Below, in pieces: positions 1 through 64,000 of a stretch of DNA of 64,000 bases. Source of the stretch: a bacterium (GTDB taxonomy: Bacteria; Actinomycetota; Acidimicrobiia; Spongiisociales; Spongiisociaceae); assembly GCA_028821265.1 (NCBI GenBank), contig JAPPGU010000073.1:3149-67148 (forward strand), given 5' to 3'. The notes under the pieces were generated by a model. That model saw only the letters and a list, made by a program, of their open reading frames with translations, had not been told where the DNA came from and made no database searches. The stretch's first letter is position 1; every line of letters begins with the position of its first letter. The translations under genes and the position numbers were made by a program.

Positions 1-831
1 GGGAAGTCGATGACCCTGCGCGCCATCCTGCGGTTGATGCCGCCGGGCGGGGCGATCACCGGTGGATCGGTGAAGTGGCAGGACCGCTCCGTGCTCGGCC
101 TGGATACCGATGAACTCCAAGCCTATCGGGGCTCGGACGTGGCCATGATCTACCAGAATCCTGTATCGGCGCTAGATCCGATGCTGAGCGTGGAGCGCCA
201 GATCGTGGACGCGTTCAAGGCCAACCGAGCGACCTCTGACGGTGTTGCGGAGGAGTTCGCCAGGGACGCCCTGCGGGACCTCGAGTTCGGCAACCCCGAC
301 GTCATCCTGAACCGCTACCCGCACCAGTTGAGCGGAGGTATGGCGCAGCGGGTCAACATAGCTCTGGCCCTGGCGTGCGGCCCATCCCTCATACTGGCGG
401 ACGAGCCGACCACCGGCCTCGACATGACAACCCAGATAAGGGTGCTTGATCTGCTGGAGCAGCAAGTCCATGCTCGCAATGCCGCCCTGCTCTTCATCTC
501 CCACGACCTGCGGGCCGTCTCAAGGGTGGCCCGGAACATCGGGATCATGTACGCCGGGCAGGTGGTCGAGTTCGGCCCTCGGGAGCGTATCCTGACCGAT
601 CCGTCCCATCCCTACGCCAGAGCACTGCTCGAATGCATGGATCTGCGGACCGGGGAGCGTCCTCGCTCGATTCCCGGTCTGGTTCCGCGGATGACCGAGG
701 AGTACGAGCTCTGCGCCTTCCGGGACCGCTGCCCCTCGCGGATGGCCGCATGCGACGAGGAACCCCTACCCGTACACAAGCTGGGCAGGCGCCGGCGGTT
801 GCTGTGCCACTTGGGCCCCCATCATGGCTAA
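1..831 (+). CDS. Peptide-type ABC transporter ATP-binding protein (DppD/OppD-like), 5' end cut by window edge
   Basis: Frame 1 is open from base 1 (GKS looks like the end of Walker A). ABC signature LSGGMAQR, Walker B LILADEPTTGLD, H-loop ISHDL, and a Cys-containing C-terminal tail typical of oligopeptide ABC ATPases. Confidence 0.85.
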   Translation, partial: GKSMTLRAILRLMPPGGAITGGSVKWQDRSVLGLDTDELQAYRGSDVAMIYQNPVSALDPMLSVERQIVDAFKANRATSDGVAEEFARDALRDLEFGNPDVILNRYPHQLSGGMAQRVNIALALACGPSLILADEPTTGLDMTTQIRVLDLLEQQVHARNAALLFISHDLRAVSRVARNIGIMYAGQVVEFGPRERILTDPSHPYARALLECMDLRTGERPRSIPGLVPRMTEEYELCAFRDRCPSRMAACDEEPLPVHKLGRRRRLLCHLGPHHG

Positions 832-1771
832 GTCCCCCATCCTCGAGGTCCGCAACCTGTTCAAGACCTATCGGGTACGACGCTCCATCGGACTGGTGGA
901 GACGGTGAAGGCGGCCCAGGACATATCGTTCGCGGTGGAGCGGGGCCGGACCCTGGGAATAGTGGGGGAGAGCGGATCCGGCAAGTCGACGGTGGCTCGT
1001 TGCCTCCTGGGTCTCACGCCGCTTACGGAGGGGGAGGTTCTACTGGACGGGAACCAGTTGGGTGCTCTGGGTGTCCGGAAGATGCGATCTCACCGCCGCA
1101 TGATGCAGATGGTGTTCCAGATGCCGCAGGCATCCTTCGACCCGACCCGGACAGTCCGCAGCTCGGTTGCCGAGCCGCTGCGGCGGCTCAGATCGGACAT
1201 GTCAAGAACACAGCAGGACGAGCGCCTCGCTGAGGTATTGACGGCTGTGAGTCTTGGGGAGGAACTCTGGGACCGCAAACCCAGGGCGCTGAGCGGAGGC
1301 CAGCTCCAGCGGGCGGCCATCGCACGGGCGCTGGCGCCCGATCCCGAACTTTTGGTGCTTGATGAACCCACCTCGTCGCTCGACCTGAGCGTACGTGGAG
1401 AGATCCTGTCTCTTCTGCAACGTCTCCAGGAAGAGTTCCACGTCGCGTTCGTGTTGATCTCCCATGACCTCGAGGCCGTGCGGGTCTGCGCGGACGACGT
1501 GATCGTCATGTACCTGGGCCAAGTGGTCGAAGAAGGTACGGCAGCCCAGGTATTCGGATCACCGGCCCATCCGTATACGCAGGCTCTGATCGCGGCCAGC
1601 AAGTTCGAGACCGACAGTTTCGAGCTGGGCCCGAAGGGAGAGACGGACCCGACCGCTGGGTGCCGCCTGATGCCGAGATGCCCACTCGCCGAAGAGGCCT
1701 GCTCGGCCGAACAGGACCTGGTTCCGAGCGCCACGGACGGGCGCATGGTGCGATGTTGGAAAGTCTCGTAA
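824..1771 (+). CDS. Peptide-type ABC transporter ATP-binding protein (DppF/OppF-like)
   Basis: Walker A GESGSGKST, signature LSGGQLQR, Walker B LLVLDEPTSSLD, H-loop ISHDL. The ATG overlaps the upstream gene by 8 nt. Confidence 0.9.
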   Translation: MAKSPILEVRNLFKTYRVRRSIGLVETVKAAQDISFAVERGRTLGIVGESGSGKSTVARCLLGLTPLTEGEVLLDGNQLGALGVRKMRSHRRMMQMVFQMPQASFDPTRTVRSSVAEPLRRLRSDMSRTQQDERLAEVLTAVSLGEELWDRKPRALSGGQLQRAAIARALAPDPELLVLDEPTSSLDLSVRGEILSLLQRLQEEFHVAFVLISHDLEAVRVCADDVIVMYLGQVVEEGTAAQVFGSPAHPYTQALIAASKFETDSFELGPKGETDPTAGCRLMPRCPLAEEACSAEQDLVPSATDGRMVRCWKVS

Positions 1772-1901
1772 CGCCGTGTCTCGTCCAGCCTCGGACTAAC
1801 GGCCGGCGGGCGCGGCGGTGCGCGCCCTAGGGCATTTCGAGACAACCGGTGACTGTTACTCTTGCGGTCGCGTTCTCTCCACCTGAAGGGATCTACAAGT
1901 A

Positions 1902-3899
1902 ATGGGAACAAGAATCGCGGTGGACATCGGTGGGACCTTCACCGATCTGGTCATGGAGTCGGACGCCGGAACGCAGGTCTCCAAGGTTCTGAGTACCCCC
2001 GAGGACCTGGTCGACGGCGTGCTGGATGCGGTGGAGAAGGCCGGCGCCGACCTCGCTGACGTATCGCTCTTCATCCACGGGACCACGGTTGGGCTGAACA
2101 CCTTCCTCGAGCGTTCCGGCGGCAAGGTGGCCCTGGTCACCACCAGGGGTTATCGCGACGCCTACATCATCGGCCGGGGCCACCGGCCCGACATGTACGA
2201 CCTGAAGTATCACAAACCCGCCACGCTGGTCGAGCGGGACTCCATCCTCGAAATCGACGAGCGGATCAGCGCATCCGGTGAGGAGCTACTCCCGCTCGAC
2301 GCCAATTCGGTGGAGGTGGTGGCCAAGGCCATTGCCGAGGCCGAGTACGAAGCGGTGGCGGTCTCCCTCATCCATTCCTATGTCGACCCGTTGCACGAGT
2401 TGGAGACACGAGAGATTCTCCGCAGGACCCTCCCCGACATTCCCATCGTGCTCAGCCACGAGGTAGCGCCCGAGTGGCGGGAGTACGAGCGGACTTCCTC
2501 AACCGTGACCTCGGTGTACATCACCCCCCGGGTTCGCGACTACCTGTCACGGTTGTCCGAGGCCCTCCGTGACAAGGGCCTGTCGGTGCCGCTCCACATA
2601 ACCCAGTCGAACGGCGGGGCGATGATCGCCGACTCGGCGGCCGACCGGGCGGTGCTCACCCTCTACTCGGGACCGGTGGGTGGCGTGATCGGAGGCCGGG
2701 AGGTGGGCCGGAAGACCGACCAACCCGACCTCATCTGCATCGACATGGGCGGCACCTCTTTCGACGTCTCGATCGTACGCGGCGGTCAGGTGGGCATGCA
2801 GTCCGAGTTCGAGCTCCAGGGCCTGCCGATCCTGGCGCCCGCGGTGGAGTTGGTGAGCATCGGCGCCGGCGGCGGGAGTTTGATCTACGAGCGGCACGGC
2901 GGGCTCCGGGTGGGTCCCGAGTCCGCGGGCTCGTTCCCAGGCCCGGCCAGCTACGGGCGGGGCGGCGTCCGCCCCACCGTCTCGGATGCCAACGTGGTGC
3001 TGGGGCGCATTCCGCGAGCCCAGAAGCTGGCCGGTTCCTTCACGCTGGATCGCCAGGCCGCCGAGGACGCGCTGGACTCCGTGGCCGGGTTCTTCGACCT
3101 GACGGCGACGGAACTGGCCGAGCAAGCGCTCGACGTCACCCACTTCGTCATGGCCGAGGCGATCCGCGAGTTGACCGTGGAGCGCGGCCTGCATCCCAAG
3201 GACTTCGCCATCGTGGCCTTCGGCGGGGCGGGCCCCCTCCACGCCGCCTTCTTGGCCGAGGAGCTCGAGGTGGAGCGGGTGCTGATACCCGCCGATCCTG
3301 GCGTCTTCTCCGCCTGGGGAATGCTCCAGGGCGACGTCCGTCACGATGCCGTGACCACCCATTACCGGAGGCTGGACCAGCCCATCGTCGACCTGACCGA
3401 GCCACTCGAGCGGCTCAAGGACAAGGTTTGCCGCGAGATGGAGGTGGATGAGGAGCAGCGGGCCGGAATGCGCTTCGAGACGCACGTCGAGCTGCGGTAC
3501 GTGGGCCAGGAGTACTCCCTGCCCATCCCGTTGGCGGATGCGGCTGCCGACGAAGAGTTCAAGGCGAGCTTCCACGCCCGCTACGAGGAGCGCTACGGCC
3601 ACGCCAACCCGGAGGCCCCCATCGAGATGGTCGCCATCCGCTTGACGGGCATCCGCGAGTTCGAGCGCGGGCCGTCCGGCAACGGCAACGGGCAGGCCGG
3701 CGGGGCGGCCCGCACCAGCGAGCAGGTCATCTTCGACGGGCGGTCCCTGGAGGTCCCGATCGTGGACCGGGGCGACCTGTCCGGTCGTCTGGTGGGCCCG
3801 GCCATCGTCATGGAATCATCCACCACCACAGTGGTCCCTCCCGGCTGGGAACTCCGCGTGGGATCCCAGGGCCATCTGATCATGGAAAGGGGAGGCTGA
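1902..3899 (+). CDS. hyuA: Hydantoinase A / oxoprolinase family protein (ATP-dependent hydantoinase, A subunit)
   Basis: 665 aa. Actin-fold ATPase motifs IAVDIGGTFTDLV and CIDMGGTSFDVS, with the typical HyuA length and layout. It is followed 3 nt later by a hyuB-type gene. Confidence 0.85.
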   Translation: MGTRIAVDIGGTFTDLVMESDAGTQVSKVLSTPEDLVDGVLDAVEKAGADLADVSLFIHGTTVGLNTFLERSGGKVALVTTRGYRDAYIIGRGHRPDMYDLKYHKPATLVERDSILEIDERISASGEELLPLDANSVEVVAKAIAEAEYEAVAVSLIHSYVDPLHELETREILRRTLPDIPIVLSHEVAPEWREYERTSSTVTSVYITPRVRDYLSRLSEALRDKGLSVPLHITQSNGGAMIADSAADRAVLTLYSGPVGGVIGGREVGRKTDQPDLICIDMGGTSFDVSIVRGGQVGMQSEFELQGLPILAPAVELVSIGAGGGSLIYERHGGLRVGPESAGSFPGPASYGRGGVRPTVSDANVVLGRIPRAQKLAGSFTLDRQAAEDALDSVAGFFDLTATELAEQALDVTHFVMAEAIRELTVERGLHPKDFAIVAFGGAGPLHAAFLAEELEVERVLIPADPGVFSAWGMLQGDVRHDAVTTHYRRLDQPIVDLTEPLERLKDKVCREMEVDEEQRAGMRFETHVELRYVGQEYSLPIPLADAAADEEFKASFHARYEERYGHANPEAPIEMVAIRLTGIREFERGPSGNGNGQAGGAARTSEQVIFDGRSLEVPIVDRGDLSGRLVGPAIVMESSTTTVVPPGWELRVGSQGHLIMERGG

Positions 3900-3901
3900 C
3901 C

Positions 3902-5557
3902 ATGAGCGACACCACCGTCAACGGCGAAAACCGGAACATGCCCTCGCCGGCCACGGTCGAGGTGGTCCGCCATGCCTTCATCTCCGGGGCGGAGCAGATG
4001 CGGAGGAACCTGTATCGCAGCGCTCACAGCCCGGTCATCTACGAGATGAAGGACTGCTCGGTGGGGATCTTCGACGCCGAGGGCCACCTGCTCGGCCAGG
4101 CGCCGGGTCTCCCGTTCTTCCTGGGAAGCCTGGGCGGGACCATCCGGGCCGTTATCGGGATCAACGGTTACGAGGTCTTCCGGGAAGGGGATGTCTGGAT
4201 CGTCAACGATTCGACTATCGCCGGTAGCCATCTCAACGATGTGACCGTATACGCTCCGATCTTCGTGGACGGGTTGTTGCGCGGGTTCACCGCCGCCAAG
4301 GCCCACTGGAACGACATCGGCGCCAAGGACGCCGGCTTCGCCGGTGACACCACGGACATCTTCCAGGAAGGTCTGCGCATCGGACCGACCTGCATCTTCC
4401 GGGACGGCCGTCTCGACCAGCAGATCGTGGATCTGATCGCCCTCAATTCCAGGTTCCCGACCGCGCTGGTGGGTGACCTGATGGCCGAGATCAGCGCCTG
4501 CCGGACCGGGGTGGAGCGATTCCGTTCCATCGTGCACCGGTTCGGCTGGGATCAGGTGGAGAAATCCATCCATGCCGTGTTCGAGCAGGCCGAGGCCGAG
4601 GACCGGCGGTCGGTGGCGGAGATCCCCGACGGTGTCTACGTCGAGGACGCCTACCTGGACAACGATGGCGTGACCGAGGATCCCGTCCACGTGAAGGTGA
4701 CGGTCACCGTCGAGGGTGACAGTATGACCGTCGACCTGACCGGCTCCAATAAGCAGAACGTGGGCAGCGTCAACAGCGGCATCGTGCAGACCCGATCGGG
4801 TATCGAGCAGGGCTTCAAGTTCCTGGTCAACCCGCATTCGCCGGTGTCGGGAGGGAACTTCCGGAACCTAGAGGTCATCGCGCCGGAGGGGACCTGTTTC
4901 AACCCGAGCGAAACCGCCGCCTGCCTCAAGTACGGGCCCCATCTGATGTTGGCGCTGGATCTGATGATCAAGGCCCTGAGCCGGGTCGTGCCGGAGCGGG
5001 CCGCGGCGGGGCACGTGGGCGACTCCTGGAACGTGATCATCGTGGGGGAGGACGAGTTCGGCCTGTTCCTGTCGGGGGAGGCCCTGACGGGCGGTTGGGG
5101 TGCCTTCGAGGGGGGCGACGGCGAGTCGGCTCTCATCCACTCGGCGGCGGGCGACTTCAAGAACTTCCCGATCGAGACCATGGAGCACCGCTACCCGCTG
5201 ATCATGAGGCGCCACAGCCTGCGCGAGGGCTCGGGCGGCGACGGGAAGTGGCGGGGCGGCATGGGCATCGTCCGCGAGTACGAGATCCTGGCGCCGGTGA
5301 CGATCCAGCTCTGGTTCGAGCGGGCCGTCCAGCAGCCTTCCTGGGGGCTGTTCGGCGGCCAGGACGGCGCGTCGCCGGAGGTGTGGGTGCACCGTCCCGG
5401 CGAGGAGCCCGAGAAGATGTACAAGGCCAACGATCTGAAGGTCGAGCCCGGGACCCGGTTGGTGGTGAAGACCGGGGGAGGGGGAGGCTGGGGCGACCCC
5501 GCCGAGCGTGCCCCCGAGGACCGAGCCACAGACCGTCGCCTGGAGTTGGTCCCCTGA
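3902..5557 (+). CDS. hyuB: Hydantoinase B / oxoprolinase family protein
   Basis: 551 aa. N-terminal TVEVVRHAFISGAEQM, WIVNDSTIAGSHLNDVTVYAPIF, and C-terminal GGGGGWGDP, all characteristic of the HyuB/OplB family. Confidence 0.85.
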   Translation: MSDTTVNGENRNMPSPATVEVVRHAFISGAEQMRRNLYRSAHSPVIYEMKDCSVGIFDAEGHLLGQAPGLPFFLGSLGGTIRAVIGINGYEVFREGDVWIVNDSTIAGSHLNDVTVYAPIFVDGLLRGFTAAKAHWNDIGAKDAGFAGDTTDIFQEGLRIGPTCIFRDGRLDQQIVDLIALNSRFPTALVGDLMAEISACRTGVERFRSIVHRFGWDQVEKSIHAVFEQAEAEDRRSVAEIPDGVYVEDAYLDNDGVTEDPVHVKVTVTVEGDSMTVDLTGSNKQNVGSVNSGIVQTRSGIEQGFKFLVNPHSPVSGGNFRNLEVIAPEGTCFNPSETAACLKYGPHLMLALDLMIKALSRVVPERAAAGHVGDSWNVIIVGEDEFGLFLSGEALTGGWGAFEGGDGESALIHSAAGDFKNFPIETMEHRYPLIMRRHSLREGSGGDGKWRGGMGIVREYEILAPVTIQLWFERAVQQPSWGLFGGQDGASPEVWVHRPGEEPEKMYKANDLKVEPGTRLVVKTGGGGGWGDPAERAPEDRATDRRLELVP

Positions 5558-7211
5558 GTCCCGGGTAGTCGAAATCAGAACCCCCGACCTGTCCGCTCCG
5601 TCGCCCGCGACGGTCGAGGTGGTGCGGAACGCGTTCATCTCCGGGGCGGAGCAGATGCGGAGGAACCTCTACCGGAGCGCGTACAGCCCGGTGATCTACG
5701 AGGCTAAGGACTGCTCGGTGGGGATCTTCGACGCCGAGGGCCACCTGCTGGGCCAGGCGCCGGGTCTCCCGTTCTTCCTGGGAAGCCTGGGCGGGACCAT
5801 CCGGGCCGTTATCGGGATCAAGGGTTACGAGGTCTTCCGGGAAGGGGATGTCTGGATCGTCAACGATTCGACCATTGCCGGTAGCCATCTCAACGATGTG
5901 ACCGTGTACGCTCCGATCTTCGTGGACGGGTTGTTGCGCGGGTTCTCGGCGGCCAAGGCCCACTGGAACGACATCGGAGCCAAGCGGGCCGGCTACGTGG
6001 GTGACAGCACGGACATCTTCCAGGAAGGTCTCCGGATCGGCCCCACGTGCATCTTCCGGGACGGCCGGCTTGATCAGCAGATCGTGGACCTGATCGCTCT
6101 GAACTCCCGTTTCCCGACCGCGCTGGTGGGTGACCTGATGGCCGAGATCAGTGCCTGCCGGACCGGGGTGGAGCGGTTCCGGTCGATAGTGCGCCGTTTC
6201 GGGTGGGCTCAGGTCGAAACCTCTTTACGGCTGGTCTTCGACCAGGCGGAGGTCGAGGACCGTGCCTCGGTGGCCGAGATACCCGATGGCGTCTACGTGG
6301 CTGACGGGTACCTCGACGACGACGGTGTCACCGAGGACCCCGTCTACGTCAAGGTCACCGTCACGGTGGAGGGTGACAGCATGACCGTAGACCTCTCCGG
6401 CTCCAACCGCCAGTGTGTCGGCAGCATCAACAGCGGCATCGTGCAGACCCGGTCCGGCATCGAGCAGGGTTTCAAGTTTCTCGTCAATCCCCACGCTCCG
6501 GTGTCGGGAGGGAACTTCCGCAACCTCGAAGTGATCGCGCCGGAGGGCACCTGCTTCAACCCGGCCGAGACCGCCCCCTGCCTCCACTACGGACCCCACC
6601 TGATGCTGGCCATCGACCTCATGATCAAGGCCTTGAGCGCGGTGATTCCCGAGCGGACCGCGGCGGGACATGTGGGCGATTCGTGGAATGTCAGCATCGT
6701 GGGGGAGAACGAGTTCGGCCTCTTCCTCTCAGGCGAGTCGCTGACGGGGGGTTGGGGCGCCTACGAGGGCGGGGACGGCGAGTCGGCCCTGACCCACTCG
6801 GCAGCCGGGGAATACCGGAACCAACCGATCGAGTCGTTGGAGAACCGGTATCCGTTCCTGATGCGCCGTCACGCCCTGCGGGACGGTTCCGGCGGTGACG
6901 GGAAGTGGCGCGGTGGCCTGGGGATCATCCGGGAGTACGAACTCCTGGCTCCATGTACCGTCAACCTCTGGTTCGAGCGTTCCAAGCAACCGTCGTGGGG
7001 TCTCTTCGGTGGGGAGGCCGGGGCGTCGCCCGAGGTGTGGGTGCACCGTCCTGGCCAGGCTCCCACCCGGATGCTCAAGGCCAACGGTCTCAAGGTGGAG
7101 GCCGGAACGAGGCTCCTGGTGATGACCGGCGGGGGAGGGGGCTGGGGGGACCCGGCGGAGCGCACCGCGGCGGATCGTGAACGGGACCGCCGCCTCGAGA
7201 TGGTCATCTGA
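5508..7211 (+). CDS. hyuB: Hydantoinase B / oxoprolinase family protein, tandem paralog of the preceding gene
   Basis: Collinear with 3902..5557 over nearly the whole length, with the same motifs. The only canonical in-frame start upstream of the conserved TVEVVRNAF segment is GTG 5508, which overlaps the previous gene by 50 nt and has no nearby SD, so the start is uncertain. Confidence 0.8.
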   Translation: MPPRTEPQTVAWSWSPESRVVEIRTPDLSAPSPATVEVVRNAFISGAEQMRRNLYRSAYSPVIYEAKDCSVGIFDAEGHLLGQAPGLPFFLGSLGGTIRAVIGIKGYEVFREGDVWIVNDSTIAGSHLNDVTVYAPIFVDGLLRGFSAAKAHWNDIGAKRAGYVGDSTDIFQEGLRIGPTCIFRDGRLDQQIVDLIALNSRFPTALVGDLMAEISACRTGVERFRSIVRRFGWAQVETSLRLVFDQAEVEDRASVAEIPDGVYVADGYLDDDGVTEDPVYVKVTVTVEGDSMTVDLSGSNRQCVGSINSGIVQTRSGIEQGFKFLVNPHAPVSGGNFRNLEVIAPEGTCFNPAETAPCLHYGPHLMLAIDLMIKALSAVIPERTAAGHVGDSWNVSIVGENEFGLFLSGESLTGGWGAYEGGDGESALTHSAAGEYRNQPIESLENRYPFLMRRHALRDGSGGDGKWRGGLGIIREYELLAPCTVNLWFERSKQPSWGLFGGEAGASPEVWVHRPGQAPTRMLKANGLKVEAGTRLLVMTGGGGGWGDPAERTAADRERDRRLEMVI

Positions 7212-7342
7212 CCGTTGGGATGCACGTGCGGCCGGCGGCGGGCCGTGTCGGGTCTAACCTCTTGCAAGTTGTTCGCTAAACAGCCACGCCGACGTGTCCG
7301 GCTGGATTCATCGGGAGACACACGGATCCGGGAGGGAACCAA

Positions 7343-8977
7343 ATGAGTGATATGAACCAGGCGGTTCAGGATCTGGGGGCCGAGTTCTGGGATTGGAGGG
7401 TTGTCGCCGGCTACCGGAGCCCCGACGACGTTCCACGCCTGGAGTTGGTGCCCGACTGGATCCCGCAGTTCGACGAGGATGCCGCCCGCCACCGGCTGGA
7501 GAAGGCCGCGGACTTCCGGCAGCGATGGGAGGACCTCGACGTGTCTGGCGAGCCGGTGCCCACCCAGGTCGACTACCGGCTGATCGGTTCCGCCATCTCC
7601 CGGGTGGAGTGGGAGACCAGCGTCCTGCGCTCCTGGGAGCGGGACGCCGTTATGCAGGTACATCAGGCGCTCGGCACGTACTTCGATTCGCTGCTCTGCC
7701 CGCCTCCGTTCGATAGGGATCGCCAGGACGGCATCATCCACAAGCTCCACATGGTGGGTCCCCAGCTCGAGGTCGCTCTCGAGAACCTGGCCCGAGCGGG
7801 CACCTCAGCTCTGGCCGGGTCGGCAATCCGCCTGCTTCGAGCGATCGATACCGCCCTGCCCAAGTCGATCGAAGAGCTGAGCGGGTACTTCGATGCATCT
7901 CGTAGGAGCTCCCTGGCCGAGGCCGGCGCCCAAGCCACCGAGCACCTGGTGTCCTTCCGCGAGTGGCTGCGCGAGCATCAGGACGGGATGGTTGCCCCGG
8001 AGCCGGTAGGGCGCGACAAATTCATGTGGTACCTCCGGAACGTGGCGCTCCTTCCCCTCCAGCCCGAGGAGATGGTGCTGCTGGCCGAACGGGAGCTCTA
8101 CTACAACTACGCCTGGGAGGAGGTGGAGCGCAACCGCTACGGCGACACGCCGGTACCCGACCGCTTCCCGACCGCCGAGGCCCAGTGTGAACAGCAGGCC
8201 CGGGATGAGCAAGCGGTCCGGGAGTTCTACGAGAACGAGAACCTCCTGACCCAACCCGATTCGCTCCGCCGCTACCTCACCGCGCCCCTACCGGAGTACG
8301 TGCAGCCTCTCAACTGGCTGGGGGTGGCCAACGACCTGACGTCCGATCAGCGCCTCGACGAGGATGCGTACACGTACGTCTGGGATCCCAACCGGCCCCT
8401 GTCCTACTTTTACGAGGCCAATGCCCGGGATCCCCGGTTGGGCATCATGCACGAAGGTGTCCACTACAAGCAGCTGGCCCTCTCCTGGGCCAACCCCAAC
8501 CCGCTGCGACGGCGCTACTACGACTCGCTCAGCAACGAGGGCCTGGCCCACTACAACGAGGCGTTGATGCTCCAGGCGGGCCTGTTCGACGACGCTCCCT
8601 GGTCGAGGCTGGTGACCCAGAACTTCAAGCGACTTCGTAGCCTGCGGACGGTGGTGGACGTGAGTCTGGCGACCGGGGCCATCACCCTCGAGGAGGGGAT
8701 GAAGATGTTCGAGGAGCTGATCCCGGTCGATCCCCAGACCGCTCTCGAGGAGACGTCGATGTACGTGTCCAACCCGGGCCTGGCAATGGCCTACATGGTC
8801 GGAAAGCTCGAGATCATCCGCCTGCTGGGCGATGCCAAAAAGAAGCTGGGGGCCGAGTTCAGCCTGAGATGGTTCCACGACCATCTGTGGAGCAACGGCA
8901 ACGTTCCCATCTCGCTGCTCCGCTGGGAGATGCTGGACGACCCGAGCGACATAGAGGCCATCGACCAGGCCGGTTAA
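7343..8977 (+). CDS. DUF885-like protein with HExxH motif (putative metallopeptidase-like)
   Basis: 544 aa. Size and the IMHEGVHYKQ (HExxH..Q) motif resemble DUF885 as I remember it. SD-like GGGAGGGAA lies upstream of the ATG. Confidence 0.5.
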   Translation: MSDMNQAVQDLGAEFWDWRVVAGYRSPDDVPRLELVPDWIPQFDEDAARHRLEKAADFRQRWEDLDVSGEPVPTQVDYRLIGSAISRVEWETSVLRSWERDAVMQVHQALGTYFDSLLCPPPFDRDRQDGIIHKLHMVGPQLEVALENLARAGTSALAGSAIRLLRAIDTALPKSIEELSGYFDASRRSSLAEAGAQATEHLVSFREWLREHQDGMVAPEPVGRDKFMWYLRNVALLPLQPEEMVLLAERELYYNYAWEEVERNRYGDTPVPDRFPTAEAQCEQQARDEQAVREFYENENLLTQPDSLRRYLTAPLPEYVQPLNWLGVANDLTSDQRLDEDAYTYVWDPNRPLSYFYEANARDPRLGIMHEGVHYKQLALSWANPNPLRRRYYDSLSNEGLAHYNEALMLQAGLFDDAPWSRLVTQNFKRLRSLRTVVDVSLATGAITLEEGMKMFEELIPVDPQTALEETSMYVSNPGLAMAYMVGKLEIIRLLGDAKKKLGAEFSLRWFHDHLWSNGNVPISLLRWEMLDDPSDIEAIDQAG

Positions 8978-9035
8978 GGGTGCCAGTGCTGGCTGCCGGG
9001 TAGCCAACCAAGGCAAACGAGTCGATGATGCGGAG

Positions 9036-9590
9036 TCATGGTCCCACGCGGTGCCTGATGCCGTTTCGGGCGCGGTTGTAGGCGTTCCGATCGCCTAGCA
9101 CGCCGAAGGTCCAGTTCGCCTCCTGCACGAGCCCGTGAACCTCGAAGGCGACCTGGTAGGGATCGGTTCCGGGCGCTAGTTCGCCTTGTTCCACCGCCAG
9201 ACGTGCATGTTCGGCCAGCGTCTCGATCCATCCCCGTGCTATCTCGGCGATCAGATCCTTGATGTGGTCCGGCAGGTCGGCAGCCCCGCCGACGAATCCG
9301 CCCCGGTAGGCGTCGCTCTCCGCGTAGTCGACCCAGTGCGCGAGAAGGGCCCTGAGCCGTTCGACTCCCCGGGGGGCGGCGGCGGCCGGTTCGGTCACGG
9401 CTCTCTTGAACACGTCGGCGCCCGCCCAGACGATCGACTGCTGGAGCAACTCGTCCGAGGCAAAGTGCTCGGCGACCTCTGGAACAGGAACTTCCAGGTC
9501 CTGCGAGAGCCGTTCCAGCGTCACTGCCTCGAATCCTTCTGCGGCCGATACGTCGGCTGCTGCGGCGACGACCTCGTCTCTGGTGATCAT
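9036..9590 (-). CDS. TetR/AcrR family transcriptional regulator
   Basis: 184 aa. N-terminal HTH region ITRDEVVAAAADVSAAEGFEAVTLERLSQDLEVPVPEVAEHF, followed by a helical C-terminal ligand domain. Confidence 0.8.
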   Translation of the reverse strand: MITRDEVVAAAADVSAAEGFEAVTLERLSQDLEVPVPEVAEHFASDELLQQSIVWAGADVFKRAVTEPAAAAPRGVERLRALLAHWVDYAESDAYRGGFVGGAADLPDHIKDLIAEIARGWIETLAEHARLAVEQGELAPGTDPYQVAFEVHGLVQEANWTFGVLGDRNAYNRARNGIRHRVGP

Positions 9591-9778
9591 TGGCGAGAAG
9601 ATAGCTGCGTGGTCCTACGCCTGTCCGGTTTCTGTTTGCGAGCACATCCGCAGGCGCGGGGGCGGTGCGGTCCGGGCGCGGACCTCGCCGGCTGGATGTC
9701 AGCCCTGCGCGGTTGAATCTCTTGCGGTTTCGGTCGGTGGAAGCAGGTACTGTAGGTCGCCGCGGCCGAAGGGATCTC

Positions 9779-10522
9779 ATGACCGACAGCATCCGCGAGC
9801 AGGTACGGCAGAGCTACGCCAACGCTGCCCGGGCCACCATGACCCGGGTGGTCGAAACCGAGCCGGAGTGCGAGCTCGCGTCCAGCCTCTACGCACCTTC
9901 CGAAATCGACGAGCTTCCCGTAACAGCGGCCGAAGCATCCCTCGGCTGTGGAAACCCGGTTGCGGTAGCCGAGTTATGCCCTGGCGAGATCGTGCTGGAC
10001 CTTGGCTCGGGCGGCGGGATCGACGTGCTGCTATCGGCCCGGAGGGTGGGCCCGACCGGGTTCGCCTACGGCTTGGACATGACCGATGAGATGCTGGACC
10101 TGGCGCGAGCCAATGCAGCCGAGGCCGGGGCGGGCAACGTGGCCTTCCTCAAGGGCTACATGGAGGACATCCCGCTGCCCGAAGCCTCGGTGGATGTGGT
10201 CATCTCCAACTGCGTGATCAATCTGTCGGAGGACAAGAGGGCGGTCTTCGAGGAGATAGCCCGGGTGCTCCGTCCCGGCGGCCGGGTAGGGGTGACCGAT
10301 GTGGTGGCCGACGATGCTCTTACTCCAGAGCAGCGCAAGGAGCGGGGCTCATGGGTCGGCTGTATCGCCGGGGCGCCCTCATTCACCGAGTACCGGCAGG
10401 GTCTGGAGTCGGCAGGCCTGGTCGACGTGGAAATCACTCCCACCCACCAGATGGCGGACACGGCGAACTCCATAGCCGTGGTGGGGGTCCACTCCGCCAT
10501 CGTCCGGGCCCGTCGTCCCTGA
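9779..10522 (+). CDS. arsM: Arsenite S-adenosylmethionine methyltransferase-like (ArsM/AS3MT family)
   Basis: SAM motif [11 protein letters not shown]. Three Cys residues sit in ArsM-typical contexts ([22 protein letters not shown]). I chose ATG 9779 ([14 protein letters not shown]) rather than the longer track ORF starting at 9665. Confidence 0.75.
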
Positions 10523-10611
10523 GCCGCAGACCCGCGCCGCTAGCGTCTTCCGCCTCTAGCCACGACCCGTGGAGAACTCCATTCTCGTCCTTGCCGTGGA
10601 CTCGGGAGGTC

Positions 10612-11250
10612 TCATCCGCAGCAGGCCAGTCCCAGCCTCCAGGTCCGTCTGGCTTCGACGGCTATCAGCCCGGCCAGCCCGAGGGCTGCCAGCGGATCGG
10701 CCCACCACCAGCCGAGAACGGCGTTGGCAACCAGTCCGAGGAGTGCCACGACCGATAGCTTCCAGCAAAAGTCGGTCTGGGCGGCGTCGGCCTCCATGGC
10801 ATGGCTGTGCAGGGCTAGAGCCACGGCTCGTTTGGCGTTGGCCAACCACTTCATCACGGCGATTGACAGGACGAGCAAAGCCACACCGACGGCCGAGGAG
10901 GACGGCCGCTCACCGCTGACCAGGGCAACGGTGGCATCCGCAGCCACGTAGAGGGCCAGCAACCAGAGGCTGAGGGCCACCCCTCTGCGGGCGAATCCCT
11001 CGACCCGGTTGATGCGTCCCGGATCCCTGGCACGCCGCTCAGCACCGATGCGCCAGAGGATCACGGCTCCGGAGACGGTCTCCACGAAGCTGTCGATCCC
11101 GAATCCGAGCAGAGCCACGCTGCCCGCGGCCAGGGCCGCCAGAACCGCGATGACCCCTTCCACCGCATTCCAGCCCACGGTCAGCCATTCGAGCCGCAGC
11201 CCGCGCCGGAGCAGACCCGTACGATCGGTGTTCATCCGCTCGTCGGTCAT
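10612..11250 (-). CDS. Cation-efflux (CDF-like) membrane protein, transmembrane domain only
   Basis: About 212 aa from ATG 11250. Multiple hydrophobic helices, with Asp/His in helices (GFGIDSF, HSHAMEADAAQT) as in cation diffusion facilitator TMDs. Ends in a C-terminal CCG. Confidence 0.5.
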   Translation of the reverse strand: MTDERMNTDRTGLLRRGLRLEWLTVGWNAVEGVIAVLAALAAGSVALLGFGIDSFVETVSGAVILWRIGAERRARDPGRINRVEGFARRGVALSLWLLALYVAADATVALVSGERPSSSAVGVALLVLSIAVMKWLANAKRAVALALHSHAMEADAAQTDFCWKLSVVALLGLVANAVLGWWWADPLAALGLAGLIAVEARRTWRLGLACCG

Positions 11251-11423
11251 GTCACCCGTCCGTGATCGACCACTCCAAGTTATCACGGCCCGGCAACGTA
11301 CCAGCGTCCGACTTTCGCTTTCGAGCGGGGGGAGAGAGAGTGGCCGCGGATGTTGTAACCAGGGCAAGGACAGTTGTCATCCAAACTAGGGAGCACGAGG
11401 AACTCGGTAGCCTCCGGGTCGCT

Positions 11424-11447
11424 CACTGGCCACTGGCCTCTGGCCAC
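11424..11447. repeat. Imperfect heptamer direct repeat CACTGGC-CACTGGC-CTCTGGC-CAC
   Basis: Read directly from the sequence. It lies about 40 nt upstream of the preferred GTG start (11488) of the XDH-family operon and shares the CCACTG core with the array at 27884..27918. Confidence 0.7.
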
Positions 11448-11487
11448 TTATGATTCAGCATCGACAGCTGCCGGCAGAAGACTGGAA

Positions 11488-12369
11488 GTGGATTACCTTC
11501 GACCTCGCACCTGGCAGGATGCAGTAGCGCTGAAGACGGAGAACCCGGCCGCGGTTCCGATCAACGGCGGTACCGATCTCATGGTCGAGATCAAGTTCGC
11601 CGGCCGCAGGCCGGCGTGCCTCCTCGACCTCTCCCATCTCCAGGTGCTCAAGGGATGGAGGAAGAGCAACGGTACGGTCGAACTCGGGGCCGGCGTCACC
11701 TACACGGATGTCCTGGAGCATCTGGGTGGCGACCTTCCCGCCCTGGCCATCGCGTCCCGGACGGTCGGATCGCCGCAGATCCGGAACCGGGGCACCATCG
11801 CGGGGAACCTCGCGACCGCCTCTCCCGCCGGGGATGCGCACCCGCCGTTGCTGGCCACGGGCGCGACGGTCCGGGTCGAGTCGATGCGGGGGGTCCGCGA
11901 TGTCCCGGTCGGGCGGTTCTTCACCGGCCCCAAGCAAAACGTGCTGGAGCCGGACGAGCTGATCAGGGCCGTCCTGGTTCCAGCGGCCCGAGGTCCCCAG
12001 CAGTTCTCCAAGGTCGGGACTCGCAACGCGATGGTGATCGCGGTGGTCTCCTTTGCCCTCGCCTTCGACATACCGAGCCGGCATGTAGGGACCGGGATCG
12101 GTTCCGCAGCTCCCACCCCCATCGAGGCCGCCGACGCCACGGCCTACCTGGAGCAGGAACTCGACCGCGGGGGGTACTGGGAGGAGCATCGAGACCTTCC
12201 CGCCGGGACCGTGGATGGCTTCGCCGAGAGGGTGGCGGCCGCTGCCCGGCCGATCAACGACGTTCGCGGGCCGGCCGGTTACCGGGTCCATGCACTGCGC
12301 GTGATGGCCCGCAGGACCCTCCGTTGGGCATGGTCGGCTCTGGAGACGGACGGGACCCATGCTCATTGA
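11488..12369 (+). CDS. Xanthine dehydrogenase family FAD-binding (medium, CoxM/CutM-like) subunit
   Basis: INGGTDLMVEIK and GTIAGNLATASPAGD motifs of the molybdopterin-dehydrogenase FAD-binding domain. GTG 11488 gives about 293 aa with a (V)DYLRPRTWQDAVAL N-terminus typical for this subunit. An alternative TTG at 11374 would add 38 aa. Confidence 0.8.
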   Translation: MDYLRPRTWQDAVALKTENPAAVPINGGTDLMVEIKFAGRRPACLLDLSHLQVLKGWRKSNGTVELGAGVTYTDVLEHLGGDLPALAIASRTVGSPQIRNRGTIAGNLATASPAGDAHPPLLATGATVRVESMRGVRDVPVGRFFTGPKQNVLEPDELIRAVLVPAARGPQQFSKVGTRNAMVIAVVSFALAFDIPSRHVGTGIGSAAPTPIEAADATAYLEQELDRGGYWEEHRDLPAGTVDGFAERVAAAARPINDVRGPAGYRVHALRVMARRTLRWAWSALETDGTHAH

Positions 12370-12829
12370 GTTGATAGTCAACGGTCGGCGCCGCACCGCC
12401 GAGAACGTCCGGGCCGGTGAGAGCCTGCTGTACGTCCTGAGGGAGCACCTCGGTCTGAGGGGTTCGAAGGACGCTTGCGAGCAGGGCGAGTGCGGATCGT
12501 GCTCCGTGTACCTGAACGGTGACCTCGTCTGCGCGTGCCTGGTGTCGGCCGGCCAGGCGGATGGCGCGGAGGTGGTGACGGTGGAAGGTCTATCGGACGG
12601 GGAGTCGCTCCATCCGATCCAGCAGGCGTACGTGTCCGAGGGAGCGGTCCAGTGCGGCTTCTGCACGCCCGGGCTGATAGTCGCCACCCACTGCCTGCTC
12701 GATGCCAGCTCCGATCCCTCGGACGAAGAGATACGTGAGGCCCTGGCCGGGAACCTTTGCCGTTGCACCGGCTACGAGAAGATCGTCTCCGCGGTCCGGC
12801 TGGCCGCGACGGAGACGGCGGCCGGATGA
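12359..12829 (+). CDS. Xanthine dehydrogenase family [2Fe-2S] small (CoxS-like) subunit
   Basis: 156 aa. CEQGECGSCSV (plant-type 2Fe-2S) plus CGFCTPG and CRCTGY motifs. Overlaps the upstream gene by 11 nt. Confidence 0.9.
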   Translation: MLIELIVNGRRRTAENVRAGESLLYVLREHLGLRGSKDACEQGECGSCSVYLNGDLVCACLVSAGQADGAEVVTVEGLSDGESLHPIQQAYVSEGAVQCGFCTPGLIVATHCLLDASSDPSDEEIREALAGNLCRCTGYEKIVSAVRLAATETAAG

Positions 12830-13821
12830 GCTCCGTTTCCATCCGGTCCCGGACCGGCCCGAGCGTCACCGTCTTGACCGGCTTCCTGGGCGCCGGGAAG
12901 ACCACCCTCGTGAACCACATTCTCTCTAGGGACCACGGTCGGCGCATCGCGGTGATAGTGAACGAGATGGGCGAGATCGGAGTCGACGGAGATCTCATCG
13001 TCTCCTCCGACGAGGAGATCATCGAGATGGCCAACGGCTGTGTCTGCTGCACGCTGTCGGTCCGCAACGATCTGGCCGCCACGATCCGCAAGCTGCTGGC
13101 CCGCCCCGAGCCGCCCGACTACGTGGTCATCGAGACCAGCGGAGTGGCCGACCCGGTTCCGGTGACCCAGGCGCTCTTCGTGGAAGGCTTGGCGGATCGC
13201 ATAGGGGTTGACGGGATTGTGACCATGGTCGACGCCAAACACGTGGACGTACACCTGGACGCGTTCGGCCCCGACCGGCCCGACAGCCGGGTGGTGGATC
13301 AGATCCTGTGCGCCGACCGCATCGTGCTCAACAAGACGGATCTGGTCGAGCCCGATGCCTTGCGGAACACAGAGGCTCGCATCAGAGAACTCAATAGCAC
13401 CGCGCCGGTCATCAGATCGAGCTATTCCAGGGTGGATCCGGGTGAGATTCTCGGGATCGAGGCCTTCGGTAGATCGCCGGCCTCGGCAGGCGGCGGGTTC
13501 CTCGAGGACACCTACGTCCACTCCCGCGATCCGGGCGTGGAGGCCATCAGTGTCGAGGTCGACGGCGAGTTGGACGAGGCCAGGCTGAGGGAGTGGCTCG
13601 AGGCCCTCACTGAGGCGCGATCCGCCGATATCTACCGCATCAAGGGCATCCTCGCCGTGGCGGGGCAACCGCGCCAGACCATCCTCCAAGGGGTCCATCG
13701 GCTCTTCGAGATCTATCCGGGCGGGCGATGGTCGGGAGGCCGGAGCAGCCGGCTCGTCTTCATCGGCCGTGATCTCGATCGCCGGATGCTGCGGTCCGGT
13801 CTGGAAAGCTGCCGCGCGTGA
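12826..13821 (+). CDS. COG0523 (CobW/ZigA/YeiR-like) G3E-family metallochaperone GTPase
   Basis: Walker A GFLGAGKTTL, the COG0523 metal motif GCVCC, NKTD, and a CobW_C-like C-terminal domain. The ATG 12826 overlaps the previous stop (ATGA). Confidence 0.85.
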   Translation: MSSVSIRSRTGPSVTVLTGFLGAGKTTLVNHILSRDHGRRIAVIVNEMGEIGVDGDLIVSSDEEIIEMANGCVCCTLSVRNDLAATIRKLLARPEPPDYVVIETSGVADPVPVTQALFVEGLADRIGVDGIVTMVDAKHVDVHLDAFGPDRPDSRVVDQILCADRIVLNKTDLVEPDALRNTEARIRELNSTAPVIRSSYSRVDPGEILGIEAFGRSPASAGGGFLEDTYVHSRDPGVEAISVEVDGELDEARLREWLEALTEARSADIYRIKGILAVAGQPRQTILQGVHRLFEIYPGGRWSGGRSSRLVFIGRDLDRRMLRSGLESCRA

Positions 13822-16166
13822 TGGGTCCTCGCCAGCAACTGGACACGAAGGTTCGTGACCGCACGACCCACGCCCGCGGCGTCGGCACGTCGCCCCCGCG
13901 CCCCGACGCCCCGCTCAAGGTGCTGGGCCGCTTCGCCTACGCCTCGGACCTCCACATAGACGGCATGCTGTGGGGCGCCACGGTCAGGAGTCCGCACCCG
14001 AGGGCACGCATCCTGGGTGTCGACATCGGCCAGGCCCTGGCGATCCGGGGGGTTGCCACCGTGCTGACCGCCGAGGACGTGCCCGGACACCGTTTCTACG
14101 GCATCAAGGTGGCTGACCAGCCCGTCCTGGCCGCCCACGAAGTCCGGTACGTGGGGGAGCCGGTGGCGATCGTGGCCGCCGACCATCCCGAGACGGCCCG
14201 TAGGGCGGTCGAGGCCGTCACCGTCGAGTACGAGGTGCAGGCGCCCCTGACCGATCCTGAATCCTCCCTGGCAGGGGACGGGGATCCGATCGACCCGGGC
14301 GGGAACGTGGCGCGGCACGTTCGCATCCGCCACGGGGACGTTGCAGCGGCTCGCTCGCGGGCAGAGATCGTCATCGAAGCCGAGTACCGCTCCGGGGTCC
14401 AGGATCCGGCCTTCCTGGGCCCGGAAGCCGGTCTGGCGGTGCCGGACGGGAGCGGCGGCATCGACCTGTACGTGGCGGCGCAGTGGATCCACGACGACCG
14501 GCGCCAGGTGGCAGCCGCTCTCGGGCTGGATCCGGGCATGGTGCGCCTGACGCTGAGCGGGGTAGGCGGTGCGTTCGGGGGCCGGGAGGATCTGTCGGTC
14601 CACATCCATGCCTGCATGCTGGCGCTGCGGATGGGCCGTCCCGTCAAGATGTCCTACAACCGGGAGGAGTCCTTCGTCGGCCACGTCCATCGGCACCCCT
14701 CGCGGATCCGGGTGGAGTTGGGCGCCCGCCGGGACGGAACCCTGGTCTACTCCAAGGTGAGGCTCCTGCTGGACGGAGGCGCCTACACGTCCACCTCGCA
14801 GATCGTCATCGCCAACGCCTCCTACTTCGCCGCCGGCGCCTACGCCGTCGACCACGTCGAGATCGACGGCTACGCCGTCTACACCAACAACCCTCCCCGC
14901 GGCGCCATGCGCGGCTTCGGGGCAGTCCAGGCCTGCTACGCCATCGAATCGGCCATGGACCGCCTCGCGGGGGAACTGGACATGGACGCGGTGGAACTGA
15001 GGATCCGTAATGCCATCCAGGCGGGAGACCTCCTACCCACCGGACAGGTGATTGACGGCCCCGCCCCAACCCGCGAACTCCTCGATCATCTGCGCAGTCT
15101 TCCCCTGCCCCCCAAGCGTCCTGCGGCAGGCGAGGACCTGAGGCGGCTGCCCGGCGGCGTGGGCAATACCACCCACGGGGAGGCGGTGGTCCGGGGGGTC
15201 GGCTACGCCCTCGGGATGAAGGCGATCGGCTTCTCGGGAGGCGTGGACGACATCTCCACGGCGCGAGTGTCGGTCTCGGTTGCAGGCGGCCGGCCCGTGG
15301 CGGAGGTCTACAGCGCCGCCTCGGAATGCGGGCAGGGCATCGTGGCGGTCCAGGCCCAGATAGTGCGCACCGAACTGGGCATCGACTCGGTGACGGTCCG
15401 GCCCGCCGACACTGACATCGGGGACGCCGGCTCGTCGGCGGCCTCCCGCCAGACCTGGATGACCGGGGGAGCGGTCGAGGGCGCCTGCCACGGCGTGCGC
15501 GAGCGGATCCTCGAGCGGGCCGCCCGGCGCCTCGGTTGCTCTCCGCGAGACCTGGCTCTCACTCCCCACGGGGTCACGGTTCCCGGCAAGGGGGAGGCTC
15601 TCGTTGGTCTTGCCGACATCCTCGGCCATGACACGATCGAGCACACCTTCGTGTACCACCACCGGCCTACCGAGCCCATCGACGACGTCCGGGGCCAGGG
15701 CAACGCCCACATCGCCTTCGCCTACGCCGCCCACCGGGCGGTGGTCGACGTGGACACCGAGCTGGGTCTGGTCCGGGTGGTCGAGCTGGCCACCGCCCAG
15801 GATGTGGGGAGAGCCATGAACCCCCAAGCCGTCGAGGGCCAGATCGAAGGCGGTTCCGCCCAGGGTCTCGGCCTCGCCCTGCTGGAGGAGGTCCAGGTCG
15901 AGGACGGCTTCGTGAAGAACGCTTCCTTCACCGACTACCTGGTCCCGACCATCCTCGACATGCCTCCCATGAACGTCCGGCTCTTCGAGTTCCCCCATCC
16001 CGACTCCCCGTACGGGCTCAACGGGGTGGGGGAGCCGCCCACGCTGTCCTCCACCCCGGCCATCGTCAACGCCTTGCGCAACGCCACCGGCCTCGACCTC
16101 CCGCGGGTTCCGGTCCGGCCGACCGATCTGATCGCGTCGCTCAAGAGCGACGGGTCACCCTGCTAG
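13818..16166 (+). CDS. Xanthine dehydrogenase family molybdopterin-binding large (CoxL/aldehyde-oxidase-like) subunit
   Basis: 782 aa. An N-terminal a/b-hammerhead-like region (PLKVLGRFAYASDL..GMLWGATVRSPHPRARI), then GGAFGGRED and RGFGAVQ motifs. The start overlaps the COG0523 stop (GTGATG). Confidence 0.85.
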   Translation: MMGPRQQLDTKVRDRTTHARGVGTSPPRPDAPLKVLGRFAYASDLHIDGMLWGATVRSPHPRARILGVDIGQALAIRGVATVLTAEDVPGHRFYGIKVADQPVLAAHEVRYVGEPVAIVAADHPETARRAVEAVTVEYEVQAPLTDPESSLAGDGDPIDPGGNVARHVRIRHGDVAAARSRAEIVIEAEYRSGVQDPAFLGPEAGLAVPDGSGGIDLYVAAQWIHDDRRQVAAALGLDPGMVRLTLSGVGGAFGGREDLSVHIHACMLALRMGRPVKMSYNREESFVGHVHRHPSRIRVELGARRDGTLVYSKVRLLLDGGAYTSTSQIVIANASYFAAGAYAVDHVEIDGYAVYTNNPPRGAMRGFGAVQACYAIESAMDRLAGELDMDAVELRIRNAIQAGDLLPTGQVIDGPAPTRELLDHLRSLPLPPKRPAAGEDLRRLPGGVGNTTHGEAVVRGVGYALGMKAIGFSGGVDDISTARVSVSVAGGRPVAEVYSAASECGQGIVAVQAQIVRTELGIDSVTVRPADTDIGDAGSSAASRQTWMTGGAVEGACHGVRERILERAARRLGCSPRDLALTPHGVTVPGKGEALVGLADILGHDTIEHTFVYHHRPTEPIDDVRGQGNAHIAFAYAAHRAVVDVDTELGLVRVVELATAQDVGRAMNPQAVEGQIEGGSAQGLGLALLEEVQVEDGFVKNASFTDYLVPTILDMPPMNVRLFEFPHPDSPYGLNGVGEPPTLSSTPAIVNALRNATGLDLPRVPVRPTDLIASLKSDGSPC

Positions 16167-16395
16167 TGCCCTGTTTCGGTAGCTCCTCATCAGCACCCGA
16201 GACGACGAGAACGCGAAAAACGCCAGACCACGCCCCTCCCCGGCGGGCCCATCCCCCAGCCACCACCTCCTTTGGTCCGTGCGCGTTCCGCTATCCCCCG
16301 ACGGGTCCGCTCCCGAATTGATTCCGGCTCCGGTTCCCTCGACGTCGAATAAGCAGGAAACCGGTGGTGCTTGTGACTGCCGGACAGTATGCGGC

Positions 16396-16418
16396 GGGGC
16401 TGTGACATGTTCAGCCCC
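16396..16418. terminator. Hairpin GGGGCTG-(9 nt)-CAGCCCC in a convergent intergenic region
   Basis: A 7-bp perfect stem read from the sequence, followed by CTTGTT. It lies between the converging XDH large-subunit and thioredoxin-fold genes. There is no strong U-tract. Confidence 0.3.
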
Positions 16419-16550
16419 CTTGTTCGCCCGGCACCGCACCGCCCGCGACAAGCTACCGATCACAGACCGCAGCGAAGAGGCATAGGACACCCGGTCGGCG
16501 CTACAGATCATCCACTACCCGTCGTGCCCGTTGTTCCTAGCCGACTACCG

Positions 16551-17705
16551 CTAGCGGCGGAGCAGTTGCTTGATCCGGCGGGCTGCCGGGGTCCATAGCC
16601 ACTCGGGTTCGGTGTACCGGCGATGGTCCTCGCCGGGCAAGCCCATGGGTGCGTAGTAGCTCTTGTCGGAGTTCTTACGCAGGTAGCTCGTACGCCTCAG
16701 CACCTTCAGCGAGGCATAGATCGTTCCCTTGTGGGTCCAGCCCTGCCGCAGGTAGTTCCAGTTGTCGGGCGCCAGATGCTGCGCCGCGGTGAAGTGGTGC
16801 CAAGCACGCTCGCTGTCGCCCACCGCCTCGAAGTGCAATGCCAGCTTGAACGTCGCCTCTGCCAGGCTCAGTTCGTCGTCGACGGGCTTAAGGTGCTCGG
16901 CCAGTTCCTCGTAAGACCAGACGTGCTCGCTATCGGGTCCCTTCTCGATCCAATCGCGGGTGGCCCGAGCGAATGCGTCGTCACCGACGCGCACCTTGCC
17001 GAGGCCGAACCCGATGGTCGTCCTTGCCGGATACGTACCCTCGTTGCTGCGCACGATGCGCCCGTTCTCGTCGATCCACGCGGCTGACGGCACGCTCACC
17101 CAGCCGAAGAGCGAGCTGATCTGGTGGGTCGGGTCGACCACGCACCGGTAGGAGGGCGAGGCCCGTACAAACCACTTGTCTACAGCCTTGGCGCCTCCGG
17201 AGTCCTCAGCCACGCTGATCAACTCGAACCGGTCAGGACCGATCGATTCGTAAAGATCCTGCCAGTCCGGCAGGCTGAAGCGGCACCCTCACCAGGATGA
17301 CCAGGTGAACAGCACCACCTTGCGGCCGCGCAGGTCCGAGAGCCGTAGCGTGTGGCCGTTGCGCTCGGTCACCTCGAAGTCGGGGGCTAGCCCGGACTCG
17401 AGCCCGGCTTGACGGACTTGGGGCACCGAGCCGAGGCTCCACACATCCCCGTCGCGCACGTACTTCTGGCCGATCCTGTCCGCGAATTCCGAGTAGCAGA
17501 ACCAGACCCAGTCGTCGGCGTCCGCGATCCACTCCTCGCGCTTGTCACCCGGCAGGGGCACGCACAGGTCGCCCAGGCAGGCGCCTTCCGGCTTCATCTG
17601 CCAGCCGGTGGCGCGAGGGAGTTCGTCCATCCGCACCCATAGTGCCCCAGCGGGTTCGGTCCGCCGGGCGACTCGGTGCGTCTTGCCGTTTGCGAGGATG
17701 ATCAT
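16551..17705 (-). CDS. Candidate selenoprotein: ResA/TlpA-like thioredoxin-fold protein with in-frame UGA (WSSW-U-GC), 384 codons if read through
   Basis: Track ORFs 17289..17705 and 16551..17222 are in the same frame. The only stop between 17705 and 16551 is the TGA at 17289..17291. Read-through gives APDFEVTERNGHTLRLSDLRGRKVVLFTWSSW-U-GCRFSLPDWQDLY...ELISVAEDSGG...AAWIDENGRIV, a redoxin-like pattern with the UGA at the nucleophilic Cys position. Confidence 0.6.
17258..17274 (-). promoter_or_regulatory. SECIS-like hairpin downstream of the in-frame UGA
   Basis: The mRNA reads UGA-GGGUGCCGCUUCAG-CCUGCC-GGACU-GGCAGG. This is a 6-bp perfect stem starting 14 nt after the UGA, with a 5-nt apical loop beginning GG about 21 nt after the UGA. 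Confidence 0.45.
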
Positions 17706-17995
17706 GCTTGCTCCGCGAGAGCTGATTCGCCCGGTCAGGTGAGCGCTAAGCCGTGCGTCAGACTCAGTAATACCTCACCGTAGTGCTCGCCGGCGACGAA
17801 GGCTATCGGACCATGGACGGCCATCACCAGCCGCTACCGATTGGAGGTGCGGTTTTCGTTTCCCGACGGCCGGGTGTGGCGAGGACCGAGCGCGCCTGGT
17901 CGCGGTCGGATGCCTGGTGATTCGGGTCGGGGCAGTCCTATTGGTACCGTCCGGTCCCGCACGGGAGTGCCGAGGGGGTCCTTCTTGTAGAGAGG

Positions 17996-19411
17996 ATGAA
18001 TCATGCGCTCAGCAGCGAAGAGACCCGGTCGGTGAAGGCGGATCGAGTCCGTCCGGGCTTGTTGGGCCTGGCGTTGGCGTCCATCATCTTGGCGGCGTGC
18101 GGGCCGGGGGATGATCCGTCGACACCGGGGGCTTCAGTCGTGTCGACCCTCTCCGGGACCACGGCTGGAACGATCGCGGCCTCGACCACACTGGCCCCGG
18201 TTGTCGGGACGGGCCCCGACGGCGTGTCCGCAGATGCGCGTTCCCTCGTTGACAGTTGGCTATCCGCGGTGTCGGAGTCTGGTGGCGCGTGGCCGGGCTA
18301 TGACCTTGCGAACATCCCCACGGTGCTGGTCTCGGTGGGTGTCGACGGGAGCGTTGAAGCTGTGGTGGCCTTCAACCACCCGAGTCCGGACGCTCTGGGA
18401 GACGCGATGCTCAACGTTGAGGTGGACGGCCATCGGGCGACGGTCGTCGGGGATCCAGCCGACCCGGAGAGGCTGGCTTCGATGGCGCCATTCGACTTCT
18501 TCGCGGACATCGGCGGTACGGAGACCTTCGTGCTGGTCGGGCAGCGGGGAGAGCCGGGCCGGGAGCCTGACACTCCGGGGTTCGTGGCGATGGTCGCCCA
18601 TGAGGCGTTCCACCGGTACCAGTTCGATCACTGGGTCCCCGGCGCGGCTGTCCAGGACGTGGAGGGATACGACTTCGGGGCGGAGAACCTCGAGTTGGTG
18701 CTCCTCGAGAACCGGATACTGGTCGCTGCCTACCAGGCACGGACGGTGGCGGAAACCGAGCGGCTGGCCCGCCAGTTCGCGGCGGTACGCGCCGCCCGGC
18801 ACGCGCGGGATCCCAGGGTTGCCCTCGACGAGGGGCAGGAACGGATGGAGGGGTCGGCCCGATGGATCGAGCACCGGATGGGCGACGCGATCGGGAATAC
18901 CTACTTCTCTACCAACCACACCAGCGAACTCGGCTACCTGGATGAGAGTATCGACGACCCTGGGGCGGTGCTGGGCAACGTCAAGTCGTTCTTCGGGTTC
19001 GGGCGCTTCTACAGCAGCGGCGCCACCGTGCTGGCTCTGCTCGAACGCCTCGGTGTGGCCGGCGCCGACGTTGCTGAACGGCTCGGGGATGGTGATACAC
19101 CTGCCCAGTTGCTGCAACAGCGCATCGCACCCCTAGGCAACCGTGACGAGTTGGTGGCGTCGGCCTGGGCGGAGCACGATCCGGATGGCCGGCTCGGCGC
19201 GGCCGCGGCAGTCCTCGCCGAGTTGGCTGCCGGCGAAGGGGAAGCCGACTTCGGCGCCGGTGACGTTCCTGCCGAGACGCTCGGGCCCGGGTTCGAGGTC
19301 GGTGATGACCAGATCGCGTGCCTCGAGGAACACGGGCTCGACCTGAGCGCCGACAGCGTCACGATCCCCGACGACATCGCCGCTGCCTGCTTCGGCGACC
19401 CGGCCTCCTGA
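17996..19411 (+). CDS. Putative secreted lipoprotein with HExxH motif (uncharacterised metalloprotease-like)
   Basis: Lipobox-like signal LALASIILAAC, a Thr/Ala-rich linker, and the MVAHEAFHRYQ motif. I do not confidently recognise any family. Confidence 0.5.
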   Translation: MNHALSSEETRSVKADRVRPGLLGLALASIILAACGPGDDPSTPGASVVSTLSGTTAGTIAASTTLAPVVGTGPDGVSADARSLVDSWLSAVSESGGAWPGYDLANIPTVLVSVGVDGSVEAVVAFNHPSPDALGDAMLNVEVDGHRATVVGDPADPERLASMAPFDFFADIGGTETFVLVGQRGEPGREPDTPGFVAMVAHEAFHRYQFDHWVPGAAVQDVEGYDFGAENLELVLLENRILVAAYQARTVAETERLARQFAAVRAARHARDPRVALDEGQERMEGSARWIEHRMGDAIGNTYFSTNHTSELGYLDESIDDPGAVLGNVKSFFGFGRFYSSGATVLALLERLGVAGADVAERLGDGDTPAQLLQQRIAPLGNRDELVASAWAEHDPDGRLGAAAAVLAELAAGEGEADFGAGDVPAETLGPGFEVGDDQIACLEEHGLDLSADSVTIPDDIAAACFGDPAS

Positions 19412-19564
19412 CAGTCCACTACCGACGGCGGTCTCCGGTCCCGAGCGGAGGCGGCCTTGTCCGTCCCCAGCCGAAAAAGGCTGGCGCGCTGTCACTCGGC
19501 AGGCTATTTTTCTCGAAGCGGGCAGAACGAGCTCGAGGCTTTGACCGATCGAAGGAGGTCGCTT

Positions 19565-20935
19565 TTGGTACCAAAGTCCAACCGCCCCCACGAATTCACC
19601 CGCCGCCAGTTCCTTGGCGGAGGCTCCGCACTCATGGCCTTTGCCGCTATGGGAGGTCTGTCCGCGTTAGTGGCGGCCTGCGGCGGGGGTGATCCGATCG
19701 ATGAGGGCGCCGAGCCCGGTACCGACTTCACCGGCAACCTGGGCGTCCTGATCGGAACGCACATGGATCCGGTCAAGGCTCTCCTCGAGCAGCACCAGGC
19801 TTCGGTGGGGTTCGCTCCTACCATCGAGGAGGTCACCACCCCCGACCTCCGGAGCAAGCTCACCACCTCCTTCCTGGCGCAGAGCTCCCCCTGGGACGCG
19901 GTCTTCGTCACCGCCGAGCTCGGGGCCGAGCTGGGCACGCGGGGCTGGCTGACCAACGCCAGCATCTTCATGGACGACAACGTCCGGACCGAGAGCGACC
20001 TGCTCACCCGGGGTCTCGGAGCGGTCGAGCTGGGCGACAACACCCTGGCGGCCCCGTGGACCATGGGAAGCCAGCTCCTCCATTGGAACAAGCAGATGAT
20101 GGAGCAGGCGGGTCTCGATCCGGATGCCCCGACCAACTGGCATGCCACGCCGAACTCCTGGGATACCTTCGTGGAGTACGCCAAGGCCATGACCGGCGAG
20201 CGGGACGGTACCCAGTACTACGGCTACACCGACGCCTGGGCCGGCGCCCATGTCCTCTGGACGTGGGGCGGGATGCTCAACATGCATGGCGGCAGCTTCC
20301 TGGACGAGGAGCAGCAGCCCAACTGGAACTCCGAGGAAGGCGTGGAGGCCCTGCAGAAGCTCTACGACCTCTTGCATACCCATCAGGTGGTCGATCCGGC
20401 CGTCACCACCTATACGTGGGTGTTCGACGCCACTCCGGGGTTCTTCGAGGGCACTCGGGGCATGTTCATCTCCTGGCCGTTCGTGGCGGGAGTCGCGGCC
20501 ATTCCGGAGGCCTCGCAGATCGCAGGTCATAGCGCCTTCGCCCCCAACCCGGCGGTGGTCACCAGCGGTTCGGTGGACGGATCCGAGTTCTTCGGCGTTC
20601 CGGTTTACGCCGAGAACAAGGACGAGGCTTGGCGCCTGCTCGAGTTCATCACTTCCCGCGAAGGCCAGCGGGTGGTGGCCATGGGCGGATGGGGATCCAT
20701 CTACTCGGGTGTGCTGCAGGAGCCGGACATCGTGGAGGCCTTCCCGTTCTACCCGGCTCTCGCCAAGGCATACGAGTATCCGGTGGACGGCGGGTGGTCC
20801 GAGGATCGTCCCCGCTGGACCCAGATGCTGGCCGACGAGATCCATGAGGTACTGGCCGGCAACAAATCACCCAAGCAGGCGCTGGACGACGCGGCCGCGG
20901 CCGCCACCGCGGCCCGGAGGCAGGACGAGGAGTAG
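19565..20935 (+). CDS. Sugar-type (family 1) ABC transporter substrate-binding lipoprotein with Tat-like signal
   Basis: RRQFLGGGSALMAFAAMGGLSALVAAC signal. Trp/aromatic-rich family-1 SBP features. I chose TTG 19565, 6 nt after AGGAGG; the track ORF starts at 19457. Confidence 0.8.
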   Translation: MVPKSNRPHEFTRRQFLGGGSALMAFAAMGGLSALVAACGGGDPIDEGAEPGTDFTGNLGVLIGTHMDPVKALLEQHQASVGFAPTIEEVTTPDLRSKLTTSFLAQSSPWDAVFVTAELGAELGTRGWLTNASIFMDDNVRTESDLLTRGLGAVELGDNTLAAPWTMGSQLLHWNKQMMEQAGLDPDAPTNWHATPNSWDTFVEYAKAMTGERDGTQYYGYTDAWAGAHVLWTWGGMLNMHGGSFLDEEQQPNWNSEEGVEALQKLYDLLHTHQVVDPAVTTYTWVFDATPGFFEGTRGMFISWPFVAGVAAIPEASQIAGHSAFAPNPAVVTSGSVDGSEFFGVPVYAENKDEAWRLLEFITSREGQRVVAMGGWGSIYSGVLQEPDIVEAFPFYPALAKAYEYPVDGGWSEDRPRWTQMLADEIHEVLAGNKSPKQALDDAAAAATAARRQDEE

Positions 20936-20956
20936 ACTCTCGCTCCTCCTCACGAC

Positions 20957-21883
20957 ATGACTGGAGAAGTCCGGGCGGAGGAAACAATCCGGACAGGAAA
21001 TCGCCGGGGTCGCCGGGCAGCAATTGCCCTGGTGGCCCCGGCGGTGTTGATCGTGGCCGGCGTGTACGCCTACCCGGCCATCACCACGGTCGCATACAGC
21101 TTATCGGACATCGACCTTTCCCCCCGGTTCCGGATCGTCCGGTTTACCGGCCTCGACAACTTCTTCAACCAGCTCGGGAGCGGGGCGTTCTGGGAGTCCG
21201 CCTGGACGACCCTCTACTTCGGGGTGATGCTCTGCCTGGTCACGGTGGTCCTGTCGTTCGCCATCGCCCTCCTGCTCAACAAGACCTTCCTGGGACGGGG
21301 CCTGGTCCGGGTGACCGTGCTCCTGCCCTGGGCGGTCCCGCCGGTGGCCTCCGGGGTGCTCTGGGTGCAGATGTTCCACGCCGAGTTCGGCTTCCTGAAC
21401 GGGTTGATCAGAGCGTTCGGCGGCGAGGGGGACATCATCTGGCTGGGTGGGCAGACCATTGCCCTGCATTCGGTGTTGATCGCCGAGGTGTGGCGCTGGA
21501 TTCCCTTCGCCACCATCTTCCTGCTGGCCGGCCTCCAGATCGTCCCCCGAACCGTCAAGGAGGCTGCCGCCATCGATGGCGCTGGATCGTGGCGGACGCT
21601 GCGGCACATAACGCTGCCGCTCATGCTGCCGGTCGTCATACCGGTGGTGATCTTCCTGTTCGTCTGGGCGATGAAGGTGTTCGACACCATCTTCGTCCTG
21701 ACCAGGGGAGGACCCAGCCGGGCCACCACCACCCTGAACTTTCTGGTCTACCGTCAGGGTTTCGAGCAGTTCGACTTCGGGAGCGCGGCGGCGACGGCCT
21801 ACCTGCTCTCGGCGCTGACGGTGCTCGCCATCGCCGGGCTGGGCTGGATGCTGGTCCGTGCCCGAAGGCTGGCGGGGGCGTGA
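20957..21883 (+). CDS. ABC transporter permease (MalF/UgpA-like)
   Basis: 308 aa, six hydrophobic helices, and an EAA-type loop (KEAAAIDGAGSWRTLRHITLP). Confidence 0.85.
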   Translation: MTGEVRAEETIRTGNRRGRRAAIALVAPAVLIVAGVYAYPAITTVAYSLSDIDLSPRFRIVRFTGLDNFFNQLGSGAFWESAWTTLYFGVMLCLVTVVLSFAIALLLNKTFLGRGLVRVTVLLPWAVPPVASGVLWVQMFHAEFGFLNGLIRAFGGEGDIIWLGGQTIALHSVLIAEVWRWIPFATIFLLAGLQIVPRTVKEAAAIDGAGSWRTLRHITLPLMLPVVIPVVIFLFVWAMKVFDTIFVLTRGGPSRATTTLNFLVYRQGFEQFDFGSAAATAYLLSALTVLAIAGLGWMLVRARRLAGA

Positions 21884-21885
21884 CC

Positions 21886-22728
21886 ATGGTCGGAGCCGCT
21901 CCGGGCCGGGTCGTCCGCCGGGCCGCAACGTATGTCGGGGCGGCGGTGGTGCTCATCGTGATGGCGTTCCCTCTCTACGGGATAATCCTCACCAGCACCC
22001 AGACCGAGCGGGACATCCGTTCGGCTGACGTGGCGTTCGTCCCCACCTACATCACCACCGAGCACTACACCCGGATCTTCTCCGCCTCGTCCGGCGTCCC
22101 GGTTGCCGAGTCGATGGTCAACAGCCTGGTCGTGGCGATCGCTACCGCCGTGGTGACCGTGGCCATCGCGGTGCCCGCCGCCTACGCCCTCAACCGCATG
22201 CGGGTGCCGGGCCGCCGCCTGATCCTGGGTGGTTTCGCGGCCATCTACGTGTTGCCCACGCTCCTCTTCATCATGCCGCTCTTCATCACGGTGGTGCAGC
22301 TGGGCCTGCGCGACACCTACGTCGGCCTGGTCCTGCCTTACGTGGCCTTCACCCTCCCGTTCATGGTCTGGATCATGGGATCGTTCGTGCGGGCCATCCC
22401 CGTCTCGGTGGAGGAGATGGCTCTGATCGACGGCGCCGGCCTGGCCCAGCTGATCCTCCGCATCGTCCTGCCCTTACTCAGGCCCGGGATCTTCGCCGGG
22501 TTGCTCCTGGGGTTCGTGCTGGCCTGGATAGAGTTCCTGACCCCGCTGCTCTTCACGTCCAACCTGTCGATGATGACCGTCACGCTGGGCTTGTTCCGCT
22601 CTACGATGGATATCGAGATCGGGCAGTTGGCGGCGGCCACCGTGATGACCGCGCTGCCGGTGATCCTCATCACGGCCTTTTTCCAGCGGAACATCACCGA
22701 GGTCATCACTGCGGGGGTGGAACGATGA
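21886..22728 (+). CDS. ABC transporter permease (MalG/UgpE-like)
   Basis: The ATG at 21886 lies 2 nt after the upstream stop. EAA-type loop (EEMALIDGAGLAQLILRIVLP). The upstream part of the track ORF (21490..) overlaps the previous gene and is rejected. Confidence 0.85.
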   Translation: MVGAAPGRVVRRAATYVGAAVVLIVMAFPLYGIILTSTQTERDIRSADVAFVPTYITTEHYTRIFSASSGVPVAESMVNSLVVAIATAVVTVAIAVPAAYALNRMRVPGRRLILGGFAAIYVLPTLLFIMPLFITVVQLGLRDTYVGLVLPYVAFTLPFMVWIMGSFVRAIPVSVEEMALIDGAGLAQLILRIVLPLLRPGIFAGLLLGFVLAWIEFLTPLLFTSNLSMMTVTLGLFRSTMDIEIGQLAAATVMTALPVILITAFFQRNITEVITAGVER

Positions 22729-22774
22729 GCCGCCGGTCGGACCGGCTCGACCCGAACGAAGGGAGGCATGGCAG

Positions 22775-23542
22775 ATGCCGAACCAGATAGACGTGGTGAT
22801 ACAGCCGGTGGTGCTGAGGTTCAGCCTGCTGGACGACGAGGTGGTGTACCACTTCGCCGCCGACACCGACGCGGTGCTGGACCGCATGGAGCGGATGATG
22901 GGCATCGACCCGGCCGAATCCAGCCTGTTCGACTCCAACCTGGGCTTCCTGCCGGTGTCCACCACCGTGCTGGTCCGGGGCCCGAAGACCGTCCTGGTGG
23001 ACCCGGGCAACCATCACACCGGTTTCTACGGCCAGCTCGGTATCGGCCTGGCCCGTTTCGGGGTCACACCCGCCGACGTCGACTACGTGGTTTGTACCCA
23101 CTGCCATCACGACCACATGGGCAGCGCCTTCCGGATTCCCGGCGCCGACCTGGTTATGGGCCAGGGGGAGGTCGACTTCTGCGAGGAGATCTACGGGCCG
23201 GAGGAGACCGAGCGGCGGCTGGCCGTCATGGGCGACCTGATCGAGGTGCCGCGCGGCGGCGAGCTGGAGATCATGCCCGGCCTGGTGGCTATCTCGACCC
23301 CGGGACACACCCCCGGCCACATCAGCGTGATGGCCGAGTCGGAGTCGGGGGAGCGGGTCCTGGTGGCCGGTGACACGGTCATGACCCGCCGCGAGTATTC
23401 GGAGCGGTCCTTCTCGCATTGGTATACCGACGACCAACTCCGGGGGCTGAACGCCAGCCTCGACCGGATCCAGTCGTTGGCGCCCACCCGGGTGATGCCC
23501 GGCCACGACCGGGTCTTCGCCCCTGCCGGGGATCTGTCGTGA
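22775..23542 (+). CDS. MBL-fold metallo-hydrolase (lactonase-like)
   Basis: 255 aa. HxHxDH motif CTHCHHDHMG, and a downstream GHTPGH. Confidence 0.8.
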   Translation: MPNQIDVVIQPVVLRFSLLDDEVVYHFAADTDAVLDRMERMMGIDPAESSLFDSNLGFLPVSTTVLVRGPKTVLVDPGNHHTGFYGQLGIGLARFGVTPADVDYVVCTHCHHDHMGSAFRIPGADLVMGQGEVDFCEEIYGPEETERRLAVMGDLIEVPRGGELEIMPGLVAISTPGHTPGHISVMAESESGERVLVAGDTVMTRREYSERSFSHWYTDDQLRGLNASLDRIQSLAPTRVMPGHDRVFAPAGDLS

Positions 23543-24549
23543 ACCGGTTACGCACCGCCGTGGTCGGGACGGGGATGATCGGCTCGCTCCACGCCCGCAT
23601 CTACGCCGAGCATCCGCTGGCCGAACTTGTGGGGGTGGTCGACGCCAGCGCGGACGCGGCCCGGACGGTGGGGGAGCAGCTCGGCGTCCCCTGGTTCACC
23701 GAGGTCACCGACCTGCTGGAGGGGTGCGATCTCGCCGCCGCGTCCGTCTCCGTGCCGGAGCACCATCGCTATCCGATCGCCATGCAGCTGGCGAGGGCCG
23801 GAAAGCACCTGTTGCTGGAGAAGCCCCTGGCGCCCTCGCTGGCCGGCGCCGACCGCCTGATCAAAGATCTCGAGGAGACCGGAGTGCTGACCATGGTCAA
23901 CTTCATCCTGCGCTTCGATCCCCGCTACTCGGAGGCCAAGGCCGCGGTCGCCTCAGGGCGCATGGGTGATGTCCATACCATCTTCGCGCGCCGGCGCGGT
24001 TCGTCCCTGGGCGCCGACATCTACGGTGTCTGGACCGATCTGCTGATCTCCACCGGCATCCACGACCTGGACGTGATGGCCTGGCTGGCGGATTCCCCGG
24101 TTACCAGGGTGTATGCGGAGACCATCTCCCGCCGGTCGGCTCCCTACGGGCATGATGACGCGGCCATGGTCCTGGTGCGGTTCGAGAACGGCGTGATCGG
24201 TTCGCTCGAGATCAGCTGGGTGCTGCCGCCCACCATCCCGGCCCTGCTGGACGCGTCCCTCCAGCTGGTCGGGACCGGTGGAGGGGTGTTCGTGGACGGG
24301 TCGAATCACGGCCTGGCCATAGCGGACCGCGAGGGGTTCACGCATCCAGACCTGACCCATTGGCCCGTGAGCCGTGATCAGGTGAGTGGTGACCTGGCGG
24401 GCTCACTGGATCACTTCATCCGGGCGGTGCTGGATGGCCGCCCTCCGGAGGTGACGCTCGAGATGGCTCGTAACGCCCACGCCATCGTGGACGCGGCCAA
24501 GCGCTCGGCGGAGTCGAACCAGCCCGTGTCGCTCACGCCGCCGGGCTGA
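23539..24549 (+). CDS. Gfo/Idh/MocA family oxidoreductase
   Basis: The N-terminal Rossmann LRTAVVGTGMIGSLHARIY and the EKP motif (LLLEKPLA). The GTG start overlaps the upstream stop (GTGA). Confidence 0.8.
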   Translation: MNRLRTAVVGTGMIGSLHARIYAEHPLAELVGVVDASADAARTVGEQLGVPWFTEVTDLLEGCDLAAASVSVPEHHRYPIAMQLARAGKHLLLEKPLAPSLAGADRLIKDLEETGVLTMVNFILRFDPRYSEAKAAVASGRMGDVHTIFARRRGSSLGADIYGVWTDLLISTGIHDLDVMAWLADSPVTRVYAETISRRSAPYGHDDAAMVLVRFENGVIGSLEISWVLPPTIPALLDASLQLVGTGGGVFVDGSNHGLAIADREGFTHPDLTHWPVSRDQVSGDLAGSLDHFIRAVLDGRPPEVTLEMARNAHAIVDAAKRSAESNQPVSLTPPG

Positions 24550-24553
24550 TCTG

Positions 24554-26017
24554 GTGGCGGGTCCCCGCATCGGGGTGGCATCCCTGGTCCAGGAGACCAA
24601 CACGTTCAGTCCCAAGCCGACGGTCCGGGAGGACTACACCATCCTGGAGGGCGAGGACGCGCTCCGGACCCTGGCCGGAACCAACACGGAGTTCGCCGGT
24701 GCGGTAGCCCGGCTGGAGGAGATGGGCGCCGACGTGGCCCCGTTGCTGGCCGGGTGGGCTCTGCCCTCGGGTCGCGTCACGGAGAAGACGTTCGAGCACC
24801 TGGCCGGGCTGCTGGACCGGGAACTGGACCGAGCCCTGCCCCTGGACGGGCTGGTGCTGTCGCTCCACGGTGCGATGGTGGCCGGATCGATCCTCGACGC
24901 CGACGCAGCCCTGATCGAGGTGGTGCGCCGCCGGATCGGGTCAGTACCGCTCGGGGTCTGCCTGGACCTCCACGCCAACGTGACGGAGCAAATGGTCGAG
25001 CTCGCCGACATCCTGGTCGGGTACCACACGGAGCCACATGTCGACATGGCTTCGACGGGTGAGCGGATCGCCCGCCTGGTGGTCATGACGGTCCGGGGCG
25101 AGGTCGTGCCGGCCATGGCCCTGGCCAAGCGGCCCATGCTGGTCCCGGCGGAGGGCATGCGAACCGACATCGGGCCCATGTCAGAGGTTCGAAGCCTGGC
25201 CGACTCCCTGACCGAGGGCCCCGTCCTGGACGTGTCGTTGTTCCCGGTCCAGCCCTGGCTCGACGTTCCCGAGCTCGGGCTGGGCGTGCTGGTTGTCACC
25301 GATGGCGACCCGACGGGCGCCCGCTCGCTGGCCGAGCAACTCGCCGACGAGGTGTGGCGCAGGCGCGACCGGATGACCACGCCGCGCCTGATGGTTCCGG
25401 AAGAGGCTTTCCAGGCCGTCCGTGAATCGGATTGCCGACCCTTCGTCATGGCCCATACCGCTGATTGCCCGACCGCAGGAGCACCCGGAGACGATGCCGT
25501 GATGGTGACCGAGGCGGCCCGCCACGCCCCCGATCTGGTCGTGCTCCATTCGGTTGTCGACCCCGAGGCCTCCCGGCGGTGCCGTACCGAGGTGGGACGG
25601 TCGGTCCGGCTTCCGGTCGGAGGCGTTTTCGAGAGCTCTGCGGCGCCGGTCGAGGTCGAGGGCGTCGTCACCGCGGCCGGCTCGGGCGCCTACCGGCTTA
25701 CCGGGCGATCCTTCACCGGACGGCAGGTATCGATGGGCGAGTGGGCCGTGATCACCACCGGCAACCATCACCTACTCGTCAGCTCAGCCCCTTCGATCAC
25801 GGCCGATCCCGCCACCTGGCGACATGCCGGGCTCGAGCCGGACCGGGCGGATGTGCTCATCGTGCGGTCCTGCAGCGACTACCGGGCCAACTTCCCCGGA
25901 TCGGCGCCGGAGGCCGTCAACCTCGACCTACCCGGTCCGAGCACCCCCAGGCTGGAGCAGCTGGAGTTCCGGCACGCGCCGAGGCCCCTGTACCCGCACG
26001 ACCGGGCGGCGATGTGA
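24554..26017 (+). CDS. M81 family metallopeptidase (MlrC/DUF1485-like)
   Basis: 487 aa. The N-terminus RIGVASLVQETNTFSP is characteristic of the MlrC N-terminal domain. The length fits. Confidence 0.7.
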   Translation: MAGPRIGVASLVQETNTFSPKPTVREDYTILEGEDALRTLAGTNTEFAGAVARLEEMGADVAPLLAGWALPSGRVTEKTFEHLAGLLDRELDRALPLDGLVLSLHGAMVAGSILDADAALIEVVRRRIGSVPLGVCLDLHANVTEQMVELADILVGYHTEPHVDMASTGERIARLVVMTVRGEVVPAMALAKRPMLVPAEGMRTDIGPMSEVRSLADSLTEGPVLDVSLFPVQPWLDVPELGLGVLVVTDGDPTGARSLAEQLADEVWRRRDRMTTPRLMVPEEAFQAVRESDCRPFVMAHTADCPTAGAPGDDAVMVTEAARHAPDLVVLHSVVDPEASRRCRTEVGRSVRLPVGGVFESSAAPVEVEGVVTAAGSGAYRLTGRSFTGRQVSMGEWAVITTGNHHLLVSSAPSITADPATWRHAGLEPDRADVLIVRSCSDYRANFPGSAPEAVNLDLPGPSTPRLEQLEFRHAPRPLYPHDRAAM

Positions 26018-27279
26018 CGGGTTCGATGCCGGATGCCGGCGGCGCGCCGATGCCTGCCGAACAGGAGGTACTCGCCTTCCTCCAGGCCACCGCCGACGAT
26101 CAGCTGGCCTTCGCACGCCGCCTCATCGCCACGCCCAGCCCTACACCACCCGGCGACGAGCGCGCGGTGGCCCGGCTAGTCCGGGAGAGGCTGACGGAGC
26201 TAGGGGTCCGGGACATCACCGTGCTGAGCGCCGAGCCATCCCGCCCCAACCTGATGGTCCGCATTCCCGGCCACGGCCCGGGCAAGACCCTGATCCTGTC
26301 CGGTCACCTTGACACCAAACCTCCGGGCGACCTGTCCCGCTGGCGGGTATATCCGTACGACGCGGCCGTCTTCGGCGGTGTGCTCCACGGCCTGGGATCG
26401 GGGGACATGAAGGCCGCCCTCGCCGCCATGGTCTACGCCGGAGCGGCCCTGGCCCAGGTCGGCGGCTGGGCCGGCGAGTTGAGTCTGGTCCTGACCGCGG
26501 ACGAGGAGGGAGGTTCGACCCTGGGTTCGAAGTGGCTCGCCGAGCAGGGTCACCTGGAGGCCGACGCCGCCATCATCGGGGAGCCGTGCGGCGTGACCAG
26601 GGAATGGGAGAGCATCGGTGTCGTCTCCCGCGGGTCTGCCCTCTTCGACATCGAGGTGACGGGAACCCAGATGCACTCGAGCGTGTCCGATCGCTTCGAT
26701 CCGGTCAACGCCACCGTCGAGATGGCTTGGCTCATCGCCAAGATGCATGGGGAACTGCTCGACCGCCTCACCTACCGGCCCTACCGCGTGGGCGGCACGC
26801 GGCCGACCGTGAACATCGGAGTGATGGTCGAGGGAGGGGTCTTCTACGGGGTCTACCCGGGCAAGGCCCGGTTTTCCTCGGATATCCGCCTGGTGCCAGG
26901 GATGGCCGAAGAGAGCATCACGGCCGACCTGGAGGGCTTCCTGGATCGGGCTATGGCCGAGAATCCCCGCCTGGAAGCCACCCTCAAGATGGTGGGTTGC
27001 AGCGAGGCCACCGAGATTCCGTCCGGGCACCCGGCGGTGACCGCCCTCCAGGACGCCTCCCATCGGGTACTCGGCAAGCGTGTGGAGCCGGCTGTCTTTC
27101 CAGGCGCCACCGACGCGCTCAGCTTCCAAGGCATCGCCGGCATCCCCACGGTGGCAGCCTTCGGACCCGGCCTGGTACCACGGGCGCACGCCCCCAACGA
27201 ACGCCTGGCCATGTACGGCGTCAACCAGGCCGCCCGCATCTACGCCCTAGCCGCCGTGCGCTTTCTGGCTAGTTGTTAG
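26014..27279 (+). CDS. M20 family metallopeptidase (ArgE/DapE/acetylornithine deacetylase-like)
   Basis: LILSGHLDTKPPGD, GLGSGDMKAALAAM and LTADEEGGS motifs. The start is either GTG 26014 (GTGA overlap) or ATG 26026. The long upstream extension of the track ORF (25465..) overlaps the M81 gene and is rejected. Confidence 0.8.
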   Translation: MTGSMPDAGGAPMPAEQEVLAFLQATADDQLAFARRLIATPSPTPPGDERAVARLVRERLTELGVRDITVLSAEPSRPNLMVRIPGHGPGKTLILSGHLDTKPPGDLSRWRVYPYDAAVFGGVLHGLGSGDMKAALAAMVYAGAALAQVGGWAGELSLVLTADEEGGSTLGSKWLAEQGHLEADAAIIGEPCGVTREWESIGVVSRGSALFDIEVTGTQMHSSVSDRFDPVNATVEMAWLIAKMHGELLDRLTYRPYRVGGTRPTVNIGVMVEGGVFYGVYPGKARFSSDIRLVPGMAEESITADLEGFLDRAMAENPRLEATLKMVGCSEATEIPSGHPAVTALQDASHRVLGKRVEPAVFPGATDALSFQGIAGIPTVAAFGPGLVPRAHAPNERLAMYGVNQAARIYALAAVRFLASC

Positions 27280-27333
27280 GTTTTCGATGTTCGGTGCTAA
27301 TAACTAGTGTATAATAGGATGTTACGGACTACT

Positions 27334-27388
27334 GGATACTGCTACGGTTTCCCGTTTCCCGGCACGGTTCAGGGGGAAACTGGTATCC
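27334..27388 (+). promoter_or_regulatory. Structured leader: outer stem GGATAC/GTATCC enclosing a duplicated GTTTCCC-GTTTCCC that can pair alternatively with a single GGGAAAC
   Basis: Read from the sequence, in the AT-rich spacer downstream of a TATAAT box (27310..27315) and about 20 nt upstream of the SD of the 77-aa ORF. Confidence 0.4.
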
Positions 27389-27415
27389 TGTCGCCACTCA
27401 GGCACGGAAGGAGGC

Positions 27416-27649
27416 GTGGTGAACCTGCGGCGATTCTTCCGTCTCCTGCTGGACGTCATCCGTATTCTGCTGGGCAAGAACCGGCGGCCACCGGTCGGGA
27501 GCGTGGATGACTCGCTAGCCAGGACCGCTAAGGATGCCGTGCATCTCGGAGGCCCCAGAGGCTATGGGTTCTCGCCTACCTCGAAGGTCTACGAGCACAT
27601 CGAGAAGGGCCACAAGAACTACGCGAAGTCGTTCGAGAGGAAAGGCTAG
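27416..27649 (+). CDS. Small hypothetical protein (about 76-77 aa) with an N-terminal amphipathic/hydrophobic helix and a Lys-rich tail
   Basis: GGAAGGAGG SD immediately upstream; GTG 27416 or 27419 is the start. Third-codon positions are mostly G/C, as in neighbouring genes. I recognise no family. Confidence 0.45.
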   Translation: MVNLRRFFRLLLDVIRILLGKNRRPPVGSVDDSLARTAKDAVHLGGPRGYGFSPTSKVYEHIEKGHKNYAKSFERKG

Positions 27650-27883
27650 GCGGAGACGGGTTGGCTCGCGATCCCTCGAACTGGGGTTTCGCGTCGACTA
27701 TCGGGCCAACTGGACATTTTGATACCCTCCTAGGACCGCCCGGGATCCAGGCATTCGGCTTCGCCGCCCGCGCGACCTGGATCTCTGACGAGTGGCCGAT
27801 GGCCAGTTGCGACCTGTAGGTCATAAGGCTCGCTGTGGCCATTAAGCCTGTTGAGGTTGTCAGGGTCATCCCCGAGTACAACA

Positions 27884-27918
27884 CCACTGACCACTGACCA
27901 CTGACCACTGACCACTGA
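27884..27918. repeat. Perfect tandem heptamer repeat (CCACTGA)x5
   Basis: Five exact head-to-tail copies read from the sequence, 66 nt upstream of the TTG start of the dehydrogenase gene at 27985. Confidence 0.95.
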
Positions 27919-27984
27919 CAGTTTGAGCCGTGCTGTCATGGGGTGTTACGGTGCCGCCGGTATCGCGAGTGAGGGGTTTCGGTC

Positions 27985-29061
27985 TTGTATCGGGTAGCTG
28001 TGATTCCGGCGGATGGTGTGGGCCCGGAGGTGTCCGAGGAGGCGGAGCGTTCTCTTCGGGCAGCGGCGCGGTCCTATGACTTCGATGTCCAGACGGAGTG
28101 GTTCGACTGGGGCTGTGACCGTTACCTGGCCGACGGGAAGATGATGCCGGATGACTACCTGGACACCCTGTCGGGATTCGACGCCATCTTCCTGGGGTCG
28201 GTGGGCGACGTGTCGAAAGTACCCGATCACCTGTCCCTGGAGTTGATCCTGGGCATACGGCGGGGGTTCGACCAGTACGTCAACCTGCGCCCGATCCGCC
28301 TGTATCCGGGGGTGAGCACTCCGATCCGCACCGCCACGCCCGAGACTCTGGACATGGTGGTGGTGCGGGAGAACACCGAGGGTGAGTACGCCGCACAGGG
28401 CGGGGTGTTCAAGGCCGGCACGTCGGACGCGGTGGCGTTACAGACGGCGGTCTTTACCCACAAGGGATGCGAGCGGGTCATGCGCTACTCGTTCGATCTG
28501 GCTCGCCGACGGTCCAAGCTGGGCCCCGAGGCGCCGGTGGGGCGGGTTACCAACTGCACCAAGTCCAATGCCCTCAACTACTCGATGGTCTTCTGGGACA
28601 CGGTGTTCGACGAGGTGGCGGCCGGTTATCCGGACGTCGAGACGGACATGGCGCTGGTGGATGCCCTCTCGATGTGGATGGTGAAGAACCCGGAGTGGTT
28701 CGACGTGGTGGTGGCCTCCAACCTCTTCGGCGACATCATCACGGACCTCGGGGCCATGCTCCAGGGGGGTATGGGCTTCGCGGCCGGCGGCAATATCGAT
28801 CCCGAACGCAGGTTCCCGTCGATGTTCGAGCCGATCCATGGCTCGGCGCCCAAGTACACCGGCCAGCGGCGGGTGAACCCCATCGCGTCGATCGAAGCGG
28901 TTCGTATGATGCTGGACCACCTGGGCGAGCACGACGCGGCCGATGCAGTGGGCGCCGCGATCACAGAGATGCTGGAGGAGGGGGAGGTCGGTACCCGGGA
29001 CATGGGCGGCACCAACAGCACCGACGAGGTCGGAGCAGCCATCGCGGAGCGTATCCGCTGA
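27985..29061 (+). CDS. Tartrate dehydrogenase/decarboxylase - D-malate dehydrogenase-like (isocitrate/isopropylmalate dehydrogenase family)
   Basis: 358 aa. YRVAVIPADGVGPEV, FDWGCDRY, DAIFLGSVG..VPDH and QYVNLRPIRLYPGV closely follow the TtuC-type pattern. NLFGDIITDL is the family signature. Confidence 0.8.
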   Translation: MYRVAVIPADGVGPEVSEEAERSLRAAARSYDFDVQTEWFDWGCDRYLADGKMMPDDYLDTLSGFDAIFLGSVGDVSKVPDHLSLELILGIRRGFDQYVNLRPIRLYPGVSTPIRTATPETLDMVVVRENTEGEYAAQGGVFKAGTSDAVALQTAVFTHKGCERVMRYSFDLARRRSKLGPEAPVGRVTNCTKSNALNYSMVFWDTVFDEVAAGYPDVETDMALVDALSMWMVKNPEWFDVVVASNLFGDIITDLGAMLQGGMGFAAGGNIDPERRFPSMFEPIHGSAPKYTGQRRVNPIASIEAVRMMLDHLGEHDAADAVGAAITEMLEEGEVGTRDMGGTNSTDEVGAAIAERIR

Positions 29062-29107
29062 GAACCTCATCCGACCGCGCAGCGCGGACAGGAGCCATGG
29101 AGCAGGC

Positions 29108-30379
29108 ATGACGAGGTTGGTGCCGCGCCGGACAAACCGCTCCGAACTCGCCGCCGTGCGCCGCCGGCTGGCCTTCGTACTGTTCTCGGGGGCGGCCGTG
29201 GCCTGGCTCGCCTTCGTGGCCACTCTCGCCGTGGCGACCGTGGCCGCCCGTTCCCTGAGTGGATCCACCATGATGGCGGGTCTGCCGCTGGCGGCCGGCG
29301 CCCTTGGCCAGGCGCTGGGAACCAACGGGTTGGGACGGCTGAGCACCCGCTACGGGCGCCGGTTCATCATGGTCGCCGGCCCGCCCGTCTCCGCCTTCGG
29401 GGCGGCGTTGGAGCTGGTGGGGGTGGTGGCCGGTTGGTACTGGGTGCTGGTGGGAGGCGCGGTCCTGATGGGAGCGGGCGTCGGCGCCATCCATCTCGCC
29501 CGGTACGTTGCCGCCGAGCTGGCCCAGGAATCCGAGCGAGGCAAGGCGATGGGCCTCCTGGTGTGGTCGGCGACCATAGGGTCGGTGATCGGCGCCAACC
29601 TGGTGGACTGGGCCGGGCGCTTGGTGGAGGATTGGTTGGGCACCCCGTACGGCGGGGCCTTCCTGCTGGCCACAATCGCCTTTCTACTGTCCGGGGTGAT
29701 CTTCTGGGTCGGATTGCGCCCCGATCCTTCCCGGGTGGCGGTGACTCCTGCGATCCGTCCCGAGCATGGCGGATCGGTGGGTGCGGCCCTGCGCCTTCCG
29801 TCCGTCCAGATCTCCATCCTGGCCCTGCTGTCGGCCCAGGGCGCCATGGTCCTCGTGATGACCGCGACCCCGCTCCGCATCGAGGACGCCGGCTACGGCA
29901 TCGACGCGGTCGGCGTGGTGCTCTCGGTCCACGCGGTCGGGATGTTCGCCTTCGCCCCTCTCGTGGGCAAGCTGGTCGACCGCCTGGGACGCCTTCCCAT
30001 GCTGGGGATGGGCATGAGCCTCACCGCCGTCTCCCTTCTCTTGGCCGGTACCGCACCCTACGACAGCCTCTTCACTTTGGCCTTGGGCTTGTTCGTGCTC
30101 GGATTGGGTTGGAGCTTCTCCTTCCTCGCCAGCAGTTCCATGCTGTTCGCCTCGGCTCCTCCCGATGTCCGCCAGGTGGTGGAGGGATGGGCCGACTCGG
30201 CGGCGTGGACGATGGTCATGGTGGGAAGCGTCGTATCGGGGGTGCTGATGGGCACCGTCGGATACAGCTGGCTGAGCCTGGTAGCCGCCCTGCCGATGTC
30301 GTTCATTCTCGTCCTGGCCCTCGCCGTTCCCCGCCTGCGCACCGCTATCACAGCCTCGAGAACCCGACCACTAGTCTGA
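29108..30379 (+). CDS. MFS transporter
   Basis: About 423 aa from ATG 29108, with 11-12 hydrophobic helices and the G-R-L-S-x-R-Y-G-R-R loop motif between TM2 and TM3. The upstream extension of the track ORF overlaps the dehydrogenase gene. Confidence 0.8.
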   Translation: MTRLVPRRTNRSELAAVRRRLAFVLFSGAAVAWLAFVATLAVATVAARSLSGSTMMAGLPLAAGALGQALGTNGLGRLSTRYGRRFIMVAGPPVSAFGAALELVGVVAGWYWVLVGGAVLMGAGVGAIHLARYVAAELAQESERGKAMGLLVWSATIGSVIGANLVDWAGRLVEDWLGTPYGGAFLLATIAFLLSGVIFWVGLRPDPSRVAVTPAIRPEHGGSVGAALRLPSVQISILALLSAQGAMVLVMTATPLRIEDAGYGIDAVGVVLSVHAVGMFAFAPLVGKLVDRLGRLPMLGMGMSLTAVSLLLAGTAPYDSLFTLALGLFVLGLGWSFSFLASSSMLFASAPPDVRQVVEGWADSAAWTMVMVGSVVSGVLMGTVGYSWLSLVAALPMSFILVLALAVPRLRTAITASRTRPLV

Positions 30380-30421
30380 TCGGGCTGTCGCAATGGCATA
30401 GCGAGCCGGAGGAAGCCCGAC

Positions 30422-31342
30422 GTGATAATCGATACGCATCTCCATCCCACCAACGTGGTCGACCAGGCGTGGCGCCACACCGGGGAACCGTTCAACGGGG
30501 AGCGCATGCTCGAGATGATGGACGGCCCCTACTGGATCAACGGCAAACCTCGCCGCATCGACATGGGCTTCATCCAGCCGCCCCCGGGCAACACGGTGTG
30601 GAACGAGGGCAGCCGGGGAGGCCGCGAGGGCATCCGGGACTATATGGCCTACATCGCGGAGCTCACTCAGAAGTACCCGGACCGCTTCATCGGGAACTTC
30701 AACTACAACCCCCGGTTCGGGCCTGAGAACGGTGCGGCGGAACTCGAGTTCCACGTAAAGGAATACGGCTTCAAGATGATGAAGCTGCACGCCAACATGC
30801 ACGCCTACCGACCCGACCGGGCCCTCGACTGGCTCCGCCCGGCCCTGCGCAAGTGCGACGAGCTCGGTGTGGTGGTCCTACTCCACACCGGTGACGGTCC
30901 CTACTCCATCCCGACCCAGTTCTATCCCATCATCCGCGAGTTCCCCGACGTGAAGTTCATCATCGGGCACTTCGGGGTTCAGACAGGAGGCGTCTACTGC
31001 TTCGAGGCCTTCTGGATGATCATGGACTCGCCCAACGTCTACGGCGAGTCGGGATGGCTGCTGCAATCGCGGATCGTCGAGTTCGCCAAGGAGATGCCGC
31101 GCGATCGTCTGGTGTTCGGTACGGACTCACCACCCAACGACCCGGGTATGTGGCTCACCCACCTGGAGGTGCTGTGCCACGAACCGCCCCAGGGTCTCGG
31201 AGTCGACGAGGATCAGCTCGAGGACTACATGGGCAACAACATCGCCCGGTTGGTGGGGATCCAGCCCACCGCGCCGCCCGAGTCGGTCGAGGCGGCCAAG
31301 GCACAGCTGGCAGCCGGTGGCTACGGTCGACCGACCGACTAG
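30422..31342 (+). CDS. Amidohydrolase_2 (TIM-barrel metal-dependent hydrolase/decarboxylase, ACMSD-like) family protein
   Basis: 306 aa. The N-terminal IIDTHLHP metal motif, then HTGD and FGTDSP motifs. Confidence 0.75.
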   Translation: MIIDTHLHPTNVVDQAWRHTGEPFNGERMLEMMDGPYWINGKPRRIDMGFIQPPPGNTVWNEGSRGGREGIRDYMAYIAELTQKYPDRFIGNFNYNPRFGPENGAAELEFHVKEYGFKMMKLHANMHAYRPDRALDWLRPALRKCDELGVVVLLHTGDGPYSIPTQFYPIIREFPDVKFIIGHFGVQTGGVYCFEAFWMIMDSPNVYGESGWLLQSRIVEFAKEMPRDRLVFGTDSPPNDPGMWLTHLEVLCHEPPQGLGVDEDQLEDYMGNNIARLVGIQPTAPPESVEAAKAQLAAGGYGRPTD

Positions 31343-31380
31343 ATGATCGGTTGCTTGATGGGGGAGGGCGGGATTCTCCG

Positions 31381-32766
31381 ATGAGCGTGCCCGATCTGGC
31401 CTCGAGCCAGGACCTCCATGACTTCGTCTCGATATACGAGCGGTCGTTCCCAGAGGATGTTCTGAGTTTCACCGAGCCGGTTCCCGACTCTCAGGACGTG
31501 ACCAGCGTGGTGTGGGAGTTGGCCGCGGCAGGCCGGCACCAGATGCTCCGATTCGGGAGCATCGCCGGTATTCCGTACGAGGTCGTCACCAATCTGTTCG
31601 CCTGCCGCCGCCGGATAGCTCGGATGCTGGGGACGGATCTGCGGAAGCTGCACGACGCCTACCAGGCCAAGACCAAGCATCTCATGGAACCCGTCGATGT
31701 GGGTGACGGCCCGGTGCTGGAACGGGTGACCGACGGCGACGCGATCGACCTGCGTAGCTTTCCCCTCCTCACCCACTTCGCCACCGACAGGGCGCCCTAC
31801 ATCACCAGCGGGATCATCGTGGCGGAGGGCGCCGACGGGATCGGCAACCTCAGCTACCACCGGGCCATGGTCCACTCACCGACCGAGTTCGCCACCAGCC
31901 TCCACTCCCGGGGGGACCTCTGGCGCATGCTGAAAGCCGCTGCGGAAGGCGGCGAGCCGCTGCGGGTGGCGATGGTGCTCGGAGGGCACCCCTTGTTCAT
32001 GCTGGCCGCTTCCGCCCGGGTGCCCATGACCGTCGACGAGCGCCACGTGGCGGGCGGTCTGTTCGGAGCGCCGCTCGAGGTGGTGCGGTCACCCCGCTAC
32101 GGGATTCGGGTTCCCGCCACCGCCGACTTCCTCTTCGAGGGGGTGATAGATCCGGACGCCCGCGTAGAGGAAGGTCCCTTCGGGGAGTTCACCGGGTACT
32201 CGTCCGACCGGTCGACCAACAGCCTCTTTCGCGTGGAGACCATGTGCTCCCGTCGAGACCCTCTCCTCTTGGACGTGGTGGGCGGCAACTCGAACGAGCA
32301 CCTGAACCTGTCCCGGGTCCCGAGGGAGTCCGAGATGGCGGAGAAGCTCAAGGGAAGGTTCCCCGATGTGACCGCCGTCCACTACCCGAACTCGGGCAGC
32401 CACTTCCACTGCTACGTCAAGCTCCGGCAGCGGCGGGTCGGCCAGGCCCGCCAGGTCATGCTGGGTCTGCTGGGTTGGGACCCCTACCTGAAGACGGTCA
32501 TCGCGGTGGATGACGACATCGACGTCACCGACGACTCCGAGGTTCTATGGGCGCTGGCCACCCACTTCCAACCCGCGGGCGACCTCTTCGTGGTCGATGG
32601 CCTGCCGGGTAGCCCGCTCGATCCGTCGTCGTCCGTCGAGGGCACCACGTCGCGCCTCGCGCTGGATGCAACCCGCGGCCCTGACTTCAGCGGGGTCAGG
32701 ATCGGGTTCTCCGAGGAATCGCTGGAACGAGCGGGCCGTCTCATATCCGAGCGCCTATCCTCCTAG
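31381..32766 (+). CDS. UbiD family (prFMN-dependent) decarboxylase
   Basis: 461 aa from ATG 31381, with GGGGGAGGG upstream. APYITSGIIV, NLSYHR and EEGPFGEFTGYSS motifs. Confidence 0.8.
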   Translation: MSVPDLASSQDLHDFVSIYERSFPEDVLSFTEPVPDSQDVTSVVWELAAAGRHQMLRFGSIAGIPYEVVTNLFACRRRIARMLGTDLRKLHDAYQAKTKHLMEPVDVGDGPVLERVTDGDAIDLRSFPLLTHFATDRAPYITSGIIVAEGADGIGNLSYHRAMVHSPTEFATSLHSRGDLWRMLKAAAEGGEPLRVAMVLGGHPLFMLAASARVPMTVDERHVAGGLFGAPLEVVRSPRYGIRVPATADFLFEGVIDPDARVEEGPFGEFTGYSSDRSTNSLFRVETMCSRRDPLLLDVVGGNSNEHLNLSRVPRESEMAEKLKGRFPDVTAVHYPNSGSHFHCYVKLRQRRVGQARQVMLGLLGWDPYLKTVIAVDDDIDVTDDSEVLWALATHFQPAGDLFVVDGLPGSPLDPSSSVEGTTSRLALDATRGPDFSGVRIGFSEESLERAGRLISERLSS

Positions 32767-32803
32767 AAGTTCTGTGCAAGCTACACAGGAGGTAGTGAAC
32801 GAT

Positions 32804-33811
32804 ATGTCCATCTTGAGGAGTTTCATGGGCCGGCGCGGCTGGCTGGTCGGGTTGCTGGCGTTCGCCCTGGCCATGGCCGCCTGCGCTGAAGAGGAGGACG
32901 CCGGCCGTTCAGCCGACGATCCGATCCGGATCGCGATGGTCGGACCCAGCGCGTCGAACGACCTGGCCTTCACCCAGAGCATGGTCGACTCCCTCGACCG
33001 TCTCGGCCAGGACTACAACATCGAGGTCGACATCACTGACGGAACGTTCGTCATCGAGGATGCCGCCGTCGCCATCCGCGGGTACGCGGAGGACGGGTTC
33101 GACATCGTCCTGGCCCATGGCTCGCAGTTCGGAGGGTCGCTCTCGGAGATCGCCCCGGACTTCCCCGACACCGTCTTCGCCTGGGGCACGAGCCGTGACA
33201 CGTTCGGCCTCACCAACGTGTACTCCTACAGTGTCCAGTCCGATGAGGGTGGTTTCATCAACGGGACCATCGCGGCGCACATGACCGAGTCGAACATCAT
33301 CGGTGTGGTGGGCCCGATCGAGGTCGGTGACATCAAGCTCTACATCGACGGCTTCGTGGCTGGCGTCAAGTCGGTGGACCCGTCGATCACGGTCAACGTC
33401 AACTACATCGACTCCTTCAGCGACGTCGCCCTGGCGGCCGAGGCGGCCCAAGCCCATGTGGAGGCCGGCGCCGACGTGATGACCGGTGTCTCCCAGATGG
33501 TGGTCGGGGCGACCGGAGTCGCCAGGGAGCACGGGGTTCTGTGGTTCGGATCGCAGACCGACCAGGTGCCGCTGGGAGAGGACATAGTGGTCGCGTCCCA
33601 GATCTACCGCTGGGACTTCCAGCTCAGCCAGATCGTCGAAGACCTCCTCAATGACGAGGTCAGCGGGCGGGTCATAACGGCCGACTTCTCCAACGGTGGG
33701 CTGACCATGGCCTACAACCCGGGACTGCCCCTCGCCGACGACGTCCAGGCTGCGGCGGATGCGGTCGAGGCCGGCCTCAAGGACGGTTCAGTCTCGACCG
33801 GGGTCGAGTAG
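32804..33811 (+). CDS. BMP family (PnrA/Med-like) ABC transporter substrate-binding lipoprotein
   Basis: ATG 32804 follows AGGAGG. Lipobox LAMAAC. IRIAMVGPSASNDLAFTQS and the overall layout match the basic-membrane-protein family. Confidence 0.75.
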   Translation: MSILRSFMGRRGWLVGLLAFALAMAACAEEEDAGRSADDPIRIAMVGPSASNDLAFTQSMVDSLDRLGQDYNIEVDITDGTFVIEDAAVAIRGYAEDGFDIVLAHGSQFGGSLSEIAPDFPDTVFAWGTSRDTFGLTNVYSYSVQSDEGGFINGTIAAHMTESNIIGVVGPIEVGDIKLYIDGFVAGVKSVDPSITVNVNYIDSFSDVALAAEAAQAHVEAGADVMTGVSQMVVGATGVAREHGVLWFGSQTDQVPLGEDIVVASQIYRWDFQLSQIVEDLLNDEVSGRVITADFSNGGLTMAYNPGLPLADDVQAAADAVEAGLKDGSVSTGVE

Positions 33812-33866
33812 TCACCGGATGGCTACAGACCTGATCAGCCAGGGTCGGTGAATACTGCCGCGAGCA

Positions 33867-33896
33867 GTGCCCCGGTCGGCCTTCCTTCCGGGGCAC
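33867..33896 (+). promoter_or_regulatory. Intercistronic hairpin GTGCCCCGG-(12 nt)-CCGGGGCAC after the SBP gene
   Basis: A 9-bp perfect stem read from the sequence, between the SBP stop (33811) and the permease gene. Confidence 0.5.
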
Positions 33897-34024
33897 CCAT
33901 CCGGCGCGCTGCCTGCGGTTAGGAGGTTCTGCTGACGCTGAACTGGAGACATGTTCTCGCCCGGCTCGCCGGACCCGGCCTGCTCATCGGCGCCGTCCTG
34001 GCGGCGGGTCTCATCGGAGCGGTC

Positions 34025-35092
34025 ATGTTGGCGGTTCTGGGAGCCAACCCCATGACCGGCTATGCGGCGCTGCTGGATGGTGCCTTCGGAGGGGCGAAGA
34101 ACCTGGCCAACAGCGCCCTCAAGGCCATGCCCCTCCTGCTGGTCGGGGTGGGCATCACCATCGCGTTCCGGGCGGGTGTGATCAACATCGGGGGAGAGGG
34201 CCAGATCATCGCGGGAGCGATCCTCTCGACGCTGTTCGTGCTGGGCTTCCCGGATGTGCCCAGCTTCATTCTCCTGCCACTCACGTTCCTCGTCGGCGCC
34301 ATGGGAGGCGCGATCTGGGGCGGCATGGCCGGCGTCCTGAAGTCCTACGCCCGCGTCAACGAGATCCTGAGCACGATCATGCTCAACATCATCGCCGTCC
34401 AGATTCTCAACCTCCTGTTGCGGGGTCCCCTCATGGACCCGGGCGAGATCGTAAAGGGTTCCCGGATCCCCCACACCGAACGCCTGAGCGGCAACGCCGA
34501 CCTCCCTATCCTGCCCGGTGGGACCCGGCTTCATCTGGGCGTCCTGGTAGCGGTGCTGATGGCCGTAGCCTGCTATTTCCTGCTGTTCCGTACCACCCAG
34601 GGCCTCCGACTCCGGGCGGTCGGCCACAACCCGTTCGCCTCCCGGTACGCGGGTATGTCGGTGAAACGCAACGTGGTACTGGCGTTCATGTACAGCGGGG
34701 CGATGTGCGGTATGGCGGGGGTGACGCTGGTCTTCGGAAGCGAAGGGCACCGGCTGGCGACCGATGGCGGCGCCACCACCTTCACAGGCGCGGCCGGATT
34801 CAACGGCATCGTGGCCGCTCTGTTCGGGGGCTTGCATCCCCTCTGGACGATCCCGGCATCCTTCCTGTTCGGAGCCCTACTCGTGGGCGCCAACGCCATG
34901 CAGAGAGCGGTCCAGGTTCCGGCCGCCCTGATACTCGCCCTGAACGGTCTGGTCGTCGTCTTCGTCGTGGGGAGCATGTACGCTCGGACCCGACTGGCCA
35001 GGACTGCTTCCGAGTCGAGGGAGCAGGGTGAGGGAAGCGACAGCCGATCTCCGGAACGGAGCGGGGACCCTGAACCTAGGAATCCTCCGTGA
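34025..35092 (+). CDS. ABC transporter permease (BMP/ribose-type)
   Basis: Polytopic membrane protein. The frame is open upstream to the TAG at 33920, and the upstream residues (LLIGAVLAAGLIGAV) look like part of TM1. The true start may therefore be a non-canonical CTG at 33932, 5 nt after AGGAGG. Confidence 0.75.
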   Translation: MLAVLGANPMTGYAALLDGAFGGAKNLANSALKAMPLLLVGVGITIAFRAGVINIGGEGQIIAGAILSTLFVLGFPDVPSFILLPLTFLVGAMGGAIWGGMAGVLKSYARVNEILSTIMLNIIAVQILNLLLRGPLMDPGEIVKGSRIPHTERLSGNADLPILPGGTRLHLGVLVAVLMAVACYFLLFRTTQGLRLRAVGHNPFASRYAGMSVKRNVVLAFMYSGAMCGMAGVTLVFGSEGHRLATDGGATTFTGAAGFNGIVAALFGGLHPLWTIPASFLFGALLVGANAMQRAVQVPAALILALNGLVVVFVVGSMYARTRLARTASESREQGEGSDSRSPERSGDPEPRNPP

Positions 35093-36021
35093 GCGATTTC
35101 CTCACCGTTTCGGTCTTGCTGGCCACGCTCGCCTCGGGGATACGGCTGGCCACCCCCTTCCTGCTGGCGGCGCTGGGCGAGACCATCGGACAGCGCAGCG
35201 GTGTGCTGAACCTCGGTGTCGAGGGGGTCATGCTCCTGGGGGCCTACGGGGCCTACTACGCGACGCTTCGCACCGACAGCATCCTGCTCGGGATCCTGGT
35301 GAGCCTGATCGTGGGCGGGGTGATGGGAATCGTGTACGGGGTGGTCACCCTGGCTCTCAAGGCCGAGCAGGGCATCAGCGGTATCGGCATCTTCATCTTC
35401 GGCCTGGGTCTCAGCGATCTCCTGTTCCAGAAGCAGGTCGGGACGCCCACACCCATCGACGGGCTGGGAGACGTGGCTGTACCCCTTCTGGGAGACCTAC
35501 CGTGGGTGGGGGAGGTCATCTTCCACCAGAACGTTCTCGTGTACGTGGCCTTTCTCCTGGTGCCGGTCCTGTGGTTCGTCATCAACCGGACTCCCTTCGG
35601 GCTGAACGTGCGGGCGGTGGGGGAGACCCCCGAGGCTGCTGACAGCCTGGGCGTCAGCGTGGACCGGACGCGGTACATCACGATCTTCGTAGGCAATGCC
35701 ATGGCGGGCCTGGCCGGCGGGGCTCTGGCCCTGGAGTTGGGGATCTTCCAGCAGAACCTCACCAACGGGCACGGGTTTATCGCTATCGCACTGGTCTACT
35801 TCGGTGCTTGGCGGCCCAGCGGGGTGATGGCGGGCGCGATGGTGTTCGGCCTGGTGTCAGCCACCGTCCTGCAATGGAAGACCCTCGGCATCGTGGTGGG
35901 CACCACCGCCAGCATCGTGGGCATGTTCCCGGCCGTGCTGACCATCCTGGTGCTGGTGCTCGTCTCCCGCCGCACCGGCCAGCCGTCCGCGCTCACCCGA
36001 CCATTCGAGCGGGGGCACTAG
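35089..36021 (+). CDS. ABC transporter permease (BMP/ribose-type)
   Basis: 310 aa, polytopic. Overlaps the upstream stop by 4 nt. Confidence 0.8.
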   Translation: MSDFLTVSVLLATLASGIRLATPFLLAALGETIGQRSGVLNLGVEGVMLLGAYGAYYATLRTDSILLGILVSLIVGGVMGIVYGVVTLALKAEQGISGIGIFIFGLGLSDLLFQKQVGTPTPIDGLGDVAVPLLGDLPWVGEVIFHQNVLVYVAFLLVPVLWFVINRTPFGLNVRAVGETPEAADSLGVSVDRTRYITIFVGNAMAGLAGGALALELGIFQQNLTNGHGFIAIALVYFGAWRPSGVMAGAMVFGLVSATVLQWKTLGIVVGTTASIVGMFPAVLTILVLVLVSRRTGQPSALTRPFERGH

Positions 36022-36023
36022 CC

Positions 36024-37559
36024 ATGCGACCGGCCACGGCCGGAGCGCCGCTCCTCGAGCTGGAGGGGATCACCAAGCGGTTCCCCGGTGTGGTGGCCAA
36101 CGACCGGGTCGACTTCGACGTGCGACCGGGTGAAGTCCATACGCTGCTCGGCGAGAACGGAGCGGGCAAGAGCACCCTGATGAAGATCCTCTACGGCCTG
36201 TATCAAGCCGACGAGGGCGAGATAAGGCTCCGAGGGGAGCCGGTGACGATCGAGTCGCCGTCGGATGCGATTGAGCAGGGCATCGGGATGATCCACCAGC
36301 ACTTCATGCTGGTACCCACCCTCACTGTGGCGGAGAACGTCGCCTTGGGGCTCCCGTCCGGGCGGCGCCTGATGCAGGATCTCAGTCCGGTCCAGCAACG
36401 CATCAGGGAGCTGTCCGAGATCTACGGGTTGGCGGTCGATCCCGACGCCTACATCTGGCAGCTGGCGGTGGGCGAGCGCCAGCGGGTGGAGATCATGAAG
36501 GCCATCTACCGGGATGTCTCGCTGCTGATCCTCGACGAGCCCACCTCGGTGCTCACCCCCGCCGAGGTCGAGGACCTGTTCGTGACGTTGCGACAGATGA
36601 CCGACGGCGGTCGCGGCCTGGTGTTCATCTCCCACAAGCTGCACGAGGTCATGAGCCTGTCCGACCGGATCACCGTGCTGCGCGGGGGCCGGGTGACAGG
36701 CCGGACGGTTCCCTCGGAGACCAGCCGGGAACAGCTGGCCCACATGATGGTGGGCCGCGAGGTGAGGCTGGCGCCTAACCGGAGCGAGTCCGATGTCGCG
36801 GATGCGCGTCTCGCGATCAGCGCCCTGGAGGTCCTAGGAGACCGCGGTACTCCGGCGGTGACCGGCTTCGACCTGGAAGTTCGCAGCGGCGAGGTGGTCG
36901 GAATCGCGGGGGTCTCCGGCAACGGGCAGCGCGAGTTGGCCGAAGCGCTAGCCGGTCTGCGTCCGGTCGCCTCCGGGACCGTCGTCATGAACGGAGTCGA
37001 TACCACCACCAAGACACCCAAGGAGATCCGCCGGCTCGGAGTCTCCTACATCCCCGAAGAGAGGATGCGGGACGGCGCCATCGGCGAGTTCAGCGTGGCC
37101 GAGAACCTCATCCTCACCAGCCACGATCTGCCGCCGACCAGCCGGCGAGGGTTCCTCAACTTCAAGGAGATCGAGACCGGATGCTCCGACCTGGTCCGGC
37201 GGTTCACGGTGAAGACACCTTCGCTGGAGACGCCCACCTCCAACCTGTCGGGAGGCAACATCCAGAAGCTGATCATCGCCCGGGAGCTATCCGGAGAACC
37301 CGAGGTCCTCATCGCCTCCCAACCCACCCGAGGGGTCGACATCGGGGCGGCCGAGTACATCCACACCGTCCTGATGGATCAGCGGGCCGGGGGGATCGCC
37401 ATCCTGCTGATCTCGGAGGATCTCGACGAGGTGATCGGCCTCTCGGACCGGATAGCCGTGATGTTCGAGGGCCGGATCATGGGCACTCTCGGTCAGGAGG
37501 AAGCAACCGTCCAGCGGCTTGGCCTGCTGATGGCGGGGGTGTCCGAGGGAGAGGAATGA
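36024..37559 (+). CDS. ABC transporter ATP-binding protein, duplicated ATPase (sugar/nucleoside type)
   Basis: ATG 36024. First cassette: [10 protein letters not shown]-loop, LILDEPTS. Second cassette: [26 protein letters not shown]. About 511 aa. Confidence 0.85.
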
Positions 37560-37862
37560 GAGAGGTCGCCGGCGCGACGGACCAGCTACGGAGCGGTTCG
37601 GGACCCGCATAGCCCCGATTATTCATGGTGGGGGTCTTTCCGGGTGACGAGAATGGATCCTTCATACTCCTGGCCTGGGGTTACAACCATCTGATAGCCT
37701 CGTCTTCCGGTCGTGCGGAATCAACCGCTAGGTGAAGTGTGGCCGCTTGCGAATTATGTGGGTTGAAGTGGCCTGATCCGCGTTGGTGTGCTGGGAACAG
37801 GAATAATCAGGGCTAGCGGCCGGGTCAGCAGCGCTCTCCATCCTCCGATCGATCGCGACAAC

Positions 37863-39482
37863 TCATGTTGTTGTCGGGGGGTAGCCGTCGGCGACCAGGA
37901 CGCCGGGGTTGAGGATTCCCTTCGGGTCCAGGTGCGCCTTGGCGCGGGCCAGCACGTCGCCGAACAGCGGGGGCCTCTGGCGCTCGTACCACGGTTGGTG
38001 ATCGCGGCCGATGGCGTGGTGGTGGGTGATGGTCCCGCCGTGGTCTATCACCGCGTCGGAGACGGCGCGCTTGATCTCCCACCATTGCTCCAGCATCGAA
38101 CCCGGGTCTGCGGCGCAGTGGAACGCGAAGTAGGGGGCGGGACCGTCCGGATAGGCGTGGCTGAACCGGCACGACACGGCTCCCTCCCGGCCGGTCGCCT
38201 CGCGGATGGCGTCCTGGGATGCCATGCGGACGTTGTGGTAGAACGACTCGAAGCGGTCCCAGGTGATGGCCGACTCGAACGTATCAGAGATGATGCCTAG
38301 CGGGGTGAGGGCCTCCCGGTTGTAGGGCATTCTGATGAAGGCCTCACGCCAGGCGCCCGCCGCTCCGGTCAGGTGGGCGTTCGGGTCGCTCCGCCAATCG
38401 GCATCCGCCACGCCGCCCTGATCCAGGGCGCACTCTTCCGCCAGGTCCATCCATGCGTCGACGGGACGATCGGCCGACTCGAAGGAGATCACCATCAGCG
38501 TGAACGAACCGTCGCCGGCCCCGTTCACGGCCAGTTCCACCCCGTCCACGATCCTCACGTTGGCGGGGTAGAGGCCTGCCTGCGCGATCGCCCGCACCGC
38601 CTCGGAGGCCTGGACGAAGTCGGGGAATCGGAACCCGGCCGTCGCCTTGAACCGCACCCGCCCCTGGACTCGCACCCAGGCTTCGGTGATGATCCCTAGC
38701 GATCCCTCGGAGCCGATGGCCAGGCGGTCGGGGCTAGGACCGGCGCCCGATCCCGGCAGCCGCCGCGACTCCATGCGCCCGGCAGGCGTGACCATGGTGA
38801 CGTTCTCCACGAGGTCGTCGATGTGGGTGTACAGGGTTGCGAAGTGGCCACCCGAGCGGGTGGCGATCCAGCCTCCCAGGGTGGAGTGCTGGAAGGACTG
38901 GGGGAAGTGGCGGAGGGTCACCCCGTGCGGTTTGAGGGCGGCCTCGAGTTCGGGTCCGCGGGCCCCGCCCTGGATGCGCGCCGCCCGTGACAGCGTGTCC
39001 ACCGCGAGCACCCGGTTCATCCGGCTTATGTCCAGGGTGACCACACCAGCGAAACCGCCGGCCACGTCCGGAGTCACCCCACCCACGACCGACGAGCCAC
39101 CTCCGAACGGGATGAGAGCAGCCCCCTCCTCGCCCGTCCAGTCCAGCAGCGCCGCCACGTCGGCCTCGCTCCGCGGGTATGCAATGACGTCCGGGGCATG
39201 GGCGAAGTCCCGGGCGAAGATCCTGATCGAGTCGGGCTGGGACTGTCCGAAGCTGTGCAGGATGCGCTCGTACGGTTCCTGCGTGCATAGGGGAGCGAGG
39301 CTTGCCGGAGGGGCCAGGCGTGGTGGCGAGAGTGGTATGTCGTCCAGCCGCGGTATCGCTCCCGTTCCGGATCCGACTATCCCGTACCTGGCGGCGAGGG
39401 TATCGAGCAGTGCGTCCCGATCGGACGCCGCAAGGCCGTCCCCCTCGTATCCCCAACCCCAATACTTGAGCCGCTTCGTCAT
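37863..39482 (-). CDS. FAD-linked oxidase (PCMH-type; alkyl-DHAP-synthase-like)
   Basis: N-terminus MTKRLKYWGWGY, FAD-binding region LIPFGGGSSVVGG, and a long C-terminal cap domain. An alternative GTG start lies at 39512. Confidence 0.7.
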   Translation of the reverse strand: MTKRLKYWGWGYEGDGLAASDRDALLDTLAARYGIVGSGTGAIPRLDDIPLSPPRLAPPASLAPLCTQEPYERILHSFGQSQPDSIRIFARDFAHAPDVIAYPRSEADVAALLDWTGEEGAALIPFGGGSSVVGGVTPDVAGGFAGVVTLDISRMNRVLAVDTLSRAARIQGGARGPELEAALKPHGVTLRHFPQSFQHSTLGGWIATRSGGHFATLYTHIDDLVENVTMVTPAGRMESRRLPGSGAGPSPDRLAIGSEGSLGIITEAWVRVQGRVRFKATAGFRFPDFVQASEAVRAIAQAGLYPANVRIVDGVELAVNGAGDGSFTLMVISFESADRPVDAWMDLAEECALDQGGVADADWRSDPNAHLTGAAGAWREAFIRMPYNREALTPLGIISDTFESAITWDRFESFYHNVRMASQDAIREATGREGAVSCRFSHAYPDGPAPYFAFHCAADPGSMLEQWWEIKRAVSDAVIDHGGTITHHHAIGRDHQPWYERQRPPLFGDVLARAKAHLDPKGILNPGVLVADGYPPTTT

Positions 39483-39659
39483 CCGGACCGCCGATTCCTC
39501 TCCACCGTGCACGATGAAGACGTCACCCTAACCACCCCGCTAAGCAGGTCCCACTATCCGGGTGCGTGGCGGGCGGTGCCGTGAATGTGTCCCACGGTCT
39601 CGGTATGGTCAATTCCAGTGGTCTCCACCTCGGGTTACAGACGTGGAGGAGGAGGGGAG

Positions 39660-40223
39660 TTGAAGGATCAGACGGTGACGGTGGTCCAGGGGGACATCAC
39701 GGCAGCATCTGTCGATGTGATCGTCAATGCAGCCAACGAGTATCTCCGCCATGGTGGCGGGCTGGCCGCCGCTCTGGCCGTGGCAGGCGGCGAGGAGTTC
39801 CTGGCTGATTCCGACCGATGGGTGTCCGAGCACGGCCCGGTCCGGTCCGGCGAGGCGGCTGTCACCGTCGGTGGCCGGTTGCGGGCAGGATGGGTCGTCC
39901 ACGTCGTCGGACCCCGCTACCGGAAGGGGCAGGACAACCCAGCCATGCTGCGGGAGGCCGTTCGGGCCGCCCTGGACGCCTCGGCCGGGGTGGAGGCCGG
40001 AACCGTGGCCATGCCGGCCATCTCCTCGGGCGTGTTCGGCTATCCGCTGGAGCCCGCCACCGAGGTCATCGCCGCCGAATGTGTCCGGTGGGTGCGAGAG
40101 AATCCCGGTGTCCTGAGCGAGATACGGTTGGTCGGCTATGACCGCCGGACAGCGGATGCCTTCCGGCGCGGGTTGGACGAAGCAACTGCCGAGCTATCGC
40201 CAAGAGGGGAAGGCACACGATGA
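39660..40223 (+). CDS. Macro domain (ADP-ribose / O-acetyl-ADP-ribose binding or hydrolysing) protein
   Basis: VVQGDITAASVDVIVNAANEYLRHGGGLAAAL and MPAISSGVFGYP motifs. I chose TTG 39660, which follows GGAGGAGG; the track ORF starts at 39585. Confidence 0.8.
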   Translation: MKDQTVTVVQGDITAASVDVIVNAANEYLRHGGGLAAALAVAGGEEFLADSDRWVSEHGPVRSGEAAVTVGGRLRAGWVVHVVGPRYRKGQDNPAMLREAVRAALDASAGVEAGTVAMPAISSGVFGYPLEPATEVIAAECVRWVRENPGVLSEIRLVGYDRRTADAFRRGLDEATAELSPRGEGTR

Positions 40224-40591
40224 CGGTCCGCCAGCTGACCGAGCTCATTTCCCGCGCGCCCTGGAGGGAAGCGGTCACCTACCGGGACACGTGGCCCCAC
40301 GAGTACGTGCTGTCCGAGAAGGACGGGCAGCAGGAACTGCTGGAGTCGGTCTGTGAGCGGTTCCGCGCGGGGGAGGGCGTTGCCGGCCGCTTCTTCCGCA
40401 TGAAGAACAGTTATCTGTTCATCGGCGACCACAAGTACTGGCTCATGACCCACTGGGACAGGATCGAGCCGGGAGTCAACTACGTGCTGAACCGTGCTCC
40501 CCTCTACCGCGACCGCCGGGACTTCGTGATCCAGCCCGGAGACACGGGAAAGCCCGGGGACTACCCGTCCGATCCCGCGTTTCGCGGCTGA
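40220..40591 (+). CDS. Hypothetical 123-aa protein translationally coupled to the macro-domain gene
   Basis: The ATG overlaps the macro stop (ATGA). GC3-rich. Motifs: TWPHEYVL, NSYLFIGDHKYWLM, NRAPLYRD. I recognise no family. Confidence 0.55.
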   Translation: MTVRQLTELISRAPWREAVTYRDTWPHEYVLSEKDGQQELLESVCERFRAGEGVAGRFFRMKNSYLFIGDHKYWLMTHWDRIEPGVNYVLNRAPLYRDRRDFVIQPGDTGKPGDYPSDPAFRG

Positions 40592-40623
40592 AGCCCTCCC
40601 ATCCGGAGGGTCACGAGGTTCGG

Positions 40624-41001
40624 CTAGTAGGCGCGGACGTCGGCGATCTTGCCTTCCCGGAAGGTGTAGATGTACACCTCGTCAGCATCCAGTGGTTCTC
40701 CGACCGACCTTCCGGCAAACGGCCGCTTGGCCGTACCGCGGGCGATCACCTCCAGGGCGATGACATCGCCGTCTCCGTAGATGCCGACGATTTCGTTGCA
40801 GAAACCGTCTAAGGCGTCGAAGGCGTCCTCGATCCACTTGCCGACGGCTCGGTTCCCTTTCAGACGGCGCCCGAAACGGATGATGTTCACGTCGACATCA
40901 TCCGTGTAATAGGAGGCGAACCGGTCGATGTCGCCGGCGTTGAGCGCCCCGACCATGTCCGCCACGACCGCCCGGTTGCCTGTCTCCTCCCGGTCGCTCA
41001 C
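40624..41001 (-). CDS. SnoaL/NTF2-like fold protein
   Basis: About 125 aa from GTG 41001, which overlaps the upstream stop (GTGA). The pattern (VADMVGALNAGDIDRFASYYTDDV ... DGDVIALEV ... VYIYTFREGKI) is typical of NTF2-like/ketosteroid-isomerase-like proteins. Confidence 0.5.
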   Translation of the reverse strand: MSDREETGNRAVVADMVGALNAGDIDRFASYYTDDVDVNIIRFGRRLKGNRAVGKWIEDAFDALDGFCNEIVGIYGDGDVIALEVIARGTAKRPFAGRSVGEPLDADEVYIYTFREGKIADVRAY

Positions 41002-41795
41002 CCGACCGGCTCCATGTCGAACGCCTCGAGATGGTGGGCCGGGAGTAGCTGGGTGCCCGCCTCGTCGCGTATTCGCACCACGCTGTTGTAGGCGGCGAAC
41101 AGGTCGGTATGGCCCCCAGGGGGGATCACCTCGTATTTGGCGGTCTTCAGGATCTCCGGATCGGGGAAGTAGTTCTCCCATATCGTGCAGAGTCCGGCGA
41201 TCACGTAGCGCCCTCGCGGGGTCTCCACCGCGATCGATTGGCCGCCCGGCGTGTGGCCGGGGGTGAAAAGTACGTCGAGTCCCGGAACCAGTTGCTGGTC
41301 GCCTTCGGTTAGTTCGAGTCCCCCTACGGCCATCTCCTCGTAGCGATAGTCGGGGGCGAAACCCGAGGCGATGAAGGGATGCGGCGGGAGTGCGTCCCAC
41401 TCCTTGCGCTGGACGATGACCTTTGTGTCGGGGAACAGGGGCAGGTTCATGCAATGGTCCCAGTCGAGGTGGGTGAGGACGATGAAGTCGATGTCATCGG
41501 TGCCGAGTCCGTGGTCGGCCAGCAGATCGTCCAGAGAACGGATGTTGATCACGTCAGCGAATTCCTCGCCGGCATGCCGGAGCTTGGACTCCCCCGGGGG
41601 CTTTATGTGGTTTGCGTACTCCTCGGCGCTACAGCCCACGTCGACCAGGACGTTGAGGCCCCGCTCCGCATCCTGGATCAGCCAGGAAACGTAGGGGAGA
41701 TCGATCTTCTCCCCGAAGTTATGGAGGAAGGTGAAACGGGACTTCTCACGCTGCGGCCCGTAGGCCATTACCAGGGGGGTGATCGTGAACGACAT
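40998..41795 (-). CDS. MBL-fold hydrolase (lactonase-like) with a variant metal motif
   Basis: 265 aa from ATG 41795. THLDWDH sits where HxHxDH is expected. Downstream TPGHTPGG. The long upstream extension of the track ORF is rejected. Confidence 0.7.
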   Translation of the reverse strand: MSFTITPLVMAYGPQREKSRFTFLHNFGEKIDLPYVSWLIQDAERGLNVLVDVGCSAEEYANHIKPPGESKLRHAGEEFADVINIRSLDDLLADHGLGTDDIDFIVLTHLDWDHCMNLPLFPDTKVIVQRKEWDALPPHPFIASGFAPDYRYEEMAVGGLELTEGDQQLVPGLDVLFTPGHTPGGQSIAVETPRGRYVIAGLCTIWENYFPDPEILKTAKYEVIPPGGHTDLFAAYNSVVRIRDEAGTQLLPAHHLEAFDMEPVG

Positions 41796-41797
41796 GT

Positions 41798-43357
41798 CTA
41801 ACTCACCTCCAGTGGGGGGACTCGGGCGTTGTACGTGTAGGCGGGGGTCAGCGGTTTCAGAGCCCACTCCCGGTAGAAGTCCAGAACGTAGGGCTCCACG
41901 TCGGCGGCGAGTCGGGCCTCCCGCCGGCCCTGCTCGGTCGACACCCATACCCTCTCCCGCCCGGCCTCGGCGAAGTCGGCCAGGATACGGTCCTCGTCCA
42001 CCGTCGTGAACTGTCCTTCGTCGAGAACGATCCGGCCGGCGATCATCACCGTCTCCACGTCGGAACCCGATGCCCTGTCCAGAAGTACATCCAGGATCGG
42101 TACGGACCCGTACTTGGGCTGGGGCCACACGAGGCGTTCCTTGGTGACCACCAGGAGGTCTGCTTCCTTGCCCTCGGCAAGCGACCCCAGTGCCGCCTCC
42201 TGGCGGATGGCCCTGGCGCCGCTCGAAGCCGCCCGGCGCAGTACCTCCAGCGAGTCCATGCGCCCGATTTCCAACTCCCCGGGGATCCGTTGCAGGTACA
42301 GGGCGAGACGGAGTTCCTGGAAGAAGTCCTCGATGTCCGAGAAGGAGATCGAGTCGGTCCCGAAGGCCAGTGCGGCGCCCGAATCGAGGATGTCACGGGC
42401 TCGGGCTATCCCGGTGCTGAGCCGCAGGTTCGATCCGGGATTGTTCACCGCGACGGCGCCGGTGTCGGCCAGGATCCGGATGTCCTCATCCGTTGCCCAG
42501 ACGAAGTGAGCGCAACTCACGTCGGGCCCCAGAACCCCGATGTCGGCGAGCCTGCGCATGGCGGTCTTGCCGTAGGTCTCGAGGTTGAACAGCATCTCCG
42601 ACCGGGTCTCGAGGGCGTGGGTCGTGATACCCGTGTCGTACTCATCCGCAAGTCGCCGGTTCAGAAGGTACAGATCGTCGGAGCACGCAGGTGTCCAGTC
42701 GGGCGCGAGGATCACCCGGAGCCGACCGTCGTGACCGTCCCACTCGGCGTGGACCCGGCGGTAGGCGGCCACCACGTCGTCGGTGGGCCAGGCGTAGCCC
42801 ATGGTCGAATCCCGCACCTGGCGGGCCAGCTCGTCCGGAAGGGAGGCGAGGAAGGCCTCGTCGGGGGCATGAACGTAGATGTTCTCGTCCCGGGTGACCA
42901 TGCCGAGGGCGACCCGCATCCCGATGGTGCGGTAGGCGTCCAGGATGGGGGGATTGCCGAAGTCGTGCAGGGAAGGGTTGCCGTAGTTGAAGTCCACCGC
43001 GCCCGTCTGCCCACCTCTGATGGCCCGCATCAGCGCTACCAGGATGATCGTACGGATGTCGTCGTCGCTCATGGCGCGGCGGAAGATGCGGGTGTTCATC
43101 CGCTCGAAGACGTACTGGAACAGGCCGGGCGAACCGGCACCCATCGAATGGAAGTGGCCGTTGATGAAACCCGGCATGACGACATGTCCCGGGGAGCCGA
43201 CCACCCGGTCGAACGGACCTCTGCCCTCCAGCTCCGCCCGCTGTCCCACGGCGGTGACGTGGCGGCCCTCGACGATCAGGGCGCCATCGGCGATGACGTC
43301 CCGGTCGCCTCCGGCCAGTGCGACGACCGGATCCCCGGTGATGAGCAGGCGGCTCAT
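41798..43357 (-). CDS. Amidohydrolase (chlorohydrolase / aminohydrolase / deaminase-like, AtzA-TrzA-SsnA type)
   Basis: 519 aa from ATG 43357. N-terminal beta-sandwich DGALIVEGRHVTAVG, metal motif PGFINGHFHS, and later HALE and FGTDS motifs. Confidence 0.75.
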   Translation of the reverse strand: MSRLLITGDPVVALAGGDRDVIADGALIVEGRHVTAVGQRAELEGRGPFDRVVGSPGHVVMPGFINGHFHSMGAGSPGLFQYVFERMNTRIFRRAMSDDDIRTIILVALMRAIRGGQTGAVDFNYGNPSLHDFGNPPILDAYRTIGMRVALGMVTRDENIYVHAPDEAFLASLPDELARQVRDSTMGYAWPTDDVVAAYRRVHAEWDGHDGRLRVILAPDWTPACSDDLYLLNRRLADEYDTGITTHALETRSEMLFNLETYGKTAMRRLADIGVLGPDVSCAHFVWATDEDIRILADTGAVAVNNPGSNLRLSTGIARARDILDSGAALAFGTDSISFSDIEDFFQELRLALYLQRIPGELEIGRMDSLEVLRRAASSGARAIRQEAALGSLAEGKEADLLVVTKERLVWPQPKYGSVPILDVLLDRASGSDVETVMIAGRIVLDEGQFTTVDEDRILADFAEAGRERVWVSTEQGRREARLAADVEPYVLDFYREWALKPLTPAYTYNARVPPLEVS

Positions 43358-43361
43358 CGAG

Positions 43362-44009
43362 TCATCCGAGCGGCCACTGTTCTCGGTTGTAGGCCATATC
43401 CCAGAAGCTGTACTCGTAGTTGGTGCTGATGATGAAGTTGTCCAGCATCTGCTGGCGTCGCTCGTCCGACAGCCCCTCGGAGTACTTGTCCACGAACTCC
43501 AGGTAATGCGCCACCAACTCGTTGTGTTCCTCGCTGCTGTAGAACTCCCACCACTCCGCGGACGCTCCCCGCAGCGTGGCGCCACGGAGTTGGATGCCGA
43601 TCTCGTCGTAGGTCCATGGACATGGCAGGAACGAGCCCAGGTACTCGACCGGATCCTTGGTCCACACCAGGTTGAGGATGTGTTGGGTGTATGCATGGCA
43701 GGTCGGCGCGACCCGGGCGCCGGGCTGGCCGCCTACCCGGCGCAACATGTCCTCCTGGTGGTGCATCTCGTCGACCACCATCGCGGTCCGGCTGAGGAAG
43801 AAGTCGCGGATCTCGTTGTTGTGGGCCTTGGCGGTGGCGATCGAGCGGCACTTCACCACGTTGTTGATGTAGTGGGTGTTCTGCTCGAAGTAGAACGCCA
43901 GTCGCTCGTCGGAGAGGGTTCCGGCCGCCAGGTCCTTCAGGAAGGGATGCTCGTAGATCCTCTCCCACATGTCCTTGGTCTGCTCGTACATGTAGCGGGT
44001 CCAACTCAT
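43362..44009 (-). CDS. TenA/thiaminase-II family protein (aminopyrimidine aminohydrolase-like)
   Basis: 215 aa. HPFLKDLAAGTL, the catalytic-Cys context FLPCPWTYDEIG, and the C-terminal NFIISTNYEYSFWDMAY closely follow the TenA pattern. Confidence 0.8.
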   Translation of the reverse strand: MSWTRYMYEQTKDMWERIYEHPFLKDLAAGTLSDERLAFYFEQNTHYINNVVKCRSIATAKAHNNEIRDFFLSRTAMVVDEMHHQEDMLRRVGGQPGARVAPTCHAYTQHILNLVWTKDPVEYLGSFLPCPWTYDEIGIQLRGATLRGASAEWWEFYSSEEHNELVAHYLEFVDKYSEGLSDERRQQMLDNFIISTNYEYSFWDMAYNREQWPLG

Positions 44010-44049
44010 GGATGCTCCTTCGTTGTTGTTCCGGGCATGGTTGTGAGGA

Positions 44050-45015
44050 TCACCCCCTACCGTTCTCGGACGGGATCCGGTACACGCGCTCGGCGTTGCC
44101 TCCGAGGACGAGGTCGATCTCCTGGCGGCTGAGGCGGAACCCGAGTTGTTTCGCCCACTCCGGCAGCATCCGGATCACGTCCACCCATTCCTTCAGCGTC
44201 ATCGAGACCTCGACGTTGGTCATGTCGCTGCCGAACAGGAGCCGGTCAATGCCGATCCGGTCCCTGATCCAGACGAAAGTCCTCACCAGGTCGTCGACGC
44301 TTGCCCAGTGCTGCCAGAGGCTGATCTCGAGATGGACGTTGGTCTTGTAGATCGCCACGCTCATGGCTTCCTTCGCCCAGGTCTCGAAACGGGCTCCGTG
44401 GCCGAGCACGAACCTGACCTCCGGGAAGTCCGCCGCCGCCGAGTCCACGTACATGGGGTGGCCGTACTTGCTCTTGAGGCGCCCTCCTGAGTGGCCCTGG
44501 TGCAGGAGCACCGGGACGTCGTAGGTGCGGCACACCTCGTAGAGTGGATGGACGATCTCGTCGTCGGGGTAGAAGCCGGCGGTGGGGTACAGCTTGAGGC
44601 CCAGGAAGCCCCAGTCGACGATCGCCTTCTCCAGGAACTTGGCGGCACCGGGCCGGCGGGGGTCGACCCCGCAGAAGGAGTAGATGCGCCCGGGCCACAT
44701 CCGGGTGAGCTCGTAGTAGCCCTCGTTCTTCTCCTCGAAGGGCACCACGCCCCTGTCTCCGGTGAGTAGTCCCCGGTCCATCGGCATGGTCACCGATACG
44801 TCCACGCCCGCCTCGTCCATCCTGGCGATGGTCCGGGCGCCGTCGGGGTCCCAGCAGGCGTCCACCGAGTCCCGGTAACGGGCCTCGGCGGCCTCGGGGT
44901 CCATGTCGAACCACCGGACCTGGTTCACCCAGGAACTCGGCATGGCCTTCTGGGACTCCGGGCTCCAGGAGGGTTCCCGGAAGACATGTATGTGAGCGTC
45001 GACGACCCGGCTCAT
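44050..45015 (-). CDS. Amidohydrolase_2 (TIM-barrel metal-dependent hydrolase) family protein
   Basis: 321 aa. VVDAHIHVF motif, HQGH, FGSDM. Confidence 0.75.
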   Translation of the reverse strand: MSRVVDAHIHVFREPSWSPESQKAMPSSWVNQVRWFDMDPEAAEARYRDSVDACWDPDGARTIARMDEAGVDVSVTMPMDRGLLTGDRGVVPFEEKNEGYYELTRMWPGRIYSFCGVDPRRPGAAKFLEKAIVDWGFLGLKLYPTAGFYPDDEIVHPLYEVCRTYDVPVLLHQGHSGGRLKSKYGHPMYVDSAAADFPEVRFVLGHGARFETWAKEAMSVAIYKTNVHLEISLWQHWASVDDLVRTFVWIRDRIGIDRLLFGSDMTNVEVSMTLKEWVDVIRMLPEWAKQLGFRLSRQEIDLVLGGNAERVYRIPSENGRG

Positions 45016-45842
45016 CGGGTTCCTCCCCGCTGCCTCCTCCGGCGATAGCCGTCCATGGACGGGATGGCGTCCAGCAGCCTCCTCGTGTAGCCGTCTCGGG
45101 GATCCTCGAACACCTGCTCGGTGGGGCCCTCCTCCACGATCCGGCCGTCGAACATGACCATGACCCGCTTGCTGAGCTGCCGCACCACTCCCAGATCATG
45201 GCTGATGAGCACGTACGACATGTCCATCTCCTGCTGCAGGTCGATGAGCAGCTGCATCACCTGGCCGCGTACCGACACGTCGAGCGAGGAGGTGGGCTCG
45301 TCGAGGAAGACCAGCTTCGGGTGGGTGGCTATGGCCCGGCCGATTCCGACCCGCTGGCGCTGCCCTCCGCTGAGTTGACCGGGGTAGCGGTCGAGGTGGA
45401 AGCCCCGGAGACCCACCATGGTCATGATGTCGTTGGCCCTTTGCTCCTGGTCCCCGTCCGACATGTTTAGGTGGAGCTTCAAGGGTTCGGTAACGATGTC
45501 GCGCACCGTCATGCGGGGATTGAGTGACGAGTTGGGATCCTGGAAGACCATCTGCATGTTCCTGTACAGGCGGCGCACTTTGGCCCTCGGGGTCTGGTCC
45601 ACCCGGATGCCATCGAAGTCGACCTCACCTGAGGTCGGGTCGACCAGCCGGAGGATGCTGCGGGCCGTGGTCGTCTTACCGGAGCCGCTCTCACCGACCA
45701 GACCGACACTCTCGCCTCTGCCGACCCGGAGGTCGATGTTGTCGACCGCGACGATGGTCTGGCGGCGGGGCCAGAAACCGCGGTGGAAGTGCTTCGTGAG
45801 GCCTCGTACGGTGAGAAGGCTGTCGCCGTCGCCGGATGTCAC
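45012..45842 (-). CDS. Peptide-type ABC transporter ATP-binding protein (DppF/OppF-like)
   Basis: GTG 45842 overlaps the upstream stop (GTGA). GESGSGKTT, LSGGQRQR, LVFLDEPTSSLD. Confidence 0.85.
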   Translation of the reverse strand: MTSGDGDSLLTVRGLTKHFHRGFWPRRQTIVAVDNIDLRVGRGESVGLVGESGSGKTTTARSILRLVDPTSGEVDFDGIRVDQTPRAKVRRLYRNMQMVFQDPNSSLNPRMTVRDIVTEPLKLHLNMSDGDQEQRANDIMTMVGLRGFHLDRYPGQLSGGQRQRVGIGRAIATHPKLVFLDEPTSSLDVSVRGQVMQLLIDLQQEMDMSYVLISHDLGVVRQLSKRVMVMFDGRIVEEGPTEQVFEDPRDGYTRRLLDAIPSMDGYRRRRQRGGTR

Positions 45843-46864
45843 TCCTGCCCTCCCTCCGCTTCGGCGCCCCTGGTGATGTGGAGGGGCCCCGGCATGGAGT
45901 GATAGCGCTCGGCGAAGTGGCACATCGAGACATGGCCCGGCTCCACTTCGACCACAGGGGGAACGGTCCGGCACACGTCCGCAACTGACGGGCAACGATC
46001 CTGGAAGAAGCATCCCTGCGGCAGGTTGCGGAGGTCGGGCGGGGCACCGGGGATGCTGTAGAGGTCGCCGACCCCTCCCTCCACGCTCTCCGTGGACCGG
46101 AGGAGTTCACGGGTGTAGGGATTCGCCGGTTTCTCGAAGACCTGGCTGATGTCACCGAACTCCATGGTCCGACCCGCATACATGACCGCCACGTTGTCGC
46201 AGAGTTCGCCGACGACACCCAGGTCGTGCGTGATCAGCAGCACCGTGAGGCCCATCGACTCGACCAGGTCCCGGAGCATGGAGATGATCTCGGCCTGGAC
46301 GGTCACATCGAGCCCGGTGGTCGGCTCGTCCAGGATCAGGAGGGTGGGGGGATGGATCACGGCGAGCGCGACCATTACCCGCTGCGCCATACCGCCGCTC
46401 AGTTCGTGTGCATACTGGCGGATGGTGCGGCCCGGGTCGGTGATCTGGACCCGCTCCAGGATCCGGAGTGCCGCCTGCCTAGCCTCGTCCTTGGTGGCGT
46501 CCGTGTGGGTCCGTAGGGCCCGACCGAGTTGCTCCCCGACCGTGAACACCGGGTTCAGGGCGGCCTTGGGATCCTGGAATGCGATACCCACCCCGTCACC
46601 GCGGAAGAGTTGCATCCGCTCCTCCGACCAGGAGAGAACATCCTCACCCCGGAAGAGCACCCGGCCGGATACGTAACGGAAGTTCTCGGGCATGAGTCTG
46701 GGGATGTTGAGGGCGGTCATGGTCTTGCCCGAGCCGGTTTCTCCCACCAGGCCGGTCACCTTGCCTTCCTCGATGGCCACGTTGACGCTGTTGATAGCCC
46801 GGACATCACCACCGATGGTGTCGAAGTAACCCTCGAGGTTCTGGATCTCCACCAGGACGGCCAT
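45839..46864 (-). CDS. Peptide-type ABC transporter ATP-binding protein (DppD/OppD-like)
   Basis: [29 protein letters not shown], and a Cys-containing C-terminal tail. Confidence 0.9.
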   Translation of the reverse strand: MAVLVEIQNLEGYFDTIGGDVRAINSVNVAIEEGKVTGLVGETGSGKTMTALNIPRLMPENFRYVSGRVLFRGEDVLSWSEERMQLFRGDGVGIAFQDPKAALNPVFTVGEQLGRALRTHTDATKDEARQAALRILERVQITDPGRTIRQYAHELSGGMAQRVMVALAVIHPPTLLILDEPTTGLDVTVQAEIISMLRDLVESMGLTVLLITHDLGVVGELCDNVAVMYAGRTMEFGDISQVFEKPANPYTRELLRSTESVEGGVGDLYSIPGAPPDLRNLPQGCFFQDRCPSVADVCRTVPPVVEVEPGHVSMCHFAERYHSMPGPLHITRGAEAEGGQE

Positions 46865-46880
46865 CAGGACTTTGTGGCTC

Positions 46881-47786
46881 TCACTTGCGGGACCTCGGGT
46901 CCATCACGTCGCGGACACCGTCGCCGAGCAGGTAGAACCCGGTCGTGAGGGTGAGGACGAACAATCCGGGGAACACCGAGACCCACCACTCGCCGGTGAT
47001 GATCTCCGTCTGGCCGCGGGCGATCATGGATCCCCACTCGGCGGTGCCCGGTTCGATGCCGATGCCCAGGAATCCCAGGGCGGCGGTAACCAGCACCACC
47101 CACGCCGCATTGACCGAGGCGTACGCCAATACGGGCGAGAGGCTGTTGGGCAACAGGTGGCGGAAGGCCACCCGTGTAGCCGATCCACCCACCATGCGGG
47201 CCGCCTCGGCGAACTCCCACGTGCGTTTGGTGAGGATCTCGGCCCGCACCAAGCGGGCGTAGTAGGGCATGCCGATGAAGGCCATCACCACCACGACGTT
47301 GAGTTCACCGGGCCCGATGGCGACTACCACCATCATCGCCAGCAGCAACGTCGGGATCGATTGAAGGATCTCGAGGAGGCGCAGGAGGATGAGGTCCACT
47401 ATCCCGGCGTAGTAGCCGGCGATCGTACCGAGAGCCACCCCGGCCACCAGGGCTGACACCACTGCCGACGCGGTGATCCGCAGGTCGAGGGCGGTGGCCG
47501 CGATCGTCTTGGAGAAAACGTCCGAACCCACCTTGTCGGTGCCGAACCAATGCTCGGCGCTGACACCGCTCAACGGATCCCCCACCAGTACCGCACTCGG
47601 GTCGTGGGTGGTGATGAACCTGGCGAATAGCGCGATCAGGATGAAGATTCCCACCAGGATGGTTCCGGCCGTCAGGCTCTTGCTCTGGCCGAACACGTAC
47701 CTGATCTTCCCCCACCTGCTGCGTCCCGGCGCGATGACGTCGAGCGAACCGCCTTCCGGAGCATGGTCGGCTGTCAAATCGATCAC
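46881..47786 (-). CDS. Peptide-type ABC transporter permease (DppC/OppC-like)
   Basis: 301 aa, polytopic, with an EAA-like loop (EFAEAARMVGGSATRVAFRHLLPN). Confidence 0.85.
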   Translation of the reverse strand: MIDLTADHAPEGGSLDVIAPGRSRWGKIRYVFGQSKSLTAGTILVGIFILIALFARFITTHDPSAVLVGDPLSGVSAEHWFGTDKVGSDVFSKTIAATALDLRITASAVVSALVAGVALGTIAGYYAGIVDLILLRLLEILQSIPTLLLAMMVVVAIGPGELNVVVVMAFIGMPYYARLVRAEILTKRTWEFAEAARMVGGSATRVAFRHLLPNSLSPVLAYASVNAAWVVLVTAALGFLGIGIEPGTAEWGSMIARGQTEIITGEWWVSVFPGLFVLTLTTGFYLLGDGVRDVMDPRSRK

Positions 47787-47796
47787 GACTTCCTCC

Positions 47797-48813
47797 TCAT
47801 CTCGTCCTCGGGTCGATCAGCATGTAAACGATGTCCACCAGGAAGAACGCCACGATGTAGGTGACCGATGCCACCACGACGAAGCCCTGGAGGGCGGTGA
47901 AATCCGACTTGAGGATGGCATCGAGCCCATACTTGCCCATCCCGGGCCAGTTGAAGACCGCTTCCACCAGCACGGCGCCGGTGAAGACGAAACCCACGAT
48001 CGTTCCGATCATGGTGACGATCGGAAGCAGGGCGTTCTTCAGGGCGTAACGGAAGTAGATGACCTGCTTGCGGATGCCCAACGCCTTGGGCGTACGGATG
48101 TACTCGGAGCGCATCACCTCCACCATCGAGGCGCGAGCCACCCTCGTTATGGGGGCCACGATGACCACGCCGAGCGTCAAGCCGGGGAGTATGAGATGGC
48201 GAACCGACTCCCACCACAGCGTCAAGTCCCCCCGAATGAGGCTGTCGAGCGTATACAGCCCGGTGATCTTCTCGGGCGCTACCGCACCGAGGGGCAGCCG
48301 GCCGACCGGCCCGGGCAGCCAGCCGAGGATGACGAAGAAGATCAGGATGAGCACCAGACCGAGCCAGAAGGACGGAAGCGCCATCCCGATAAGGGTGATG
48401 CCTCGCACCGAGAAGTCCAAGGGACCGTCGCGTCTCGCCCCTGCCAGCACGCCCAAGGGGACGCCGATCACGATGGCAAAGGTGAGGGACACCACGGCAA
48501 GCTCCACGGTCGCGGGAAGCCGGTCCCACAAGTCGCTGGTGACGGGCCGGCCGGTGATAGTCGACTCACCCAGGTCGCCTTGGGCCAGGTCGGCCAGGAA
48601 GACCCCGTACTGCTCGGGGATCGACTTGTCCAGGCCCAGCTCGACTCTGATCTTGTGGCGGAGTTCCTCGTCGGCCTGCGGGGGAATGTACAGCGCTACC
48701 GGGTCGGGCGCGAACACCCTCGCTACCAGGAAGGTGAGCGTGACGACGCCGAAGACTACCGGCGCTACCAGAAGGAGCCGGGTGAACAGTTGGCGGGACA
48801 GCCCGGAGTCCAT
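47797..48813 (-). CDS. Peptide-type ABC transporter permease (DppB/OppB-like)
   Basis: 338 aa, polytopic. YIRTPKALGIRKQVIYFRYALKNALLP loop. Confidence 0.85.
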   Translation of the reverse strand: MDSGLSRQLFTRLLLVAPVVFGVVTLTFLVARVFAPDPVALYIPPQADEELRHKIRVELGLDKSIPEQYGVFLADLAQGDLGESTITGRPVTSDLWDRLPATVELAVVSLTFAIVIGVPLGVLAGARRDGPLDFSVRGITLIGMALPSFWLGLVLILIFFVILGWLPGPVGRLPLGAVAPEKITGLYTLDSLIRGDLTLWWESVRHLILPGLTLGVVIVAPITRVARASMVEVMRSEYIRTPKALGIRKQVIYFRYALKNALLPIVTMIGTIVGFVFTGAVLVEAVFNWPGMGKYGLDAILKSDFTALQGFVVVASVTYIVAFFLVDIVYMLIDPRTR

Positions 48814-48856
48814 CCCCGACCAGTCCTACAACGGATCGCCCGGCCAGAGCCTGAGG

Positions 48857-48899
48857 CATGTGACCGCGGCGTGATGGGTCAACGCGCCGCGGTCACATG
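48857..48899 (-). promoter_or_regulatory. Strong intercistronic hairpin (15-bp perfect stem CATGTGACCGCGGCG / CGCCGCGGTCACATG, 13-nt loop)
   Basis: Read from the sequence. It lies between the SBP gene (stop 48918) and the first permease gene (start 48813). Confidence 0.6.
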
Positions 48900-48917
48900 A
48901 CCGGAGAGCCGCTCGGA

Positions 48918-50777
48918 TCACCCGGCCGGCCTCAACAGGTACTGGCGCAGATGCGGGTCGGCAGTGAACGCCACACCGGTGACCTCCGGATGCACTGCGC
49001 CGGGGAATCCCCGCACGGCAAGCATGATCATCGGGAGGTCGCGCGCCGCGATCCTCTGGGCCTCACGGTACGCCTCGGCCCGCGCTTCGAGGTCCGGGTT
49101 GAACCGGTTCTCGAAGTGCAACTTGTCGATTTCGATATTCGAGTAGTGGGTTGCGTTCGAGAATCCGCCCACACCGACCGGCCCCGGGAACCCACGGGTC
49201 ACCAGCCAGAGACCGACATTCGGATCGGCGTCGTCCAGCCAGATCAGCCCGCTGCGCATCTGGATGCCGGCCATCAACGTGGCGTCGTCGTACCGGGCCG
49301 TCGTCTGCTCCTGGTACTCAGTCGCCGGTAGTGGCCGGAGAGCGACGTCGATCCCCACCTGCGAGAGGCTGGCCTGAAGGAATAGGGCGATGTCCTCCCA
49401 CTCCTGCCGCTCTTGGGTGTAGAACAGCTCGGTGGAGAACCCGTCCGGGTAACCGGCCTCCGCCAGCAACTCGCGGGCCCTGTCAAGGTCGGTGTCGTAG
49501 TCCCACGCCGGAATGTAGGAGGGCGATGCCGGATTGACGATCGAGTAGGAGCGGGTCGCGTTGGTGAACGCGTTCTCCACGATCGTGTCGTAGGGCACCG
49601 CGTGCGCGAGCGCCTGGCGCACTGCCAGGTTGTCGAACGGCGGTGTGGTCAGCGGGAGGTCGAGGCGCCAGATATCGGGGATCTCGGCGTTGACGATGGT
49701 GAAGCCGGCCTCACCGAGGGCATTGAGTTCCCTGGTACCCAGAGCGAAGGCCACGTCCACCTCCCCCCCGAGCATGAGTGCCGTGATGTCCGCCGGGCTG
49801 CTGAGCGTCCGGTAGATCACCCGGTCGAAGCCGTTGTAGGCCTCGCCGAGCTGGTTCTGGTCCCCTTCGGTCCAATGGCCTGGGACACGGCGCAGGATCA
49901 TCTCGGTGCCGGGTGTCGCCGACTCGATCACGTACGGGCCCGACCCCTCCGGGTTCTCCTTGATCCACTCGTGACCCCAAGGATCCTCATCCGTGGCGCG
50001 GGCCTGTAACTCGACCGAGTCCACGATCCCGAAGATCGGGAACCTCATGCTCGGCAACGAAGCCTTGAGAAGGAACGGGGTCCCGTCGGCCAACTCGTAG
50101 TCGAAACGGATGGTGTAGTCATCTATGACCGTGACCTGGCGAGACGGCTCGAAGATACCGGCCAGGTTGGAGTTGAACGTTCCGAAGCCCGGGACCTCGA
50201 TCGCTCGCACGAAGGAGTACCGGATGTCGTGAGCAGTCAGGGGGTTACCGGTCTTGTTGAACGTCACGCCTTGGCGGATCGTGAACGTCACCGATCCTCC
50301 GTCGATCTCCCAGCTCTCGGCCAGGCCCGGCGCTACGCCGAGGCCGTCCCATACGAAGGTGCCGTCCTCGCGCTCGGTGAGCGAGTAGGTGAGGAGCCGG
50401 TCGTAAAGGCCGACGCCGGCCTCGCGGTTGAAGTTGAGGAGGCTGTCGGGTGGATCAAGACTGTTGGGGTACCCGGTCCAGGCGATCACCACCGTCTCGG
50501 CGTCCTGCACGCGGTCCGGAGCCCTCATCACATCACCCTCGTCGATCTGAGGCGGCTGGGTGGTAGGTGGTGTGGTGGTCGTCGCCTCTGCCGTCGTCGG
50601 GGCTTCTGTGTCAGCGGTCGTAGCCGCCGCGGTGGTGGTGGGTGCGGCTGTGGTGGTGGGTGCGGCTGTGGTGGCGGGTGCGGCTGTGGTCGCCGGCTCG
50701 TCGTCACCGCATGCTGCAGCCACGATTGCAAGAACCGCCATCAGTATGAATGGGTAGTAGAACCGCTTCCGAGTCAT
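48918..50777 (-). CDS. Family 5 (peptide/nickel/opine-type) ABC substrate-binding lipoprotein
   Basis: 619 aa. Lipobox AIVAAAC, a long Thr/Ala/Pro linker, then a family-5 SBP-like body. GGGAGG SD upstream. Confidence 0.8.
   Translation of the reverse strand: MTRKRFYYPFILMAVLAIVAAACGDDEPATTAAPATTAAPTTTAAPTTTAAATTADTEAPTTAEATTTTPPTTQPPQIDEGDVMRAPDRVQDAETVVIAWTGYPNSLDPPDSLLNFNREAGVGLYDRLLTYSLTEREDGTFVWDGLGVAPGLAESWEIDGGSVTFTIRQGVTFNKTGNPLTAHDIRYSFVRAIEVPGFGTFNSNLAGIFEPSRQVTVIDDYTIRFDYELADGTPFLLKASLPSMRFPIFGIVDSVELQARATDEDPWGHEWIKENPEGSGPYVIESATPGTEMILRRVPGHWTEGDQNQLGEAYNGFDRVIYRTLSSPADITALMLGGEVDVAFALGTRELNALGEAGFTIVNAEIPDIWRLDLPLTTPPFDNLAVRQALAHAVPYDTIVENAFTNATRSYSIVNPASPSYIPAWDYDTDLDRARELLAEAGYPDGFSTELFYTQERQEWEDIALFLQASLSQVGIDVALRPLPATEYQEQTTARYDDATLMAGIQMRSGLIWLDDADPNVGLWLVTRGFPGPVGVGGFSNATHYSNIEIDKLHFENRFNPDLEARAEAYREAQRIAARDLPMIMLAVRGFPGAVHPEVTGVAFTADPHLRQYLLRPAG
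50623..50694. repeat. 18-bp tandem repeats (GGTGCGGCTGTGGTGGTG-like, 3 full copies plus 1 partial) encoding the A-P-T-T-T-A linker of the SBP
   Basis: Units at 50641, 50659 and 50677, read from the sequence. They translate on the minus strand to ATTAAPATTAAPTTTAAPTTTAA. Confidence 0.85.
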
Positions 50778-50882
50778 TGTGCCTCCCTTTAGGGGCTGAT
50801 TCGACGCTCAGCCCTGAGCCGTTCGAACCAGGGGCCGCGAAACCTTCCGTGTTGCTGGATCATACCCATCGGCTCTCAAGCG

Positions 50883-50900
50883 CGTCACGCGAAAGCGTGA
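50883..50900 (-). terminator. Hairpin GTCACGC-GAAA-GCGTGAC directly downstream of the TenA-like gene
   Basis: A 7-bp stem with a tetraloop, 10 nt past the stop of 50911..51573 (minus strand). No U-tract, so it may be an attenuator or stabiliser rather than a terminator. Confidence 0.35.
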
Positions 50901-50910
50901 CTAGATGGGT

Positions 50911-51573
50911 CTAGACCGGCCAACTCCGCATGTGATAGGCGTCGTCCCAGAACATCCACTCGTAGCGCATTCCGAGGCGCCACTTCTCGAGGAGCCCATC
51001 GAGGTCATCCTGCTCGAGGCCGACGGTCAGCCGATCGACGGCGGCGCGGAAGTCGTCCATCAGGTCGTGGTGGATCTTGCTGCCGTAGTACTCCATCCAG
51101 GATTCGCGGCGCTCCTCGCCGATGTTCCCCGACACCTGCTCGCCGATGAGGTCGTATGTCCAGGGGCAGGCAACGAAACTGGCCAGCCAGTCGATCGTGC
51201 GCCCGTCGAGCGCGTTGTACCACATGTGGTACGTGTACCCCCTGCAGGCCGGCGCCATGGGTGGCAGGTTGTCCGGGTCGCCTCCGAAGCTCTTCAGCAG
51301 GTCGCCCTGCCGTTCGTCGCTCGGTTCGAGGTTCCAGTCGCGGGTGAGCAGGTCGAAAGTCTCCTTGTCGGGCGCCTTGGCCGCTGCAACCAGCCGGCAC
51401 CGGTAGACGGCGTCGACGTATTGGAGGTTCTGTTCGAAGTAGAAGCGGAGCACCTCGTCCGGGAGAGTTCCCGCTTCGAGTTCGACGAGGAAGGGATGGC
51501 TCAAGATCGCGTCCCAAACGTCGCCGGTGTTATCCCAGAACCACTGTGCCCGGCTTGATGTTTGATCGCCCAT
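50911..51573 (-). CDS. TenA/thiaminase-II family protein (second paralog)
   Basis: 220 aa. HPFLVELEAGTL, FVACPWTYDLIG and the C-terminal RYEWMFWDDAY follow the same pattern as 43362..44009. Confidence 0.8.
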   Translation of the reverse strand: MGDQTSSRAQWFWDNTGDVWDAILSHPFLVELEAGTLPDEVLRFYFEQNLQYVDAVYRCRLVAAAKAPDKETFDLLTRDWNLEPSDERQGDLLKSFGGDPDNLPPMAPACRGYTYHMWYNALDGRTIDWLASFVACPWTYDLIGEQVSGNIGEERRESWMEYYGSKIHHDLMDDFRAAVDRLTVGLEQDDLDGLLEKWRLGMRYEWMFWDDAYHMRSWPV

Positions 51574-51652
51574 GGGCCTCTCCTCTCTTGTTCCCGGCGC
51601 GAATCGTAGCTGTTAGGTTGCCGCCTTGAGAGTCGGGACGGGAGGGTTTCGG

Positions 51653-52414
51653 ATGTCCGTGCTTCCGGGAAGGAGGGCGGTGGTCACCGGAGCCGCCTCG
51701 GGCATCGGCGCGGCCACAAGCCGACGGTTCGCCCGCGACGGAGCCTCTCTTGCCCTGGTGGATCGCAATGCGGACGGCGTGGCTCGCGTAGCCGACGAGA
51801 TTCGTTCGGCGGGGGCGACCGCGGTTCCCGTTCCGGCTGATCTGGCGAAGGCCGCGGACGTGGACCGTGCGATAGAGGAGTCGGTGCGGGGACTCGGCGG
51901 GATCGACATCCTGGTGAACTGTGCGGGGGTGGGTCAGCATCCCAAGCCTATGGAGGAGACGGATGATGCCGAATTCGACCTCATCTTCTCCGTGAATGTT
52001 CGGAGCGTGTTCCTCATGATCCGAGCGGCGCTTCCGCATCTGGCGCAGTCAAGCGAGGCGGTCATCGTCAACATCGCGTCGAACATCTCGATCCGGCCCC
52101 GTCCCGGATACGCGGCCTACACGGCGAGCAAGGGAGCGGTGGCATCGCTCACCCGGAGCCTGGCACTCGAGCTCGCCCCAAGGAACATCCGGGTCGTGGC
52201 GTTGTGCCCGGCGGCTTCGGATACCCCGATGCTGGTGGAGTTCATGGGGGGTAAGAACACCACCGAGAGCCGTGCTGCCATCGCCGAGGCGATCCCGATG
52301 GGCCGCCTGGTGCAACCGGACGAAGTGGCCGCCGTGGCCGCGTGGGTAGCATCCGAGGACGCCCGGATGGTAACCGGAGAACTGATCTCCGTGGACGGCG
52401 GCCGGGGCCTCTGA
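51653..52414 (+). CDS. SDR family oxidoreductase
   Basis: ATG 51653 follows GGGAGGG. TGAASGIGAAT, NCAG, and the catalytic YxxxK (YTASKGAV). Confidence 0.85.
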   Translation: MSVLPGRRAVVTGAASGIGAATSRRFARDGASLALVDRNADGVARVADEIRSAGATAVPVPADLAKAADVDRAIEESVRGLGGIDILVNCAGVGQHPKPMEETDDAEFDLIFSVNVRSVFLMIRAALPHLAQSSEAVIVNIASNISIRPRPGYAAYTASKGAVASLTRSLALELAPRNIRVVALCPAASDTPMLVEFMGGKNTTESRAAIAEAIPMGRLVQPDEVAAVAAWVASEDARMVTGELISVDGGRGL

Positions 52415-52742
52415 CGACTAACCCAGTTGCGGCGCGCCGACCGAGCGAGGCGGACAGGCCACCCCCACGGTTGAGAAACCGCCCAGATCCACCGGGGGTC
52501 TTAGGGACAGTTCCCGACCCTCGGCAGATACCAATCCATCGGGAGCCGCTCACGGCGCAAGCCTGGTTTTTCCATGAGGCCGGGGCGACTCCCAAGCTGC
52601 ATTCGGCGGATGGTGTCTTCCTGGAGGTCGTGGTCCGTTGGCAGGCGGTGCCGGTGGTCAACGACCAGTTCCGCCTCGGCATCGATCCCTCCGCGGTCCT
52701 CACCGTCCATGCGCGATGGGTTCACCGCCCCTGATGTGCTGG

Positions 52743-52773
52743 CCGGGCCGGCCGCCCGTGTTCGCCGGCCCGG
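52743..52773. terminator. GC-rich hairpin CCGGGCCGGC-(11 nt)-GCCGGCCCGG downstream of the Zn-ADH gene
   Basis: A 10-bp perfect stem, 17 nt past the stop of the minus-strand ADH (52790), in a 375-nt convergent gap. Confidence 0.45.
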
Positions 52774-52789
52774 AGCACGACCTCCGCCG

Positions 52790-53872
52790 CTACGACTCCC
52801 TATCGAACGTGATGACCGAGCGGGCCACGGTTCCGCGGTCGAGATCGTCCATGGCGATCCCGATGTCCTCGATGGGTCGGGTCCGTCCGATGAGTTCGTC
52901 CAGCTTGAGCATGCCCCGGCGGTAGAGGTCCAGGTACCTGGGAATGTCGGTCCGGGTCCGGGTCGATCCCATGTTCGAGCCCTTCACCGTCTTCTCGTAG
53001 AGGAAGTCAACGCCCGGCAGCGAGATGTCGACTCCCTCGGGGATCATCCCGATCAGCACGGCCGTACCCCCGGGCCGTAGCGACGCGAATGCATGCTCGG
53101 CGGTCGTCTTCTGCCCTATGGCGTCAAACGCATAGTCGACGCCCCCGTGCGTGATCTCCATCAACTCGTCCACCGGGTCACGCGAGATGATGACGTCGGT
53201 GGCGCCGAACTTTCGAGCGGACTCCGCCTTGCCCGGGAACACGTCGATGGCGACGATCCGGCCCGCACCCGCGACCGCGCTTCCCTGGATGACGTTCAGC
53301 CCGACCCCGCCAGCGCCTATCACCGCCACGGTGGCGCCGGGCCTCACGCCGGCGGTGTTGAAGACCGAGCCCAGGCCGGTGATCACCGCACATCCGACCG
53401 TCGACGCGCTGAGCAAGGGTATGTCCCGATCGATCCTGGTCACGGCGTGTTCGTGGACGAGCATCATCTCCGCGAACGCCCCAACGCCCCAGTAAGGATG
53501 TATCTCCTCCCCGGACCGCGACAGGCGCGGGCGGCCGCCATCGCGCATCGTGCCCTCCTGCTGGCAGAGAGCCATCCTGCCGGCCAGGCACCACTCGCAA
53601 CGGCCGCAGAAGACCATGAGGCAGGCCACGACATGATCCCCCGGAGCCACGTACCTCACGTCCTCACCGACAGCTTCCACGATCCCCGATGCCTCGTGGC
53701 CCATCACGGTGGGCAGCGGGGTCGTGTAGTGGCCCACGAGATAGTGGTGATCCGATCGACAGACACCGGCGGCGACGGTCCTGACCAGTACCTCGCGCGG
53801 AGCCGGGGTGTCGACCGCGACATCTTCGATTCCGAGCCGGCCCGGGATGGACCTGAGAACTGCTGCTTTCAT
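52790..53872 (-). CDS. Zinc-dependent alcohol dehydrogenase (MDR family)
   Basis: 360 aa from ATG 53872. GVCRSDHH, GHEASGIVEAVG, a structural-Zn Cys cluster CGRCEWC, and GAGGVG Rossmann. Confidence 0.85.
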   Translation of the reverse strand: MKAAVLRSIPGRLGIEDVAVDTPAPREVLVRTVAAGVCRSDHHYLVGHYTTPLPTVMGHEASGIVEAVGEDVRYVAPGDHVVACLMVFCGRCEWCLAGRMALCQQEGTMRDGGRPRLSRSGEEIHPYWGVGAFAEMMLVHEHAVTRIDRDIPLLSASTVGCAVITGLGSVFNTAGVRPGATVAVIGAGGVGLNVIQGSAVAGAGRIVAIDVFPGKAESARKFGATDVIISRDPVDELMEITHGGVDYAFDAIGQKTTAEHAFASLRPGGTAVLIGMIPEGVDISLPGVDFLYEKTVKGSNMGSTRTRTDIPRYLDLYRRGMLKLDELIGRTRPIEDIGIAMDDLDRGTVARSVITFDRES

Positions 53873-53889
53873 CACTCGCTCCCTTCGAG

Positions 53890-56235
53890 CTACGGCTCCT
53901 GCTCGCCCGCAGGGGGAGATGCGAGGTGGGCTACCAGGCCGGGGGTGAGAGGGAGGCGGTCGACTATCGGATGACCGGGGAGGGCGTCGGCGACCGCGTT
54001 GGCTATGGCCGCCGGCACGGCGATCATCCCCGATTCCCCCATCCCCTTCACTCCCAATACCGTGTTGGGCGAGGGAGACTCGATGTGACCGATCCGGATG
54101 GTCGGCACCTCGGCGCAAGTGGGGATCAGGTAGTCCATGAGGCTGCTGGTCAGTACCTGTCCATCGGCGCTGTATGCCACTCGTTCCTGCAAGGCGTATC
54201 CCAGGGCCTGTGCCGCGGCGCCGTGAAGTTGGCCCTCCACGATCAACGGGTTGATCACCCGGCCGCAGTCCTCGACAGCGACCAGGTCGACGACCGTGAC
54301 GGAGCCGGTCTCCAGGTCGAGCTCTACCGTGGCCACCACGCAGCCGTTCGAATAGGTGGCGCCAGGGTCGTGGAAGCGTTGCGAGCTGAGCGTCGGCTCG
54401 GGTTCTGCGACGCGCACCGCAGGGTCGAAATAGGCGGCCGCAGCCACGCGCTCCACGGCCATCCCGGCAGACCGGTCACCGGCCACGTGCACGACCCCAT
54501 CACTGATGTCGAGATCCCGTTCGGACGCCTCCAGCAGATGGCCGGCGATCCGCAACAGCTTCGACCGCACGTCCTCGGATGCCAGGACCACCGCTCCGCC
54601 CGTCACGACGGCAGTGCGCGAGGCACGCGTGCCGGCGATGCTCGGTGGGGTGGCGTCGGTGTCGTCACTCCTTACCTCGATGGTCTCCGGGGGGATACCC
54701 AGGGCGGCGGATGCCAGTTGGACCAGTGTCGTCTCGTGGCCCTGGCCCTGGGTGGGTGTCCCGACCGACACCGTGACATGTCCGGTGGAGTCCATGGTGA
54801 CACGAGCGGCATCGTGGGAGGCGAAGACCCAGTGGGACTGGGCCGCGCCGGCGCTTCCCCATCCGTTCGGCTCGACGTACGGGCTGATGCCGATCCCGCG
54901 CCGGCGCGGGTACATGTCGCTTTCCTGCTGCTGACGGAACGAGTGGTAGCAGGCCATCTCCAGGGCCTCGTGCATGGATTCGCGAAACGATCCGCTGTCA
55001 TAGACCATGCCCGTGACGTTGGTGTAGGGCGTCTCCTCCGATCGGATCATATTCATGCGCCGCAGCTCCGCCGGATCCCGTCCTTCCTCACGGGCTATGT
55101 GATCTATGAGCAGCTCGCGGGCGGTGTGGGAGGCGGTCCATCCCACCCCTCGGTACGGGGATGCCGGCGCCTTGTTGGTGAGGACTGCCAGGATCTCGCA
55201 TTCGTAGTGATCGATCCTGTAGAGGCTCGGGACGAGCAGCGCCGACAGATACGGTTCGATGAGCGCGCTGGCGCTGTTGTGGGAGTAGGCGCCGGCGTCC
55301 CCGATGATCCTGGCGCGCATCGTCCGGAATCGGCCGGTTTCGTCGACGCTGATCTCCAGGGACACGATCTGTTCCTTGGCCTGCGGGGCGGCGACCAGAT
55401 TCTCCCGCCGGTCCTCGATCCACCTCACGGGGCGTTCCAGTGCCATCGACGCCAGGGCGACCGCTACCTCCTCCGGCGCCGCAGGGATCTTCTGGCCGAA
55501 GCCTCCCCCGACGTCAGGGACGATCACCCGCACCCTTGACTCGGGGACGCCGGTGCTGACGGCCAGGCGACGGCGTAGCAGGTGATGGCCCTGGGTCGAG
55601 GACCACACCGTCAGCCGCCCCCGGCCGGCGTCGTAGGAGGCCAGGCAGCCGCGTGTCTCCATGGGAACCGCCGTTGCCCGTCCTCCATGGAACTCGGATC
55701 TGTACACCCGGTGGCCCGATGCGGGTTCCTTCGCCGGGGCCCCGAACCTCTTCACCTCGCTGAAGACGACGTTCGAGCCGAGTTCGGGGAAGAGGAGCGG
55801 AGTGCCGCTGCGGGCTGCGGATCGCGCGTCGGTTACGGCAGGAAGCTCCTCGAAGTCGACGAGGACGAGGTCCGCACCGTCCTCGGCGGCGTAGCGGTCT
55901 TCCGCAACGACGAGGGCGACCGGCTCACCGACGTAGCGGACCCGGTCCCCGGCTAGGGGTGGCTGCGGGGTCTTGGAGAGTCCTTCGATGGCTACGGCAT
56001 CCACCAGCGGAGCGTGATCCGGGAGCGTGGCCGCCGTCAGCACGGCTCGAACACTGTCCAGCCTGGCCGCTTCACGCGGATCGACCCCACGCAGGATGGC
56101 ATGTGCGTACGGGGATCGCACGAAGGCTGCGTCGAGAGTCCCCGGGATTCGAAGATCGGCCAGGTACTCGCCCGATCCGGTGAGGAGCCGGGGATCCTCC
56201 CGTCGGGCAAGCGGCACGCCGATCAGGGAAGCCAT
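53890..56235 (-). CDS. Xanthine dehydrogenase family molybdopterin-binding large subunit (orphan; no adjacent FeS/FAD subunits)
   Basis: About 781 aa from ATG 56235 (MASLIGVPLARREDPRLLTGSGEY). GGGFGQK and the overall CoxL/aldehyde-oxidase-like layout. The track ORF extends to 56307. Confidence 0.8.
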   Translation of the reverse strand: MASLIGVPLARREDPRLLTGSGEYLADLRIPGTLDAAFVRSPYAHAILRGVDPREAARLDSVRAVLTAATLPDHAPLVDAVAIEGLSKTPQPPLAGDRVRYVGEPVALVVAEDRYAAEDGADLVLVDFEELPAVTDARSAARSGTPLLFPELGSNVVFSEVKRFGAPAKEPASGHRVYRSEFHGGRATAVPMETRGCLASYDAGRGRLTVWSSTQGHHLLRRRLAVSTGVPESRVRVIVPDVGGGFGQKIPAAPEEVAVALASMALERPVRWIEDRRENLVAAPQAKEQIVSLEISVDETGRFRTMRARIIGDAGAYSHNSASALIEPYLSALLVPSLYRIDHYECEILAVLTNKAPASPYRGVGWTASHTARELLIDHIAREEGRDPAELRRMNMIRSEETPYTNVTGMVYDSGSFRESMHEALEMACYHSFRQQQESDMYPRRRGIGISPYVEPNGWGSAGAAQSHWVFASHDAARVTMDSTGHVTVSVGTPTQGQGHETTLVQLASAALGIPPETIEVRSDDTDATPPSIAGTRASRTAVVTGGAVVLASEDVRSKLLRIAGHLLEASERDLDISDGVVHVAGDRSAGMAVERVAAAAYFDPAVRVAEPEPTLSSQRFHDPGATYSNGCVVATVELDLETGSVTVVDLVAVEDCGRVINPLIVEGQLHGAAAQALGYALQERVAYSADGQVLTSSLMDYLIPTCAEVPTIRIGHIESPSPNTVLGVKGMGESGMIAVPAAIANAVADALPGHPIVDRLPLTPGLVAHLASPPAGEQEP

Positions 56236-56434
56236 TCGAGCACGGTGGCCACCCATCATCGGTGTCCCGGGAAGCCGATCGCTATGCGGAACCGGCGGGG
56301 CCTGCACATCCGTTCAATCCGGAAGGTTCGTGACCGGCGTCGCGGACGAGCGAGACACGGCAAGTTAGATTGCAGGCAGACCATCGTATGAACCCGCGCG
56401 GTGGGTACTCGGCCCCGATCGTACAGGGAGGCAC

Positions 56435-56635
56435 ATGTCCCGGACCCTGATCGCCGGAAGCACCGTGCTGGCGAATGGAGACCTGGGAACCATTACGGAC
56501 GGCGCCCTGCTGATCGAGGACGGGATCATCACCGAAGTGGGCGAGAGGACCCGCCTCGAGGCGCACGGTCCCTTCGAGGCCGAGTTGGGCGGCGCAATCT
56601 GGAATTCGGACAGCCAAAGAACATTTACCGATTAA
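56435..56635 (+). pseudogene. N-terminal relic (about 55 codons) of an amidohydrolase paralogous to 41798..43357
   Basis: MSRTLIAGSTVLANGDLGTITDGALLIEDGIITEVGERTRLEAHGPFE aligns with MSRLLITGDPVVALAGGDRDVIADGALIVEGRHVTAVGQRAELEGRGPFD. Homology stops near 56600, before the HxH metal motif, where the sequence turns AT-rich. Confidence 0.65.
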
Positions 56636-56696
56636 ATCTAAGATAAACTGTTGCATACAGTTAGTAACTAGCAACTACCGACTAGGAACTAGTCAT

Positions 56697-57800
56697 CTAG
56701 TAACGGATCAGGCTCCGGATGCCTTCTCCGATCTCGAACTGGTGGAGCGCCCCGTTGATGTCCTCCTGGTCGATCTCGGCGGTGATCAGTTCGTCCAGCA
56801 GGAGTTTGCCGGCTTGGTACAACTGGACATAGCGGGGGATGTCGAAGGCGGGCCGCAGCGAGCCGTAGTAGCAGCCCAGGAGCTTGCGCTCGTCGATCAG
56901 CAGGCCCATCTCGACGGTGAGCTCGCTCCCGTACGGTGCGACGCCCACCTGCACGGCGGTGCCTCCCCGGCAGAGCGAACGGACCGCGGTGGCCACGGTT
57001 TCGGGATGGCCGATCGCCTCCACCGCCAGGTCCACCCCGAGTCCGCCGGTCATGGCGATCAGGGTCTCGGCCGTCTCCACCTCGGAGGCGTTCACCGTAT
57101 GAGTGGCGCCGAAACGTCGGGCGGCTTCGAGCTTGTGCTCGGCGATGTCGACTCCGATTATCTTCCCGGCGCCCCGCAGCCGCGCTCCCTGGATGGCGTT
57201 GAGTCCGATGCCCCCGCAGCCGATGACGGCGACGCTGTCGCCGAGTTGCACGTTGCCGGTGTTGACGACAGCTCCGACCCCGGTGGAGACGGCACAGCCG
57301 ATCACCGCGAGGGGCTCGAGGGGAACACCGTCCGGGACCGGGATCGCCGCCGAAGCCGGCACGGTCACCTCCCGGGAGTAGGTGGACAACATCATGCTGT
57401 GGCTGATCGTCTCGCCGTTGCTGTCCTTGAACCGGCTGGTCCAGTCTTGCAACCGCCCCTCCCACGAGGGTCCGATCGCGGTCATGCAGAGCGCCGGGCG
57501 TCCCGTGGCGCAGTACCTGCACTTGCCGCACGGCGCAACCCAGGAAAGGACCACGCGGTCGCCGACCTGGACGGTGGAGGGGCCGGGTCCGACGGCGGCC
57601 ACGATGCCGGCTCCCTCGTGGCCGCAGATGAGCGGCAGGTTCACGGGAATGTGACCCTGCACCAGATGCAGATCGCTGTGGCACACGCCGCTCGACACCA
57701 TCCGGACGAGAACCTCGTTGGCCTTGGGTTCTTCCAGTTCGACCTCTTCGACGAGCAGCGGAGTGTTGAACTCGCGCAGAACCGCTGCTCTTGTCCTCAT
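56697..57800 (-). CDS. Zinc-dependent alcohol dehydrogenase (class III / mycothiol-dependent formaldehyde dehydrogenase-like), tandem copy A
   Basis: 367 aa. GVCHSDLH, GHEGAGIV, CGKCRYC, GCGGIG. Confidence 0.85.
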   Translation of the reverse strand: MRTRAAVLREFNTPLLVEEVELEEPKANEVLVRMVSSGVCHSDLHLVQGHIPVNLPLICGHEGAGIVAAVGPGPSTVQVGDRVVLSWVAPCGKCRYCATGRPALCMTAIGPSWEGRLQDWTSRFKDSNGETISHSMMLSTYSREVTVPASAAIPVPDGVPLEPLAVIGCAVSTGVGAVVNTGNVQLGDSVAVIGCGGIGLNAIQGARLRGAGKIIGVDIAEHKLEAARRFGATHTVNASEVETAETLIAMTGGLGVDLAVEAIGHPETVATAVRSLCRGGTAVQVGVAPYGSELTVEMGLLIDERKLLGCYYGSLRPAFDIPRYVQLYQAGKLLLDELITAEIDQEDINGALHQFEIGEGIRSLIRY

Positions 57801-57941
57801 CCGGATCCTCCTTGCACGGAGCGCTGCCTGGGGTGCCCGTCACGCCGCTGCCGTCGCATATCACGCCACCGCTCACCCGACAGACCACCGGTAGCCTTCC
57901 GCAAGCGTAGGCGATGTCACATAGCGAGGGAAGACTCCTGA

Positions 57942-58085
57942 ATGAGATATGGGATCGTCGCCGTCAACTCACTCTTGATCGATGATTCCACCGCCATGCG
58001 CGATATCTGCCCGGCTGTGGAAGACCTCGGCTGCGGCTTCCTGACCCTGATCGATCATGTCCTGCTCGCCGACCCGGCTCGCTAA
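57942..58085 (+). pseudogene. 5' fragment (47 codons) of an LLM-class oxidoreductase gene, duplicated together with the ADH
   Basis: MRYGIVAVNSLLIDDSTAMRDICPAVEDLGCGFLTLIDHVLLA parallels the N-terminus of 59263..60165 (MKYGIGAVNSLLIDDPAAMRDVAQAAEGLGYDFLTLIDHVLLA). It ends at the duplication junction next to the stop of ADH copy B. Confidence 0.7.
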
Positions 58086-59185
58086 AAGCGGACCAGGCTT
58101 CTTATGCCCGCTCCACGGTCGAACTGGTTGAGCGCGTCGTTGATGCCGTCCTGGTCGATCTCGGCGGTGATCAGTTCGTCCAGCAGGAGTTTGCCGGCCT
58201 GGTACAACTGGACATACCGGGGGATGTCGAAGGCGGGCCGCAGCGAGCCGTAGTAGCACCCGAGGAGCTTGCGCTCGTCGAGCAGCAGGGTCATGTCGAC
58301 GGAGACCTCGGTTCCGTATGGCGCTATCCCGACCTGCACGGCCGTGCCCCCCCGGCGAAGCGAACGGACCGCAGTGGCCACGGTCTCGGGATGGCCGATC
58401 GCCTCCACCGCCAGGTCCACCCCGAGTCCGCCGGTCATGGCGATCAGGGTCTCGGCCGTCTCCACCTCGGAGGCGTTCACCGTATGAGTGGCGCCGAAAC
58501 GTCGGGCGGCTTCGAGCTTGTGCTCGGCGATGTCGACTCCGATTATCTTCCCGGCGCCCCGCAGCCGCGCTCCCTGGATGGCGTTGAGTCCGATGCCCCC
58601 GCAGCCGATGACGGCGACGCTGTCGCCGAGTTGCACGTTGCCCGTGTTGACGACAGCTCCGACCCCGGTGGAGACGGCGCATCCGATCACGGCGAGGGGC
58701 TCGAGGGGAACATCGTCCGGGACTGGGATGGCCGCCGAGGCCGGCACGGTCACCTCCCGGGAGTAGGTGGACAGCATCAGGTGGTGGCTGATGGTTGTCC
58801 CGTCGGGGGCTGTGAAGCGGCTCGTTCCGTCGTGGAGTTGGCCCTCGTAGGAGGGTCCGATGGCGGTCATGCACAGGGCCGGGTTTCCTGTGGCGCAATA
58901 GTTGCAGTTGCCGCACGGCGACACCCAGGAGAGGACCACCCGGTCTCCGACCTGTACGGGGGACGGTCCGGGCCCGACCGCGGTCACGATCCCGGCGCCC
59001 TCGTGGCCGCAAATGATCGGCAGGTTCACCGGGATGTGGCCCTGCACGATGTGCAGATCACTGTGGCATACCCCGCTCGACACCATCTCCACCGAGACCT
59101 CGTTGGCCTTGGGTGCTTGCAGCTCGACCTCCTCGACCACCAACGGGGTGTTGAACTCGTGAAGTACCGCCGCTTTCGTTCTCAT
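58082..59185 (-). CDS. Zinc-dependent alcohol dehydrogenase (class III-like), tandem copy B
   Basis: 367 aa, collinear with 56697..57800, with the same motifs. Confidence 0.85.
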   Translation of the reverse strand: MRTKAAVLHEFNTPLVVEEVELQAPKANEVSVEMVSSGVCHSDLHIVQGHIPVNLPIICGHEGAGIVTAVGPGPSPVQVGDRVVLSWVSPCGNCNYCATGNPALCMTAIGPSYEGQLHDGTSRFTAPDGTTISHHLMLSTYSREVTVPASAAIPVPDDVPLEPLAVIGCAVSTGVGAVVNTGNVQLGDSVAVIGCGGIGLNAIQGARLRGAGKIIGVDIAEHKLEAARRFGATHTVNASEVETAETLIAMTGGLGVDLAVEAIGHPETVATAVRSLRRGGTAVQVGIAPYGTEVSVDMTLLLDERKLLGCYYGSLRPAFDIPRYVQLYQAGKLLLDELITAEIDQDGINDALNQFDRGAGIRSLVRF

Positions 59186-59262
59186 TCCCGATCCTCCGTC
59201 TCCAGTGGTATCCGTACCGGAAGGTAGCCTCCTTAAGGCTACGGGATGCGGACTGGAGGAGC

Positions 59263-60165
59263 ATGCGAATGAAGTACGGGATAGGCGCCGTCAACTCACT
59301 TCTCATCGACGATCCCGCCGCCATGCGTGATGTCGCCCAGGCAGCCGAAGGTCTCGGCTACGACTTCCTTACGCTGATCGATCACGTCCTGCTCGCCTAC
59401 TCGGCCGCGGACGGGACACCTCGGGCGCACTACCCGGCCCGGACCCCCTACCACGACATCCTGGTTGCTCTCGGGTATCTAGGGGGTGTCACGACCCGGA
59501 TCGCGCTGCGTTCCGCAGTGGTGATCATGCCTCAGCGGGGTCCAGCGGTCGTCGCCAAGCAGGCGGCCGCTGCGGACAGCCTCTCCGGAGGGCGTCTCGA
59601 GTTGGGGCTCGGGATCGGATGGCACCTGGAGGAATACGACGCCCTGGAGGTTCCCTTCACGGAGCGGGGCAGGCGGATGGACGAGGGCATCGAGTTGATG
59701 AAGCTGCTCTGGACCCGGGACCGGGTCGACTTCGACGGGCGGTTCTACCGGGTGGACGGCATGGGAATGGAGCCGAAGCCGGTGACCCGGCCCCACCCGC
59801 CGCTGTGGTTCGGCGGTACGACCCCGCCCGTGTTCCGGCGGGTGGTGGAGCACGGGGTGGGCTGGCTGTCGAGGCCTGTCCAGACGGTCGAGGAGATCGG
59901 CGCCTGCTGGAAGAAGATCCGGCGTCTCGCCGCCGAGGCGGGTCGGGACGCCGACGCACTCCGACTCCACGTCTCCGTGGGCCTAGGTCCCGAGGAGACC
60001 ACCGAACAGATAGTCGGGAACGTGCGAAGGATGATCTCCGCGGGAGCGACGGATATCTCGTTCTTCACCAGCTACATGCCCGGCATCGAGTCCGCCGGTG
60101 ACCACATCGCTCAGCTGGAGCGGGCCATGTCCGACGTCGTGCCGGGGGTGGACGCCGGGCCGTAG
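59263..60165 (+). CDS. LLM class (luciferase-like, probably F420-dependent) oxidoreductase
   Basis: 300 aa. TIM-barrel luciferase-like pattern (FLTLIDHV, GGRLELGLGIGW, PPLWFGG). An alternative ATG lies at 59269. Confidence 0.7.
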   Translation: MRMKYGIGAVNSLLIDDPAAMRDVAQAAEGLGYDFLTLIDHVLLAYSAADGTPRAHYPARTPYHDILVALGYLGGVTTRIALRSAVVIMPQRGPAVVAKQAAAADSLSGGRLELGLGIGWHLEEYDALEVPFTERGRRMDEGIELMKLLWTRDRVDFDGRFYRVDGMGMEPKPVTRPHPPLWFGGTTPPVFRRVVEHGVGWLSRPVQTVEEIGACWKKIRRLAAEAGRDADALRLHVSVGLGPEETTEQIVGNVRRMISAGATDISFFTSYMPGIESAGDHIAQLERAMSDVVPGVDAGP

Positions 60166-61742
60166 CCGCCTCCACCGCTGGTCTCCACCCTGATGATCGA
60201 CCCGGGTTCCAGAGAGGAGGACGTCTTCGAGGCTGTCGATACGACCTGCCCATCGGGCCCGAGGATCGTCACCCTGGTGGGGCGGGCGTCATCGCCCCCG
60301 CCCACCCCCTCCGGCCGGTGCTCCTCGATGGCCTGCTCGCAGTAGAGGGTGGCGATCTGGGGGACGTCGAGGATCTGGTACTCGCGACAGATCCCCAGGC
60401 CGCCGGACAGCAGGCCCTCTCCGGACGAGTCCTCGACGAGTTCGCTCTTGAGTATCCGGACCGAGTACTCGGTCTCGGCCACCTCGACCGGTAGCAGCGC
60501 CACGTTGGACATGTAGGTGTCCACCCCGTCGATTCCCCTTCCGTGGTCATGCGCGCCCGTCCCGCCGCCCACCACCTCCATGAGGACCGCGGTCTCGCCG
60601 GTCTGGGGGGAAATGCTGCCGATCTGCAAGCCGAAGAACGTGACGCTGCTGCTGGCCACCGCCCGGGCCGGCCACAGATCGGAGGCCGCCCGGATGAGGG
60701 TGTCGGCGACCACCTGGCAGGTGTTGTGCCGCACGGAGACGGCCGCGGGGAACCGCGGATTCAGGATGGTTCCCGACGGGCACGTGATGGTGACGGGCGC
60801 CAGCAAGCCGTCGTTGGAGGGAATGTCGAGGCCGACCATGGTGCGGACCAGGTAGGCCACGCATGCCCGGGTGCTTGCCCACGGCACGTTGAGCGCGCCG
60901 TCCACCTGGGGGGACGAGCCGGTGAAATCCACATGCAGCGCCCGGCGGGTCTTGGCGAGCCGGACGCGGATCGGTACGGGGGCGCTGCCGAGTCCGTCGT
61001 CGTCGAGATGGCCGGTGCGGACGGCTTCCCCGTCCTCGAGGTCGGACAGGGCGGCGGCGGTCTGGCGGGCGGTCCGGTCGAGGATCGCGGTGAACGCAGC
61101 GCCGACCTGGTCGGATCCGTACCGTGCCATAGTGCGCAGCAGGGCCCTCACCCCTGTGAGACAGGAGGCGTGTTGGGCCCGCAGGTCGGCCACCAGCCCC
61201 CGGGGTTCCCGCACGTTGGCGGCGATCATCCGGAACAGGTCCCGGTTCTCCTTGCCCCCTTGGTAGAGCTTGATGGGCGGGAAGATCAGACCCTCGGCGA
61301 ACAACTCCCGGTGGTGGGGCGCCAGGGTGCCGGGTGTGGGTCCGCCCAGGTCGACATGGTGGGCGGTCGACCCGGTCCATCCCACCACCTTGCCGTCGGA
61401 GAAAACGGGCATGACCAGGTTCAGGTCCGGCGTATGCATGCATCCCATGTACGGATGGTTGAGGAGGAAGGCGTCTCCCGGCTGCACGTCACCAGGGTCC
61501 GGATACTCAGCTCTGCAGGTCTGGACGGCCAGCGACATCGCCCCCAACTGGGCGGGAATCCGCTCGTCCTGGGCCACCGATTCGCCTCCGGGCGCGAAGA
61601 TCGCGCAGCTGAAGTCCTCCATCTCCCTGATGATGGGGCTGTGGCTGGACCGCTTGAGGATCATCGCCATCTCGCGAGCGGCGTGGCGGAGCCGGCTGTG
61701 AATCAACTCGTAGGTGACCGGATCGAGGTCTTTCCTAGGCAT
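60111..61742 (-). CDS. Hydantoinase B / oxoprolinase family protein (third paralog)
   Basis: 543 aa. DPVTYELIHSRLRHAAREM, LLNHPYMGCMHTPDLNLVMPVF, ETSGGGGYG. The 3' end overlaps the convergent LLM gene by 55 nt. Confidence 0.85.
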   Translation of the reverse strand: MPRKDLDPVTYELIHSRLRHAAREMAMILKRSSHSPIIREMEDFSCAIFAPGGESVAQDERIPAQLGAMSLAVQTCRAEYPDPGDVQPGDAFLLNHPYMGCMHTPDLNLVMPVFSDGKVVGWTGSTAHHVDLGGPTPGTLAPHHRELFAEGLIFPPIKLYQGGKENRDLFRMIAANVREPRGLVADLRAQHASCLTGVRALLRTMARYGSDQVGAAFTAILDRTARQTAAALSDLEDGEAVRTGHLDDDGLGSAPVPIRVRLAKTRRALHVDFTGSSPQVDGALNVPWASTRACVAYLVRTMVGLDIPSNDGLLAPVTITCPSGTILNPRFPAAVSVRHNTCQVVADTLIRAASDLWPARAVASSSVTFFGLQIGSISPQTGETAVLMEVVGGGTGAHDHGRGIDGVDTYMSNVALLPVEVAETEYSVRILKSELVEDSSGEGLLSGGLGICREYQILDVPQIATLYCEQAIEEHRPEGVGGGDDARPTRVTILGPDGQVVSTASKTSSSLEPGSIIRVETSGGGGYGPASTPGTTSDMARSS

Positions 61743-63768
61743 CGGCCACCTCCCGGATGATCAGGTTCTGGTACCGGTCCACGCGGGCGGACTGTCCGTC
61801 GAGCACGACGGTGGTGGCGTCGGGTTGCTCGACTACGCACGGCCCCGCCAGCAGGGCGCCGGGGCCCAGAACATCGCGCCGGTAGACCGGAACCTCGGTG
61901 GGACGACGCATCTCGCGCAGCTTCATGACGCGCTTCGAGACCGGAGTGGGACTGCGGAAGGACTCGCCGTCGGGCGGAGCGGCGCCGACGGCGAGGGAGC
62001 CGAAGGCGGACATCCGCAGGGTCACGGCCACCACGGGCTCATCCGATGTATGACCGTAGAGGGAGTCGTGGATGTCGCGGAACTCGCTGCACACCCCTTC
62101 GGGGCTGAGCCCGGAGGTCGCGACCGGGACGTTCAACTCGAACCCCTGCCCCCAATAGCGGCAGTCGATGGAAGGCTCCAGCCGGACGTGACGGTCGTCG
62201 ATCCCGTCCGCCCGGAGCCGGGCGCGGAGCGACTCCCCGGTAGCGTCGAACCAGCGGGCGATGTCGCCGATGGAGGACCCGTCGACGGTGGTCAGCACCG
62301 TGGTCGACTCGTCGATCCTGAGGTCCGTGGCGAGCAGGCCCGTCGCGGAGAAGAGGCCGGGATGGCGTGGGATGACCGCCTCCGGCATGGACAGGTCCCT
62401 GATCAGCTGGCCGGCATGGAGCGGCCCCGCCCCGCCGAATGCCACCAGGGCGTACCGCCTGGGATCCTCCCCGCGATCTATCGAGACCCTCCGGATGGCC
62501 GCCTCGAGATGGGCATTGGCGATGGCCAGCACGCCTTCGGCGGTGGCCTGCGCGCTCAGCCCCAGACCGGCGCCCACTCCGGCGATCGCATCTAGGGCCG
62601 CATCCCGGTCCAGGGTGAGGCTGCCGCCCAGAGCGGTCAACTCGCCGAGGGTGCCCGCCACCAGGTGGGCGTCGGTGAGGGTGGCGTTCCGGCCCCCGAG
62701 CCCGTACGCGGCGGGTCCGGGATCCGCTCCCGCGCTCGCCGGGCCGACCTTGAGGGCGCCCGACCGGTCGACCTCCACGATGCTCCCGCCTCCGGCCCCC
62801 GCCGAATGGATGTCGAGGGACGGGGACAGTATCGGGTGCGACTCGATGTGCCGCATCGGGGACACGGAAGCCAGCCCGTTCCGGATCAGGCAGACATCCG
62901 CCGACGTGCCACCGATGTCGAGGGACAGGAGGTGGGTCCGCCCGGTGGCCGCTCCCAGGGCCACCGCTCCCGCTACGCCGGCCGCGGGCCCGGAGACCAG
63001 CAGCTTGTGGGCCTCGGCCTCAGCCCGGGCCGCCGGCACGCCGCCGCCGTTGGACTGCATCACCAGGAAGGCTCCTGGCACCCCGAGGTCCCGTATCCCG
63101 TCCTCGGCTCTCAGCAGGTAGTCCCGGACCACCGGACGGAGCCCGGCGTTGACAGCCGTCGTGACGGTCCGGGGATACTCCCGGAACTCGTTAGCCACCT
63201 CGGAGGATCGGGAGACCGCCAGGCCCGGGCACGCGGCCTCGAGGGCAGCGGCGAGCGTGCGCTCGTGGCTGTCGTCCAGGTAGCTGAACAGGAAGGAGAT
63301 GGCGACCGCCTCCGGGTTCCGTGACTCGACCTCCTCGACGGCTCGGCTGGTCTCCGATGCCGTCAGGGCGCGGACGGTGCCGGTGGCGGTGACACGTTCG
63401 TCCACCTCGATCCGGTCACCGCGCGGGATGAACTCCCTCGGGCGGCTCTGGCGCAGGTCGTAAGCGTCGGGACGGGAACCCGAGCGGTAGGTCAGTATGT
63501 CGCGGAAGCCCTTGGTCGTGAGGAGGACGACCCGGGCCAGCCTGTCGTTGATGACCGCGTTGGTGGCGATGGTGGTGCCGTGGAACACCAGGGACACTTC
63601 CTCGAACGCCATTCCGAGACGGCCGAGAACGGAGAGGCCGTCGAGCAGACCGAGAGCCGGATCGGCGGGGACCGTGGGCACCTTGGCCGTGAGCCGCTGC
63701 CCGATCCCGTCGTCTGCGACCACGTCGGTGAAAGTGCCACCGATGTCGATGGCGACGGTCCATGTCAT
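61735..63768 (-). CDS. hyuA: Hydantoinase A / oxoprolinase family protein (second paralog)
   Basis: 677 aa. VAIDIGGTFTDVV and LSLDIGGTSADVC motifs. Overlaps the downstream hyuB-type gene by 8 nt. Confidence 0.85.
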   Translation of the reverse strand: MTWTVAIDIGGTFTDVVADDGIGQRLTAKVPTVPADPALGLLDGLSVLGRLGMAFEEVSLVFHGTTIATNAVINDRLARVVLLTTKGFRDILTYRSGSRPDAYDLRQSRPREFIPRGDRIEVDERVTATGTVRALTASETSRAVEEVESRNPEAVAISFLFSYLDDSHERTLAAALEAACPGLAVSRSSEVANEFREYPRTVTTAVNAGLRPVVRDYLLRAEDGIRDLGVPGAFLVMQSNGGGVPAARAEAEAHKLLVSGPAAGVAGAVALGAATGRTHLLSLDIGGTSADVCLIRNGLASVSPMRHIESHPILSPSLDIHSAGAGGGSIVEVDRSGALKVGPASAGADPGPAAYGLGGRNATLTDAHLVAGTLGELTALGGSLTLDRDAALDAIAGVGAGLGLSAQATAEGVLAIANAHLEAAIRRVSIDRGEDPRRYALVAFGGAGPLHAGQLIRDLSMPEAVIPRHPGLFSATGLLATDLRIDESTTVLTTVDGSSIGDIARWFDATGESLRARLRADGIDDRHVRLEPSIDCRYWGQGFELNVPVATSGLSPEGVCSEFRDIHDSLYGHTSDEPVVAVTLRMSAFGSLAVGAAPPDGESFRSPTPVSKRVMKLREMRRPTEVPVYRRDVLGPGALLAGPCVVEQPDATTVVLDGQSARVDRYQNLIIREVADA

Positions 63769-63778
63769 CGGCAGGAAC

Positions 63779-64000
63779 TCAGACCGGCCAGGCCCTCTCG
63801 TTGTAGGCCATGTCCCAGAACATCTGCTCCAGGCGGCTGCTGGTGCGGAAGATGTCCTCGATTCTTGCCAGGTCCGAACTGCTCATGCCCTCGCAGAGTC
63901 GTTCGAGCTTGTCCTTGACCTCTTCGAGCGTGTCCCAGTACTCCTGCCCACCGAAGAACTCGATCCAGGTGCGGTAGACCTGGTGTTCGGGGGCGTCGGG
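63779..64000 (-). CDS. TenA/thiaminase-II family protein (third paralog), 5' part beyond the window
   Basis: The reverse translation ends in ...MFWDMAYNERAWPV-stop, the TenA C-terminal signature seen in the other two paralogs. The stop lies 10 nt upstream of the hyuA start. Confidence 0.65.
   Translation of the reverse strand, partial: PDAPEHQVYRTWIEFFGGQEYWDTLEEVKDKLERLCEGMSSSDLARIEDIFRTSSRLEQMFWDMAYNERAWPV

Follow-up and report, generated by a model that had tools for sequence, protein, structure and literature searches.

Two adjoining open reading frames of an Acidimicrobiia contig almost certainly form one thioredoxin-fold gene whose in-frame TGA encodes selenocysteine

On the minus strand of the window (the whole stretch of 64,000 nucleotides that was analysed), two open reading frames (ORFs) share a single frame: 17289..17705 (138 aa) and 16551..17222 (223 aa). 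Translated from 17705 to 16551, this frame runs to 385 codons, interrupted once by an internal TGA (17291..17289) and closed by a TAG. A previous reading, made from the sequence only, had described the two ORFs as one frame with the TGA as its sole interruption over 1155 nt, and our retranslation agrees. The complete candidate selenoprotein gene (16551..17705, minus strand) thus has 384 codons and a TAG stop. It begins with the ATG at 17705, the earliest start available past the upstream stop, and a Shine-Dalgarno-like GGAG, as read from the sequence, is located 5 nt upstream of this ATG (17711..17714, minus strand). The N-termini of the orthologs begin identically (M-I/L-V/I-L/I-A-N/D), and the relatives align over residues 1-384, through the TGA. 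The read-through peptide has RGRKVVLFTWSSW immediately before the TGA and GCRFSLPDWQ immediately after it, and the GC3 is 0.82-0.88 on either side, as in coding sequence. An in-frame UGA within an otherwise continuous, coding-like frame is one mark of a bacterial selenoprotein gene, and it is what we found at this locus. The source assembly annotates the gene as two proteins of 138 aa and 220 aa. No promoter or terminator was found in a scan of 16100..18100.

The fold was drawn from a 42%-identical Cys homologue, whose AlphaFold model (pLDDT 90.6) shows the layout suggested by the sequence-only reading (N-terminal domain, redoxin and helical C-terminus). The N-terminal domain (residues ~1-100; 17406..17705, minus strand) is mixed beta/alpha in AF2 models and contains an invariant Cys43-x4-Cys48 pair (17562..17579, minus strand), with both cysteines unchanged across 52 family members; a PDB fold search with this domain gave no match (best E = 1.2). 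The redoxin domain (residues 107-225; 17031..17387, minus strand) has a thioredoxin fold of the ResA/TlpA/DsbE type (cd02966), as indicated by Pfam, PDB and Foldseek. More precisely, the Pfam matches on the read-through protein were AhpC-TSA (PF00578, E=2e-15) and Redoxin (E=2e-11), the PDB sequence matches were ResA, TlpA, DsbE and Etrx, and Foldseek superposed the homologue model on ResA with an rmsd of 1.6 Å over ~116 residues (TM 0.77, normalised to ResA). The C-terminal region (residues ~245-384; 16554..16973, minus strand) is a helical TPR-like domain with a ~40-residue tail: the homologue model has helices at positions 250-350, followed by a strand and a helix, TPR_1/TPR_2 Pfam matches are precomputed for homologues, and a PDNWNxxRQxW motif is conserved. 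By inspection, the protein has no signal peptide, lipobox or membrane anchor of the kind that marks extracytoplasmic proteins, and, read from the earliest start, it opens with MIILANGKTHRV, a stretch that lines up with the mature portion of the leader-bearing homologues. We infer that the protein is cytoplasmic.

The UGA codon (residue 139; 17289..17291, minus strand) takes the place of the N-terminal nucleophilic Cys in the W-C-x-x-C motif, aligning with the first Cys of WCPPC/WCSIC in the solved ResA-like structures. Cys141 (17283..17285, minus strand), the presumed resolving residue of U-G-C, aligns with the second Cys of CxxC. The motif reads W-S-S-W-U-G-C, and HMMER aligns it to C-x-x-C with one residue missing between the redox pair, so that W-U-G-C takes the place of the W-C-x-x-C of TlpA/ResA oxidoreductases (cd02966). 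All the full-length homologues that were aligned (38-46% identical) have a Cys in the TGA column (TWASW-C-GC), while the TGA itself is kept by 80/80 species representatives from the Acidimicrobiia (identity of 73-89% for the protein and 77-87% for the nucleotides) and by four remoter lineages (L081, L084, L086 and L088; 55-63% identity). The claim that the UGA sits at the redox-Cys position was therefore borne out, and the proposed inspection of this alignment column returned Cys in the distant full-length homologues and TGA in the relatives.

The surroundings of the codon are also conserved. Cys141 is encoded by TGC or TGT in 81/81 sequences, the lead-in to the motif is WSSW in 60 of these and WASW in 21, and U-T-C replaces U-G-C in one lineage. 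At the UGA position, TGC and TGT were never seen in 84 lineages though they are one mutation away, and therefore the UGA itself can be argued to be under selection. Only one of the 80 Acidimicrobiia orthologs (L039) has an extra stop. Substitutions per codon position (1/2/3) were 0.12/0.08/0.25 upstream of the TGA and 0.12/0.09/0.27 downstream: the third-position bias expected from purifying selection is equal on both flanks, and both halves evolve at the same rate. A reassignment of the TGA codon is not indicated, since TGA is the commonest ordinary stop among the genes of the window.

A bSECIS-like hairpin, CCUGCC-GGACU-GGCAGG (17258..17274, minus strand), lies 14 nt 3' of the UGA. Its stem strands are CCUGCC (17274..17269) and GGCAGG (17263..17258), and its loop is GGACU (17268..17264); the 6-bp stem and loop were already reported by the sequence-only reading, whose coordinates match ours, and the distance from UGA to loop is 20 nt. 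The hairpin has an energy of -10.0 kcal/mol, a perfect stem and a 5-nt loop starting with GG. All these values lie within the published description of bSECIS elements, with a 3-9-nt loop, a 4-16-bp upper stem, a G in the first two loop positions, a distance of 16-37 nt from the UGA and an MFE <= -7.5 kcal/mol (PMC13188914). The RNAalifold consensus of 69 distinct orthologous sequences is the same hairpin, with a loop that is usually GGUCU in the Acidimicrobiia clade (GGNCU overall) and GGACU in the window. Three stem variants occur, and in two of them a C-to-U change leaves a wobble pair. The conservation extends to synonymous sites: the codon of Leu+6 is CTG in 80/81 sequences, compared with 42-67/81 for the other Leu columns, and the 7-codon segment over the hairpin ranks 5th from the bottom among 266 in synonymous entropy. 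The proposal of a SECIS element at this position is thus strengthened.

Taken alone, the hairpin is weak evidence, and the main signal for a selenoprotein is the comparative one. The fold energy of the 66-nt segment is unexceptional (z = -1.03), thus thermodynamics alone gives the hairpin no support, and a simplified scan found an equally compliant hairpin (>=6 bp) at 3.1% of the 1509 TGA trinucleotides of this GC-rich window. Sec forms down to 55% identity have the hairpin, which is missing from three of four Cys forms; because the fourth, the Pirellulales homologue L091, retains it, the hairpin may partly reflect the encoded L-P-x-W-Q peptide. RNAalifold found no compensatory covariation in the stem among the orthologs, which is explained by the stem being almost invariant. 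No Rfam SECIS match was obtained over the whole window at the gathering threshold or in a permissive scan of 17180..17340, and the four weak matches were to unrelated families (E>1); this result carries no information, since Rfam covers bacterial SECIS elements poorly.

As regards the selenocysteine (Sec) machinery, ARAGORN found no tRNA genes in the 64-kb window, and neither tRNA-Sec nor tblastn matches to the E. coli SelA, SelB and SelD were found in the window or in 88 related loci. The ortholog-bearing sponge MAG bin76 (L017) is tabulated with SelA, SelB and SelD, and the ortholog-bearing MAG bin134 (~90% complete) with SelD only (PMC5649159 Table S4). In the same class, selA/B/C/D are reported from the Actinomarinales. 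In another Acidimicrobiales genome, a UGSC-type gene with an in-frame TGA lies 2 kb from the ortholog. The genes flanking the locus encode a xanthine-DH/CO-DH-type Mo enzyme, ABC transporters, hydantoinases and amidohydrolases, among which no link to selenium metabolism was found; since the neighbours are shared with the three closest relatives only, the context offers no functional clue. A further TGA junction of the window, at 30377..30379 (same frame), was dismissed, as a redox motif is absent there and the ORF upstream of it does not, as a whole, look like coding sequence. Other TGA-split genes were sought in the related loci, with no convincing case.

On these comparisons, the two adjoining ORFs are almost certainly one 384-codon thioredoxin-fold gene, with the in-frame TGA encoding selenocysteine. 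We also consider it highly probable that the product of this single gene is a selenoprotein with three domains, located in the cytoplasm and belonging to the UGC-motif ResA/TlpA-like family. The Cys homologues, the conservation of the TGA and the equal evolution of both halves all agree with the earlier view of a single gene, and not of two ORFs or a pseudogene.

If the locus held two genes, a 138-aa protein would end at the TGA and an independently started protein of ~220-245 aa would follow, the two forming a split redoxin. Every public gene call, that of the source assembly included, does give two ORFs, but the split would sever the thioredoxin fold just after strand beta-1, ahead of the active-site helix, and the homologues are single polypeptides with a Cys at the junction. 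Moreover, no start is conserved past the TGA (the called second halves range from 211 to 249 aa): in the window the first one comes 23 codons after it and would remove the active-site helix, whereas the 22 codons in between are conserved as coding and include the invariant Cys141. The search for an independent downstream gene, suggested by the sequence-only reading, was thus negative, given the same substitution pattern in both halves and the inconsistent called starts, and we regard two genes as very improbable. A lone in-frame stop in a metagenome scaffold would, in isolation, fit an assembly or sequencing error, or a pseudogene in which a nonsense mutation hit a formerly Cys-containing redoxin gene, and one ortholog (L039) does have a second stop. 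However, the same TGA is found in 80/80 independently assembled species-level genomes and in the four additional lineages, many of the TGA-bearing genomes are long-read complete chromosomes (the ortholog-bearing ones include OZ219923, OZ244866, OZ253564 and NZ_OZ241975), and purifying selection is equal on both halves. The comparative data effectively refute a pseudogene or an error, to which we assign a negligible probability.

It is also improbable, if somewhat less remotely so, that the UGA is read as Cys, Trp or Gly by a near-cognate or suppressor tRNA, so that leaky termination would yield a normal thiol enzyme. The lack of Sec machinery in the 64-kb window and the related loci is coherent with such a read-through, as is the ortholog-bearing MAG tabulated without SelA or SelB; on the other hand, the other MAG has SelA, SelB and SelD. 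A leaky stop would hardly explain why none of the 84 lineages has made the single change to TGC or TGT, nor why the hairpin fits the SelB-type SECIS model and the GGUC loop of fdhF, and TGA is the main genuine stop of the window.

For the selenoprotein, we infer an enzymatic mechanism from homology only. When the ribosome arrives at UGA-139, the hairpin 14-30 nt downstream (loop GGACU) would act as a bacterial SECIS and recruit SelB-GTP-Sec-tRNA(Sec), so that selenocysteine would be inserted with no termination. Sec139 would stand at the N-terminus of helix alpha-1 of the thioredoxin fold, at the site of the nucleophilic Cys of ResA, and could attack a disulfide of the substrate, or oxidised sulfur in some other form. 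The resulting intermediate would then be resolved by Cys141, through an intramolecular selenylsulfide that bridges the shortened U-G-C. Both the N-terminal domain, which carries the invariant C-x4-C, and the TPR-like domain at the C-terminus probably bind a partner or relay to it. A bolder and rather doubtful possibility is that the Acidimicrobiia proteins are a distinct leaderless (cytoplasmic), obligately Sec sister subfamily, in which the C-x4-C is a second redox centre relaying electrons to or from the U-G-C selenylsulfide. If true, this would be a new multi-centre selenoenzyme, more than a Sec version of ResA. The Acidimicrobiia proteins are a fixed feature of at least 80 species, among them many marine-sponge symbionts.

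The practical consequences concern mainly annotation. Gene callers split the gene in all public relatives inspected, as they do in the source assembly, and those fragments that bear a name are listed as 'hypothetical protein' or as a truncated 'TlpA family protein disulfide reductase'. The gene may serve as a marker of selenocysteine use by abundant, mostly sponge-associated Acidimicrobiia, in agreement with the reported enrichment of SelA and SelB in sponge symbionts. Furthermore, the thioredoxin superfamily gains in U-G-C an active-site geometry that is still unstudied, within a family known from computation alone. Current understanding is not overturned by the finding.

Compared with known systems, the candidate hairpin resembles the SECIS of E. 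coli fdhF in being an intra-coding hairpin immediately 3' of the UGA. The apical GGUC of fdhF is contained in most ortholog loops, while the window loop has GGAC, and the distance from UGA to loop is 20 nt here against 18 nt for fdhF. The stem of the fdhF SECIS carries a bulged U, and the candidate SECIS has a plain perfect 6-bp stem without it.

The protein shares its fold with Bacillus subtilis ResA and Bradyrhizobium TlpA (PDB ResA, E~1e-9 by sequence), with a conserved F-W-A/S-S/T-W lead-in and the putative Sec at the position of the nucleophilic Cys74 of ResA. ResA and TlpA are extracytoplasmic thiol-disulfide reductases of cytochrome c / CuA maturation. The window protein differs from them in having a U-G-C one residue shorter than C-x-x-C, with putative selenium in place of sulfur, and extra N- and C-terminal domains; it lacks their membrane anchor or signal peptide, and cytochrome-maturation genes are absent from its vicinity.

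UGC-containing Prx-like/TlpA-family selenoproteins, defined by computation alone, are already in the literature, which makes the finding less novel. They have a thioredoxin fold (pfam00578/cd02966), a single Sec in U-G-C and abundant Cys homologues, and the window protein likewise combines a pfam00578/cd02966-type domain with a single putative Sec in U-G-C; the likeness to this family (representative MDE0950781.1) is by description only, and its entries may be of the long three-domain form or of a shorter one. The papers on the UGC family do not describe the Acidimicrobiia / sponge-symbiont clade, and the term 'WAxxUGC' was not found in the literature searched.

The nearest catalogued relative is the NCBIfam model NF041054.1 (WAxxUGC_long, 'ResA-like WAxxUGC motif-containing protein'), which is the best match (E=8.9e-76, profile positions 8-322 of 354). 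The family name given by the sequence-only reading thus exists and is the closest one; however, the protein, with U replaced by C, scores 255.5 bits, below the curated equivalog cutoff of 300 bits. The whole Acidimicrobiia Sec clade scores 255-279 bits (the other Acidimicrobiia Sec forms 270-279), and the Pirellulales Cys forms pass at 325-328 bits. Because of the sub-cutoff score, we place the protein in a sister clade, rather than considering it a certified member. The model misses the Acidimicrobiia clade by 20-45 bits, and a lower cutoff or a sister model would mend the annotation in at least 80 Acidimicrobiia species. The three-domain layout, with the long architecture, is shared with NF041054, as is the W-[A/S]-x-x-U-G-C context (W-A-S-W-U-G-C in 21/81 orthologs). 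On the other hand, the window protein has Ser for the Ala of W-A-x-x-U-G-C, a longer C-terminal tail that falls outside the profile and no N-terminal hydrophobic leader, which many family members have. What is new is the Acidimicrobiia member, while the selenoprotein family to which it is related is a known one, catalogued and computationally defined.

On the minus strand, positions 17705..16551 hold 385 codons in a single frame, which on translation contains one internal stop, the TGA at 17291..17289, and ends with TAG. The sequence-only reading had named two ORFs in one frame separated by a single TGA, and both the translation and the ORF list bear this out: 17289..17705 (138 aa) and 16551..17222 (223 aa) share the frame. 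The source record (ENA ERZ23495471, scaffold_867, a sponge metagenome) annotates this gene as pieces of 138 aa and 220 aa. The ATG at 17705 is the earliest possible start past the upstream stop, and a GGAG, read from the sequence, lies 5 nt before it on the minus strand. GC3 was 0.82 and 0.84 over the full length of the stop-to-stop ORF pieces, and 0.88 and 0.82 across the 60 codons on each side of the TGA; both pieces therefore show the GC3 typical of real genes in a window of 66% GC. Since TGA is the ordinary stop most used by the window genes, the in-frame UGA points to site-specific recoding and not to a reassigned codon.

Then, we searched the joined protein with U replaced by C. The top NCBIfam match was NF041054.1 (WAxxUGC_long, E=8.9e-76, profile positions 8-322 of 354), so the family name given in the sequence-only reading, "ResA-like WAxxUGC motif-containing protein", is real. 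The Pfam domains AhpC-TSA and Redoxin were found on residues 107-225, which also match solved structures of ResA, TlpA, DsbE and pneumococcal Etrx proteins. HMMER pairs FTWSSW-C-G-(gap)-C-R of the joined protein with FWATW-C-P-P-C-R of the solved structures, and this alignment places the UGA on the N-terminal nucleophilic Cys of W-C-x-x-C and Cys141 on the resolving Cys, the spacing between the two being one residue shorter. By homology, Sec139 would act as the nucleophile and Cys141 would then resolve the intermediate via a selenylsulfide.

We modelled the structure of P0066, a full-length Cys homologue 42% identical to the window protein, using a 66-sequence alignment (pLDDT 90.6, pTM 0.88). 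The model consists of a mixed beta/alpha N-terminal domain of ~100 residues, a thioredoxin fold that, among PDB entries, matches ResA-type proteins best (rmsd 1.6 A), and a helical C-terminal domain with a short tail; the anticipated order of N-terminal domain, redoxin and TPR-like helical C-terminus is thus seen in this homologue, and the helical domain of homologues has precomputed TPR_1/TPR_2 matches. For the window protein, a separate AF2 model of the N-terminal domain (pLDDT 82) gave no significant match to PDB folds (best E = 1.2). This domain carries a Cys43-x4-Cys48 pair (17562-17579, minus strand) that is invariant in 52/52 aligned family members, in the context KPEGxCxxxxC[IV]P, and possibly forms an additional redox or metal site.

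The homologue search, covering 5.8 billion proteins, returned C-terminal fragments of 211-249 aa starting shortly past the UGA at 55-87% identity, and full-length proteins of 353-417 aa, Pirellulales and Aureibacter among them, at 37-46% identity. The UGA column is Cys (TWASW-C-GC) in every full-length protein of the alignment. Among closer relatives, scanning a single genome for each GTDB species yielded 80 loci. They all come from MAGs of Acidimicrobiia, and many of these are sponge symbionts (Ca. Poriferisodalis, Spongiisociaceae, Aldehydirespirator). By tblastn, residues 1-384 were spanned at 73-89% identity, and the codon is TGA in 80/80 loci, in the context W-[S/A]-S-W-TGA-G-C. Four lineages further out, with identities of 55-63% (loci L081, L084, L086 and L088), have TGA as well. 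Comparing the joined translation with its homologues, as had been suggested, gives Cys in the full-length forms and TGA in the closer relatives. The motif's middle residue is not strictly Gly, as L086:2932-2940 and L087 (ENA ROBB21 sponge metagenome scaffolds) read W-S-S-W-U-T-C instead of U-G-C.

Mean pairwise differences at codon positions 1/2/3 were 0.124/0.084/0.253 in the 100 codons upstream of the TGA and 0.124/0.086/0.265 in the 199 codons downstream, indicating that both halves are under equal protein-level constraint in the same frame. An extra in-frame stop occurs in only 1/81 sequences, upstream of the Sec codon in the region L039:2888-2959 (an uncultured Acidimicrobiaceae MAG); either a sequencing error or decay of this copy may explain it. 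We consider it very probable that the window gene is one selenoprotein gene, and neither two ORFs nor a pseudogene, as was originally proposed.

Downstream of the UGA, the predicted 6-bp stem lies exactly where it had been placed, 14 nt past the stop: CCUGCC (17274..17269) pairs with GGCAGG (17263..17258) on the minus strand. Considered alone, this hairpin is weak evidence, because its region folds with a z-score of -1.03 and, when a simplified version of the published model is run over the window, 3.1% of its 1509 TGA trinucleotides are followed by an equally good hairpin. No Rfam model matches it. All its features fall within the bacterial SECIS consensus (PMC13188914): the apical loop, GGACU, is 5 nt (required 3-9 nt), the upper stem 6 bp (4-16 bp), loop positions 1-2 are GG (at least one G), the loop is 20 nt past the UGA (16-37 nt) and the minimum free energy is -10.0 kcal/mol (-7.5 kcal/mol or lower).

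Judging from ortholog codons, the hairpin is more conserved than the protein sequence demands. The in-stem Leu codon is CTG in 80/81 orthologs, the sole exception being a TTG that retains a G-U pair, with CTG used at other Leu columns in just 42-67 of 81. The AGC, CCG and CAG codons are also nearly fixed, and the Gly, Arg and Ser codons flanking the stem vary freely. Mean codon entropy in the 7-codon hairpin window was 0.28, against an average of 0.68 for the gene, which ranks this window 5th from the bottom among 266. The RNAalifold consensus structure of the orthologs is the hairpin; two changes in it preserve wobble pairing, one breaks a pair, and compensatory pairs are absent. The hairpin is kept in the 55-63%-identical Sec forms despite residue changes (Ser to Asp or Ala), and is missing in 3/4 Cys-form genes. 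The remaining Cys form, L091 (Pirellulales MAG GCA_050251235.1), retains a 6-bp UCUGCC-CGGCU-GGCAGA at the SECIS position, recorded as 48 nt past the TGC codon of CGC. It may be the fossil SECIS of a recent Sec-to-Cys switch, or the encoded L-P-x-W-Q peptide may account for part of it.

Regarding the Sec machinery, the 64-kb window holds no tRNA genes, and E. coli queries found no SelA, SelB or SelD homologues in the window or in 88 related loci. Indirect evidence comes from related genomes and the literature. Sponge symbionts are reported to be enriched in SelA and SelB (Slaby et al. 2017, PMC5649159); Table S4 of that study lists SelA (2), SelB (1) and SelD (1) for bin76, and SelD only for bin134. 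The former is locus L017, which bears a TGA ortholog, and the latter, a bin about 90% complete, is locus L013. A 2026 preprint reports selA/B/C/D in 84/84 complete genomes of Actinomarinales, of the same class as the source bacterium. Moreover, L081:5884-6708 (Acidimicrobiales MAG GCA_029246685.1) contains, 2 kb from its WAxxUGC ortholog, a UGSC-domain gene with its own in-frame TGA at GMGC-U-GSC, called as 102 aa + 471 aa. It matches NF041046 with E=8e-13 and 48.6 bits, below the 125-bit cutoff, and is a candidate second mis-split selenoprotein gene.

The gene neighbourhood is shared only with the three closest relatives. Xanthine-dehydrogenase / CO-dehydrogenase-type molybdoenzyme genes (FAD, 2Fe-2S and Mo-binding subunits; 11374-16166, plus strand) converge on the selenoprotein gene; their small- and large-subunit genes are separated by an inserted gene for a CobW-type GTPase (12757-13821). 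Further away (1902-7211, plus) lie a hydantoinase/oxoprolinase A gene and, after it, a tandem pair of hydantoinase B genes at 3902-5557 and 5508-7211. The 471-aa ORF at 17996-19411 (plus), which is transcribed divergently, has a lipoprotein-like N-terminus (LALASIILAACG), an HEAFH (HExxH-like) motif and no Pfam match, and is shared only with the closest relative, L001. A second same-frame TGA junction at 30377-30379 (plus), with high GC3 across the 60 codons on each side, was rejected as a recoding site, as it lacks a redox motif and the ORF before it does not look coding over its whole length; we judge it a chance meeting of two adjacent frames.

Among known families, the joined protein scores 255.5 bits against NF041054.1, below the curated 300-bit cutoff. 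Pirellulales Cys forms score 325-328 bits, above the cutoff, the Acidimicrobiia Sec clade 255-279 and other Cys forms 249-280 bits. The window gene is thus a clear homologue in a sister clade outside the equivalog model, coherently with the fragmentary public annotations, and on this similarity it is predicted to work like the NF041054 family. Unlike ResA and TlpA, which have a longer motif, the window protein has the shorter U-G-C, carries two extra domains and by inspection has no leader peptide, and no cytochrome-maturation genes lie near its gene. The apical loop of the E. coli fdhF SECIS, GGUC, is found within GGUCU, the usual loop of the window gene's clade; in fdhF it lies 18 nt past the UGA, compared to 20 nt here. 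This kind of selenoprotein is already known computationally: the GOS selenoproteome includes "Prx-like (UGC-containing)" (pfam00578, motif UGC) with 46 Sec and 855 Cys sequences (PMC2398784). The window gene adds a member, from a clade that the model does not capture and that is systematically mis-annotated.
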